Shown here: positions 1 through 35,200 of the stretch, piece by piece | How positions within the stretch are numbered: position 1 is the stretch's first letter | Layout: each line of letters begins with the position of its first letter | Source of the DNA: a virus | Strand: one strand, 5' to 3' | UHGV virus genome: UHGV-0097760 | Length of the DNA stretch: 35,200 bases | Program-made: the position numbers and the translations under genes | Notes under the pieces: generated by a model | Database searches by the model: none | Told to the model about the DNA's origin: nothing | What the model saw: the letters and a program-made list of their open reading frames with translations, nothing else

Positions 1-1014
1 TTACTCTACTGTGGACACTGTGTGGACACTCTCGGCCTCAGTACCACCTCTTAGCGGATTAAGAGAAATGGCGTCCTGAAGGTACTCTGGCGCAAAATGA
101 GCGTAAACCATAGTTTGCTCAATCCGCGTGTGACCTAGTATCCGTTGTAGCGTGATAATACTTCCTCCATTAATCATGAAATGAGTGGCAAAGCTGTGCC
201 TTAGTGCATGTGTGGCTTGCCCCGTTGGCAAATCCGGTTTTATTGCTTTCATTGTTCGTCTGAAGCGAGGGTAATCAGCATCAGGGAATAAAAAACCTCG
301 TTTGTTATCCGCGATCATTTTGGCAACAGCCTCTGAGATCGGGACGGTGCGTGGTTTGTTTGTTTTCGTTTTAACAAACGTGACGCGGTTATGGATGATA
401 TTTTCTGCTTTCAAACGAGCTGCTTCTCCCCAACGTGCTCCTGTACTCAGGCAAAGAATCGCAATCTTTTTATTGTCGCCGTCAAGTGCTGCAAGCAGTA
501 AGGCAATTTCTTCCTGTGTGAGATAGCCTGTTTCTGGTTTTTCCTCCTTAAGCCTCTTTGTCCCTCTGATAGGGTGCTCACCAAAGAATAACTCCGCTTC
601 AATCAGGGCTGTAAACATGCCGCTAATACATGTTAAATCACGATTGATACTCGAAGGTTTAATACCCTGACTTCTTCGGGTGGCGCAGTACTGGCTGATA
701 AGGGATTTCGTGATTTGAAATGCGCATGGGTCATTCGTTATTTTTGTGAAGATTTCAATTTTTCCAAGATTAGATTTCCCATGCTCTTCGTGTTTACCCT
801 TTAAATCCCACCAGATCTGTGTCAGTTCCGACAGACGTCGTTTGTCTGTTGGTTTTGATAGCCATTCTTTATTGTGGTGGTTGTACAACGTGTATTTTTC
901 GAAAGCGACAGCTTCGCTTTTCTTATCAAACTTCCTACGGATGCGTTTTCCGTTACGTCCAGTAGGGCGGATGTCCACTTCATATCGACCATCATCGAGT
1001 TTTTTGATTGCCAT
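1..1014 (-). CDS. int: Phage integrase, tyrosine recombinase (P2 Int-like, 337 aa)
   Basis: 337-aa ORF; C-terminal HALRHSFATHF...ILGHTRIEQTMVYAHF tyrosine recombinase motifs; position at prophage end next to C repressor. Confidence 0.9.
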   Translation of the reverse strand: MAIKKLDDGRYEVDIRPTGRNGKRIRRKFDKKSEAVAFEKYTLYNHHNKEWLSKPTDKRRLSELTQIWWDLKGKHEEHGKSNLGKIEIFTKITNDPCAFQITKSLISQYCATRRSQGIKPSSINRDLTCISGMFTALIEAELFFGEHPIRGTKRLKEEKPETGYLTQEEIALLLAALDGDNKKIAILCLSTGARWGEAARLKAENIIHNRVTFVKTKTNKPRTVPISEAVAKMIADNKRGFLFPDADYPRFRRTMKAIKPDLPTGQATHALRHSFATHFMINGGSIITLQRILGHTRIEQTMVYAHFAPEYLQDAISLNPLRGGTEAESVHTVSTVE

Positions 1015-1129
1015 CAGAAAACCCTCCGAGTGGTACTTTTTTTTGCTACTACTAATCGCTTTTTTCGTGGTGGCTGAAATTTAGCCACCAATAGTAGGCA
1101 CTTGTGATGAATATATTCACGATAAATTG

Positions 1130-1429
1130 TTAACCAGTCTTTTGACCGGAGTGGGGCGACGTTGTTTCGTTTTGCCCAAAGTGTGCGAGAGCGGGCGCAA
1201 TTTGCCCGGCTTCTGGAGCTACCTGATCAGTCATGAACCACAAAGTATATTTAGTAAATCTAGGATGTTGTAAGACCTTCATTATGGCTTCAACTCCAGC
1301 GTTTTTTGACCGGCTCTCATAGCTCGAAAGTGAGCTGTAGGCTACACCAGTTAATTCACTGAATTCTTTACGGTTTAACCTTTCAGATTCACGGATTAGC
1401 TTCAACTTCTCCGAAACGTCTATTGACAT
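1130..1429 (-). CDS. C: Immunity repressor C (99 aa); ORF-track N-terminal extension trimmed to ATG at 1427-1429
   Basis: 99 aa from MSIDVSEKLKLIRE..., HTH-like segment, divergent from cox as in P2; length equals P2 C. Confidence 0.8.
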   Translation of the reverse strand: MSIDVSEKLKLIRESERLNRKEFSELTGVAYSSLSSYESRSKNAGVEAIMKVLQHPRFTKYTLWFMTDQVAPEAGQIAPALAHFGQNETTSPHSGQKTG

Positions 1430-1506
1430 AATTACTCCGATTGCGTAATTTCTTGCTGATGGTGTGAAATGTTGTGCTTCTGGAGTTATCCTTTTAGGCA
1501 ATAATT

Positions 1507-1525
1507 AGCCATTAGGAGCCATTAG
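1507..1525. promoter_or_regulatory. Tandem direct repeat AGCCATTAG x2 (10-bp phasing) in the C/cox switch region; candidate repressor operator
   Basis: Two exact 9-bp copies at 1507-1515 and 1517-1525 between the C and cox start codons. Confidence 0.35.
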
Positions 1526-1550
1526 AAGCACTAAGGGAGAATCGTAGCAG

Positions 1551-1826
1551 ATGAATAGACAGCTTGTAAGCGTGACTGATGCCGTGCCTTATCAGGAGTT
1601 TGCAAAACTCATTGGTAAAACTCCAAGAGCTGTAAGGGGCATGATTGAGAAAGGGAAATTACCAGTTATTGAGATTACTGACCCTCAGTCAGTATCGGGG
1701 CGTGCTGGTGAATATTGGGTATACCTTCCGGCATGGAATAACGGACTAAAACTGGCTTATGAAAGTCGTCCTAAAGAGATTCGTGACGGCTGGTTGATGT
1801 GGTTAGGTCTCGGTGAACCACGTTAA
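1551..1826 (+). CDS. cox: Cox (control of excision / Pc repressor), 91 aa
   Basis: 91-aa ORF divergent from C, first gene of early operon; length equals P2 Cox. Confidence 0.85.
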   Translation: MNRQLVSVTDAVPYQEFAKLIGKTPRAVRGMIEKGKLPVIEITDPQSVSGRAGEYWVYLPAWNNGLKLAYESRPKEIRDGWLMWLGLGEPR

Positions 1827-1836
1827 GGAGAACCGT

Positions 1837-2007
1837 ATGAATGAGCCTCGTTGTATTGCTCAGTTATTGCGTAACGAAAGCCCCAGGGCGATTGACTTCA
1901 CCATCACCCACGGTAAGGGGCGTAAGGGAATCATTATCCGCACCAAAAAACAGAGTCCGTTAAAAAAGGTTCTGACCTTTCTGAAAAGCCGGAGGGTCTG
2001 GAAATGA
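1837..2007 (+). CDS. Small early protein (P2 orf78-like); start set at ATG 1837 with AGGAG 7 nt upstream
   Basis: ORF between cox and B; RBS AAGGAG at 1825-1830. Confidence 0.6.
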   Translation: MNEPRCIAQLLRNESPRAIDFTITHGKGRKGIIIRTKKQSPLKKVLTFLKSRRVWK

Positions 2008-2504
2008 CAGTGATGACGCTCAATCTAGTCGAAAAACAGCCAGCAACTATGCGCCGGATAATTGGTAAGCATCTGGCCGTCCCTCGCTGGCAGGAGACAT
2101 GTGATTATTACAATCAGATGATGGAGCGCGAACGGCTAACAGTTTGCTTTCATGCGCAGTTAAAACAACGTCACGCAACGATGCGTTTTGAAGAAATGAA
2201 CGACGTCGAACGTGAACGGCTGGTTTGTGCAATTGATGAACTGCGTGGGGCATTCTCAAAACGCCGTCAGGTCGGTGCAAGTGAGTATGCATATATTAGC
2301 TTTTTAACTGTCAGTCAGCGCCGTACTTTATTTATGCATGCCGGATTGACTGAAAAAGAATTCAACCAGCCATACTGGCGAATTAATGAAGAGTCATGTT
2401 ACTGGCGTGATGCTTTATTCCGTGCATTACGTGAATTATTCAGCCTGTTTGAGTATGCACCGACAATTCTGACGTCGGTAAAACCAGAGCAATATCTGCA
2501 TTAA
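2004..2504 (+). CDS. B: Replication protein B (166 aa), helicase-loader-like
   Basis: 166-aa ORF at the P2 B position; start overlaps upstream stop (ATGA). Confidence 0.8.
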   Translation: MTVMTLNLVEKQPATMRRIIGKHLAVPRWQETCDYYNQMMERERLTVCFHAQLKQRHATMRFEEMNDVERERLVCAIDELRGAFSKRRQVGASEYAYISFLTVSQRRTLFMHAGLTEKEFNQPYWRINEESCYWRDALFRALRELFSLFEYAPTILTSVKPEQYLH

Positions 2505-2567
2505 ATAATTAACCAGAGTTTTTAACGCACTTAATCGTGCGGGGCTTCTTTTTGCCTGGAGAAAGTC

Positions 2568-2792
2568 ATGCATACAGTTTCTGAAAATCAGTGCGGTAAA
2601 TACGCATTACTGCTGCAACAGGCCAGAACCGAAGCACAGGCCGACGCTGCGACGCGCTTTTCTTCTCATCTTGACGCCATGATTCGCCATATCACAAAGG
2701 CGGAGTTATCCCGCGTGGAGATAGTCGAGCTGCTCAGTCAGGAGTCGGAAAAATTTCACAATATCGGATTGTCTCGCGGGGAGGTGCTTTGA
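2568..2792 (+). CDS. Early hypothetical protein (P2 orf80-like, 74 aa)
   Basis: Synteny and length match. Confidence 0.65.
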
Positions 2793-3091
2793 TGTCCTGC
2801 TCTCATTCAGTTGTATTACTGAATAACGCCTTAAAAATCGCCGTTATGGAAAATGGTGATTTATCTCTTATTCAACTTTGTCTTGATAAAGAAAAACGCG
2901 ACATAACTGAATCTGTTATCGCGATTTATCAGAATGAATTAAACCTCCTGTCTGATGTGGTCAATTTACTTGTTAAACGAGCTGTATTCCACAAGCAAAT
3001 TTCCTCAGTGGATGAAATGACAAAATTAACGACAGAACTTGCCAGTTATTGCGCTGATGTATCCAGGAAACTTAACGATAAAAGGAGCTGA
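2789..3091 (+). CDS. Early hypothetical protein (P2 orf81-like, 100 aa)
   Basis: Synteny and length match; start overlaps upstream stop. Confidence 0.65.
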
Positions 3092-3093
3092 TA

Positions 3094-3318
3094 ATGCCGG
3101 ACAACGTAGATTTTATTCAGGAACAACAGGCTGAATTACTGGAGCGCCAGATTAACGCGGCAAGGGTAAAACATTGCGGTGCTTCTGCGCTGGTTTGCGA
3201 AGAGTGTGACGCGCCAATACCTGCTGCCCGTCGTGCGGCTTATCCGTCAGCCACGCGTTGTGTTTCCTGCCAGTCAGTCTTTGAAGCAAAAAACAAACAT
3301 TACCGGAGAACGGCATGA
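3094..3318 (+). CDS. TraR/DksA-type C4 zinc-finger protein (P2 orf82-like, 74 aa)
   Basis: CxxC...CxxC pattern (CEECDAPIPAARRAAYPSATRCVSCQ) typical of TraR/DksA family. Confidence 0.7.
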   Translation: MPDNVDFIQEQQAELLERQINAARVKHCGASALVCEECDAPIPAARRAAYPSATRCVSCQSVFEAKNKHYRRTA

Positions 3319-3590
3319 GTATTCGTATTGAAATTGGCGAACGTTATGTCGTTACCAGTGACAGCTTTCAGTTTATTCTTCACGAGAAAAAGAGAGCGGA
3401 AAGCGGTAAAAACGCCGGTCAGGAATGGCTGGCGGTGGTTGGTTATTATCCGAAATTAAGCCAGCTCGTTTCCGGCCTGATGCATCACGATATTCTGACC
3501 GGAAGCGCAAAGTCTTTTGCTGATTTAAACGCGCAGGTTGAGCAACTCAGCAAGCGTTGTTCAGAGGCTTTTGGCTCATATGGCCGTTAA
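3315..3590 (+). CDS. Early hypothetical protein (P2 orf83-like, 91 aa)
   Basis: Synteny and length match. Confidence 0.65.
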   Translation: MSIRIEIGERYVVTSDSFQFILHEKKRAESGKNAGQEWLAVVGYYPKLSQLVSGLMHHDILTGSAKSFADLNAQVEQLSKRCSEAFGSYGR

Positions 3591-5859
3591 AGCCTCCGGG
3601 CATTTTGTCCCTCCGTCAGCATTTGCTGCAGGCACCGGTAAGGCGTTTACCGGTGCTTATGCATGGAACGCGCCACGCGAGGCTGTCGGGCGCGAAAGAC
3701 CCCTTACACGTGACGAGATGCGTCAGGTGCAAGGTGTTTTATCCACGATTAACCGCCTGCCTTACTTTTTGCGCTCGCTGTTTACGTCACGCTATGACTA
3801 CATCCGGCGCAATAAAAGCCCGGTGCACGGGTTTTATTTCCTCACATCCACTTTTCAGCGTCGTTTATGGCCGCGCATTGAGCGTGTGAATCAGCGCCAT
3901 GAAATGAACACCGACGCGTCGATGCTGTTTCTGGCTGAGCGTGACCACTATGCGCGCCTGCCGGGAATGAATGACAAGGAGCTGAAAAAGTTTGCCGCCC
4001 GTATCTCATCGCAGCTTTTCATGATGTATGAGGAACTCAGCGATGCCTGGGTGGATGCGCATGGCGAAAAAGAATCGCTGTTTACGGATGAGGCGCAGGC
4101 TCACCTCTATGGTCATGTTGCTGGCGCTGCACGTGCTTTCAATATTTCCCCTCTCTACTGGAAAAAATACCGTAAAGGACAGATGACCACGAGGCAGGCA
4201 TATTCTGCCATTGCCCGTCTGTTTAACGATGAGTGGTGGATTAGTCAGCTTAAAGGCCAGCGTATGCGCTGGCATGAGGCGTTACTGATTGCTGTCGGGG
4301 AGGTCAATAAAGACCGTTCTCCTTATGCCAGTAAACATGCCATTCGTGATGTGCGTGCACGCCGCCAGGCAAATCTGGAATTTCTAAAATCGTGTGATCT
4401 CGAAAACAGGGAAACAGGCGAGCGCATCGACCTTATCAGTAAGGTGATGGGCAGTATTTCTAATCCTGAAATTCGCCGGATGGAGCTGATGAACACCATT
4501 GCCGGTATTGAGCGTTACGCCGCCGCAGAAGGTGATGTGGGGATGTTTATCACGCTGACCGCGCCGTCAAAGTATCACCCGACACGTCAGGTTGGAAAAG
4601 GCGAAAGTAAAACCGTCCAGCTAAATCACGGCTGGAACGATGAGGCATTTAATCCAAAGGATGCGCAGCGTTATCTCTGCCGTATCTGGAGCCTGATGCG
4701 CACGGCATTCAAGGATAATGATTTACAGGTCTACGGTTTGCGAGTCGTCGAGCCACACCACGACGGAACGCCGCACTGGCATATGATGCTTTTTTGTAAT
4801 CCACGCCAGCGTAACCAGATTATCGAAATCATGCGTCGCTACGCGCTCAAAGAGGATGGCGACGAAAGAGGAGCTGCGCGAAACCGTTTTCAGGCAAAAC
4901 ATCTTAATCGGGGCGGTGCTGCGGGGTATATCGCGAAATACATCTCAAAAAATATCGACGGCTATGCACTGGATGGGCAGCTCGATAACGATACCGGCAG
5001 ACCGCTGAAAGATACTGCCGCGGCTGTTACCGCATGGGCGTCAACGTGGCGCATTCCGCAATTTAAAACGGTTGGCCTGCCGACAATGGGGGCTTACCGT
5101 GAACTACGCAAATTGCCTCGCGGCGTCAGCATTGCTGATGAGTTTGACGAGCGCGTCGAGGCTGCACGCGCCGCCGCAGACAGTGGTGATTTTGCGCTGT
5201 ATATCAGCGCGCAGGGTGGGGCAAATGTCCCGCGCGATTGTCAGACTGTCAGGGTCGCCCGTAGTCCGTCGGATGAAGTTAACGAGTACGAGGAAGAAGT
5301 CGAGAGAGTGGTCGGCATTTACGCGCCGCATCTCGGCGCGCGTCATATTCATATCACCAGAACGACGGACTGGCGCATTGTTCCGAAAGTGCCGGTCGTT
5401 GAGCCTTTGACTTTAAAAAGCGGCATCGCCGCGCCTCGGAGTCCTGTCAATAACTGTGGAAAGCTCACCGGCGGTAATACTTCGTTACCGGCTCCCACGC
5501 CTTCTGAACACGCCGCAGCCGTGCTTAATCTGGCTGATGACGGTGTTATCGAATGGAATGACCCGGATGTCGTGAGGGCGCTCAGGGGCGCATTAAAACA
5601 CGGGCTGAGAACGCCAAATCGTCAACAAAGAAACGGAAGCCCGTTAAAACCGCATGAAATTGCACCATCGGCCAGACTGAGCCGGTCTGAACGATTGCAA
5701 ATCACCCGTATCCGCGTTGACCTTGCTCAGAACGGTATCAGGCCGCAGCGATGGGAGCTTGAGGCGCTGGCGCGTGGCGCGACCGTAAATTATGACGGGA
5801 AAAAATTCACGTATCCGGTCGCTGATGAGTGGCCGGGATTCTGGCATCAATTTGAGTAA
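3580..5859 (+). CDS. A: Replication initiation endonuclease A (rolling-circle initiator); start set at ATG 3580, the ORF-track start at 3538 is a TTG extension
   Basis: 759-aa ORF in A position; HUH-like motif context HHDGTPHWHMMLF and catalytic-Tyr region YIAKYISKN. Confidence 0.85.
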   Translation: MAVKASGHFVPPSAFAAGTGKAFTGAYAWNAPREAVGRERPLTRDEMRQVQGVLSTINRLPYFLRSLFTSRYDYIRRNKSPVHGFYFLTSTFQRRLWPRIERVNQRHEMNTDASMLFLAERDHYARLPGMNDKELKKFAARISSQLFMMYEELSDAWVDAHGEKESLFTDEAQAHLYGHVAGAARAFNISPLYWKKYRKGQMTTRQAYSAIARLFNDEWWISQLKGQRMRWHEALLIAVGEVNKDRSPYASKHAIRDVRARRQANLEFLKSCDLENRETGERIDLISKVMGSISNPEIRRMELMNTIAGIERYAAAEGDVGMFITLTAPSKYHPTRQVGKGESKTVQLNHGWNDEAFNPKDAQRYLCRIWSLMRTAFKDNDLQVYGLRVVEPHHDGTPHWHMMLFCNPRQRNQIIEIMRRYALKEDGDERGAARNRFQAKHLNRGGAAGYIAKYISKNIDGYALDGQLDNDTGRPLKDTAAAVTAWASTWRIPQFKTVGLPTMGAYRELRKLPRGVSIADEFDERVEAARAAADSGDFALYISAQGGANVPRDCQTVRVARSPSDEVNEYEEEVERVVGIYAPHLGARHIHITRTTDWRIVPKVPVVEPLTLKSGIAAPRSPVNNCGKLTGGNTSLPAPTPSEHAAAVLNLADDGVIEWNDPDVVRALRGALKHGLRTPNRQQRNGSPLKPHEIAPSARLSRSERLQITRIRVDLAQNGIRPQRWELEALARGATVNYDGKKFTYPVADEWPGFWHQFE

Positions 5860-5888
5860 TGATCTCATCTATACAGTATTAAGCAGTT

Positions 5889-5958
5889 TTGACTGTAATT
5901 GATTGTTTTTTATATGGTTGCATGCATTAAATCTACGTCAATATCATTATGTTATAAT
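5889..5958 (+). promoter_or_regulatory. Candidate sigma70 promoter(s) for the cargo-locus-1 operon
   Basis: TTGACT (5889-5894) followed 16 nt later by TATATG; and extended -10 TGTTATAAT (5950-5958) about 30 nt upstream of the ATG at 5987. Confidence 0.35.
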
Positions 5959-5986
5959 GCATTACTTAAAAATGTTGGAGACAAAA

Positions 5987-6178
5987 ATGTTAAAGCCTGC
6001 AGATGTTGTTTGTTTGAAAAGCGGTGGATTTAAAATGACTGTATCTGACTCTACTGAGACTCATGCTAAATGTATTTGGCATGATAAAGAAGGAGTTTTG
6101 CACGAGGAGTCATTCTCCATTGATTTACTGGAAATAGCAGAGAGTAAAAGTGGTATGCTGTGTCGTCCACGTAAGTGA
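5987..6178 (+). CDS. Small DUF2158/YodC-like protein (P2 orf91 position); the alternative TTG start at 5903 would give 91 aa
   Basis: DVVCLKSGGFKMTV motif typical of YodC/DUF2158 small proteins; GGAG RBS at 5977-5980. Confidence 0.6.
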   Translation: MLKPADVVCLKSGGFKMTVSDSTETHAKCIWHDKEGVLHEESFSIDLLEIAESKSGMLCRPRK

Positions 6179-6205
6179 ATCACAATAAAATTCACGGGGG
6201 AAAGT

Positions 6206-6886
6206 ATGAAACAATACAGCGAATTAGAAAACAATGTTAAGAGATTCATTGTTGAGCATGAAAAAGGGATTTCTATTGATGATATTCATCATAAGTTCCG
6301 GATGAAGGATGGTCAGAATCGCAAGATGGCAGATTATCTTATTGATAATAAAAAGATAATTTTGGAGATGAAAAGTCTTTTTTCTGACAGGGTCAAGAAT
6401 GTCAATGATAAATTGAATGAGTTGGTTAAAACTGATAGTTGGCTTGCAAAAAACTGGCATGGTGCTATTCATTTAGAAGAGTTGATAAAAAGACACCCAG
6501 ACTCAAAGCGATTTAGAAATGATATAATGAACTTTGCTTATGAAAATATTAAAACAAAGGTAGTTAAAGAAGCTAATAAGCAAATAAATGCAACAAAGGA
6601 TGTTTTGGATTTAAATGACTCGATTGGCGGATTGATTTTGTTAAATGATAATGTCTTTTCACATGAGTTTAATTATTTGTCAGATGAAATATTATATTTG
6701 CTAGGCACAAAGAGATATTCGAGTGTTGAGTTTGTGGTTTATATTGCAAAATTGATTGATAAACAGGTTGATGTTTGTGTGCTACTTGACAGTCAATCTA
6801 AAAATAAAAATTATATTGAATGGTATATGAATAATGTTTTTTTGTTGAACTGGGCGTCTTTTAATAAATATGCAATAAAGATGTAG
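6206..6886 (+). CDS. Hypothetical protein, 226 aa, AT-rich cargo gene at the P2 tin position; function unknown
   Basis: Clean ORF with RBS GGGGGA upstream, 27 nt after the DUF2158 gene; no motif recognised by eye. Confidence 0.6.
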   Translation: MKQYSELENNVKRFIVEHEKGISIDDIHHKFRMKDGQNRKMADYLIDNKKIILEMKSLFSDRVKNVNDKLNELVKTDSWLAKNWHGAIHLEELIKRHPDSKRFRNDIMNFAYENIKTKVVKEANKQINATKDVLDLNDSIGGLILLNDNVFSHEFNYLSDEILYLLGTKRYSSVEFVVYIAKLIDKQVDVCVLLDSQSKNKNYIEWYMNNVFLLNWASFNKYAIKM

Positions 6887-6980
6887 TGGTGTGGATGGAT
6901 ATGAAATGAGTCAACCAAGATGCACCTTGGTCAGTAATCTCATGTGAGATACCACATATAACACCAAAAGTGTCAGGTTG

Positions 6981-7133
6981 ATGGCCATTGTTCACCGTTT
7001 ACAGCAGATTATGGTCAACGAAAATCTGACGCCCGATGAGCTAGTCGGGTGTGCCGAAATAGTCAGGGATAATTACGAACAGCTTAACTATATCGGTCAG
7101 TCCAGCCTTGCGCCGCCACCACGCAGACGATAG
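6981..7133 (+). CDS. Short ORF (50 aa from ATG), possibly a gene remnant, ending 4 nt before a hairpin
   Basis: Below the ORF-track cut-off; found by manual translation; GC content higher than the flanking cargo. Confidence 0.25.
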   Translation: MAIVHRLQQIMVNENLTPDELVGCAEIVRDNYEQLNYIGQSSLAPPPRRR

Positions 7134-7137
7134 AGAA

Positions 7138-7176
7138 CCCCGCCAGCAATGAAACATGTTTTCAGTGCTGGCGGGG
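7138..7176. terminator. Hairpin between convergent genes (11-bp perfect stem CCCCGCCAGCA / TGCTGGCGGGG)
   Basis: Perfect inverted repeat with 17-nt loop; weak T-tract, so bidirectional terminator function is inferred. Confidence 0.5.
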
Positions 7177-7206
7177 TTGAACAACGAACGAAGTGAGGCG
7201 TTAGCA

Positions 7207-8148
7207 TTAAGTTAATTTTAATGAATGGTACTCTCGTGAGTTGACCGAAGATTTGAGATAACCGCAATCATTAACCGACAGTATTGCCGCTAATAGGCGA
7301 CAAACGAGTTTCTGCATTTGCAGTAATATATCGTTACCATATTGATTGTTGTTAACACTGGAAAAACCAAGTGGTTGGCCAAAAAAAATAGCCTCATGAA
7401 AATTATCATTGCGGATGCCAGAAATGTTTTTTTTGCCTGATACCCATGTGGGGATTGATAACCCATAAATTCTGCACATCCACTTTAATCGCTTGGAATG
7501 ATTTGGCTGGGTTTTATCAGGAGCCTTGTCATGCTCAGCCCACGATAAAGCAAAGCAACCATCAAGTGCCATGTAAAGGTACTGGAATTTTTCAAAAGGA
7601 AGGTATTGTGGGTTTTGAGATAAGAATAGCGCATGCACCACTGCCGCAATTCTTTTGGGGGAGTGCGCATCCTTTTGTTTGTTAGTTATATAATTAAGAG
7701 CCAGTTCTATGACTTCTTTTTCAGAGCATCCAACGAGAATAAAATCGGTTAACTTAGTGGGCTTGATAGTGGTTGCATCAAGAAAACCAGCGTCAGTGGT
7801 TGTCAATCTTATACCCTTGAAAAAAGAGAGGCACCACACAACAAAGTTGAGAGTTTCTAACGAGGATGTGTTTTTTAATTTTAGTGTGTGCGTTTTGGGC
7901 ATGCCGAATACTCGGTAACTATAAGGCATTGTGCATGAGTCACCATTAAGGTTATATACCTTTCGATTCCCAGGGTATATCCAACCATTAACAACGTTTT
8001 TATCATTGTTAATACGTTCCACTTTCTCAATAAGACCGGGTAAAGTACGCAAAGAAAATTGTTCAGTCTCAATGTTAACTTCTACTGGATAGTATCCAAA
8101 CTCCGAAATAATCTCATTTGGTTGCTGTTCGTCAACTTCGCCTTGCAT
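7207..8148 (-). CDS. Hypothetical protein, 313 aa, AT-rich cargo gene adjacent to cos; possible HEPN-type (RNxxxH) nuclease motif
   Basis: Minus-strand ORF; motif GIRNDNFHEA near C-terminus matches the Rx4H HEPN signature; otherwise unrecognised. Confidence 0.6.
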   Translation of the reverse strand: MQGEVDEQQPNEIISEFGYYPVEVNIETEQFSLRTLPGLIEKVERINNDKNVVNGWIYPGNRKVYNLNGDSCTMPYSYRVFGMPKTHTLKLKNTSSLETLNFVVWCLSFFKGIRLTTTDAGFLDATTIKPTKLTDFILVGCSEKEVIELALNYITNKQKDAHSPKRIAAVVHALFLSQNPQYLPFEKFQYLYMALDGCFALSWAEHDKAPDKTQPNHSKRLKWMCRIYGLSIPTWVSGKKNISGIRNDNFHEAIFFGQPLGFSSVNNNQYGNDILLQMQKLVCRLLAAILSVNDCGYLKSSVNSREYHSLKLT

Positions 8149-8384
8149 AACTTTCTCCGTTCAAAAACAGGCACGATAATTCTCGTAAGCCTATCATGTT
8201 CGCAAAGTATCCATACCTGTGGATTTTGTAAATTTAAGTTGGTTTGTCATTAAATAAGCCGTTGCATGCAACAAGTGAATGTTTTTGCATGCGTCGGGGA
8301 TGTCCGTTCAGGCTGCGTGCGGTCAGGACTGGTGCGGATCCATAGTATCTATGCAACTGCATTAAAACCGCCCCATGAAGCGGG

Positions 8385-8403
8385 CGGGCGAGGCGGGGAA
8401 AGC
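8385..8403. other. cos site (P2-type 19-nt cohesive end GGCGAGGCGGGGAAAGCAC)
   Basis: Exact match to the P2 cohesive-end sequence as I recall it, in the expected position upstream of the portal gene Q. Confidence 0.75.
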
Positions 8404-8574
8404 ACTGCGCGCTGGCGGTGGTGCTGATTTTATTTTTTCAGCGTCTGAGCGCGTCGTGAAGGCGTTTACTTGGCCTGCTGGGGCGTTGGTGTGTCTGCGG
8501 GATTTTTTGTGCGGTGATGAGCGTGTGAGGGCGTGATGACGGGGTGTAAAAAAGCCGCCCGCAGGCGGCGATGT

Positions 8575-9609
8575 TCAGCCGTTGTCAGTGTCCAGTGAGT
8601 AGTTTTTAAAGCGGATGACCTCCTGACCGAGCCAGCCGTTTATTTCCCGAATCCTGTCCTGTAACGGGATAAGCTCATTGCGGACAAAGACCTTTGCCAC
8701 TTTCTCAATATCACCCAGCGACCCGACGTTCTCCGGCTTGCCGCCCATCAACTGAAAGGGGATGCGGTGCGCGTCCAGCAGGTCAGCGGCGCTGGCTTTT
8801 TTGATATTAAAAAAATCGTCCTTCGTCGCCACTTCACTGAGCGGGATAATTTTAATGCCGTCGGCTTTCCCCTGTGGTGCATAGAGAAACAGATTTTTAA
8901 AGTTGTTGCGGCCTTTCGACTTCACCATGTTTTCGCGGAGCATTTCGATATCGTTGCGATCCTGCACGGCATCAGTGACGTACATGATGTATCCGGCATG
9001 TGCGCCGTTTTCGTAATACTTGCGGCGGAACAGCGTGGCCGACTCATTCAGCCAGGCAGAGTTAAGGGCGCTGAGATATTCCGGCAGGCCGTACAGCTCC
9101 TGATTAATATCCGGCTCCAGCAGGTGAAACACGGAGCCGGGCGTGAAAGGTGTCGGCTCGTTGAAGGACGGCACCCACCAGTAAACATCCTCCTCCACAC
9201 CACGGCGGGTATATTTTGCCGGTGAGGTTTCCAGTCTGATGACCTTACCGGTGGTGCTGTATCGCTTTTCCAGAAACGCATTACCGAACACCAGAAAATC
9301 CAGCACAAAGCGGCTGAAATCCTGCTGGGAAAGCCACGGATGCGGGATAAATGTCGAGGCCAGAATATTACGTTTGACGTAAATCGGTGAGCTGTGATGC
9401 ACGGCAGCACGCAGGCTTTTTGCCAGACCGGTAAAGCTGACCGGTGGCTCATACCATCTGCCGTTACTGATGCACTCGACGTAATCCAGAATGTCACGGC
9501 GGTCGAGTACCGGCACCGGCTCACCAAAGGTGAATGCCTCCATTTTCGGGGCGCTGGCGGTCATTTTTTTTGCCGCAGGTTGCGGTGTTTTCCCTTTTTT
9601 CTTGCTCAT
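8575..9609 (-). CDS. Q: Portal protein Q (344 aa)
   Basis: Length and synteny identical to P2 Q; adjacent to cos. Confidence 0.9.
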   Translation of the reverse strand: MSKKKGKTPQPAAKKMTASAPKMEAFTFGEPVPVLDRRDILDYVECISNGRWYEPPVSFTGLAKSLRAAVHHSSPIYVKRNILASTFIPHPWLSQQDFSRFVLDFLVFGNAFLEKRYSTTGKVIRLETSPAKYTRRGVEEDVYWWVPSFNEPTPFTPGSVFHLLEPDINQELYGLPEYLSALNSAWLNESATLFRRKYYENGAHAGYIMYVTDAVQDRNDIEMLRENMVKSKGRNNFKNLFLYAPQGKADGIKIIPLSEVATKDDFFNIKKASAADLLDAHRIPFQLMGGKPENVGSLGDIEKVAKVFVRNELIPLQDRIREINGWLGQEVIRFKNYSLDTDNG

Positions 9610-11381
9610 CAGTAAAACTCCAGAATGGTGGATGTCAGCGGGGTGCTTATACCGGCGGTGAGTGGCTCATTTAACAGGGCGTGCATGGTCGCCCAGGCGA
9701 GGTCGGCGTGGCTGGCTTCCTCGCTGCGGCTGGCCTCATAGGTGGCACTGCGTCCGCTGCTGGTCATGGTCTTGCGGATAGCCATAAACGAGCTGGTGAT
9801 GTCGGTGGCGCTGACGTCATATTCCAGACAGCCACGGCGGATAACGTCTTTTGCCTTGAGCACCATTGCGGTTTTCATTTCCGGCGTGTAGCGGATATCG
9901 CGCGCGGCGGGATAGAACGAGCGCACGAGCTGGAACACGCCGACACCGAGGCCGGTGGCATCAATACCGATGTATTCGACGTTATATTTTTCGGTGAGTT
10001 TGCGGATGGATTCAGCCTGAGTGGCAAAGTCCATGCCTTTCCACTGGTGACGCTCAAGTATTCTGAATTTGCCACCGGCCACCACCGGCGGTGCCAGTAC
10101 CACGCATCCGGCGCTGTCGCCACGGTGTGACGGGTCGTAACCAATCCATACCGGGCGGGAGCCGAACGGATTCGCGGCAAACGGCGCATAGTCTTCCCAT
10201 TCTTCCAGCGTGTCGACCATGCAGCGTTGCAGCTCCTCGAACGGGAACACCGACGCCTTGTCGTCAACAAATTCACACATGAACAGGTTTTTAAAATCGT
10301 CGGCGCTGTTTTCGCGTTTAAGCTGCTCAATGTCGAACAGCGTGCAGCCACCTTTCAGGGCGTCCTCAATGGTGACAATCTGCCGCCACTGGCCGTCCGC
10401 ACAGAGAAGCCCACCGGCAAGGGCGTTATGACTGACGTCGATTTCCACGCGTTCGGCGGCGCTGGCGCGTCCCCGGTTGAACAGTTCACCCGACCAGAAC
10501 GGGTAGGCGTCGTGCGCCAGCGTGGACGGGGTGGAGAAATAGGTCGAGCGCAGGTGACTCTGTGAGGCCATACCTGATGCCACCTTACGCAGTACCTGAA
10601 AATTCGGGATCCAGAAAATCTCGTCGACGTACAGGTCGCCGTTATGGCTCTGTGCGGTGTTGGAGTTGGTGCCGAGAAAAATAAGTTTTGCGCCGTTATT
10701 GCCCAGGACAATCGGGTCACCGGTCAGGTCAACGTCAACCAGCCGGGCAAAGGCGATGATGTATTCGCGGAACACATACGCCTGCGTTTTACTGGCCGAC
10801 AGAAAAATCTGGTTATGACCGGTTTTCAGGGCGCGCAGCAGCGCCTCGCGGGAAAAATAAAACGTCGCGCCAATCTGGCGGGATTTCAGGATATCGCGGA
10901 TGCGGTGCTCAAGCCCGGCGCGATACCAGTGCAACTGATAGTCGAAAGACTGCTCAAAGAAAATCTGCTCCAGCTTTTCGATGGCCTCGTCACTGAAAAA
11001 ATTCTTTTTCGGTTTGCGCCGCCCGCCTTTGTTGCGGTTAGCGACGTTCGGATTAAGGTCTGCCTCGTTGCCGGTCTGGCTGTAGCGGTTGACCCGTGCC
11101 AGTCGTTCAATCTGGCGTCCCAGCAGGTCAATTTCCTTGAAGTCACTGCCGGTTTTCTGCGGTTTGATGATGAGCTGGGTCAGCCGCGCTTCCAGGCTCA
11201 TTTCGACACGGCTGATGGGGGCAACGCTGTCCCAGCCGTCGCGCTGTTTCCAGCTCTGCACCGTCGGGCGTTTCATCTGCAACATGGCGGCAATCTGCGG
11301 CACGGAAAACCCCTGCCAGTACAGCAGCGCCGCCTGACGACGCGGGTCGTGTAAAAGAGTGGTGTCTGTGGTGATGGTCAT
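9609..11381 (-). CDS. P: Terminase large subunit P (590 aa); start set at ATG 11379-11381
   Basis: 590 aa from MTITTDT...; ATPase/nuclease-sized protein between Q and O; length equals P2 P. Confidence 0.9.
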   Translation of the reverse strand: MTITTDTTLLHDPRRQAALLYWQGFSVPQIAAMLQMKRPTVQSWKQRDGWDSVAPISRVEMSLEARLTQLIIKPQKTGSDFKEIDLLGRQIERLARVNRYSQTGNEADLNPNVANRNKGGRRKPKKNFFSDEAIEKLEQIFFEQSFDYQLHWYRAGLEHRIRDILKSRQIGATFYFSREALLRALKTGHNQIFLSASKTQAYVFREYIIAFARLVDVDLTGDPIVLGNNGAKLIFLGTNSNTAQSHNGDLYVDEIFWIPNFQVLRKVASGMASQSHLRSTYFSTPSTLAHDAYPFWSGELFNRGRASAAERVEIDVSHNALAGGLLCADGQWRQIVTIEDALKGGCTLFDIEQLKRENSADDFKNLFMCEFVDDKASVFPFEELQRCMVDTLEEWEDYAPFAANPFGSRPVWIGYDPSHRGDSAGCVVLAPPVVAGGKFRILERHQWKGMDFATQAESIRKLTEKYNVEYIGIDATGLGVGVFQLVRSFYPAARDIRYTPEMKTAMVLKAKDVIRRGCLEYDVSATDITSSFMAIRKTMTSSGRSATYEASRSEEASHADLAWATMHALLNEPLTAGISTPLTSTILEFY

Positions 11382-11554
11382 GAATACCTCGCCGTGATGA
11401 ATACACGGCAAGGCTACTGAGTCGCGCCCTGCGATTCGCTAAGGTGCTGTTGTGTCAGTGATAAGCCATCCGGGACTGATGGCGGAGGATGCGCATCGTC
11501 GGGAAACTGATGCCGACATGTGACTCCTCTAATCACTATTCAGGACTCCTGACA

Positions 11555-12409
11555 ATGGCAAAAAAAGTCTCAAAATTCTTTCGTATCGGCGTTGAGGGTG
11601 ACACCTGTGACGGGCGTGTCATCAGTGCGCAGGATATTCAGGAAATGGCCGAAACCTTTGACCCGCGTGTCTATGGTTGCCGTATTAACCTGGAACATCT
11701 GCGCGGCATCCTGCCTAACGGTATTTTTAAACGTTATGGTGATGTGGTCGAACTGAAGGCCGAAAAGATTGACGATGATTCGGCGCTGAAAGGCAAATGG
11801 GCGCTGTTTGCGAAAATCACCCCGACCGATGACCTTATCGCGATGAACAAGGCCGCGCAGAAGGTCTATACCTCAATGGAAATTCAGCCGAACTTTGCCA
11901 ATACCGGCAAATGTTATCTGGTGGGTCTGGCCGTCACCGATGACCCGGCAAGCCTCGGCACGGAATACCTGGAATTCTGCCGCACGGCAAAACACAACCC
12001 CCTGAACCGCTTCAAATTAAGCCCTGAAAACCTGATTTCAGTGGCAACGCCCGTTGAGCTGGAATTTGAAGACCTGCCTGAAACCGTGTTCACCGCCCTG
12101 ACCGAAAAGGTGAAATCCATTTTTGGCCGTAAACAGGCCAGCGATGACGCCCGTCTGAATGACGTGCATGAAGCGGTGACCGCTGTTGCTGAACATGTGC
12201 AGGAAAAACTGAGCGCCACTGAGCAGCGCATCGCAGAAATGGAAACCGCCTTTTCCGCACTTAAGCAGGATATGACTGACAGGGCGGATGAAACCAGCCA
12301 GGCATTCACCCGCCTGAAAAACAGTCTCGACCACACCGAAAGTCTGACCCAGCAGCGCCGCAGCAAGGCCACCGGCGGTGGCGGTGACGCCCTGATGACG
12401 AACTGCTGA
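11555..12409 (+). CDS. O: Capsid scaffolding protein O (284 aa); start set at ATG 11555
   Basis: 284 aa from MAKKVSKFF...; divergent from P as in P2. Confidence 0.85.
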   Translation: MAKKVSKFFRIGVEGDTCDGRVISAQDIQEMAETFDPRVYGCRINLEHLRGILPNGIFKRYGDVVELKAEKIDDDSALKGKWALFAKITPTDDLIAMNKAAQKVYTSMEIQPNFANTGKCYLVGLAVTDDPASLGTEYLEFCRTAKHNPLNRFKLSPENLISVATPVELEFEDLPETVFTALTEKVKSIFGRKQASDDARLNDVHEAVTAVAEHVQEKLSATEQRIAEMETAFSALKQDMTDRADETSQAFTRLKNSLDHTESLTQQRRSKATGGGGDALMTNC

Positions 12410-12467
12410 CCGGCGTCAGTCAGTCCGGGAAAACCTTCACGATTAACCCTTAATTTCAGGAAAAACT

Positions 12468-13541
12468 ATGCGCCAGGAAACCCGCTTTAAATTTAATGCC
12501 TACCTGTCCCGTGTTGCCGAACTGAACGGCATCGACGCCGGTGATGTGTCGAAAAAATTCACCGTTGAACCGTCGGTCACCCAGACCCTGATGAACACCA
12601 TGCAGGAGTCCTCTGATTTTCTGACCCGCATCAACATTGTGCCGGTCAGCGAAATGAAAGGGGAAAAAATTGGTATCGGTGTCACCGGCTCCATCGCCAG
12701 CACCACCGACACCGCCGGTGGCACCGAGCGTCAGCCGAAGGACTTCTCGAAGCTGGCGTCTAACAAGTACGAATGCGACCAGATTAACTTCGATTTTTAT
12801 ATCCGCTACAAAACGCTTGACCTGTGGGCGCGTTATCAGGATTTCCAGCTCCGTATCCGTAACGCCATTATCAAACGCCAGTCCCTTGATTTCATCATGG
12901 CCGGTTTTAACGGCGTGAAGCGTGCCGAAACCTCTGACCGCAGCAGCAATCCGATGTTGCAGGATGTGGCGGTCGGCTGGCTGCAGAAATACCGCAATGA
13001 AGCACCGGCGCGCGTGATGAGCAAGGTCACTGACGAGGAAGGTCACACGACCTCTGAGGTCATCCGCGTGGGTAAGGGCGGTGATTATGCCAGCCTTGAT
13101 GCACTGGTGATGGATGCGACCAACAACCTGATCGAACCGTGGTATCAGGAAGACCCTGACCTTGTGGTGATAGTGGGACGTCAGTTACTGGCGGACAAGT
13201 ATTTCCCCATCGTTAACAAGGAGCAGGGCAACAGCGAAATGCTGGCCGCTGACGTCATCATCAGCCAGAAACGCATCGGTAACCTGCCAGCGGTACGCGT
13301 TCCGTACTTCCCGGCGGATGCGATGCTCATCACGAAGCTGGAAAACCTGTCCATCTACTACATGGATGACAGCCATCGCCGCGTGATTGAGGAAAACCCG
13401 AAACTCGACCGCGTGGAGAACTACGAGTCAATGAACATTGATTACGTGGTGGAGGACTACGCCGCCGGTTGTCTGGTGGAAAAAATTAAGGTCGGTGATT
13501 TCTCCACACCGGCTAAAGCGACCGCAGAGCCGGGAGCGTAA
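12468..13541 (+). CDS. N: Major capsid protein N (357 aa)
   Basis: Length and synteny match P2 N. Confidence 0.9.
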   Translation: MRQETRFKFNAYLSRVAELNGIDAGDVSKKFTVEPSVTQTLMNTMQESSDFLTRINIVPVSEMKGEKIGIGVTGSIASTTDTAGGTERQPKDFSKLASNKYECDQINFDFYIRYKTLDLWARYQDFQLRIRNAIIKRQSLDFIMAGFNGVKRAETSDRSSNPMLQDVAVGWLQKYRNEAPARVMSKVTDEEGHTTSEVIRVGKGGDYASLDALVMDATNNLIEPWYQEDPDLVVIVGRQLLADKYFPIVNKEQGNSEMLAADVIISQKRIGNLPAVRVPYFPADAMLITKLENLSIYYMDDSHRRVIEENPKLDRVENYESMNIDYVVEDYAAGCLVEKIKVGDFSTPAKATAEPGA

Positions 13542-13544
13542 CCG

Positions 13545-14288
13545 ATGACGAGTCCCGCACAGCGCCACATGATGCGGGTCTCGGCAGCGATGACCGCGCA
13601 GCGGGAAGCCGCCCCGCTGCGACATGCAACTGTCTATGAGCAGATGCTGGTTAAGCTCGCCGCAGACCAGCGCACACTGAAAGCGATTTATTCAAAAGAG
13701 CTGAAGGCCGCGAAAAAACGCGAACTGCTGCCGTTCTGGTTGCCGTGGGTGAACGGCGTGCTGGAGCAGGGCAAAGGTGCACAGGATGACATTCTGATGA
13801 CGGTCATGCTGTGGCGTCTGGATACCGGCGATATTGCCGGTGCGCTGGAGATTGCCCGTTATGCCCTGAAGTACGGTCTGACCATGCCGGGTAAACACCG
13901 CCGCACCCCGCCGTACATGTTCACCGAGGAGGTGGCGCTCGCGGCCATGCGTGCTCACGCTGCCGGTGAGTCTGTGGATACCCGCCTGCTGACGGAGACC
14001 CTTGAACTGACCGCCACGGCTGACATGCCTGATGAAGTGCGCGCAAAGCTGCACAAAATCACCGGTCTGTTTCTGCGTGACGGTGGTGATGCCGCAGGGG
14101 CGCTGGCGCACCTGCAACGTGCGACACAGCTCGACTGTCAGGCAGGCGTCAAAAAAGAGATTGAACGACTGGAGCGGGAGCTGAAACCGAAGCCGGAGCC
14201 GCAGCCCAAAGCGGCCACCCGTACCCCGCGTAAGACCCGGAGCGTGACACCGGCAAAACGTGGACGCCCGAAAAAGAAAGCCAGTTAA
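13545..14288 (+). CDS. M: Terminase small (endonuclease) subunit M (247 aa)
   Basis: Length and synteny match P2 M; basic C-terminal tail. Confidence 0.85.
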   Translation: MTSPAQRHMMRVSAAMTAQREAAPLRHATVYEQMLVKLAADQRTLKAIYSKELKAAKKRELLPFWLPWVNGVLEQGKGAQDDILMTVMLWRLDTGDIAGALEIARYALKYGLTMPGKHRRTPPYMFTEEVALAAMRAHAAGESVDTRLLTETLELTATADMPDEVRAKLHKITGLFLRDGGDAAGALAHLQRATQLDCQAGVKKEIERLERELKPKPEPQPKAATRTPRKTRSVTPAKRGRPKKKAS

Positions 14289-14387
14289 CAACCGAATGCG
14301 CCCCGCGCCAGGGCGGCACGCCGGTCAGTGACGGTGAATCACCTGACACTGCACCGGCGTCCACCGCCCGACTTTTCAGAGGTAGTC

Positions 14388-14897
14388 ATGATGACGCTGA
14401 TTATTCCGCGAAAGGAGGCTCCTGTATCCGGTGAGGGTACGGTGGTCATCCCGCAACCGGCAGGCGACGAGCCGGTGATTAAAAACACGTTCTTTTTTCC
14501 CGATATCGACCCGAAGCGCGTCCGGGAACGTATGCGCCTTGAGCAGACCGTCGCCCCCGCCCGTCTGCGTGAGGCCATCAAGTCAGGCATGGCGGAAACA
14601 AATGCGGAGCTGTACGAGTACCGCGAACAGAAAATTGCCGCCGGTTTTACGCGTCTGGCGGACGTTCCGGCGGACGACATCGACGGTGAAAGTATCAAAG
14701 TTTTTTACTACGAGCGCGCCGTGTGTGCGATGGCGACCGCGTCGCTTTATGAGCGTTACCGCGGCGTGGATGCCAGTGCGAAAGGAGACAAGAAGGCTGA
14801 CAGCATTGACAGCACCATTGATGAGCTGTGGCGGGATATGCGCTGGGCAGTGGCGCGCATCCAGGACAAGCCGCGCTGCATCGTGAGTCAAATCTGA
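14388..14897 (+). CDS. L: Head completion/stabilisation protein L (169 aa); start set at ATG 14388
   Basis: 169 aa from MMTLIIPRK...; RBS AGAGG upstream. Confidence 0.85.
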   Translation: MMTLIIPRKEAPVSGEGTVVIPQPAGDEPVIKNTFFFPDIDPKRVRERMRLEQTVAPARLREAIKSGMAETNAELYEYREQKIAAGFTRLADVPADDIDGESIKVFYYERAVCAMATASLYERYRGVDASAKGDKKADSIDSTIDELWRDMRWAVARIQDKPRCIVSQI

Positions 14898-15100
14898 TGA
14901 AGACCTTTGCGCTACAGGGCGACACGCTCGACGCCATTTGTGTCCGGTATTACGGGCGCACTGAGGGCGTGGTTGAGACCGTGCTCGCCGCAAATCCGGG
15001 ACTGGCTGAACTGGGTGCGGTGCTGCCACACGGCACCGCCGTCGAACTGCCCGACGTTCAGACCGCGCCCGTGGCTGAAACTGTCAATCTGTGGGAGTAA
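14897..15100 (+). CDS. X: Tail protein X (67 aa, LysM-like)
   Basis: 67 aa from MKTFALQGDTLDAICVRYYG...; ATG overlaps the L stop. Confidence 0.8.
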   Translation: MKTFALQGDTLDAICVRYYGRTEGVVETVLAANPGLAELGAVLPHGTAVELPDVQTAPVAETVNLWE

Positions 15101-15103
15101 CGC

Positions 15104-15385
15104 ATGACAGCAGAAGAAAAAAGCGTTCTGTCGCTTTTCATGATTGGGGTGCTGATTGTTGTCGGCAAGGTGCTTGCCGGTGGTGAACCCATCACCCCGC
15201 GTCTGTTTATCGGGCGCATGTTGCTCGGTGGTTTTGTCTCGATGGTTGCCGGTGTTGTTCTGGTGCAGTTTCCTGACCTGTCACTGCCTGCGGTGTGCGG
15301 CATCGGCTCCATGCTGGGTATCGCCGGTTATCAGGTGATTGAGATTGCCATTCAGCGTCGCTTTAAGGGCAGGGGGAAACCGTAA
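15104..15385 (+). CDS. Y: Holin Y (93 aa)
   Basis: Small hydrophobic protein with predicted TM segments, first gene of lysis cassette. Confidence 0.85.
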   Translation: MTAEEKSVLSLFMIGVLIVVGKVLAGGEPITPRLFIGRMLLGGFVSMVAGVVLVQFPDLSLPAVCGIGSMLGIAGYQVIEIAIQRRFKGRGKP

Positions 15386-15882
15386 TGCCGGTAATTAACA
15401 CGCATCAGAATATCGCCGCCTTTCTCGACATGCTGGCCGTGTCCGAAGGGACGGCGAATCATCCGCTGACGAAAAACCGGGGCTATGACGTGATAGTCAC
15501 CGGACTGGACGGGAAGCCGGAAATCTTCACCGACTACAGTGACCACCCGTTCGCGCATGGCCGACCGGCGAAGGTGTTTAACCGTCGCGGTGAAAAATCC
15601 ACGGCCTCCGGTCGCTATCAGCAGCTTTACCTGTTCTGGCCGCATTACCGCAAACAGCTTGCCCTGCCGGATTTCAGTCCGTTGTCACAGGACAGACTCG
15701 CCATTCAGTTGATCCGCGAACGCGGTGCACTGGATGACATCCGGGCGGGACGCATTGAGCGCGCCATTTCACGCTGTCGCAATATCTGGGCGTCCCTGCC
15801 GGGTGCCGGTTACGGTCAGCGTGAGCATTCACTGGAAAAACTGGTCACCGTCTGGCGTACCGCCGGTGGCGTACCGGCTTAA
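15385..15882 (+). CDS. K: Endolysin K (lysozyme, 165 aa)
   Basis: Lysozyme-like N-terminus AFLDMLAVSEGT; TAATG overlap with holin stop. Confidence 0.9.
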   Translation: MPVINTHQNIAAFLDMLAVSEGTANHPLTKNRGYDVIVTGLDGKPEIFTDYSDHPFAHGRPAKVFNRRGEKSTASGRYQQLYLFWPHYRKQLALPDFSPLSQDRLAIQLIRERGALDDIRAGRIERAISRCRNIWASLPGAGYGQREHSLEKLVTVWRTAGGVPA

Positions 15883-15896
15883 ACGGAGTAAACACC

Positions 15897-16322
15897 ATGA
15901 AGAAATTATCCCTTTCACTGATGCTGAACGTGTCGCTGGCGCTGGTGCTGGCACTGTCCCTGATTTACCCGCAGAGCGTGGCCGTCAGTTTTGTCGCCAC
16001 CTGGGCGATTCTGGCGACGGTTATCTGTGTGGTTGCCGGCGGTGTCGGCGTGTATGCCACAGAGTATGTACTGGAACGCTACGGGCGGGAGCTGCCGCCG
16101 GAATCGCTGGCCGTGAAGATTGTCACGGCGCTGTTTTTGCAGCCGGTGCCGTGGCGCAGGCGGTCAGTGGCTCTGGTAGTGATGGTGGCGACGTTTATCT
16201 CGCTGGTCGCTGCCGGGTGGATTTTTACCGCGCTGATTTATCTCGTGGCATCGGTGTTCTTCCGGCTGATACGTACGGCCTGCTGTCAGCGTTTTGAGGG
16301 GCGGGAACCATGTCAAAGCTGA
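15897..16322 (+). CDS. lysA: Lysis timing membrane protein LysA (141 aa)
   Basis: Hydrophobic multi-TM protein at the P2 lysA position. Confidence 0.8.
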   Translation: MKKLSLSLMLNVSLALVLALSLIYPQSVAVSFVATWAILATVICVVAGGVGVYATEYVLERYGRELPPESLAVKIVTALFLQPVPWRRRSVALVVMVATFISLVAAGWIFTALIYLVASVFFRLIRTACCQRFEGREPCQS

Positions 16323-16735
16323 TGATTGTGCTGGTTGTGTTGTTATCACTGGCGGTGGCCGGTCTGTTTCTGGTGAAACACAAAAATGCCAGCCTGCGCG
16401 CCTCGCTGGACAGGGCGAACAGTGTCGCCAGCGGGCAGCAGACGACCATCACCATGCTGAAAAATCAGCTTCATGTTGCCCTCACCAGGGTAGACAAAAA
16501 CGAGCTGGCGCAGGTGGCACTGCGTCAGGAACTGGAGAACGCCGCGAAGCGTGAAGCACAGCGCGAGAAAACCATCACGAGGTTACTTAATGAAAACGAA
16601 GATTTCCGCCGCTGGTACGGTGCTGACCTGCCTGATGTTGTGCGCCGGTTGCACCAGCGTCCGGCCTGCACCGACGCCAGTGATTGTCGCCAACGCCTGC
16701 CCGAAAGTGAGTCTTTGCCCGATGCCGGGCAGTGA
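16310..16735 (+). CDS. lysB: LysB, Rz-like inner-membrane spanin (141 aa)
   Basis: N-terminal TM helix followed by coiled-coil-like region; P2 lysB length. Confidence 0.8.
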   Translation: MSKLMIVLVVLLSLAVAGLFLVKHKNASLRASLDRANSVASGQQTTITMLKNQLHVALTRVDKNELAQVALRQELENAAKREAQREKTITRLLNENEDFRRWYGADLPDVVRRLHQRPACTDASDCRQRLPESESLPDAGQ

Positions 16736-16880
16736 CCCGCAGACGAACGGCGATTTAAGTGCCGATATCCGGCAGCTTGAGAACGCGCTGGCACGCTGTG
16801 CCAGCCAGGTAAAAATGATTAAACACTGTCAGGATGAAAACGATGCTCAAACCCGACAGCCTGCGCAGGGCGCTGACTGA
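16590..16880 (+). CDS. lysC: LysC, Rz1-like outer-membrane lipoprotein spanin (96 aa), start embedded in lysB in another frame
   Basis: Lipobox LCAGC after a signal peptide (MKTKISAAGTVLTCLMLCAGC); proline-rich mature part. Confidence 0.75.
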   Translation: MKTKISAAGTVLTCLMLCAGCTSVRPAPTPVIVANACPKVSLCPMPGSDPQTNGDLSADIRQLENALARCASQVKMIKHCQDENDAQTRQPAQGAD

Positions 16881-17310
16881 TGCCGTCACGGTGCTGAAAA
16901 CCAGTCCAGAGATGCTGCGGATATTCGTGGATAACGGGAGTATTGCCTCCACACTGGCGACGTCGTTGTCATTCGAAAAGCGTTACACGCTCAATGTGAT
17001 TGTGACCGACTTTACCGGTGATTTTGACCTGCTCATCGTGCCGGTGCTGGCGTGGCTGCGGGAAAATCAGCCCGACATCATGACCACCGACGAAGGCCAG
17101 AAAAAGGGCTTCACGTTTTATGCAGACATCAACAATGACAGCAGCTTTGATATCAGTATCAGCCTGATGCTGACCGAGCGCACGCTGGTCAGTGAGGTGG
17201 ACGGCGCGCTGCATGTGAAGAATATCCCGGAACCTCCGCCGCCGGAGCCGGTCACCCGCCCGATGGAGCTGTATATCAATGGCGAACTCGTGAGTAAGTG
17301 GGATGAATGA
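16843..17310 (+). CDS. R: Tail completion protein R (155 aa); an alternative ATG at 16834 would give 158 aa
   Basis: Length and synteny match P2 R. Confidence 0.8.
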   Translation: MLKPDSLRRALTDAVTVLKTSPEMLRIFVDNGSIASTLATSLSFEKRYTLNVIVTDFTGDFDLLIVPVLAWLRENQPDIMTTDEGQKKGFTFYADINNDSSFDISISLMLTERTLVSEVDGALHVKNIPEPPPPEPVTRPMELYINGELVSKWDE

Positions 17311-17755
17311 GTTTAAGCGTTTTGAAGACCGGCTGACCGGACTGATTGAGTCGCTGTCACCGTCAGGGCGTCGGCGACTGAGTGCCGAACTGGCGAAACG
17401 TCTGCGGCAGAGTCAGCAGCGTCGGGTGATGGCACAGAAAGCCCCGGATGGCACACCCTATGCGCCACGCCAGCAGCAGAGCGCCAGAAAAAAGACCGGT
17501 CGCGTTAAGCGAAAAATGTTTGCGAAACTTATCACCAGTCGTTTTTTGCATATCCGCGCCAGCCCGGAACAGGCATCAATGGAATTTTACGGCGGGAAGT
17601 CACCGAAAATCGCCAGCGTGCATCAGTTTGGTCTGTCGGAAGAAACCCGGAAAGACGGTAAGAAAATTGATTATCCGGCGCGTCCTCTGCTCGGCTTTAC
17701 CGGTGAGGATGTGCAGATGATTGAAGAGATTATCCTGGCTCACCTCGACCGTTAG
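17303..17755 (+). CDS. S: Tail completion protein S (150 aa)
   Basis: Length and synteny match P2 S. Confidence 0.85.
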   Translation: MNEFKRFEDRLTGLIESLSPSGRRRLSAELAKRLRQSQQRRVMAQKAPDGTPYAPRQQQSARKKTGRVKRKMFAKLITSRFLHIRASPEQASMEFYGGKSPKIASVHQFGLSEETRKDGKKIDYPARPLLGFTGEDVQMIEEIILAHLDR

Positions 17756-17821
17756 TTGTGCCATTCCCGACACCTCATCGTTACATTGCCGCCGGTATGA
17801 CCCGGCGGCATCCTTCCCGTT

Positions 17822-18457
17822 ATGAACACTCTCGCAAATATCCAGGAACTCGCGCGCGCACTGCGCAACATGATCCGCACCGGCCTTGTCGTCGAAACCA
17901 ACCTTAAAGCCGGTCGCTGCCGTGTGCAGACCGGCGGCATGTGCACCGACTGGCTTCAGTGGCTGACCCATCACGCCGGTCGTTCGCGCACATGGTGGGC
18001 ACCTTCCGTGGGGGAGCAGGTGCTGATTCTGGCCGTGGGCGGTGAACTTGACACGGCGTTTGTTCTGCCGGGGATTTATTCCGGCGATAACCCCGCGCCG
18101 TCTGCGTCGGCGGATGCCCTGCATATCCGTTTCCCTGACGGGGCGGTGATTGAGTATGAACCCGAAACCAGTGCACTCACGGTAAGCGGAATTAAAACGG
18201 CCAGCGTGACGGCTTCTGATTCTGTTACTGCCACGGTGCCGGTGGTCATGGTGAAAGCATCAACCCGCGTCACCCTGGACACACCGGAGGTGGTCTGCAC
18301 CAACAGGCTGATTACCGGCACGCTGGAAGTGCAGAAGGGCGGGACGATGCGCGGCAACATTGAACACACCGGCGGTGAACTCTCATCAAACGGTAAGGTA
18401 CTGCATACCCATAAACACCCCGGCGACAGCGGCGGCACAACCGGGAGCCCTCTATGA
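17822..18457 (+). CDS. V: Baseplate spike/assembly protein V (211 aa)
   Basis: Length and synteny match P2 V. Confidence 0.85.
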   Translation: MNTLANIQELARALRNMIRTGLVVETNLKAGRCRVQTGGMCTDWLQWLTHHAGRSRTWWAPSVGEQVLILAVGGELDTAFVLPGIYSGDNPAPSASADALHIRFPDGAVIEYEPETSALTVSGIKTASVTASDSVTATVPVVMVKASTRVTLDTPEVVCTNRLITGTLEVQKGGTMRGNIEHTGGELSSNGKVLHTHKHPGDSGGTTGSPL

Positions 18458-18801
18458 CAGCGCGTTATCTCGGAATGAATCGCAGTGATGGCCTGACTGT
18501 CACTGACCTTGAGCATATCAGCCAGAGTATCGGCGATATCCTGCGCACACCGGTCGGCTCACGGGTGATGCGCCGTGATTACGGCTCGTTGCTGGCGTCA
18601 ATGATTGACCAGCCGCAGACCCCGGCGCTTGAGTTGCAGATTAAGGTCGCCTGTTACATGGCGGTGCTGAAATGGGAACCCCGCGTCACCCTGTCATCCG
18701 TCACCACTGAGCGCAGTTTTGACGGGCGAATGACAGTTACGTTAACCGGCCAGCACAACGACACCGGCCAGCCACTTTCGTTAACCATCCCTGTGAGTTG
18801 A
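18454..18801 (+). CDS. W: Baseplate wedge protein W (gp25-like, 115 aa)
   Basis: Length and synteny match P2 W. Confidence 0.85.
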   Translation: MTARYLGMNRSDGLTVTDLEHISQSIGDILRTPVGSRVMRRDYGSLLASMIDQPQTPALELQIKVACYMAVLKWEPRVTLSSVTTERSFDGRMTVTLTGQHNDTGQPLSLTIPVS

Positions 18802-18805
18802 AACC

Positions 18806-19714
18806 ATGCCGATTATCGACCTGAACCAGCTACCTGCACCGGATGTGGTCGAGGAGCTGGACTTTGAAACCATTCTTGCCGAACGCAAGGCGACACTGAT
18901 TTCCCTTTACCCGGAAGACCAGCAGGAGGCGGTCGCCCGTACCCTGACGCTGGAATCTGAGCCTCTCGTCAAACTGCTGGAGGAAAATGCTTATCGTGAG
19001 CTTATCTGGCGTCAGCGTGTGAATGAGGCCGCACGGGCGGTGATGCTGGCCTGTGCCGCGGGTAACGACCTTGATGTGATTGGTGCCAATTACAACACCA
19101 CGCGTCTGACTATCACCCCGGCAGATGATTCGACCATCCCGCCGACACCGGCAGTGATGGAATCTGATACCGATTATCGTCTGCGTATTCAGCAGGCGTT
19201 TGAAGGTTTAAGCGTCGCCGGGTCGGTGGGTGCCTATCAGTATCATGGTCGCAGTGCTGACGGGCGTGTCGCGGATATCTCTGTCACCAGTCCGTCTCCG
19301 GCCTGCGTCACCATCTCTGTGCTGTCACGTGAGAATAACGGTGTCGCATCCGAAGACCTGCTGGCGGTGGTGCGTAACGCCCTGAATGGCGAGGACGTCA
19401 GACCGGTGGCCGACCGCGTGACCGTGCAGTCTGCCGCCATTGTTGAATACCAGATAAACGCCACGCTTTACCTTTACCCTGGTCCCGAAAGTGAACCCAT
19501 CCGCGCGGCCGCCGTGAAAAAACTGGAAGCATACATCACGGCACAGCACCGGCTGGGGCGCGACATCCGTCTGTCTGCCATTTATGCCGCTTTGCATGTG
19601 GAAGGCGTGCAGCGTGTCGAACTGGCTGCACCGCTGGCCGACATCGTGCTCAACAATACGCAGGCGTCTTTCTGTACCGAATACAGCGTCGTGACCGGAG
19701 GCTCGGATGAGTGA
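18806..19714 (+). CDS. J: Baseplate protein J (302 aa)
   Basis: Length and synteny match P2 J. Confidence 0.85.
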   Translation: MPIIDLNQLPAPDVVEELDFETILAERKATLISLYPEDQQEAVARTLTLESEPLVKLLEENAYRELIWRQRVNEAARAVMLACAAGNDLDVIGANYNTTRLTITPADDSTIPPTPAVMESDTDYRLRIQQAFEGLSVAGSVGAYQYHGRSADGRVADISVTSPSPACVTISVLSRENNGVASEDLLAVVRNALNGEDVRPVADRVTVQSAAIVEYQINATLYLYPGPESEPIRAAAVKKLEAYITAQHRLGRDIRLSAIYAALHVEGVQRVELAAPLADIVLNNTQASFCTEYSVVTGGSDE

Positions 19715-20237
19715 TTCGCGACTGCTGCCGACCGGCTCATCACCGCTTGAAGTCGCCGCCGCAAAAGCCTGTGCGGAAATTGAAAAAACGCCGGTCAGTA
19801 TTCGTGAGCTGTGGAACCCGGATACCTGTCCGGCAAATCTGCTGCCGTGGCTGGCGTGGGCGTTTTCGGTCGACAGGTGGGATGAAAAGTGGCCGGAAGC
19901 GACAAAACGCGCCGTTATCCGCGATGCCTATTTCATCCACTGTCATAAAGGCACTATCGGCGCAATCCGGCGTGTGGTGGAGCCGCTCGGCTATCTCATC
20001 AACGTGACGGAGTGGTGGGAAAACAGTGACCCGCCCGGCACCTTCCGGCTCGATATTGGTGTACTGGAAAGTGGCATCACAGAGGCAATGTATCAGGAAA
20101 TGGAACGGCTGATTGCTGATGCCAAACCTGCAAGCCGCCACCTTATTGGCCTGAACATTACCCGGGACATTCCCGGCTATCTGTTCGCCGGTGGTGTGGC
20201 TTACGACGGCGATGTAATTACGGTTTACCCCGGATAA
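19707..20237 (+). CDS. I: Baseplate protein I (176 aa)
   Basis: Length and synteny match P2 I. Confidence 0.85.
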   Translation: MSDSRLLPTGSSPLEVAAAKACAEIEKTPVSIRELWNPDTCPANLLPWLAWAFSVDRWDEKWPEATKRAVIRDAYFIHCHKGTIGAIRRVVEPLGYLINVTEWWENSDPPGTFRLDIGVLESGITEAMYQEMERLIADAKPASRHLIGLNITRDIPGYLFAGGVAYDGDVITVYPG

Positions 20238-20247
20238 GTGAGGAATA

Positions 20248-22338
20248 ATGAGCACAAAATTCAAAACCGTTATCACCACTGCCGGTGCAGCAAAGCTGGC
20301 AGCGGCAACCGCACCGGGAGGGCGGAAGGTCAACATTACCACGATGGCCGTCGGGGATGGCGGTGGTAAATTGCCTGTCCCGGATGCCGGACAGACTGGG
20401 CTTATCCACGAAGTCTGGCGACATACGCTGAACAAAATCAGCCAGGACAAACGAAACAGTAATTATGTTATCGCAGAGATGGTTATTCCGCCGGAGGTGG
20501 GCGGTTTCTGGATGCGTGAGCTTGGCCTGTACGATGATGCGGGAACGTTAATTGCCGTGGCGAACATGGCCGAAAGTTATAAGCCAGCTCTTGCCGAAGG
20601 CTCAGGGCGTTCGCAGACCTGTCGCATGGTCATCATCGTCAGCAGTGTGGCCTCGGTGGAGCTGACCATTGACACCACAACGGTGATGGCGACACAGGAT
20701 TACGTTGATGACAAAATTGCAGAGCACGAACAGTCACGACGTCACCCGGACGCCTCGCTGACCGCAAAAGGTTTTACTCAGTTAAGCAGTGCGACCAACA
20801 GCACGTCTGAAACACTGGCCGCAACGCCGAAAGCGGTAAAGGACGCGTATGACCTTGCTAACGGGAAATATACCGCACAGGACGCCACCACAGCGCGAAA
20901 AGGCCTTGTCCAGCTCAGTAGTGCCACCAACAGCACGTCTGAAACGCTCGCCGCAACACCAAAAGCGGTAAAGGCCGCGTATGACCTTGCTAACGGGAAA
21001 TACACTGCACAGGACGCCACCACAGCGCGAAAAGGTCTTGTCCAGCTCAGTAGCGTCACCAACAGCGATTCTGAAACGCTTGCGGCAACGCCAAAGGCGG
21101 TAAAGGCCGCGTATGACCTTGCTAACGGGAAATACACTGCACAGGATGCCACCACGGCGCGAAAAGGGCTTGTCCAGCTCAGTAGCGCCACTAACAGTGA
21201 TTCTGAAACGCTGGCCGCAACACCAAAAGCGGTGAAGTCTGCCTATGACAATGCTGAAAAACGTCTTCAGAAAGATCAGAACGGTGCGGATATTCCGGGA
21301 AAGGATACCTTCACGAAAAATATCGGTGCCTGTCGTGCTTATAGCGGCGCTTTGAGCACTGAAGCCGGAAACTGGACAACCGCTCAGTTTATTGAATGGC
21401 TGGATTCCCGTGGTGCATTTAATCATCCGTACTGGATGTGCAAAGGCTCCTGGTCATATGCAAATAACAAAATCATTACGGATACCGGATGTGGTGATAT
21501 CCACCTGGCTGGTTGTGTCGTCGAGGTCATGGGAACTAAATCTGCAATCACTATCCGAGTGACCACGCCGACAACATCAAGCGGTGGCGGTACAACCAGC
21601 GCACAATTCACTTACATTAATCATGGGGACGCCTACTCCCCCGGCTGGCGTCGTGACTGGAATCGTCAGGGCGACGCAATGACCGGAACGATTAATCAGG
21701 ACGGCGGAAGCCAGAATACCTATATGTCTACGGCCTTATGTTCAGGCACCAGAGGCGGCAAAAAATATCTCAGAAAGTTTCGTGGTGGAGAAGGAGACAC
21801 TATCTGGCATGAAACAGTACAGGGTGGGGTAGTTCGCTGGGCGACTGGTAATACTGATGCTCAGGAAGAATTATCACTCAGCTCCGCTTATGGTCTCCGT
21901 TCAAGAGGTGAGATTACATCACTCAGTGCCAATGGTCTGCGCATTGCTTATGGCAATTATGGATTCTTTATCAGGAATGATGGTGGTAGCACATATTTAA
22001 TGCTGACGGCCTCTGGCGATAAATTTGGAACATGGAACGGTTTAAGACCGCTGACTATCAATAACGCCAATGGCGGAGTGTCAATGGGGCATGGCCTGAG
22101 TGTTACTGGACGTGTTACCCCATCAGATTACGGAAATTTTGATTCCCGCTATGTGAAAGATGTTCGCCTGGGTACGCGTGTTGTTCAGACCATGCAAAAA
22201 GGCGTGATGTATGAGAAATCAGGCCATGTAATTACAGGGCTTGGCATTGTCGGCGAAGTTGATGGCGATGATCCGGCAGTATTCAGACCTATACAAAAAT
22301 ACATTAATGGCACATGGTATAATGTCGCACAGGTGTAA
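20248..22338 (+). CDS. H: Tail fibre protein H (696 aa) with internal 44-aa tandem repeats
   Basis: Conserved N-terminal tail-fibre region, TPKAVK-containing repeats, divergent lower-GC C-terminus; P2 H position. Confidence 0.9.
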   Translation: MSTKFKTVITTAGAAKLAAATAPGGRKVNITTMAVGDGGGKLPVPDAGQTGLIHEVWRHTLNKISQDKRNSNYVIAEMVIPPEVGGFWMRELGLYDDAGTLIAVANMAESYKPALAEGSGRSQTCRMVIIVSSVASVELTIDTTTVMATQDYVDDKIAEHEQSRRHPDASLTAKGFTQLSSATNSTSETLAATPKAVKDAYDLANGKYTAQDATTARKGLVQLSSATNSTSETLAATPKAVKAAYDLANGKYTAQDATTARKGLVQLSSVTNSDSETLAATPKAVKAAYDLANGKYTAQDATTARKGLVQLSSATNSDSETLAATPKAVKSAYDNAEKRLQKDQNGADIPGKDTFTKNIGACRAYSGALSTEAGNWTTAQFIEWLDSRGAFNHPYWMCKGSWSYANNKIITDTGCGDIHLAGCVVEVMGTKSAITIRVTTPTTSSGGGTTSAQFTYINHGDAYSPGWRRDWNRQGDAMTGTINQDGGSQNTYMSTALCSGTRGGKKYLRKFRGGEGDTIWHETVQGGVVRWATGNTDAQEELSLSSAYGLRSRGEITSLSANGLRIAYGNYGFFIRNDGGSTYLMLTASGDKFGTWNGLRPLTINNANGGVSMGHGLSVTGRVTPSDYGNFDSRYVKDVRLGTRVVQTMQKGVMYEKSGHVITGLGIVGEVDGDDPAVFRPIQKYINGTWYNVAQV
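20767..21250 (+). repeat. Tandem coding repeat, about 3.6 copies of a 132-bp (44-aa) unit within the tail fibre gene
   Basis: Repeated peptide KGLVQLSSATNS(T/D)SETLAATPKAVKAAYDLANGKYTAQDATTAR; unit starts at about 20767, 20899, 21031, 21163. Confidence 0.85.
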
Positions 22339-22341
22339 TTT

Positions 22342-22869
22342 ATGCTGCATTTAAAAAATATTACTGCGGGTAATCCCAAAACTGTTGCCCAATATCAACT
22401 GACAAAAAATTTTGATGTTATCTGGTTATGGTCTGAAGACGGAAAAAACTGGTATGAGGAAGTAAGTAATTTTCAGGAAGACACGATAAAGATTGTTTAC
22501 GACGAGAATAATATAATTGTCGGCATCACCAGAGATGCTTCAACGCTTAACCCTGAAGGTTTTAGCGTTGTCGAGGTTCCTGATATTACCGCCAACCGAC
22601 GTGCGGATGACTCAGGTAAATGGATGTTTAAGGATGGTGCCGTGATTAAGCGGATTTATACGACAGACGAACAGCAGCAACTGGCAGAATCACAAAAGGC
22701 AACTTTACTTTCCGAAGCGGAATCCGTGATTTTGCCGCTGGAGCGCGCTGTCAGGCTGAATATGGCAACAGATGAGGAGCGCAGCCGACTGGAAGCATGG
22801 GAACGCTACAGCGTTCTGGTCAGTCGTGTGGATCCTGCAAATCCTGAATGGCCGGAAATGCCGCAATAA
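22342..22869 (+). CDS. G: Tail fibre assembly chaperone G (175 aa)
   Basis: Length and synteny match P2 G; immediately follows H. Confidence 0.85.
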
Positions 22870-23184
22870 GTTGTATGAGCTTACATACCTATAGCACAGA
22901 GTAAAGCCTAATCTGACAGTCCGCTCTGTGCCAAAAAGGGACGTTGCTAGGAGCATTAACCTTTAGTCGAAATGTGGTGTGAAAAAGAAAAACAGAATAG
23001 TTGTGCCGGACTCAGAATCTTCTGGTCTCGCACATTTACCTTTCTTCAAGTCTATAGGGGAAAGATTTTCAATGACTAATCAATCAGTTTATATAAAACT
23101 CGTGTTTAGATTTTGAGCATTATTTACGATAGGTTTCTCAGGATATTGGCCCCCAGTAAGGGGCCGTCAACCGCTGACTAGCAA

Positions 23185-23778
23185 TTAGTTAATGCGTGTC
23201 AGCTCGTAATGACCTACTGTTTTACGGCTTGTAAAGTAGTTCCCATTTAACACGTCTTTATCATTAAGATTTAGCTTGAGAATAGCTGTGCCCATGTAAG
23301 GATCTTGTGGACCAAAACCTGCCTTATGCTTGGGGGTTGTTAAAAAAACGTAGTAAAGTTCTGGTCGCCCCGTTTCGGTATCCTTTTTAGGCTTAGCCAC
23401 CAATGTCTGAGAATCGGAGTCGTCAGCTTCGACATCCATTCCAATTTTAAGAAAATCCTGCTTTATAGTTGCTTGTGCGTGGGATGTGCCTTTTTTATCT
23501 TCCCATTCCCAATGAATAACCATATCCCAGGTTCCGTTCAAATCAGGGAAGAGTAGGTTATTTAGTTTAGGGAACCATTGCCATAACTTTCGCCACCCAA
23601 AGAAAAAAATTGATATCACAATAGTATTAAGAATAAACAAACCTCCAGATGCAACTGATAGGACTGTCATGAAAGTTGTGTTTTCATCATATATGCCCAA
23701 TAAAATCAGACCGCAGACAGTCGCATAGATAACGGAGATTCTTGAGATTATTTTCCATATTGGGAGAAGGTTTATCAT
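23185..23778 (-). CDS. Two-TM membrane protein with about 135-aa C-terminal soluble domain; candidate membrane-disrupting effector (Cap15 / S-2TMbeta-like architecture)
   Basis: Two hydrophobic helices (about residues 10-30 and 36-62) then a soluble C-terminal domain; ATGA start/stop overlap with upstream gene. Confidence 0.6.
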   Translation of the reverse strand: MINLLPIWKIISRISVIYATVCGLILLGIYDENTTFMTVLSVASGGLFILNTIVISIFFFGWRKLWQWFPKLNNLLFPDLNGTWDMVIHWEWEDKKGTSHAQATIKQDFLKIGMDVEADDSDSQTLVAKPKKDTETGRPELYYVFLTTPKHKAGFGPQDPYMGTAILKLNLNDKDVLNGNYFTSRKTVGHYELTRIN

Positions 23779-24212
23779 TGCAACTCCTCGTAATAAACTT
23801 CTTTACCAGCCTCAAATATAGAAAGACGACCTCTTTCGCCTACAATCCCTGTAAGTTTAATCTCGTCAATGCAAGAGCCATAAAGGGCAGCAACAAAACG
23901 TCCACCGACGAGTCTTGAACTGTCAAAACTGATGTTCTCTATGATTGGTGGTGAGAAATATTGTGCGGTATAAGTAACATTTCCTGCTTCATCTAAGATG
24001 TGAAAGCCATCATGGTATTCGCTATTTTTATTGGAAATTCTTGATAATAATTCTAATGTGGAATCATTCTGTATGGGGTCTATATTCCGAAGACTTGTGA
24101 TGGGAAGGCTATCAGGGTTATTACATATAATAACGCCTATGCCAGAAAAATAAGCACGACTGGATTTTTTCCAAATATCATATAGTAATTTATATAATTT
24201 CTCTTTTGTCAT
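23775..24212 (-). CDS. 145-aa protein with diadenylate-cyclase-like (DAC/DisA_N-like) motif layout; candidate nucleotide signal generator or sensor
   Basis: YHDGFHIL (DGA-like motif) and, 37 residues later, GGRFVAALYGS in the position of the DAC GTRHRAA motif (RHR degenerate to GRF); RBS GGAAG upstream; AT-rich. Confidence 0.5.
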   Translation of the reverse strand: MTKEKLYKLLYDIWKKSSRAYFSGIGVIICNNPDSLPITSLRNIDPIQNDSTLELLSRISNKNSEYHDGFHILDEAGNVTYTAQYFSPPIIENISFDSSRLVGGRFVAALYGSCIDEIKLTGIVGERGRLSIFEAGKEVYYEELQ

Positions 24213-24743
24213 CGTTCATTTCTTCCTGATTTTAGTTATTAACTACAAAAAATCAAACAGTAATATCAATAAAGACGATTATCCAATAATTTTCTTTGCA
24301 ATGGAAGATTTGATAATCAAGTATAAAGATTTGTAGAAACAATGAAATGAGGTTTGACGGCAGGCCTCAGAGCTCGATGCAGTTTTAGCTAACCTCAATA
24401 AAAGGAAGGTGTTCGTTTTTTGCTCAATACTACCCGTCAACTTTGTGCCGCAAGCAGAGGCTGCAAACCTCAGCATATGTAAGTCAATGGGGGATGTTAC
24501 TAATACATTCGACCGAAACACTAAAAATTTCATTACATTTTATTGAGATAGGCATTTGAAATGTTGCAAGAAATGTATAAATAATGTATTTATTCAGAAT
24601 AATCGGGGTTCTGTTCATGGACGAGCCCCAAAAAGCTGATTATACCTAGGCAAGCGTCTGGTTGCTGATAGCTATTATGGCAAAAGAAAGGACTGTTTGT
24701 TGATATAAATGAATAAACATCCGATTTGGTTTAGGGAGTCTGG

Positions 24744-26645
24744 ATGAAGCTAAGAATAAGTAAAATATCATTAAAAAACTTCAAAAGTTTTAAAAATATT
24801 ACTATCGTTCCCAATCCTGATTTTAATATAATCATTGGGGAAAATAGTGCTGGGAAGTCAACTGTTTTTGAAGCTATTCATTTATGGGAGAAATGTTATA
24901 AAACATATATCCTTGCTTCAAGGAAAGGGTTTTATAAAGTTAAGAAGTCAACAAACAGATATGTTAATTATCAAGAGCTGGATTTTTTGCGAATCACAAG
25001 TGATGAGGATCTTTTTCACGACCCAAGAGATCCTAATCTAGGAAAATGCTCTGAAATAACTCTGACATTAAAAAATGAAGAGGAGAATGATAAGAGCTGG
25101 GAGCTTGGATTCAAAGTTACATGCCCAACATCAATCGAAAATGCTTTTTTCCGCGTTCAACCAATAGATGAAAATCAGTTTACTAATTTTGCGGAAGAAT
25201 TTTGTAAAGGAGGGGCATTTTTGGATGAAGCTATCTTTATTTACCAGACGAGACCAGTAGCAGGAGTTCATCAATTTGAGCCGTACTATAATGAGGCTCA
25301 GATTAAGAGAAAAATACAAAAAGGTTATTCACACGAGGTTCTTAGAAACAAAATTATCTCTAAAAGAAAGTCAATATCAGATTTGGAATTAAGCATATCT
25401 GAAATACTTGAGAAAGATGTCAAGTTCAATATTCCTTCGGATGCAAGAAAAAATAAAGATGAATTCATTAAACTTGATGTTTCAATCAATAGTTCAAAAT
25501 ATTATGATCTTCACCTTCAAGGAAGTGGTTTTCTTCAAATTGTGGAAATACTATCTACAGTTGAATTTATTGATGCTCCTCTCAAGTTACTGCTTGTTGA
25601 CGAACCTGACTCACACATCCACACAAAGCTACAACATAATCTTCTCGCCCATTTAAAAAAAATAGATCACAATCAGTTTTTTATTATCAGTCATAACGAT
25701 CAATTTGTGACCAGCGCAGGAGAAGGTGAAGTATTCTTCCTAAACGAAGACGCTAAATTAAGTGGTCACCTAGAAGCAATCAACCCAAATAGTTTCGATA
25801 TTATAAAAAACTCATTGGGGGGGGTAATTTTATCTCTCGAGAGACTTAATAATGCAAAACTAATCGCATTTGTTGAAGGTGAGGACGATGAAAAATATCT
25901 AAAGAAACTTAACCAAAAGATCAAAGAAATTACTAACCCAATTGGTTGTTTGAAAAATGTAGTTTTCTTTCCGTTACGAGGAAAAGATAATATTCTCCAA
26001 AAGGTTGAGTATAATAAGAGAACTTTAAATTCGATTCTAAATGGCAAATCGTGGTATGTTATTTTTGATCGGGATTTTTCTACAGACACTGTTGATCATT
26101 ATCTTAAGGAAAATATTACTAAGAAACGGTTCACTCCATATAGTCATGTGGGGTATTGTATTGAGTCAGTGTTATTTTCGGATCTGAGTATTTTTAAAAA
26201 GTATTTGTATTCCTTGGCTCCATTTATTGCTGAAGACGAATTTTCAACACACATTGATACCTTAATTGATGAATTAAAGGATTCTGTCAATAATTTAACC
26301 TCCTCACTAAACAAAGAAATAGAGGCTAGATTCAATAGTCAAAAGAAAAACCGACCAGAATTTGCTAATCTTAATTTTGTGGATGTCGTTAGATCATGGT
26401 GCGAAGATGGAGTATTCAAACCTGAGCGAGTAATGTCAAAACCTCTTATCCAAAAGTTTGTTACAGATCTGGAAAATAAAATAGGTGTTTCTCTCTTCCT
26501 GCGAGAATCAAATGTAGATGAAGAAGTAGCATCAAAGTTATTATTTAAATACTTTGACTTCATTCAGACAATTGATGATTTGTATCCATCATTTCGAGAC
26601 TTGATGAAACAGCTAGATGTGCTGCCAAGAAATGAAGTTGAATAA
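24744..26645 (+). CDS. OLD-family nuclease: N-terminal ABC-type ATPase plus C-terminal Toprim domain (P2 Old / PARIS AriA-AriB-fusion-like), 633 aa
   Basis: Walker A GENSAGKST, Walker B LLLVDEPDSHIH, H-loop FIISHND; Toprim-like AFVEGEDDEKYL and DxD (VIFDRDFS); RBS GGGAG. Confidence 0.75.
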   Translation: MKLRISKISLKNFKSFKNITIVPNPDFNIIIGENSAGKSTVFEAIHLWEKCYKTYILASRKGFYKVKKSTNRYVNYQELDFLRITSDEDLFHDPRDPNLGKCSEITLTLKNEEENDKSWELGFKVTCPTSIENAFFRVQPIDENQFTNFAEEFCKGGAFLDEAIFIYQTRPVAGVHQFEPYYNEAQIKRKIQKGYSHEVLRNKIISKRKSISDLELSISEILEKDVKFNIPSDARKNKDEFIKLDVSINSSKYYDLHLQGSGFLQIVEILSTVEFIDAPLKLLLVDEPDSHIHTKLQHNLLAHLKKIDHNQFFIISHNDQFVTSAGEGEVFFLNEDAKLSGHLEAINPNSFDIIKNSLGGVILSLERLNNAKLIAFVEGEDDEKYLKKLNQKIKEITNPIGCLKNVVFFPLRGKDNILQKVEYNKRTLNSILNGKSWYVIFDRDFSTDTVDHYLKENITKKRFTPYSHVGYCIESVLFSDLSIFKKYLYSLAPFIAEDEFSTHIDTLIDELKDSVNNLTSSLNKEIEARFNSQKKNRPEFANLNFVDVVRSWCEDGVFKPERVMSKPLIQKFVTDLENKIGVSLFLRESNVDEEVASKLLFKYFDFIQTIDDLYPSFRDLMKQLDVLPRNEVE

Positions 26646-26837
26646 TATTATCGCGTTTCAAAATATAGAACGGTGGGTAAGGTAATGAATGACAAAATAC
26701 ACATTGAATCGCCACGAACCAAGCAATAAGCATATCAACTCAGCCCTTATGGGCTGATGATCTGTTCCTCGCTCAAAGCAAGCTTTCAGATTTGATAACA
26801 AATTGTCAGTTGGAAACTGAGTGAGTACAAATCAAGG

Positions 26838-26866
26838 CAGGCGGGCTGATTGCCCGCCTTTTCTTT
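26838..26866 (+). terminator. Rho-independent terminator-like hairpin (AGGCGGGC-TGATT-GCCCGCCT followed by TTTCTTT)
   Basis: 8-bp GC-rich stem, 5-nt loop, T-rich tail; lies between the cargo gene and the FI late operon. Confidence 0.6.
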
Positions 26867-26963
26867 ATCTGTTGTTTCATCCACTGACCAGTCAGGTCAA
26901 ATAGCGTCTCATGCACTGCCCAACAGAAAATACCACTCACCCATTAACCACGGAGTTAAACGG

Positions 26964-28154
26964 ATGAGTGACTATCATCATGGCGTGCAGGTGCTGGAGA
27001 TTAACGACGGCACCCGCGTCATTTCCACCGTATCCACCGCCATTGTCGGCATGGTCTGCACGGCCAGCGATGCGGATGCGGAAATCTTCCCCCTCAATAA
27101 ACCGGTGCTGATTACCAATGTGCAGAGCGCAATTGCAAAGGCCGGTAAAAAAGGCACGCTGGCGGCGTCGCTGCAGGCCATCGCCGACCAGTCAAAACCG
27201 GTCACCGTTGTTGTGCGCGTGGAAGACGGCACCGGCGACGACGAGGAAACGAAACTTGCGCAGACCGTTTCCAATATCATCGGCACCACCGACGAAAACG
27301 GTCAGTACACCGGACTGAAAGCCCTGCTGGCGGCGGAGTCAGTAACCGGTGTTAAACCGCGTATTCTCGGCGTGCCGGGACTGGACACCAAAGAGGTGGC
27401 TGTTGCATTGGCATCAGTCTGTCAGAAGCTGCGCGCTTTCGGATATATCAGCGCATGGGGCTGTAAGACCATTTCCGAGGTGAAAGCCTACCGCCAGAAT
27501 TTCAGCCAGCGTGAACTGATGGTTATCTGGCCGGATTTCCTCGCATGGGATACGGTCACCAGTACCACCGCCACCGCGTATGCCACCGCCCGTGCGCTGG
27601 GTCTGCGTGCCAAAATCGACCAGGAGCAGGGCTGGCATAAAACGCTGTCCAACGTTGGGGTAAACGGTGTTACCGGCATCAGCGCATCTGTATTCTGGGA
27701 TTTGCAGGAGTCCGGCACCGATGCTGACCTGCTTAACGAGTCAGGCGTCACAACGCTGATTCGCCGTGACGGTTTCCGCTTCTGGGGTAACCGTACCTGC
27801 TCTGATGACCCGCTGTTCCTCTTTGAAAACTACACCCGCACCGCGCAGGTGCTGGCCGACACGATGGCTGAGGCGCATATGTGGGCGGTGGATAAGCCCA
27901 TCACAGCAACGCTGATTCGCGACATCGTTGACGGCATCAATGCCAAATTCCGTGAGCTGAAAACAAACGGCTATATCGTGGATGCGACCTGCTGGTTCAG
28001 CGAAGAATCCAACGATGCGGAAACCCTCAAGGCCGGAAAACTGTATATCGACTACGACTATACACCGGTGCCTCCTCTTGAAAACCTGACCCTGCGCCAG
28101 CGTATTACCGATAAATACCTGGCAAATCTGGTCACTTCGGTTAACAGCAATTAA
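26964..28154 (+). CDS. FI: Tail sheath protein FI (396 aa); start set at ATG 26964
   Basis: 396 aa from MSDYHHGVQV...; length equals P2 FI. Confidence 0.9.
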   Translation: MSDYHHGVQVLEINDGTRVISTVSTAIVGMVCTASDADAEIFPLNKPVLITNVQSAIAKAGKKGTLAASLQAIADQSKPVTVVVRVEDGTGDDEETKLAQTVSNIIGTTDENGQYTGLKALLAAESVTGVKPRILGVPGLDTKEVAVALASVCQKLRAFGYISAWGCKTISEVKAYRQNFSQRELMVIWPDFLAWDTVTSTTATAYATARALGLRAKIDQEQGWHKTLSNVGVNGVTGISASVFWDLQESGTDADLLNESGVTTLIRRDGFRFWGNRTCSDDPLFLFENYTRTAQVLADTMAEAHMWAVDKPITATLIRDIVDGINAKFRELKTNGYIVDATCWFSEESNDAETLKAGKLYIDYDYTPVPPLENLTLRQRITDKYLANLVTSVNSN

Positions 28155-28166
28155 GGAGCCTGACCG

Positions 28167-28685
28167 ATGGCAATGCCGCGCAAACTCAAGTTAATGAACG
28201 TCTTTCTGAACGGCTACAGCTATCAGGGCGTTGCAAAGTCCGTCACGCTGCCAAAACTGACCCGTAAGCTTGAAAACTATCGCGGTGCGGGGATGAACGG
28301 CAGCGCACCGGTAGACCTCGGCCTTGATGACGATGCGCTGTCAATGGAGTGGTCGCTCGGGGGCTTCCCGGATTCGGTTATCTGGGAGCTTTACGCCGCA
28401 ACCGGTGTGGATGCCGTGCCGATTCGTTTTGCAGGCTCTTACCAGCGCGACGATACCGGCGAAACGGTGGCCGTTGAAGTGGTCATGCGTGGACGTCAGA
28501 AAGAAATCGACACCGGCGAGGGGAAACAGGGAGAAGACACCGAGTCGAAAATCTCCGTGGTCTGCACCTATTTCCGGCTGACGATGGACGGTAAGGAGCT
28601 GGTCGAAATCGACACCATCAACATGATTGAGAAGGTGAACGGCGTCGACCGGCTGGAGCAACACCGCCGCAATATCGGCCTGTGA
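28167..28685 (+). CDS. FII: Tail tube protein FII (172 aa)
   Basis: Length and synteny match P2 FII. Confidence 0.9.
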   Translation: MAMPRKLKLMNVFLNGYSYQGVAKSVTLPKLTRKLENYRGAGMNGSAPVDLGLDDDALSMEWSLGGFPDSVIWELYAATGVDAVPIRFAGSYQRDDTGETVAVEVVMRGRQKEIDTGEGKQGEDTESKISVVCTYFRLTMDGKELVEIDTINMIEKVNGVDRLEQHRRNIGL

Positions 28686-28741
28686 TTTTCATCCGGTCAG
28701 CCAGGCTGACCGGTTAACCCCGATTCAGAAGTGAGAAAACC

Positions 28742-29017
28742 ATGGACAAAGAAAATGTCATTACCCTGGAAAATCCGGTCAAACGTGGTGAGCAGGTCAT
28801 CGAACAGGTCACGCTGATGAAACCCAATGCCGGGACGCTGCGCGGTGTCAGTCTGGCTGCGGTCGCGAACTCCGAAGTCGATGCACTGATTAAGGTGCTG
28901 CCGCGCATGACTGCACCGATGCTGACCGAGCAGGAAGTCGCCGCACTGGAACTGCCTGACCTTGTGGCGCTGGCCGGTAAGGTGGTCGGTTTTTTGTCGC
29001 CGAACTCGGTGCAGTGA
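28742..29017 (+). CDS. E: Tail assembly chaperone E (91 aa)
   Basis: Length and synteny; slippery site near its 3' end. Confidence 0.85.
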   Translation: MDKENVITLENPVKRGEQVIEQVTLMKPNAGTLRGVSLAAVANSEVDALIKVLPRMTAPMLTEQEVAALELPDLVALAGKVVGFLSPNSVQ

Positions 29018-29169
29018 CGTTCCCGAAAAATCTGTCGGTCGATGACCTGATGGCGGATGTGGCAGTGATATTTCACTGGCCGCCATCAGAACTGTATCCC
29101 ATGAGCCTGACCGAACTCATCACATGGCGCGAAAAGGCGCTTCGGCGAAGCGGAAACACGAATGAGTAA
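28742..29169 (+). CDS. E+E' extended tail chaperone produced by programmed -1 frameshift at TTTTTTG (28990-28996)
   Basis: Manual translation of the -1 frame after the slippery heptamer gives an open frame to TAA at 29167-29169 (..FPKNLSVDDLMADVAVIFHWPPSELYPMSLTELITWREKALRRSGNTNE). Confidence 0.7.
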
Positions 29170-31609
29170 CAATGTAAAATTACAGGTATTGCTCAGGGCT
29201 GTTGACCAGGCATCCCGCCCGTTTAAATCCATCCGCACAGCGAGCAAATCGCTGTCGGGGGATATCCGGGAAACACAAAAATCACTGCGCGAGCTGAACG
29301 GTCAGGCATCCCGTATTGAGGGATTTCGCAAGACCAGTGCACAGCTCGCCGTGACTGGTCATGCACTTGAAAAGGCACGGCAGGAGGCCGAAGCCCTTGC
29401 CACACAGTTTAAAAACACCGAACGTCCGACACGTGCTCAGGCGAAAGTGCTGGAATCCGCGAAGCGTGCGGCGGAGGACTTACAGGCGAAATATAACCGC
29501 CTGACGGATTCCGTTAAATGCCAGCAGCGGGAACTGGCCGTTGTGGGAATTAATACCCGCAATCTTGCACATGATGAGCAGGGACTGAAAAATCGTATCA
29601 GTGAAACCACCGCACAACTTAACCGTCAGCGCGACGCGCTGGCGCGTGTCAGTGCGCAACAGGCAAAACTTAACGCAGTCAAACAGCGTTATCAGGCAGG
29701 CAAGGAACTGGCCGGAAATATGGCCTCAGTGGGCGCTGCCGGTGTGGGGATTGCGGCGGCGGGAACGATGGCCGGAGTTAAGCTGCTGATGCCCGGCTAT
29801 GAGTTTGCGCAGAAAAACTCAGAATTGCAGGCCGTGCTGGGTGTGGCAAAAGACTCCGCCGAAATGACCGCACTCCGCAAGCAGGCGCGCCAGCTCGGCG
29901 ACAATACCGCAGCCTCGGCAGATGATGCAGCCGGTGCACAGATTATCATTGCGAAAGCGGGTGGAGATGCTGCGGCTATTCAGGCGGCAACGCCGGTCAC
30001 GCTGAATATGGCACTGGCGAATCAGCGGTCGATGGAAGAAAACGCGCAACTGTTGCTGGGGACTAAGGCATCCTTTCAACTGTCAAATGATGATGTCAGC
30101 CATGTGGGCGACGTGTTGTCGGCAACGATGAATAAGTCGGCGGCTGATTTTCAGGGACTCAGTGATGCACTGACTTACCTCGGGCCGGTTGCGAGGACGG
30201 CAGGTGTAAGTCTTGAGCAGGCAGCAGCCATGACAGGTGTGCTGCATGACAATAACATCAGGGGGTCAATGGCGGGGACGGGTAGCAGTGCCGTTGTCAC
30301 CCGATTACAGGCACCGACTGGAAAAGCATGGGATGCACTCAAAGAGCTTGGCGTTAAAACCTCGGACAAAAAGGGAAATATGCGTCCGTTGTTCACCATT
30401 CTGAAAGAGATTCAGGCCAGCTTTGATAAACACAAGCTGGGAACGTCTCAGAAGGGGGAATACCTTAAAACCATTTTTGGTGAGGAAGCCCTGAAATCAG
30501 CGAACGTTTTACTGGCAGCGGCAGCAAGCGGAAAACTGGATACGCTGACCGCCACGCTGAAAGCCTCGGACGGTAAAACGGAAGAGCTGGTTAAAATCAT
30601 GCAGGATAACCTCGGCGGTGACTTTAAGGAGTTTCAGTCCGCTTATGAGGCGGTGGGGACTGACCTGTTTGACCAGCAGGAAGGCGCACTGCGTAAGCTC
30701 ACTCAGACGGCCACAAAGTATGTGTTAAAACTCGACGGCTGGATCCAGAAAAACAAATCACTGGCGTCAACCATCGGCCTCATTGTCGGTGGCGCGCTGG
30801 CGCTTATTGGCATCATCGGTGCTATTGGTCTTGTAGCCTGGCCGGTTATCACCGGCATCAATGCCATTATCGCGGCAGCAGGCGCAATGGGGGCAATCTT
30901 CACGACGGTTGGCAGTGCTGTTATGACGGCCATCGGGGCGATTAGCTGGCCGGTTGTGGCCGTGGTGGCCGCCATTGTCGCCGGGGCGTTGCTTATCCGT
31001 AAATACTGGGAGCCTGTCAGCGCATTCTTTGACGGTGTGGTTGAAGGGCTGAAAGCGGCATTTGCGCCGGTGGGGGAACTGTTCACGCCACTGAAGCCGG
31101 TGTTTGACTGGCTGGGCGAAAAGTTACAGGCCGCGTGGCAGTGGTTTAAAAACCTGATTGCCCCGGTTAAAGCCACACAGGACACCCTGAACCGTTGCCG
31201 TGATACGGGCGTCATGTTCGGGCAGGCACTGGCTGACGCGTTGATGCTGCCGCTTAATGCGTTCAACAAACTGCGCAGTGGTATTGACTGGGTACTGGAA
31301 AAACTCAGTGTTATCAACAAAGAGTCAGACACACTTGACCAGACCGCCGCAAGGACTCATGCCGCCACGTATGGCACCGGTGGTTATATTCCGGCGACCA
31401 GCTCTTATGCTGGCTATCAGGCTTATCAGCCGGTTACGGCACCGGCTGGCCGCTCTTATGTAGACCAGAGTAAAAACGAATATCACATCAGCCTGACGGG
31501 TGGTACTGCGCCGGGGACACAGCTTGACCGCCAGTTACAGGACGCGCTCGAAAAATACGAGCGGGATAAACGTGCGCGCGCCCGTGCCAGCATGATGCAT
31601 GACGGTTAA
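29162..31609 (+). CDS. T: Tail tape measure protein T (815 aa)
   Basis: Long alpha-helical protein with Gly/Ala-rich hydrophobic segment; length equals P2 T. Confidence 0.9.
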   Translation: MSNNVKLQVLLRAVDQASRPFKSIRTASKSLSGDIRETQKSLRELNGQASRIEGFRKTSAQLAVTGHALEKARQEAEALATQFKNTERPTRAQAKVLESAKRAAEDLQAKYNRLTDSVKCQQRELAVVGINTRNLAHDEQGLKNRISETTAQLNRQRDALARVSAQQAKLNAVKQRYQAGKELAGNMASVGAAGVGIAAAGTMAGVKLLMPGYEFAQKNSELQAVLGVAKDSAEMTALRKQARQLGDNTAASADDAAGAQIIIAKAGGDAAAIQAATPVTLNMALANQRSMEENAQLLLGTKASFQLSNDDVSHVGDVLSATMNKSAADFQGLSDALTYLGPVARTAGVSLEQAAAMTGVLHDNNIRGSMAGTGSSAVVTRLQAPTGKAWDALKELGVKTSDKKGNMRPLFTILKEIQASFDKHKLGTSQKGEYLKTIFGEEALKSANVLLAAAASGKLDTLTATLKASDGKTEELVKIMQDNLGGDFKEFQSAYEAVGTDLFDQQEGALRKLTQTATKYVLKLDGWIQKNKSLASTIGLIVGGALALIGIIGAIGLVAWPVITGINAIIAAAGAMGAIFTTVGSAVMTAIGAISWPVVAVVAAIVAGALLIRKYWEPVSAFFDGVVEGLKAAFAPVGELFTPLKPVFDWLGEKLQAAWQWFKNLIAPVKATQDTLNRCRDTGVMFGQALADALMLPLNAFNKLRSGIDWVLEKLSVINKESDTLDQTAARTHAATYGTGGYIPATSSYAGYQAYQPVTAPAGRSYVDQSKNEYHISLTGGTAPGTQLDRQLQDALEKYERDKRARARASMMHDG

Positions 31610-31623
31610 GGAGGTGACGAAAA

Positions 31624-32103
31624 ATGATGCTCGCGTTAGGTATGTTTGTTTTTATGCGCCAGACGCTGCCACACCAGACCATGCAGCGTGAATCAGATTA
31701 TCGCTGGCCGTCAAATTCCCGTATCGGTAAACGGGATGCCTACCAGTTTCTCGGTGTGGGTGAGGAAAACATGACGCTTGCCGGTGTGCTTTATCCCGAA
31801 CTGACCGGCGGAAAGCTGACGATGACCACGCTCAGGCTGATGGCAGAGGAAGGCCGGGCGTGGCCGTTGCTGGATGGCACCGGCATGATTTACGGCATGT
31901 ATGTCATCAGCAAGGTGAGTGAAACAGGGAGTATTTTCTTTGCAGACGGCACACCCCGGAAAATTGATTTTACGCTGTCGCTCACCCGCATTGATGAATC
32001 ACTGGCCGCGCTTTATGGCGATATCGGTAAACAGGCGGAGTCGCTCATCGGTAAGGCCGGCAGTATGGCGACCAGATTCACGGGTATGACGGGGGCAGGA
32101 TAA
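31624..32103 (+). CDS. U: Tail protein U (159 aa)
   Basis: Length and synteny match P2 U. Confidence 0.85.
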   Translation: MMLALGMFVFMRQTLPHQTMQRESDYRWPSNSRIGKRDAYQFLGVGEENMTLAGVLYPELTGGKLTMTTLRLMAEEGRAWPLLDGTGMIYGMYVISKVSETGSIFFADGTPRKIDFTLSLTRIDESLAALYGDIGKQAESLIGKAGSMATRFTGMTGAG

Positions 32104-33266
32104 TGCTGGATGCGCTGACATTTGATGCAGGCAGTACGCTGACGCCGGATTATATGCTGATGCTCGACAGCAGGGATATTACCGGCAATATCAGCGACCG
32201 TCTGATGAGCATGACCCTGACGGATAACCGGGGCTTTGAGGCTGACCAGCTTGATATTGAACTGAACGATGCCGACGGGCAGGTCGGGCTGCCGGTTCGT
32301 GGCGCTGTCCTGACGGTGTATATCGGCTGGAAAGGTTTTGCCCTGGTATGCAAAGGGAAATTTACCGTTGATGAGGTTGAACACCGGGGCGCACCGGATG
32401 TGGTTACCATCCGCGCCCGGAGTGCAGATTTTCGCGGGACGCTCAATTCCCGCCGTGAAGGCTCCTGGCATGACACCACGCTCGGTGCGATTGTTGAGGC
32501 GATAGCCTCCCGTAACAAGCTGGAAGCCAGTGTCGCTCCGTCACTGGCCGGAATTAAAATCCCGCACATCGACCAGTCGCAGGAGTCCGATGCGAAATTC
32601 ATGACCCGTCTTGCAGAACGCAACGGTGGTGAGGTGTCGGTAAAAATGGGAAAACTGCTGTTTCTCAAAGCGGGGCAGGGGGTGACGGCCAGCGGTAAAA
32701 AAATCCCGCAGATTACCATCACCCGCAGCGATGGCGACCGTCACCATTTTGCGATTGCTGACCGTGGAGCCTACACCGGCGTAACGGCAAAGTGGCTACA
32801 CACCAAAGACCCGAAGCCGCAAAAGCAGAAGGTAAAACTGAAACGCAAAAAGAAAGAGAAACACCTGCGCGCACTGGAGCACCCGAAAGCGAAACCAGTC
32901 ACGCAGAAGAAAGCGCCAAAAGTACCGGAAGCGCGCGAAGGTGAATACATGGCCGGTGAGGCTGACAACGTTTTTGCCCTGACCACGGTATATGCCACGA
33001 AAGCGCAGGCAATGCGCGCCGCTCAGGCGAAGTGGGACAAACTGCAACGGGGCGTTGCGGAGTTCTCCATCAGCCTTGCCACTGGTCGGGCTGATATTTA
33101 CACGGAAACGCCGGTCAGAGTGTCAGGCTTTAAGCGCGTCATAGACGAGCAGGACTGGACAATCACTAAGGTGACACATTTTCTGAATAATAGCGGCTTC
33201 ACGACGTCCTTAGAGCTTGAGGTCAGGCTTTCTGATGTGGAGTATGAAACAGAAGATGAAGAGTGA
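32103..33266 (+). CDS. D: Tail protein D (387 aa)
   Basis: Length and synteny match P2 D; TAATG overlap with U. Confidence 0.85.
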   Translation: MLDALTFDAGSTLTPDYMLMLDSRDITGNISDRLMSMTLTDNRGFEADQLDIELNDADGQVGLPVRGAVLTVYIGWKGFALVCKGKFTVDEVEHRGAPDVVTIRARSADFRGTLNSRREGSWHDTTLGAIVEAIASRNKLEASVAPSLAGIKIPHIDQSQESDAKFMTRLAERNGGEVSVKMGKLLFLKAGQGVTASGKKIPQITITRSDGDRHHFAIADRGAYTGVTAKWLHTKDPKPQKQKVKLKRKKKEKHLRALEHPKAKPVTQKKAPKVPEAREGEYMAGEADNVFALTTVYATKAQAMRAAQAKWDKLQRGVAEFSISLATGRADIYTETPVRVSGFKRVIDEQDWTITKVTHFLNNSGFTTSLELEVRLSDVEYETEDEE

Positions 33267-33347
33267 TGTGTTTTATTTATCTATTTGTTTTATAAGGGTA
33301 AATTAACTAAAATGGCACCATCAACAAAACCGGAAGAGGTGCTCGCG

Positions 33348-33566
33348 ATGTTTCATTGTCCTTTATGCCAGAATGCCGCACATGCGCGTACAAGCCGTTA
33401 TATTACTGACACGACAAAAGAGCGTTATCATCAGTGCCAGAACGTGAATTGCAGCGCCACGTTCATCACTTATGAGTCGGTACAGCGATACATTGTGAAG
33501 CCGGGAGAAGTCCACGCCGTAAGGCCGCACCCGTTGCCGTCAGGACAGCAAATTATGTGGATGTAA
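33348..33566 (+). CDS. ogr: Late gene transcriptional activator Ogr (zinc finger, 72 aa); start set at ATG 33348
   Basis: MFHCPLCQ...CQNVNC Cys4 zinc-finger pattern; 72 aa; last prophage gene before attR. Confidence 0.9.
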   Translation: MFHCPLCQNAAHARTSRYITDTTKERYHQCQNVNCSATFITYESVQRYIVKPGEVHAVRPHPLPSGQQIMWM

Positions 33567-33577
33567 TTACAAACAGG

Positions 33578-33604
33578 AAGCCCCTCAGTCGAGGGGCTTT
33601 TTTG
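33578..33604 (+). terminator. Rho-independent terminator after ogr (AAGCCCCTC-AGTC-GAGGGGCTT followed by TTTTTG)
   Basis: 9-bp perfect stem, 4-nt loop, T-tract. Confidence 0.75.
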
Positions 33605-33667
33605 TCGATGTGGTCAATGTGTGGACGTGACCAGAAATAAATCCTTTTATTTCATTGTATTACGCGT

Positions 33668-33694
33668 AAAAAATAAGCCCGTGTAAGGGAGATT
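33668..33694. other. attR core (P2 27-bp att core AAAAAATAAGCCCGTGTAAGGGAGATT), coincident with the cyaR 3' end
   Basis: Sequence matches the P2 att core as I recall it; lies at the junction of phage and host DNA about 100 bp after ogr. Confidence 0.7.
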
Positions 33695-33754
33695 ACACAG
33701 GCTAAGGAGGTGGTTCCTGGTACAGCTAGCATTTTATGGGTTATGTTTTTCAGC
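33668..33754 (-). ncRNA. cyaR: CyaR (RyeE) Hfq-dependent small RNA, 87 nt
   Basis: Minus strand reads GCUGAAAAACAUAACCCAUAAAAUGCUAGCUGUACCAGGAACCACCUCCUUAGCCUGUGUAAUCUCCCUUACACGGGCUUAUUUUUU with terminator hairpin and U-tract; matches my recollection of E. coli CyaR. Confidence 0.8.
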
Positions 33755-33838
33755 GAAACGGATGATAACCTTAATAAATGCAGCTGTATGTGATCGGTTT
33801 CTAAGAATTTTTCATCCGGGAAAAATAATCGAAATTAA

Positions 33839-35200
33839 TCACTTACCGTGGGGGTTACGCGTGGTTTCACCGGAGAAATTACGCATCAGCAGCGCGTAAT
33901 TCAGTTCGAGATCCTGCGGCACCGGGAGCCACACAGTATAACCATCGCCTGGTGCGACCGGCATTGCTTCACCTTTGGCGTTTTCCATATGCTCAAGGGT
34001 AAAGTTAATGTTGCCTTGCGGCGTCATTAGCTCAAGGCTGTCGCCAACGGAGAATTTATTTTTCACCGCTACCGCCGCGAGCTCCCCCTTGCGCTCACCG
34101 GTAAACTCACCAACAAACTGCTGGCGGTCAGAAACCGAATAACCGTATTCGTAGTTCTGATAATCGTCGTGGGTATGACGACGCAGGAAACCTTCGGTAT
34201 AGCCACGATGCGCCAGACCTTCCAGCGTTTCCAGCAGGCTGGTATCGAACGGTTTGCCCGCAGCGGCGTCATCGATAGCTTTACGGTAAACCTGCGCGGT
34301 GCGTGCGCAATAGTAGAAAGATTTGGTACGGCCTTCGATTTTCAGCGAATGCACGCCCATTTTGGTCAGGCGTTCAACATGGGCGATGGCGCGCAGATCT
34401 TTCGAGTTCATGATGTAAGTGCCGTGCTCATCTTCAAACGCGGTCATATACTCGCCCGGACGCTGGGCTTCTTCGATCATAAACACTTTGTCGGTTGGCG
34501 CGCCGATACCCAGCGTCGGCTCAACATTTTGCACCGGAATTGGCTCGTACTTGTGTACGATGTTGCCAACGTCATCTTCTTTCCCTTCCTGGACGTTGTA
34601 CTCCCAGCGGCAGGCGTTGGTGCAGGTACCCTGGTTCGGGTCGCGCTTGTTGATATAGCCAGAGAGCAGGCAGCGACCGGAGTAGGCCATGCACAGCGCA
34701 CCGTGAACGAAGATCTCGATCTCCATATCCGGCACCTGATTGCGGATCTCTTCAATCTCTTCCAGCGACAGCTCGCGAGAGAGGATCACGCGGGTCAGGC
34801 CCATTTGCTGCCAGAATTTCACCGTCGCCCAGTTCACGGCGTTAGCCTGTACCGAGAGATGGATCGGCATTTCAGGGAAGTGCTCACGCACCAGCATAAT
34901 CAGCCCTGGATCGGACATAATCAGCGCATCCGGCCCCATTTCCACCACCGGTTTCAGGTCACGGATAAAGGTTTTCAGCTTGGCGTTGTGCGGTGCAATG
35001 TTGACCACGACATAAAACTTTTTCCCCAGCGCGTGGGCTTCATTGATGCCGAGCTGAAGATTTTCGTGGTTGAATTCGTTGTTGCGCACACGCAGGGAGT
35101 AACGCGGCTGGCCCGCATAAACAGCATCTGCGCCATAAGCGAAAGCGTAACGCATATTTTTCAGCGTTCCCGCCGGGGAAAGGAGTTCCGGTTTAAACAT
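33839..35200 (-). CDS. yegQ: Host U32-family peptidase-like protein YegQ (453 aa); start codon is the last 3 nt of the window
   Basis: 453-aa ORF with U32 family features; GC content and location outside attR indicate host DNA; neighbour of cyaR as in E. coli K-12. Confidence 0.8.
   Translation of the reverse strand: MFKPELLSPAGTLKNMRYAFAYGADAVYAGQPRYSLRVRNNEFNHENLQLGINEAHALGKKFYVVVNIAPHNAKLKTFIRDLKPVVEMGPDALIMSDPGLIMLVREHFPEMPIHLSVQANAVNWATVKFWQQMGLTRVILSRELSLEEIEEIRNQVPDMEIEIFVHGALCMAYSGRCLLSGYINKRDPNQGTCTNACRWEYNVQEGKEDDVGNIVHKYEPIPVQNVEPTLGIGAPTDKVFMIEEAQRPGEYMTAFEDEHGTYIMNSKDLRAIAHVERLTKMGVHSLKIEGRTKSFYYCARTAQVYRKAIDDAAAGKPFDTSLLETLEGLAHRGYTEGFLRRHTHDDYQNYEYGYSVSDRQQFVGEFTGERKGELAAVAVKNKFSVGDSLELMTPQGNINFTLEHMENAKGEAMPVAPGDGYTVWLPVPQDLELNYALLMRNFSGETTRNPHGK

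Follow-up and report, generated by a model that had tools for sequence, protein, structure and literature searches.

The interval between the replication endonuclease gene gpA and the portal gene gpQ of P2-like phages is a documented defence hotspot (PMC9122126; PMC13586616). A recognised complete defence system is present in 49% of P2-like elements and defence-associated genes in 81%, and rapid swapping of the hotspot cargo has been documented (PMC13586616). Partition genes are found in about one quarter of P2 hotspots, and toxins in some (PMC9122126). P2-like prophages form a major store of antiviral genes in E. coli, one whose contents are swapped quickly, and about half of the hotspot cargo is unannotated; residence in the hotspot alone, however, is no proof of defence.

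In P2 itself, this variable region is the site of tin and old. Tin excludes T-even phages via the gp32 single-strand DNA-binding protein and, according to the literature, is not a nuclease; Old is an ABC-ATPase and Toprim protein. P2 tin and gpA are on opposite strands; tin is co-transcribed with old and has its own mapped promoter near cos. The gene considered here, ORF226, belongs to a stretch of viral DNA of 35,200 nucleotides (UHGV-0097760; the window), which is a P2-like (Peduovirus) prophage. ORF226 occupies the same slot between gpA and gpQ as tin and old. Unlike the tin-old arrangement, however, it lies on the gpA strand and is preceded by a small gene of the DUF2158 family, and no old homologue was found inside the hotspot of this prophage. 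The preliminary description had placed the gene at the P2 tin position, which holds broadly, for the gpA-gpQ region, but not for the position of tin itself, on the opposite strand and together with old. ORF226 would resemble Old in being an accessory gene of the nuclease type in a P2-like prophage, although Old shows no homology to the ORF226 family (profile score 0.6 bits).

ORF226 has been catalogued since 2006, and again in 2022, without annotation. At the DNA level the locus matches AM157369 with 99.5% identity. This record, from E. coli ECOR67, is entitled "Bacteriophage P2-EC67 proviral ORF226 and ORF313"; it names ORF73, ORF226 and ORF313, all as hypothetical, and encodes an ORF226 protein that is 99% identical to ours. 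We take this record to stem from Odegrip et al. (2006). ORF226 also corresponds over its full length to phrog_20483 (4e-140), whose function is not known, and carries the RefSeq label "hypothetical protein". Rousset et al. (2022) list a 226-aa and a 63-aa protein together in their Table S5B as system #63, "DUF2158", with 67 occurrences in their E. coli dataset. It is the same system as the one described here, with a 226-aa protein 99% identical to ORF226 and an identical 63-aa DUF2158 sequence, and its entry leaves the 226-aa protein without function, domain or comment. The ORF226 sequence is absent from Table S2, which holds the systems cloned and tested in that study (Rousset et al., 2022). 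We also considered whether ORF226 could belong to Rst_3HP ("3 hypothetical proteins") of the same authors; this was rejected on the lack of both a PADLOC match and an entry in their Table S2. A search of the literature on P2-EC67, DUF2158 and REase_DpnII-MboI returned nothing functional. The assignment of ORF226 to a nuclease fold and the recognition of its wider family are new here.

ORF226: gene, family and predicted fold

The gpA gene ends at position 5859 (+ strand), and gpQ lies at 8575-9609 (- strand), with the terminase gene next. Between them is a 2.7-kb AT-rich block with a GC content of 30-44%, as compared to 50-58% in the flanks. ORF226 extends from the ATG at 6206 to the TAG at 6884-6886 on the + strand (6206-6886) and has 29.8% GC, against 50-58% in gpA and the portal and terminase genes; coordinates, strand, length and AT-richness are all as first described. 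A Shine-Dalgarno-like GGGGGA, recognised by reading the sequence, is located at 6196-6201 (+ strand), 5-10 nt before the ATG. At this base composition, the chance of finding 226 open codons is only about 6.5e-10, and 1000 shuffles of the 1.1-kb cassette yielded no ORF longer than 156 aa. Full-length homologues of 63-100% identity are found in E. coli, Salmonella, Citrobacter and Pantoea. The dN/dS ratio is about 0.08 in comparison with a 76%-identical Citrobacter copy and about 0.15 with the copy in phage 720R8; for the Pantoea copy dS is saturated, with a dN of 0.26. All copies keep a GC content of about 30% whichever their host, as expected for horizontally moving cargo. Among 5426 complete E. 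coli genomes, 27 carry ORF226, on the chromosome every time, and a tblastn search of the PLSDB plasmids with ORF226 gave no match. We conclude that ORF226 is a genuine conserved gene under strong purifying selection.

To collect relatives, 1.84 billion representatives were searched exhaustively with an HMMER profile; 346 proteins reached E<=1e-3, and 74 of them reached E<=1e-10. At 50% identity these correspond to about 350 clusters of a family not classified before, and with its profile several hundred more genes labelled "hypothetical", on prophages, on plasmids and in defence islands, can be annotated. Word-indexed searching had recovered close relatives only, and a second word-indexed search, with the profile, added few new proteins. 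The 142 relatives that were aligned are about 20-40% identical to ORF226. The family divides into three length classes: one of about 220-265 aa, resembling ORF226, one of about 330-350 aa, whose C-terminus is extended by conserved helices, and a small one of 440-740 aa. An N-terminal Mrr_cat nuclease domain is present in five of the 142 and a C-terminal SEC-C motif in four. ORF226 itself matched Pfam, NCBIfam and PADLOC at noise level only (Tape_meas_lam_C, E 0.067; RQC_minor_2, 15.6 bits against a cut-off of 300). No match at E<=1 was found in PADLOC-DB v2, which includes the Rousset Rst, PD-T4/T7/Lambda and PDC systems, for ORF226, DUF2158 or the two downstream ORFs, ORF51 and ORF313, so that the comparison with defence databases suggested in the preliminary description gave no hit. 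Homology to a housekeeping or morphogenetic phage protein, which was to count against a defence role, was likewise not seen.

The preliminary description recognised no motif in the protein, an impression that the family alignment corrects. A-D-[YF]-x(7-9)-[IV]-x-E-x-K is the textbook signature of PD-(D/E)xK nucleases, and ORF226 carries the sequence A42-D43-Y...I52-L-E54-M-K56 (D...ExK; 6332-6373, + strand), which conservation and the structural model both mark as the predicted catalytic core. D43 is kept in 140 of the 142 relatives, and E54 and K56 are each kept in 141, fusion proteins included. D25 (codon at 6278-6280, + strand), at the N-terminus of a helix formed by residues 24-31, is a candidate additional metal ligand; it is invariant in one family alignment and at least 90% conserved in a second. 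Q126 (6581-6583, + strand), on the long helix before the fourth core strand, is present in all 142 sequences, as part of an A123-x-x-Q126-I-x-x-T130-K motif inside model helix 113-133. N147 (6644-6646, + strand), at the end of core strand 140-148, is found in 137/142 sequences and is invariant in the same alignment as D25. A42, A123, T130 and G141 are also invariant or nearly so.

With the 142-sequence alignment, AlphaFold2 gave a model with a pLDDT of 95.3 and a pTM of 0.89; with 14 close sequences the model was fair (pLDDT 79). From N- to C-terminus the model runs alpha-alpha-beta-beta-beta-(helical insert 63-133)-beta-alpha-beta-beta-alpha, and it contains, predicted with high confidence, the alpha-beta-beta-beta-alpha-beta core of the PD-(D/E)xK fold, with the D...(D/E)-x-K residues on strands 2 and 3. 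D43 lies right before the second strand (44-46) and E54 and K56 in the third (51-58). A helical insert of about 70 residues follows ExK, and Q126 is on its last helix, before strand 140-148. Conserved polar residues on a helix and a strand after ExK, here Q126 and N147, are a further likeness to the superfamily. The structural neighbours of the model include the superfamily members BsmI, N.BspD6I, FokI, PspGI, NgoMIV and NucS, together with CBASS NucC and the CdiA-CT toxins of Bp1026b, EC869, Yptb and E479, the latter two groups at only 8-15% identity to ORF226; in a Foldseek search of the PDB no match to the model was significant (best E 0.15). Sequence searches of the PDB, with ORF226 or with the family profile, gave chance-level matches only (GP-PDE, shikimate kinase). 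Weak, sub-threshold matches to PF18742 (REase_DpnII-MboI), the nearest Pfam family, were obtained for 20 of the 142 relatives, the best at 1.3e-4. For relative P0097, the only one whose score was read, the match reached 19.0 bits (gathering threshold 27) and spanned exactly the D...ExK segment, at PF18742 profile positions 58-91; ORF226 itself did not match PF18742 at E<=1. This indicates, at the level of sequence profiles, a distant relationship at most between PF18742 and the ORF226 family. Conservation and model point with considerable force to ORF226 being a PD-(D/E)xK-fold nuclease, very probably with an intact active site. Nuclease cargo in a prophage defence hotspot is of a well-known kind; this family of it had escaped classification and has no model of its own in Pfam, NCBIfam or PADLOC.

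Genomic contexts of relatives and a proposed mode of action

The genes around members of the family were inspected in eight contexts besides this hotspot. The Pantoea ananatis copy is a lone gene on the contig of an IncFII-type conjugative plasmid. A relative of 41% identity, P0056, is found in an integrative island between genes for a CI-like repressor and a DUF4238 defence protein (PADLOC DUF4238-Pers, 5e-18), with a BamHI restriction-modification system and a DUF3800 gene nearby. P0206 has Tmn (2e-85) in its vicinity, along with one PDC-S10-like gene and one KfrA plasmid gene; P0173 directly adjoins an HNH nuclease gene beside umuDC-like genes; P0210 follows an integrase gene and precedes a resolvase gene; and P0080 is flanked by a DUF559/Vsr-like gene and by a type I restriction-modification system with PDC-S02. 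Thus, members of the ORF226 family occur singly, on mobile elements and in defence islands, and often beside known defence genes. Neither a methyltransferase nor an immunity gene is consistently found beside the relatives in these eight contexts, and the HsdM gene in one of them (L021) is part of a complete type I system.

These surroundings set the family apart from several known systems. Type II restriction-modification involves a neighbouring methyltransferase, which is absent here, the hotspot neighbours of ORF226 being DUF2158, a 51-aa ORF and ORF313. NucC needs cyclic tri-AMP from a partner cyclase for its activation, and CdiA-CT domains are delivered toxins that are neutralised by CdiI; unlike both, the ORF226 family has no conserved cyclase or immunity partner. 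A type IV restriction enzyme combines a solitary nuclease with a domain that reads modified bases; ORF226 is a predicted solitary nuclease, Pfam detected in it no known reader domain (SRA, EVE, YTH, DUF262 and similar), and five relatives carry the fused Mrr_cat domain mentioned above. The earlier proposal of a single-protein defence or exclusion factor is plausible in the light of the hotspot, the nuclease fold and motif and the relatives beside PADLOC defence genes; its Tin-like component is not.

For ORF226 we infer nuclease activity, a nucleic acid substrate, expression in the lysogen and an anti-phage role. Expressed from the prophage, the protein would use D25, D43 and E54 as metal ligands and K56 as the general base or transition-state residue to cut the nucleic acid, most probably DNA, of a superinfecting phage or another invading element, and competitors would thereby be excluded. 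Because CdiA-CT Bp1026b and E479, which are among the top structural neighbours, are tRNases, the substrate could also be RNA. As no cognate methyltransferase was found in any context, host nucleic acid must be spared in another way. Possibly, the target is absent from the host, as would be the case for modified bases or for replication or recombination intermediates, and ORF226 would then act in a type IV-like or structure-specific mode; alternatively, the protein may be held inactive until infection. This self/non-self step is a guess, since no sensor, modification-reader or immunity component was identified. A role of ORF226 in conflict or defence is somewhat favoured by us over other kinds of function. 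The complete statement, that it is a solitary, catalytically competent PD-(D/E)xK nuclease that excludes invaders, seems to us evenly balanced between being right and wrong.

The DUF2158-ORF226 cassette and alternative readings

In E. coli, Salmonella and Citrobacter, ORF226 is the second gene of a two-gene cassette. The first gene (5987-6178, + strand) encodes a 63-aa protein of the DUF2158 or YodC family (PMC5437024), which matches PF09926 above the gathering score (1.2e-7) and also corresponds to phrog_3261. A mechanical ORF call would place its start at 5903; the 63-aa RefSeq form starts at 5987, and in an alignment of cassettes a GGAGA ribosome-binding site and the ATG are conserved. The gene upstream of ORF226 had been likened to orf91 of P2, an identification that does not survive: the two do not align, and P2 orf91 is a DUF3850 protein, of a Pfam family other than DUF2158. 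The two cassette genes are separated by 27 nt, and are adjacent in 27/27 E. coli genomes, in both phage records and in the P2-like prophage of Citrobacter whose ORF226 is 76% identical to ours. An extended -10 promoter-like element, TGTTATAAT (TGnTATAAT), can be read upstream of DUF2158 at 5950-5958 (+ strand). This upstream region is conserved in the cassettes of both E. coli and Citrobacter, and alignment shows that phage 720R8 keeps the TGnTATAAT element, as does the Citrobacter cassette (TGATATAAT) despite its divergence; a simple scan gave a weaker promoter match, TTGACT-18-TATGGT, at 5889-5918. Conservation of the element suggests that the cassette may travel with an extended -10 promoter of its own.

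The constant pairing raises the possibility that ORF226 is a toxic PD-(D/E)xK nuclease, a DNase or tRNase, which is checked by DUF2158 and freed by infection to kill or arrest the cell, DUF2158 being a co-transcribed antitoxin, inhibitor or sensor. Such a reading would account for the strict linkage and the 27-nt gap in the P2-like prophages of the Enterobacteriaceae, and is in line with the listing of both genes as one system by Rousset et al. (2022). Moreover, CdiA-CT and NucC, which are effectors of toxin or abortive-infection systems, are among the best structural neighbours of ORF226, and two of the 142 relatives match Tox-REase-9. The pairing, however, does not extend to the family. The Pantoea copy, 63% identical to ORF226, has neither a DUF2158 gene nor any other small ORF upstream, and DUF2158 was not found beside any distant homologue examined. 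DUF2158 is thus not an obligatory partner of the family, and for the same reason an obligatory antitoxin is unlikely. The conserved adjacent partner by which a type II toxin-antitoxin or abortive-infection pair is recognised is lacking family-wide, DUF2158 being limited to the P2-like lineage. All eight places sampled in E. coli and Salmonella show one identical arrangement, and therefore represent one successful hotspot allele; the linkage in E. coli may simply reflect the recent spread of that allele (99% identity). To our knowledge, no antitoxin role is known for DUF2158. We consider a toxin held in check by DUF2158 unlikely.

A related proposal retains restriction of invading phages or plasmids by the nuclease and assigns to the YodC-like protein, in P2-like prophages, the part of a regulator or infection sensor, so that DUF2158-ORF226 would be a new anti-phage system, a minimal nuclease without a methyltransferase. 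We put this forward tentatively, and with more doubt than expectation. If it were true, it would provide a first function for the DUF2158/YodC family, and ORF226 would found a widespread family absent from Pfam, NCBIfam and PADLOC; an active cassette would add a methyltransferase-free minimal nuclease to the single- and two-gene defences. A cassette inactive against phages would be a useful counter-example to inference of function from residence in a hotspot.

The nuclease could instead serve its own spread or the phage. As a homing-type endonuclease acting on P2 relatives that lack the cassette, it would cleave so as to promote its own spread or the swapping of the hotspot; it could also have an anti-plasmid role. 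Because ORF226 shares the direction of the early replication operon, it is possible that it is a lytic-cycle gene, degrading for example host or competitor DNA, rather than a gene of lysogenic conversion. Its appearance as a short, AT-rich insertion of one gene amid conserved phage genes, in the early-operon direction and only 127 nt past gpA with no predicted terminator between, is what such a reading would lead one to expect, as are the lone family genes on diverse mobile elements and the documented fast swapping of P2 hotspot cargo (PMC13586616). Yet no evidence of a target site was found, selection on the gene is strongly purifying across hosts, conservation of the promoter-like element suggests that expression does not depend on the early operon, and the relatives in chromosomal defence islands beside restriction-modification systems suit defence better than homing. 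On balance, we regard a selfish or phage-beneficial nuclease as quite unlikely, and retain exclusion of invaders as the preferred reading.

The protein could in principle use the PD-(D/E)xK fold for a purpose other than cleavage, as a DNA-binding regulator or a structural partner. Inactivated members of the superfamily normally lose the acidic and lysine residues, however, whereas here 140-141 of 142 very divergent sequences retain D43, E54 and K56, with Q126 and N147 conserved alongside; a non-catalytic function is accordingly improbable. A divergent Tin-like protein that poisons the single-strand DNA-binding protein of T-even phages, the suggestion of the preliminary description, can hardly be right, as ORF226 shares with Tin only the gpA-gpQ hotspot and a similar size (226 and 253 aa) and differs from it in strand, operon, nuclease fold and motif, with a best BLASTP match to P2 Tin (NP_046797) of E 1.2 over 25 residues and a score for Tin of -1.2 bits with the profile of 142 family members; the tempting label "Tin-like" should be dropped.

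Downstream features of the gpA-gpQ block

A 51-aa ORF, ORF51 (6978-7133, + strand; phrog_11386), follows ORF226 and is not specific to the cassette: the segment 6946-7204 matches a P2 genome record (OU784549/NC_070904), Wphi (gp92) and many other P2-like phages without ORF226. An inverted repeat with a 13-bp G+C-rich stem and an inner stem is located at 7136-7178, between the + strand unit and the convergent ORF313. Its predicted folding energy is -31.8 kcal/mol (z = -6.9), and none of 200 shuffles was as stable, which makes the element a probable bidirectional terminator; it is missing from the terminator scan because no T-run follows it. ORF313 (7207-8148, - strand) encodes a 313-aa protein with a HEPN motif. 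We considered whether ORF226 and ORF313 form one system and rejected the idea, as each occurs without the other: phage 613R3 and Yersinia phages have ORF313 but no ORF226, the 51-aa ORF being likewise a separate module, and ORF226 is found without ORF313 in Citrobacter and Pantoea. In addition to the HEPN-motif ORF313, further genes of defence type in the same prophage code for a Cap15-like effector and an OLD/PARIS-like ATPase-DUF4435 protein.

A second gene and a conserved stretch in the gpA-gpQ hotspot

The gpA-gpQ variable region carries, in addition to ORF226 (the 226-aa predicted PD-(D/E)xK-fold nuclease), a second cargo gene on the opposite strand. This gene, which corresponds to ORF313 of P2-EC67 and to the PHROGs family phrog_5937, occupies window positions 7207-8148 (minus strand) and is convergent with ORF226. 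A search with ORF313 gave 488 hits, which make up a large family of gammaproteobacterial proteins with an invariant R245-N-D-x-x-H250-E motif. This motif is the Rx4H signature of HEPN RNases, and one homologue bears the UniRef name 'Apea-like HEPN domain-containing protein'. No Pfam or PADLOC model matched ORF313. Because ORF313 is found without linkage to ORF226 in other P2/186-like phages, we consider it a candidate for a second, separate defence gene of the hotspot.

Downstream of ORF226 is a stretch (6946-7204, plus strand) that is 86-90% identical in numerous P2-like phages whose hotspot cargo differs widely; among them are a P2 genome record (OU784549/NC_070904), Wphi (gp92) and P22H4. 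The stretch includes a 51-aa ORF (6978-7133, plus strand), which RefSeq, evidently in error, names 'meiotically up-regulated 80 protein', and at its end an inverted repeat (7136-7178) that forms a palindromic hairpin of very high predicted stability (-31.8 kcal/mol, z = -6.9). It has the look of a module, conserved among these phages, that bounds the hotspot or terminates transcription there, and it could serve as a recombination anchor in the swapping of cargo.

Candidate defence genes in the second hotspot

Two further loci lie in the second P2 hotspot, which is found within the tail gene region at the Z/fun position. The first (23185-24212, minus strand) consists of a gene for a 197-aa Cap15-like effector and a 145-aa ORF that lies 5' of it, the two overlapping by 4 nt. 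The effector has two transmembrane segments and a cyclic-dinucleotide receptor domain (PF18153, 8e-20), and was matched by PADLOC as a CBASS 2TM effector (3e-31). No CD-NTase was seen for this locus; the sole match of the 145-aa ORF was to the DAC/DisA_N diadenylate-cyclase domain, and was sub-threshold (3.6e-5; its 23.8 bits fall short of the gathering score, 27). The two genes could form a minimal signalling system made up of an effector and a cyclase of unusual type.

The second locus (24744-26645, plus strand) codes for a 633-aa protein with an ABC/SMC-type ATPase at its N-terminus (AAA_15, AAA_21 and AAA_23) and a DUF4435 domain at its C-terminus. It matched the PADLOC models for NsnB, fused PARIS AriAB, PtuA and GajA, and is a candidate OLD/PARIS-like single-protein defence gene.

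Long relatives of ORF226 and the ends of the window

Among the distant relatives of ORF226 found by profile search, we considered eight longer proteins (P0072, P0075, P0076, P0084, P0096, P0114, P0140 and P0158), none encoded in the window. In those of 520-740 aa, the ORF226-like domain is preceded by an N-terminal part of about 340 residues, which in P0114 (520 aa) comprises only about 120. This part starts with an Mrr_cat restriction-nuclease domain in P0075 and P0096, two of the five long relatives scanned, and a SEC-C zinc motif forms the C-terminal end of P0096 and P0114. The relatives of 330-350 aa are extended at the C-terminus by a conserved helical region with the motif ...PYLR...HFLEE.N.RG.D..., for which Pfam returned no match.

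At the left end of the window (within 1-1501, minus strand), a 337-aa ORF that reaches the edge is, judged by its position, probably the integrase, and an HTH_3 repressor-like ORF occupies 1130-1501 (minus strand). At the right end, a peptidase U32 family gene (33839-35200, minus strand) probably represents host chromosome flanking the prophage.

Follow-up and report, generated by a model that had tools for sequence, protein, structure and literature searches.

The P2 hotspot holds old and tin, which encode phage-exclusion proteins (PMC9122126), together with many validated defences (PMC9122126; PMC9519451). Cargo unrelated to defence, for example a putative partition system, is found in about one quarter of P2 hotspots (PMC9122126); hence, location alone is no proof of defence. 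What, then, is encoded by a gene that occupies this slot as a "hypothetical protein"? The window analyzed here, the 35,200 nucleotides of UHGV virus genome UHGV-0097760, is a P2-like prophage of Escherichia coli. The gene in question, ORF313, spans 7207..8148 on the minus strand and was listed as an open reading frame of 313 aa plus stop with an ATG start. In the initial annotation, it was read as a lone cargo gene with a possible HEPN motif, conceivably of the Abi_2 (AbiD/AbiF-like) type, in a known defence slot.

ORF313 lies between gpA and cos/gpQ. Gene A (gpA, replication endonuclease; 3538-5859, plus strand) is followed by cargo on the same strand, namely a DUF2158 ORF (ORF91; 5903-6178), ORF226 (6206-6886), and a 51-aa ORF (ORF51; 6978-7133), and then by ORF313. 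The cos-proximal edge of the hotspot is marked by cos itself (8387-8405, plus strand), an exact match to the P2 19-nt cohesive end GGCGAGGCGGGGAAAGCAC, for which the chance expectation was 0 matches. Beyond it are Q (portal; 8575-9609) and P (terminase; 9609-11411), both on the minus strand. The distance from the ORF313 start to cos is 239 bp, and the gene reads toward gene A. The A-to-cos interval holds AT-rich cargo, including ORF313, whose GC content is 39.1% vs 53.6% for gene A, 53.0% for Q, and 57.4% for P. These values and the ORF listing agree with the original description of an AT-rich 313-aa ORF next to cos with IRNDNFHE near its C-terminus. The statement that its transcription is unlike that of P2 old had to be reversed. 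Transcription of ORF313, like that of old, leads away from cos; in P2, both old and tin lie on the minus strand as well and have a cos-proximal promoter, with starts at 33424/33426, near cosR (approximately 150 bp; NC_001895 features).

The signals around the gene were also inspected. A GGAG ribosome-binding site, read from the sequence (8155..8158, minus strand), lies 6 nt 5' of the ATG, and a ribosome-binding site is annotated for ORF313 at the equivalent place in AM157369. A consensus scan returned a candidate sigma-70-like promoter, ATGACA-16-CAAAAT (8223..8250, minus strand; 9/12 matches). The upstream stretch that contains it aligned partially to the P2 old promoter region, and, by position, the candidate may correspond to the P2 old-tin promoter. 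The convergent gap between ORF313 and the 51-aa ORF contains a strong hairpin without a classical U-tract (7136..7178; RNA fold -32.9 kcal/mol, z = -6.3), which is likely a two-way transcription stop for both genes.

The P2-EC67 ORF313 was reportedly deposited by Odegrip in 2006. The sequence of the gene in the window is on deposit under that name (AM157369). Its family is catalogued as single-gene P2-hotspot system #11 of 169, with 218 occurrences and no Pfam domain, and ORF226 plus DUF2158 as a separate system, #63 (Rousset 2022, Table S5B). The earlier view of a known defence slot agrees with the position in the P2 hotspot. The family is absent from the tested systems of the same study (Rousset 2022, Table S2). 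A link to its validated system of "three hypothetical proteins" was rejected, as Table S5, and not the table of tested systems, is the only one with the ORF313 and ORF226 peptides. DefensePredictor gives WP_001161722.1 a mean log-odds of 9.68, classes it as a "predicted novel defense gene", and lists no remote homologue for it (Table S10); this protein is a family member at the same slot in strain S65EC. The family is absent from the transcription units screened there (Table S6), and the HEPN system validated in that work, DS-40 (WP_097419291, 311 aa), is unrelated to ORF313 in sequence. A literature search of incomplete coverage found no paper on a HEPN domain, activity, or phenotype of the family, and a published test elsewhere is possible. 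Recurrence as cargo and machine prediction as a defence gene are thus already on record.

The motif was considered first as a string of letters. IRNDNFHE corresponds to residues 245-252 of ORF313. The codons from R246 through N-D-N-F-H251 to E252 occupy 7393..7413 on the minus strand (R246, 7411-7413; H251, 7396-7398) and would specify the HEPN catalytic RNxxxH(E). The general form Rx4-6H arose in 53% of ORF313 shuffles and occurs a second time in the protein (R166-H172), and RNxxxH arose in 1.9% of shuffles. The motif by itself is therefore weak evidence for HEPN. It rises above chance because it is conserved and structurally well placed.

Conservation was assessed in two alignments. Among 33 homologues of 45-87% identity, R246, N247, H251, and E252 were all invariant. 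In a set of 111 sequences reaching down to 25% identity, R246 was retained in 110, H251 in 109, N247 in 105, and E252 in 102, and residues 248-250, between N247 and H251, varied freely. The conservation of the R/H pair, proposed at the outset as a check, was thereby borne out. The only fully invariant positions (111/111) were E186 and G112. In the HEPN superfamily, Rx4-6H lies at the end of helix 3, the residue right after R is polar (N, D, or H), helix 2 carries an acidic residue, and an insert separates helices 2 and 3 (PMC3710099). N247 conforms to the rule for the polar residue. The Ex3[K/R] form of the helix-2 motif is absent in ORF313.

The placement of these residues was examined in predicted structures. 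An initial AlphaFold model from 33 sequences gave little certainty near the motif. The second AF2 model, built from 111 sequences without templates, had a pLDDT of 94.5 and a pTM of 0.92. It consists of a mixed beta/alpha part of approximately residues 10-140 (7729..8121, minus strand) and a helical, HEPN-like part of approximately residues 143-300 (7249..7722, minus strand). The helices of the latter are 143-156, 163-176, 184-206, 217-228, 242-252, and 274-289. We propose, from the model, that 163-176, 184-206, 242-252, and 274-289 are HEPN helices H1 to H4 and that 207-241, with helix 217-228, is an insert. The motif closes the proposed H3, with H251 as its penultimate residue, and the helix-containing insert precedes it, between the assigned H2 and H3. 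E186 (codon 7591..7593, minus strand) lies at the N-terminal end of the assigned H2. HEPN toxins of HepT/MNT toxin-antitoxin pairs were among the best structural matches; a whole-chain Foldseek search against the PDB returned nothing at E<0.4. The model and the structural matches uphold the expectation of an alpha-helical, HEPN-like C-terminal half. The N-terminal domain of about 140 aa is conserved, with near-invariant polar residues at R79, T86, H87 (110/111), R114, D124, and D135 in addition to G112, and neither a structural nor a sequence relative of it was found.

Profile searches were carried out with the query and with the family. The ORF313 query had no match in Pfam, NCBIfam, or PADLOC, with zero PADLOC matches at E<=1, Abi and ApeA models included, and no significant Pfam match was obtained among 33 or 111 homologues. 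The best HEPN Pfam scores of the 111 members were sub-threshold and came from one member each (HEPN_RiboL-PSP, E=0.074; HEPN_Apea, PF18739, E=0.15). In PHROGs, the only match was phrog_5937 (2e-198), a family whose function is unassigned there. A profile search of PDB sequences returned no HEPN chain. It gave only a weak N-terminal lead to bacterial RyR domains (E=0.0047), which was dropped after single-domain E-values of 3.3 and 25 and no backing from Pfam RyR. For hhalign, two reference profiles were built from proteins labelled HEPN_RiboL-PSP and HEPN_Apea by Rousset. The RiboL-PSP-labelled family aligned with P=0.002 and a probability of only 13% over 57 columns, with the RNxxxH motif in register with the invariant RRNLFVH. 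In this alignment, R246-N247...H251 fell on the invariant R192-N193...H197, H217 on the invariant H160, and W235 on a consensus W (W182 in P0284). The HEPN_Apea-labelled family gave no significant alignment (P=0.18), and its best path puts RNxxxH on RSDIxH. Single HEPN sequences gave probabilities of 1-3%, in a setting where the method has little power. Both Rousset-labelled reference families themselves fail hmmscan, so that their HEPN labels were not reproduced; a lack of HMMER matches therefore says little against membership in HEPN. ORF313 is best placed in the HEPN superfamily, in an undescribed family that is neither Abi_2 nor ApeA, and its C-terminal half is likely a catalytic-type HEPN domain. 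The core of the initial reading stands, with two corrections, the family and the placement relative to old.

The family is broad. Homologue searches yielded 390 matches in a 90%-clustered database and, with clustering at 50% identity, 429 representatives from Proteobacteria and other groups. Most full-length members have about 300 aa and aligned over the entire protein. One homologue carries the UniRef name "Apea-like HEPN". Some homologues outside phages adjoin type IIG or type I restriction-modification genes, mad2, HmaA, HEC-05, PDC-S49, or DUF4238, and one shares an integrase island with a TIR-NACHT gene. Others are among housekeeping genes, such as an Aeromonas copy beside an AlkZ-like gene, which counts against a defence role.

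In 41 of the 43 IMG/VR contigs with a relative, the gene is the first after Q and cos, with gene A convergent beyond it. Backbones with 99% identical Q carry ORF313 alleles of 100%, 83%, and 74% identity. The 83% allele is a mosaic, 99% identical in the N-terminal domain and only 40% in the insert 207-241. Across alleles, this insert, the loop 263-273, and the linker 141-162 change fastest and helices 3 and 4 slowest. ORF313 adds a case in which alleles of a putative immune gene were swapped, and recombined within the gene, between otherwise near-identical prophages.

From these results, we consider ORF313 to be probably a single-gene lysogenic-conversion module of the P2 gpA-cos-gpQ hotspot, composed of a sensor and a HEPN abortive-infection RNase. 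The product would have two tightly packed parts, the N-terminal beta/alpha part and the C-terminal HEPN part, the latter with a predicted, intact catalytic constellation made up of the helix-2 residue E186 and, closing helix 3, R246-N247-x3-H251. The lysogen would make the protein from the cos-proximal promoter and hold it inactive. An infecting phage would then give a cue in the form of a phage protein or small molecule, which may be read by the N-terminal domain, the fast-evolving insert 207-241, or both. The HEPN sites, probably formed across a dimer, would cut RNA without metal, the candidate substrates being tRNA anticodon loops or mRNA/rRNA. Translation would halt and the infection would abort. 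This scheme follows the logic documented for ApeA and HepS, and each step from a HEPN fold with an intact motif to an RNase, to its regulation, and to defence is inferred. The N-terminal domain (approximately 10-140) may be named a putative sensor or regulatory domain. That this domain and the recombining insert together form a new type of sensor, acting as an allosteric switch of the HEPN site, is a tentative suggestion. Of all parts of the protein, the N-terminal domain, for which there is no explanation, and the mosaic insert with its fast change most deserve experiment.

A HEPN RNase could also be a toxin that stabilizes the prophage by addiction or post-segregational killing, or that serves competition between elements, with its antitoxin encoded at an unlinked site or replaced by an internal autoinhibitory domain. 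The HEPN evidence is equal for this alternative, which additionally draws on the HepT/MNT toxins among the best structural matches and on the travel of the family on mobile elements. Against it stands the neighbourhood. Clustering of flanking ORFs of at least 70 aa at 77 genomic loci of homologues gave none conserved beyond closely related Sphingopyxis genomes, and the same result was obtained for ORFs of 30-130 aa that lie no more than 500 bp from a gene end. Of the 25 Pfam families met most often in immediate neighbours, none is a nucleotidyltransferase (MNT). In enterobacterial phages, the 51-aa ORF often accompanies ORF313. Its region occurs in 397 E. coli genomes vs 93 for ORF313, which ruled it out as a dedicated partner or antitoxin. 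A lone constitutive toxin without an antitoxin would kill its host, and ORF313 occupies the position of the exclusion gene old, not a maintenance region. We therefore regard a stabilizing or competing toxin as improbable, although the best placed of the alternatives.

Slightly less probable again is that the HEPN domain serves the prophage itself, in RNA processing, in the exclusion of P2-like or P4 relatives, or in the control of lysogeny. The cos-proximal slot is kept by alleles of 100% down to 50% identity across divergent peduovirus backbones, including those whose A protein is only 37% identical, which could mean a phage-specific role; moreover, one P2-hotspot system acts against P2 relatives (PMC9122126). 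Two distributions weigh on the other side. Most family members are outside P2-like phages, in varied chromosomal or island contexts of Proteobacteria and other phyla, and many P2-like phages lack the gene: of 5426 E. coli genomes, 93 carry it, compared with 2173 that have cos-region matches.

The helical domain might instead act as a HEPN-like scaffold, binding a protein or ligand and leaving RNA uncut, as in MtlR or sacsin, in a protein with some other role. The conservation pattern described above makes this unlikely: the acidic residue of helix 2 is near-invariant, as are R, N, and H, while the intervening positions vary, and non-catalytic, decayed HEPN domains lose Rx4-6H wholly or partly (PMC3710099).

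A multi-gene system of ORF313, the DUF2158 ORF91, ORF226, and the 51-aa ORF is, if anything, a shade less likely. All four share the hotspot in the window, the full cargo block (at least 80% coverage) is present in 27 E. coli genomes, and the block also occurs in P2-EC67. ORF226 and ORF91, however, are on the other strand, are beside 0 of the 77 genomic homologues, and accompany ORF313 in only 9 of the 43 viral contigs; together with their separate listing by Rousset, this ruled them out as partners, and the unequal counts of ORF51 and ORF313 in E. coli speak against the 51-aa ORF. Partner genes in P2-like phages vary, comprising DUF2158 with ORF226, an ImmA/IrrE peptidase with a 199-aa protein, an Orf91/ASCH-like protein, or DinI. 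By eye, the 199-aa protein has a membrane-spanning look, and the Orf91/ASCH-like partner was likewise called by eye from sequence. The genomic loci and viral contigs agree with the original view of a lone gene. Membership in Abi_2 (AbiD/AbiF), which an RNxxxH-type HEPN motif in both and the plausibility of abortive-infection genes as cargo here had suggested, is very improbable, given that PF07751 was missed at E<=1 by the query and all 111 homologues, that the PADLOC Abi models were silent on the query, and that the beta-rich N-terminal domain is a different architecture.

The ORF313 family is one of the commoner unannotated cargoes in the P2 defence hotspot of E. coli, with hundreds of distant relatives elsewhere. 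The HEPN assignment, with the named residues E186, R246, N247, and H251, turns a "hypothetical protein" into a testable one-gene defence candidate. If the N-terminal domain and the insert do form a sensor of a new type, ORF313 would define a widespread and new immunity family in which a single protein is both sensor and RNase and recognizes its trigger in an allele-specific manner.

Compared with known systems, ORF313 has the closest positional counterpart in P2 old, which has the same strand, the same slot, and cos-proximal transcription, and both genes are AT-rich lysogenic-conversion cargo. The Old protein is unrelated to ORF313; Old is an ABC-ATPase with a TOPRIM nuclease (bioRxiv 10.64898/2026.07.10.737580). 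Abi_2 (PF07751) proteins resemble ORF313 in being HEPN-superfamily products of single genes in the abortive-infection class, which is putative for ORF313, and differ in that the family model does not match it. HepT/MNT HEPN toxins are minimal HEPN domains of 130-141 residues that an adjacent MNT antitoxin neutralizes, whereas ORF313 has an extra domain and no conserved neighbour. The RiboL-PSP-type HEPN of P4-hotspot system 70 (Rousset 2022) is the best sequence-profile match and shares RNxxxH, but the labelled reference family has about 450-470 aa and other flanking regions than ORF313.

Two single-protein HEPN systems are instructive for the proposed mode of action. HepS of the Gifsy-1 prophage is a single HEPN protein in which a phage tail-tip protein leads to tRNA cutting and abortive infection (PMC13043305). 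It is a 218-residue chain with one HEPN domain, without the N-terminal domain of about 140 aa found in ORF313, and no sequence relationship between the two was detected. The trigger of HepS is a siphovirus tail-tip protein and its assembly is tetrameric. ApeA (Gao et al. 2020) is, like ORF313, a single-gene system in which HEPN is combined with extra N-terminal domains. It has three mainly helical domains, with HEPN at 335-583 in Ec2ApeA, whereas ORF313 has 313 aa and a beta-rich N-terminal domain. Proteins labelled HEPN_Apea are likewise among the cargo of P2 and P4 hotspots (Rousset 2022). In ApeA, a ligand bound in a pocket apart from the catalytic centre leads to cutting of the tRNA anticodon loop (bioRxiv 10.64898/2026.01.26.701840).

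At the sequence level, ORF313, the 313-aa cargo gene beside cos, is a mosaic within the gene. This was noted for two loci (L105 and L120) and concerns an insert between HEPN helices 2 and 3 (residues 207-241; window 7426-7530, minus strand). An allele with 83% identity to that of the window is 99% identical to it in the N-terminal domain, but just 40% in this insert. The 100%, 83%, and 74% alleles of ORF313 occur on near-identical prophage backbones.

Two further features of the ORF313 sequence were noted. The family-profile search returned a weak ryanodine receptor (RyR)-like stretch at residues 4-57 (window 7978-8139, minus strand). Against bacterial RyR domains, the profile matched 6uhi at E=0.0047, with single-domain E-values of at least 3. 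The spacing Y-x-P ... GW-x-Y is common to these residues and to bacterial RyR domains; Pfam RyR gave no backing for the match. A second Rx5H, R166-IAAVV-H172 (residues 166-172; window 7633-7653, minus strand), falls within the proposed HEPN helix 1. Of the 111 aligned sequences of the ORF313 family, 96 keep H172, but fewer than 85% keep R166. This second Rx5H probably plays a structural role instead of forming another active site.

In a P. aeruginosa island (L085), a 73-aa XRE-type HTH gene (6729-6950 of that locus) lies 50 nt upstream of the ORF313 homologue and on the same strand. Among the 103 immediate neighbours of ORF313 homologues scanned, three carry HTH_3. Such an HTH gene may be an occasional local regulator.

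Three cargo genes on the plus strand lie between gene A and ORF313. Of 5426 E. coli genomes, 397 carry the 51-aa ORF (window 6978-7133; phrog_11386), which is frequently convergent to ORF313, yet not specific to it. Its RefSeq name, "meiotically up-regulated 80 protein", is surely spurious. Downstream of gene A, the DUF2158 ORF and ORF226 make up a pair (window 5903-6886) that is independent of ORF313 and corresponds to P2-hotspot system #63, with 67 occurrences (Rousset, 2022). The DUF2158 ORF (Pfam DUF2158 at 1.2e-7) is 91 aa long by our ORF calling and 63 aa in the PGAP annotation (locus L001, 3128-3319), the latter being the form given by Rousset (2022). ORF226 has a GC content of 29.8% and no assigned protein family; it belongs to phrog_20483, a PHROG that carries no functional annotation.

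The second AT-rich island (window 23185-24212, minus strand) occupies the P2 Z/fun slot, with the gene for tail-fibre assembly on one side and the sheath gene on the other. One of its products is a 197-aa Cap15-like 2TM effector, which contains a cyclic-dinucleotide receptor domain (PF18153 at 8e-20; PADLOC "Effector 2TM" at 3e-31). The 145-aa ORF immediately upstream matches PF02457 (DisA-type diadenylate cyclase) at a sub-threshold 3.6e-5. The two genes might together constitute a minimal signalling defence that pairs a cyclase with Cap15. In the second hotspot, window 24744-26645 (plus strand) encodes a 633-aa protein in which an ABC-type ATPase, with matches to AAA_15/21/23 and SMC_N, is fused to DUF4435 (2e-6). 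It matched the PADLOC models NsnB, mad3, AriAB, PtuA, and GajA, and it appears to be an OLD/PARIS-type single protein.

Follow-up and report, generated by a model that had tools for sequence, protein, structure and literature searches.

Two overlapping genes on the minus strand of a P2-like Escherichia coli prophage appear, from sequence comparison, to be the two-gene-for-two-gene counterpart of the Panoptoo operon of Rhizobium etli. The pair is real, but its family is already known through the crystal structure of the 'Panoptoo PanS synthase' (PDB 37jy). The first gene encodes a PanS-like protein of 145 aa with a predicted diadenylate cyclase (DAC) fold, and the second a predicted Cap15-type S-2TMbeta effector of 197 aa. 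With moderate confidence, and by analogy, we propose that the pair would be a self-contained anti-phage module acting as a Panoptes-like guard of CBASS against phage counter-defence.

A two-gene cargo of a P2-like prophage

The 35,200-nt stretch of DNA analysed here (the window) is a complete P2-like E. coli prophage with a host peptidase U32 gene at its right end (Table 1). The pair lies in an AT-rich island (GC 0.31-0.41 over 23001-27000, versus 0.55-0.60 in the flanking tail genes, the fall starting from about 0.56) which, in a P2-like gene order, sits between tail genes G and FI, that is at the Z/fun site of P2, and which contains three genes, two on the minus strand and one on the plus strand. 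The initial annotation had described a minus-strand pair joined by an ATGA overlap within an AT-rich cargo island at this site, and both ORFs, the overlap, the drop in GC and the flanking G and FI genes bear this description out. The two ORFs can be taken as real genes rather than chance ORFs, because homologues (E<=1e-3) number 72 for the 145-aa protein and 119 for the 197-aa protein and are spread over several phyla; identical proteins were also found on public contigs (82 and 102, respectively). With megablast, the locus matched neither the complete E. coli genomes of RefSeq nor the phage collection. Profiles for CD-NTase, Cap2, Cap3 and patatin gave zero matches within the window.

The sequence AGGAAG is present at 24227-24222, 9 nt upstream of the first ATG of the PanS-like gene. 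A promoter and terminator scan of the intergenic region beyond it found five sigma-70-like matches, versus 6.4 expected in shuffled sequence, and one of them lies on the minus strand at 24256-24229 (9/12). Such matches are no commoner than in shuffled sequence, and the scan therefore does not place the pair's promoter. The third gene of the island, of 633 aa, encodes a PARIS-like AriAB fusion; in known PARIS systems, the trigger is the anti-restriction protein Ocr. A functional link of the pair to this gene was considered and rejected, as their co-occurrence is confined to E. coli P2 loci.

Table 1. Position of the pair, of its motifs and domains, and of the surrounding prophage genes, counted from the first nucleotide of the window
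Feature	Position	Strand	Remarks
Integrase gene	1-1014	minus	Left end of the prophage
Replication gene A	3538-5859		P2-like prophage; followed by portal/terminase, capsid, lysis and tail genes
LysA, LysB, LysC lysis cassette	~15.4-16.7 kb
Tail-fibre assembly gene (Caudo_TAP)	22342-22869		One flank of the AT-rich island
Effector gene	23185..23778	minus	197-aa predicted Cap15-type S-2TMbeta protein
C-terminal eight-stranded beta-barrel	23194..23550	minus	aa 77-195 of the effector; predicted cyclic-dinucleotide receptor domain (AF2)
Two N-terminal transmembrane helices	23593..23754	minus	~aa 9-30 and 36-62 of the effector; predicted from hydropathy and AF2
ATGA stop/start overlap	23775-23778	minus	...gcaATGAtaaac...; translational coupling, synthase first
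PanS-like gene	23775..24212	minus	145 aa, soluble; bare predicted DAC-fold domain, no sensor domain
G103-G104-R105-F106-V107	23892..23906	minus	Aligns with G201-T202-R203-H204-R205 of CdaA
H67-D68-G69	24006..24014	minus	Family-invariant; aligns with H170-D171-G172 (DGA motif) of Listeria CdaA
AT-rich spacer separating the pair from the 633-aa gene	24213..24743		Expected promoter site of the pair
633-aa gene	24744-26645	plus	Divergent from the pair
Tail sheath gene	26850-28154		Other flank of the AT-rich island

Fold and family of the two proteins

In a Pfam search, the 145-aa protein had a single relevant match, to DAC (PF02457, E 3.6e-5), which spans positions 27-118 of the 119-position profile and whose score of 23.8 bits lies below the gathering score of 27; a precomputed PF02457 match is present in some of its homologues. 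Neither mCpol nor SMODS was matched in Pfam (SMODS not by the 197-aa protein either), and searches of PADLOC-DB v2, NCBIfam and PHROGs with the 145-aa protein were all negative. The AF2 model, built from 32 family sequences, reached a pLDDT of 94.3 and a pTM of 0.90, and its best 50 Foldseek matches in the PDB were all DacM, CdaA, DacA, CdaM or DisA (prob 1.0, TM 0.58-0.69). The predicted DAC fold is regarded as solid, since the model is confident and all of these top 50 matches are diadenylate cyclases.

Residues were mapped by hhalign of the family against Listeria CdaA of PDB entry 6hvl (sequence verified against the PDB), an alignment whose probability is only 11% and whose motif register agrees with the fold match; it places Y85 on Y187 and R105 on R203 of CdaA, and the CdaA match was lost when a C-terminal sub-profile of the PanS family was used. 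The second block of the synthase, G103-G104-R105-F-V-A-A, begins at nt 23906, and D68 and R105 are 37 residues apart, which is the order and spacing (an hhHDG block, then G-x-R-x-x-AA about 37 residues on) from which a DAC-like protein had at first been postulated. The motifs are partly conserved. Indeed, the RHR motif is degenerate, with the first Arg alone kept and the H204 and R205 positions occupied by Phe or Tyr and by a hydrophobic residue; the DGA motif keeps its H-D-G, with Ala replaced by Phe; and the position of the metal-binding E224 of CdaA is variable in the PanS family. With CdaA/DacA, DisA and CdaM, the synthase thus shares the overall fold, H-D-G, Y85 (Tyr187 equivalent) and R105 (Arg203 equivalent), but it differs from them by an identity of only ~20-25%, by the reduction of RHR to R, by the unconserved E224 equivalent, by having neither membrane anchor nor regulatory domains, and by invariant motifs of its own. 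In the family alignment these are F-x-G-x-G, HDGFH, QYFSPP and GGR, and 22/22 family-invariant residues are present in the window synthase. Within the DAC fold, the PanS family forms a separate, minimal branch, and the window synthase is a borderline member of the Pfam DAC family, in that its fold matches, its score is below the cut-off and its motifs are partly retained. Since RHR is down to one Arg and E224 is not conserved, neither activity nor a canonical c-di-AMP product can be assumed for PanS.

The downstream protein was recognised more directly. It contains the Pfam domain Cap15_CD_rec (E 8.4e-20; 71.7 bits, cut-off 31.2) and matches 17 PADLOC models of the CBASS '2TM effector', the best being PDLC00704 'Effector 2TM' (E 3.1e-31). 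A phmmer search of the PDB with the single effector sequence found nothing meaningful, and the effector family profile found Cap15 (7n34, E 9.6e-10). Kyte-Doolittle means over 19 residues reach 1.7-2.1 only in aa 9-30 and 36-62, and the AF2 model has two long helices, at 5-29 and 36-68, and then a barrel with a pLDDT of ~90-96 (85 for the whole protein). In Foldseek, this barrel matched the receptor domain of Yersinia Cap15 (7n34) with an E value of 6.5e-7, a target TM of 0.87 and an rmsd of 2.2 A. The 197-aa protein is therefore best described as a predicted Cap15-type S-2TMbeta effector. As a whole, the profile searches and structure predictions support what the initial annotation had proposed for both proteins: a DAC-like upstream protein, with a DAC match and no mCpol match in Pfam and a DAC fold in the model, and a Cap15-like downstream protein with two transmembrane helices and a compact soluble C-terminal domain, here a Cap15 barrel.

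A profile of the 145-aa family, searched against the PDB, matched 37jy, 'Panoptoo PanS synthase' (147 aa, six chains), with an E value of 5e-46, and the window synthase aligns with it end to end (41% identity, E 5e-38, residues 6-142). This entry is a very recent deposit, since it is absent from the Foldseek copy of the PDB, which ends at releases of 8 April 2026; our literature search found no publication on 'Panoptoo', and the term stands as the name of the deposited molecule alone. The crystallised protein is R. etli WP_155249473.1, encoded by the conjugative plasmid pRetMIM1e and located with the help of a relative of 87% identity and of the plasmid collection. At the R. etli locus, the next gene (9441-10037) overlaps the end of PanS (9001-9444) by 4 nt; its product, a 198-aa 'hypothetical protein', shares 39% identity with the window effector (E 9e-49) and contains Cap15_CD_rec (E 5e-19). 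After this pair comes a complete type II CBASS, consisting of a cGAMP-activated phospholipase, a cGAMP synthase, ThiF/Cap2 and JAB/Cap3. The two operons thus share full-length homology of both genes, gene order, the 4-nt overlap and the family-invariant residues, and they differ in their setting, the window copy being prophage cargo without CBASS in the window whereas the R. etli copy is plasmid-borne and adjoins a type II CBASS. In its sequence and operon features, the window pair can be assigned to the PanS/Cap15-like ('Panoptoo') family.

Conservation of the pair and its linkage to CBASS

Nearly all of the 72 relatives of the synthase are 143-150 aa long. They occur in E. coli, Morganella, Serratia, Kosakonia, Pantoea, Pectobacterium and Yersinia, as well as in Vibrio, Shewanella, Microbulbifer and many metagenomes, and several of them bear the NCBI label 'diadenylate cyclase'. 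The PanS family is thus present in Proteobacteria, which, to our knowledge, normally have no c-di-AMP signalling. When 100,044 species were scanned, each represented by a single genome, 47 loci came to light, from Gamma-, Alpha- and Betaproteobacteria, Bacteroidota, Acidobacteria and others, so that the family is rare and patchy. A Cap15-like gene lies directly downstream on the same strand in 43/47 loci, and among the 34 loci with clean gene calls the two genes overlap by 4 nt (26/34) or abut directly (8/34). The four loci without this partner comprise one whose contig ends 78 bp past the gene and the three most divergent sequences, two of which stand in an unrelated aminotransferase/dehydrogenase context at the edge of the family. 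The pairing is obligate, and these four exceptions are no break in the pattern. Two Rhizobiales loci carry the Cap15 receptor domain joined to a PNP_UDP_1 phosphorylase in place of the two transmembrane helices, which suggests that the receptor is controlled by a ligand and that its output can be exchanged.

The setting of the pair varies between loci. Always with its short overlap, it was found in the E. coli P2 prophage hotspot, on the Serratia chromosome next to a SIR2 gene, in Microbulbifer, on a P4-like or primase-bearing viral contig, and directly adjoining CBASS operons in an Oleiphilaceae MAG (followed by Gabija), Pseudomonas, Dyella, Ciceribacter and a Sphingobacteriales-type contig. 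The small upstream genes of the individually examined loci are all family members (E 1e-47 to 1e-54). The idea of a two-gene module, put forward from the window sequence, is upheld in that the two genes stay together wherever the pair is found in defence settings.

With a radius of 10 kb and profiles built from the CBASS genes of these loci, we detected a CD-NTase in at least 31 of the 47 loci, mostly as part of a type II CBASS immediately beside the pair, and one further locus has Cap2/Cap3 at the contig edge. In 16 loci, as within the window, no CD-NTase was found nearby; the pair stands without CBASS in this window, Serratia, Microbulbifer, Klebsiella and Cedecea. Its occurrence without a CD-NTase nearby in these 16 loci and in the window indicates that the pair is autonomous. 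The four SAVED-type CBASS neighbours that were checked each have their own effector (2TM-SAVED), and many other adjacent CBASS operons carry a patatin effector. A role of the Cap15-like gene as the mere effector of an adjacent CBASS was rejected for this reason, and also because the pair occurs alone. A 217-aa gene inside the neighbouring CBASS of one locus (L007), suspected of being a DAC, proved not to be one.

A comparable linkage has been described for Panoptes. Indeed, 53% of mCpol (Panoptes) systems occur in a genome that also has an SMODS system, about half of these immediately adjoin CBASS, and the adjacent CBASS typically has a patatin or S-2TMbeta effector together with a ubiquitin-like module (PMC12657218). 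The linkage of the PanS pair to CBASS follows the same pattern as that reported for Panoptes.

A putative guard of CBASS and its alternatives

Comparison with known systems gives the pair a place of its own. It is not a CBASS, there being no CD-NTase in the window, nor Panoptes proper, as its synthase has no mCpol match, nor CBASS-DAC, the architecture of which is different. With type I Panoptes (mCpol/OptS + 2TMbeta/OptE; PMC12657218, PMC12657230), it shares the succession of a sensor-less synthase and an S-2TMbeta effector, the linkage to CBASS at the level of the family, especially to type II operons with patatin or 2TM effectors, and a proposed decoy ligand of the c-di-AMP type. It differs in the fold of the synthase, which is DAC in the window and palm/GGDEF-like mCpol in Panoptes; from the DAC fold, the product of the window synthase would be expected to be 3',3'-linked, as opposed to the 2',3'-c-di-AMP of Panoptes. 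CBASS systems with Cap15 (PDB 7n34/7n35) have the same effector architecture and beta-barrel receptor fold, but the window contains no CD-NTase, its generator is unrelated to cGAS/DncV, and the action of the ligand on its effector would probably be inhibitory instead of activating. CBASS-DAC (DS-2, PMC13092281; Liu-DS2, PMC13069673) resembles the pair in having a CBASS-linked DAC enzyme, which is needed for phage defence and whose signal is degraded by Acb1 (PMC13092281, PMC13069673). However, it is a three-gene operon of patatin, cGAS and DAC with a phospholipase effector and an activating signal, and the DS-2 DAC, at 581 aa, combines DACNG/DACNH sensor domains with a DisA linker, whereas the PanS of the window has 145 aa, no extra domain and a Cap15-like partner, with neither patatin nor cGAS in the window. 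To date, an activating role has been validated for a single DAC, the CBASS-DAC enzyme. When the window was first annotated, DAC-fold generators were held to be absent from all validated defence systems, a view now outdated and superseded by the CBASS-DAC work of 2025-2026 and by the solved structure of PanS.

In Panoptes, a sensor-less mCpol constitutively makes decoys of the c-di-AMP type that block oligomerisation of the 2TMbeta effector, and phage sponges or phosphodiesterases directed against CBASS strip off the decoy and so free the effector (PMC12657230, PMC12657218). By analogy, the module would be expressed in the lysogen as cargo of the G/FI (Z/fun) hotspot, and PanS, which has no sensor domain, would constitutively make an adenine-containing, c-di-AMP-like cyclic dinucleotide that E. 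coli would not otherwise produce. The beta-barrel of the effector might bind this decoy and be held inactive, as in the mCpol/2TMbeta couple. Anti-CBASS sponges (Acb2-type) or phosphodiesterases (Acb1-type) of an infecting phage might then deplete the decoy, upon which the effector would oligomerise in the inner membrane and cause cell death or arrest before phage release. The guard logic draws on the analogy with Panoptes, on the gene neighbourhoods and on the 'Panoptoo' name chosen by the depositors, which points the same way, and from these we infer the direction of signalling. We favour it because the pair is homologous to the PanS operon, with obligate pairing, a DAC fold and a Cap15-type effector; because PanS consists of the catalytic domain only, like mCpol, whereas the CBASS-DAC enzyme has sensor domains; because the linkage to CBASS is as in Panoptes; and because a receptor domain with PNP_UDP_1 as an alternative output fits ligand control. 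The ligand activation of Cap15 in CBASS, the activating signal made by the DAC of CBASS-DAC (PMC13069673), the one-Arg RHR with an unconserved E224 and a sub-threshold Pfam DAC score, and the absence of CBASS from this window count against it. Of the CBASS, Pycsar and Panoptes logics that had initially been invoked together for the pair, the inverted signalling of the Panoptes type would thus be favoured, and activation of the CBASS or Pycsar type disfavoured.

Positive signalling as in CBASS, in which infection would activate the DAC-fold enzyme and the cyclic dinucleotide would in turn activate the effector, whose disruption of the membrane would abort infection, is the main alternative and, despite two precedents, in our opinion unlikely. 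Cap15 is ligand-activated in CBASS according to structures 7n34/7n35, as a 2021 study by Duncan-Lowey reportedly found, and CBASS-DAC is an example of a DAC that supplies an activating defence signal. Nevertheless, PanS is confined to its catalytic core and has no further domain by which infection could be sensed, in contrast to the large sensor domains of the CBASS-DAC cyclase; moreover, the frequent siting beside complete CBASS operons is the pattern reported for the Panoptes guard, from which the depositors also derived the name of their system. The degenerate RHR (G-R-F/Y), the unconserved E224 equivalent and the sub-threshold Pfam score would also suit a catalytically inactive PanS, an antitoxin of the nucleotide-binding or the protein kind that would respond to CBASS signals or to phage factors and hold the membrane toxin in check directly, and the order of the genes, the toxin coming second, and their overlap do resemble toxin-antitoxin operons. 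We hold this to be quite improbable, given that H-D-G and the first Arg are invariant even in distant members, that the title of 37jy says synthase, that the effector retains an intact Cap15-type nucleotide-receptor barrel, and that the re-use of the receptor domain with another output domain argues for a diffusible ligand.

A role outside defence, either in housekeeping c-di-AMP signalling or as a holin/antiholin-like pair for phage lysis or superinfection exclusion, seems the least credible and is very improbable. The NCBI name of the homologues and the presence of a small, prophage-encoded membrane protein with two transmembrane helices might suggest it, but the family is rare and patchy (47/100,044 species) and sits in prophage hotspots, on plasmids and in defence islands near CBASS, Gabija and SIR2 genes. 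Moreover, the P2 lysis genes LysA, LysB and LysC are located elsewhere (Table 1), the pair is on the strand opposite to the late genes, and it is conserved outside phages too. The Panoptes-like guard therefore remains our preferred reading.

Within the guard reading, a Panoptes-type decoy guard has probably arisen a second time, from an unrelated synthase fold (DAC, not mCpol) and with the same Cap15-type effector. More tentatively, and with rather low confidence, PanS might provide a non-canonical decoy nucleotide, with the pair serving as a free-standing trap for superinfecting phages that bear sponges or phosphodiesterases, in a hotspot that senses counter-defence; a decoy other than 3',3'-c-di-AMP is proposed because RHR is degenerate and the conserved metal-binding Glu is lost. 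If true, the P2 hotspot, with the pair and the PARIS-like AriAB fusion, would form an island given over to the detection of phage counter-defence proteins.

To conclude, temperate phages carry a PanS/Cap15-like module in a known P2 defence hotspot, and its two genes, currently labelled 'diadenylate cyclase' and 'hypothetical protein' in public records, are mis-annotated or unannotated. The E. coli copy is a natural, compact (1 kb) and clonable example in a tractable host, in which it could be used to test c-di-AMP-like molecules as inhibitory immune signals in Proteobacteria.

Conservation and partners of PanS in other genomes

Across the same genome pairs, the Cap15-type two-transmembrane effector was consistently more conserved than PanS, the DAC-fold synthase encoded upstream of it. 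In Vibrio, Microbulbifer and Endobugula, effectors shared ~60-65% identity with the E. coli protein vs ~50% for the synthases.

The partner of PanS may also change. At two loci, one in a Mesorhizobium MAG and the other in a Rhizobiales genome (L034 and L054), the gene directly after PanS encodes a fusion protein in which an N-terminal Cap15_CD_rec domain is joined to a PNP_UDP_1 nucleoside phosphorylase domain that replaces the two transmembrane helices. From its domain composition, this fusion is predicted to be an alternative effector output of the same synthase. Some other loci carry an extra, weaker Cap15-like gene immediately upstream of PanS, forming a three-gene plus-strand operon that is divergent from a CdnX-Cap2-Cap3 CBASS, which has no other obvious effector. 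This upstream copy matched the effector profile at E 1e-15 to 1e-17 and nothing in Pfam at E 1e-3. It may serve as the CBASS effector, the downstream copy being the partner of PanS.

Coordinates of the features discussed, in the window or in PanS-family loci of other genomes (L-numbers)
Feature	Location	Coordinates	Strand
Most divergent small DAC-like proteins	L062	5811-7402	
	L063	8793-10513	
Cap15_CD_rec-PNP_UDP_1 fusion gene	L034	10417-12636	
	L054	10413-11855	
Second Cap15-like gene	L028, L030, L031 (Sphingomonas)	9174-9965	
	L059	78-452	
Third island gene (633 aa)	window	24744-26645	+
6-bp all-GC hairpin, GGCCCC-TTACT-GGGGCC	window	23149-23165	
Tandem repeats in tail fibre gene (20248-22338)	window	20700-21300	
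ORF, 226 aa, second AT-rich island	window	6206-6886	+
ORF, 313 aa, second AT-rich island	window	7207-8148	-

Surroundings of the pair in the prophage

The PanS pair shares its AT-rich island with a third gene, and the two were found together in E. coli P2 loci only. The 633-aa product combines an N-terminal ABC/SMC-type ATPase (AAA_15/AAA_21/AAA_23) with a C-terminal DUF4435 domain, and it matched phrog_9802 (E 1.5e-133) and the PADLOC model of AriAB, the fused form of PARIS (E 4.5e-19), as well as the NsnB, PtuA and GajA ATPase models. The protein probably works as a PARIS-like system in a single chain. On the other side of the pair, where the effector gene and the tail-fibre assembly gene converge, a hairpin sits between their ends; it is followed by no T-run on either strand and is absent from the terminator-scan output.

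A ~43-aa unit (…LSSATNSxSETLAATPKAVKxAYDLANGKYTAQDATTARKGLVQ…) occurs four times in tandem in the tail fibre protein, and the repeats also give rise to spurious long ORFs in the antisense direction. Since the fibre is only 78% identical between prophages that are near-identical elsewhere, the host-range region is swapped independently of the cargo. Another AT-rich island (6000-8200, GC 0.31-0.35) occupies the position of the P2 tin/old hotspot, flanked by replication gene A and portal gene Q. Its 226-aa and 313-aa ORFs had no match in Pfam or PADLOC, and their sole matches were one PHROG of unknown function each (phrog_20483 and phrog_5937, respectively); both are candidates for cargo or defence genes of an uncharacterised kind.

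DAC-like proteins without a Cap15-like partner

The most divergent small DAC-like proteins found, at L062 and L063, share 29-34% identity with the window protein. Here the Cap15-like partner is absent; a class IV aminotransferase gene is coupled to the DAC-like gene instead, with a gene for an FMN-dependent dehydrogenase or a BenE transporter adjoining. A minimal DAC-like domain is thus put to a separate use here, one that is apparently metabolic.
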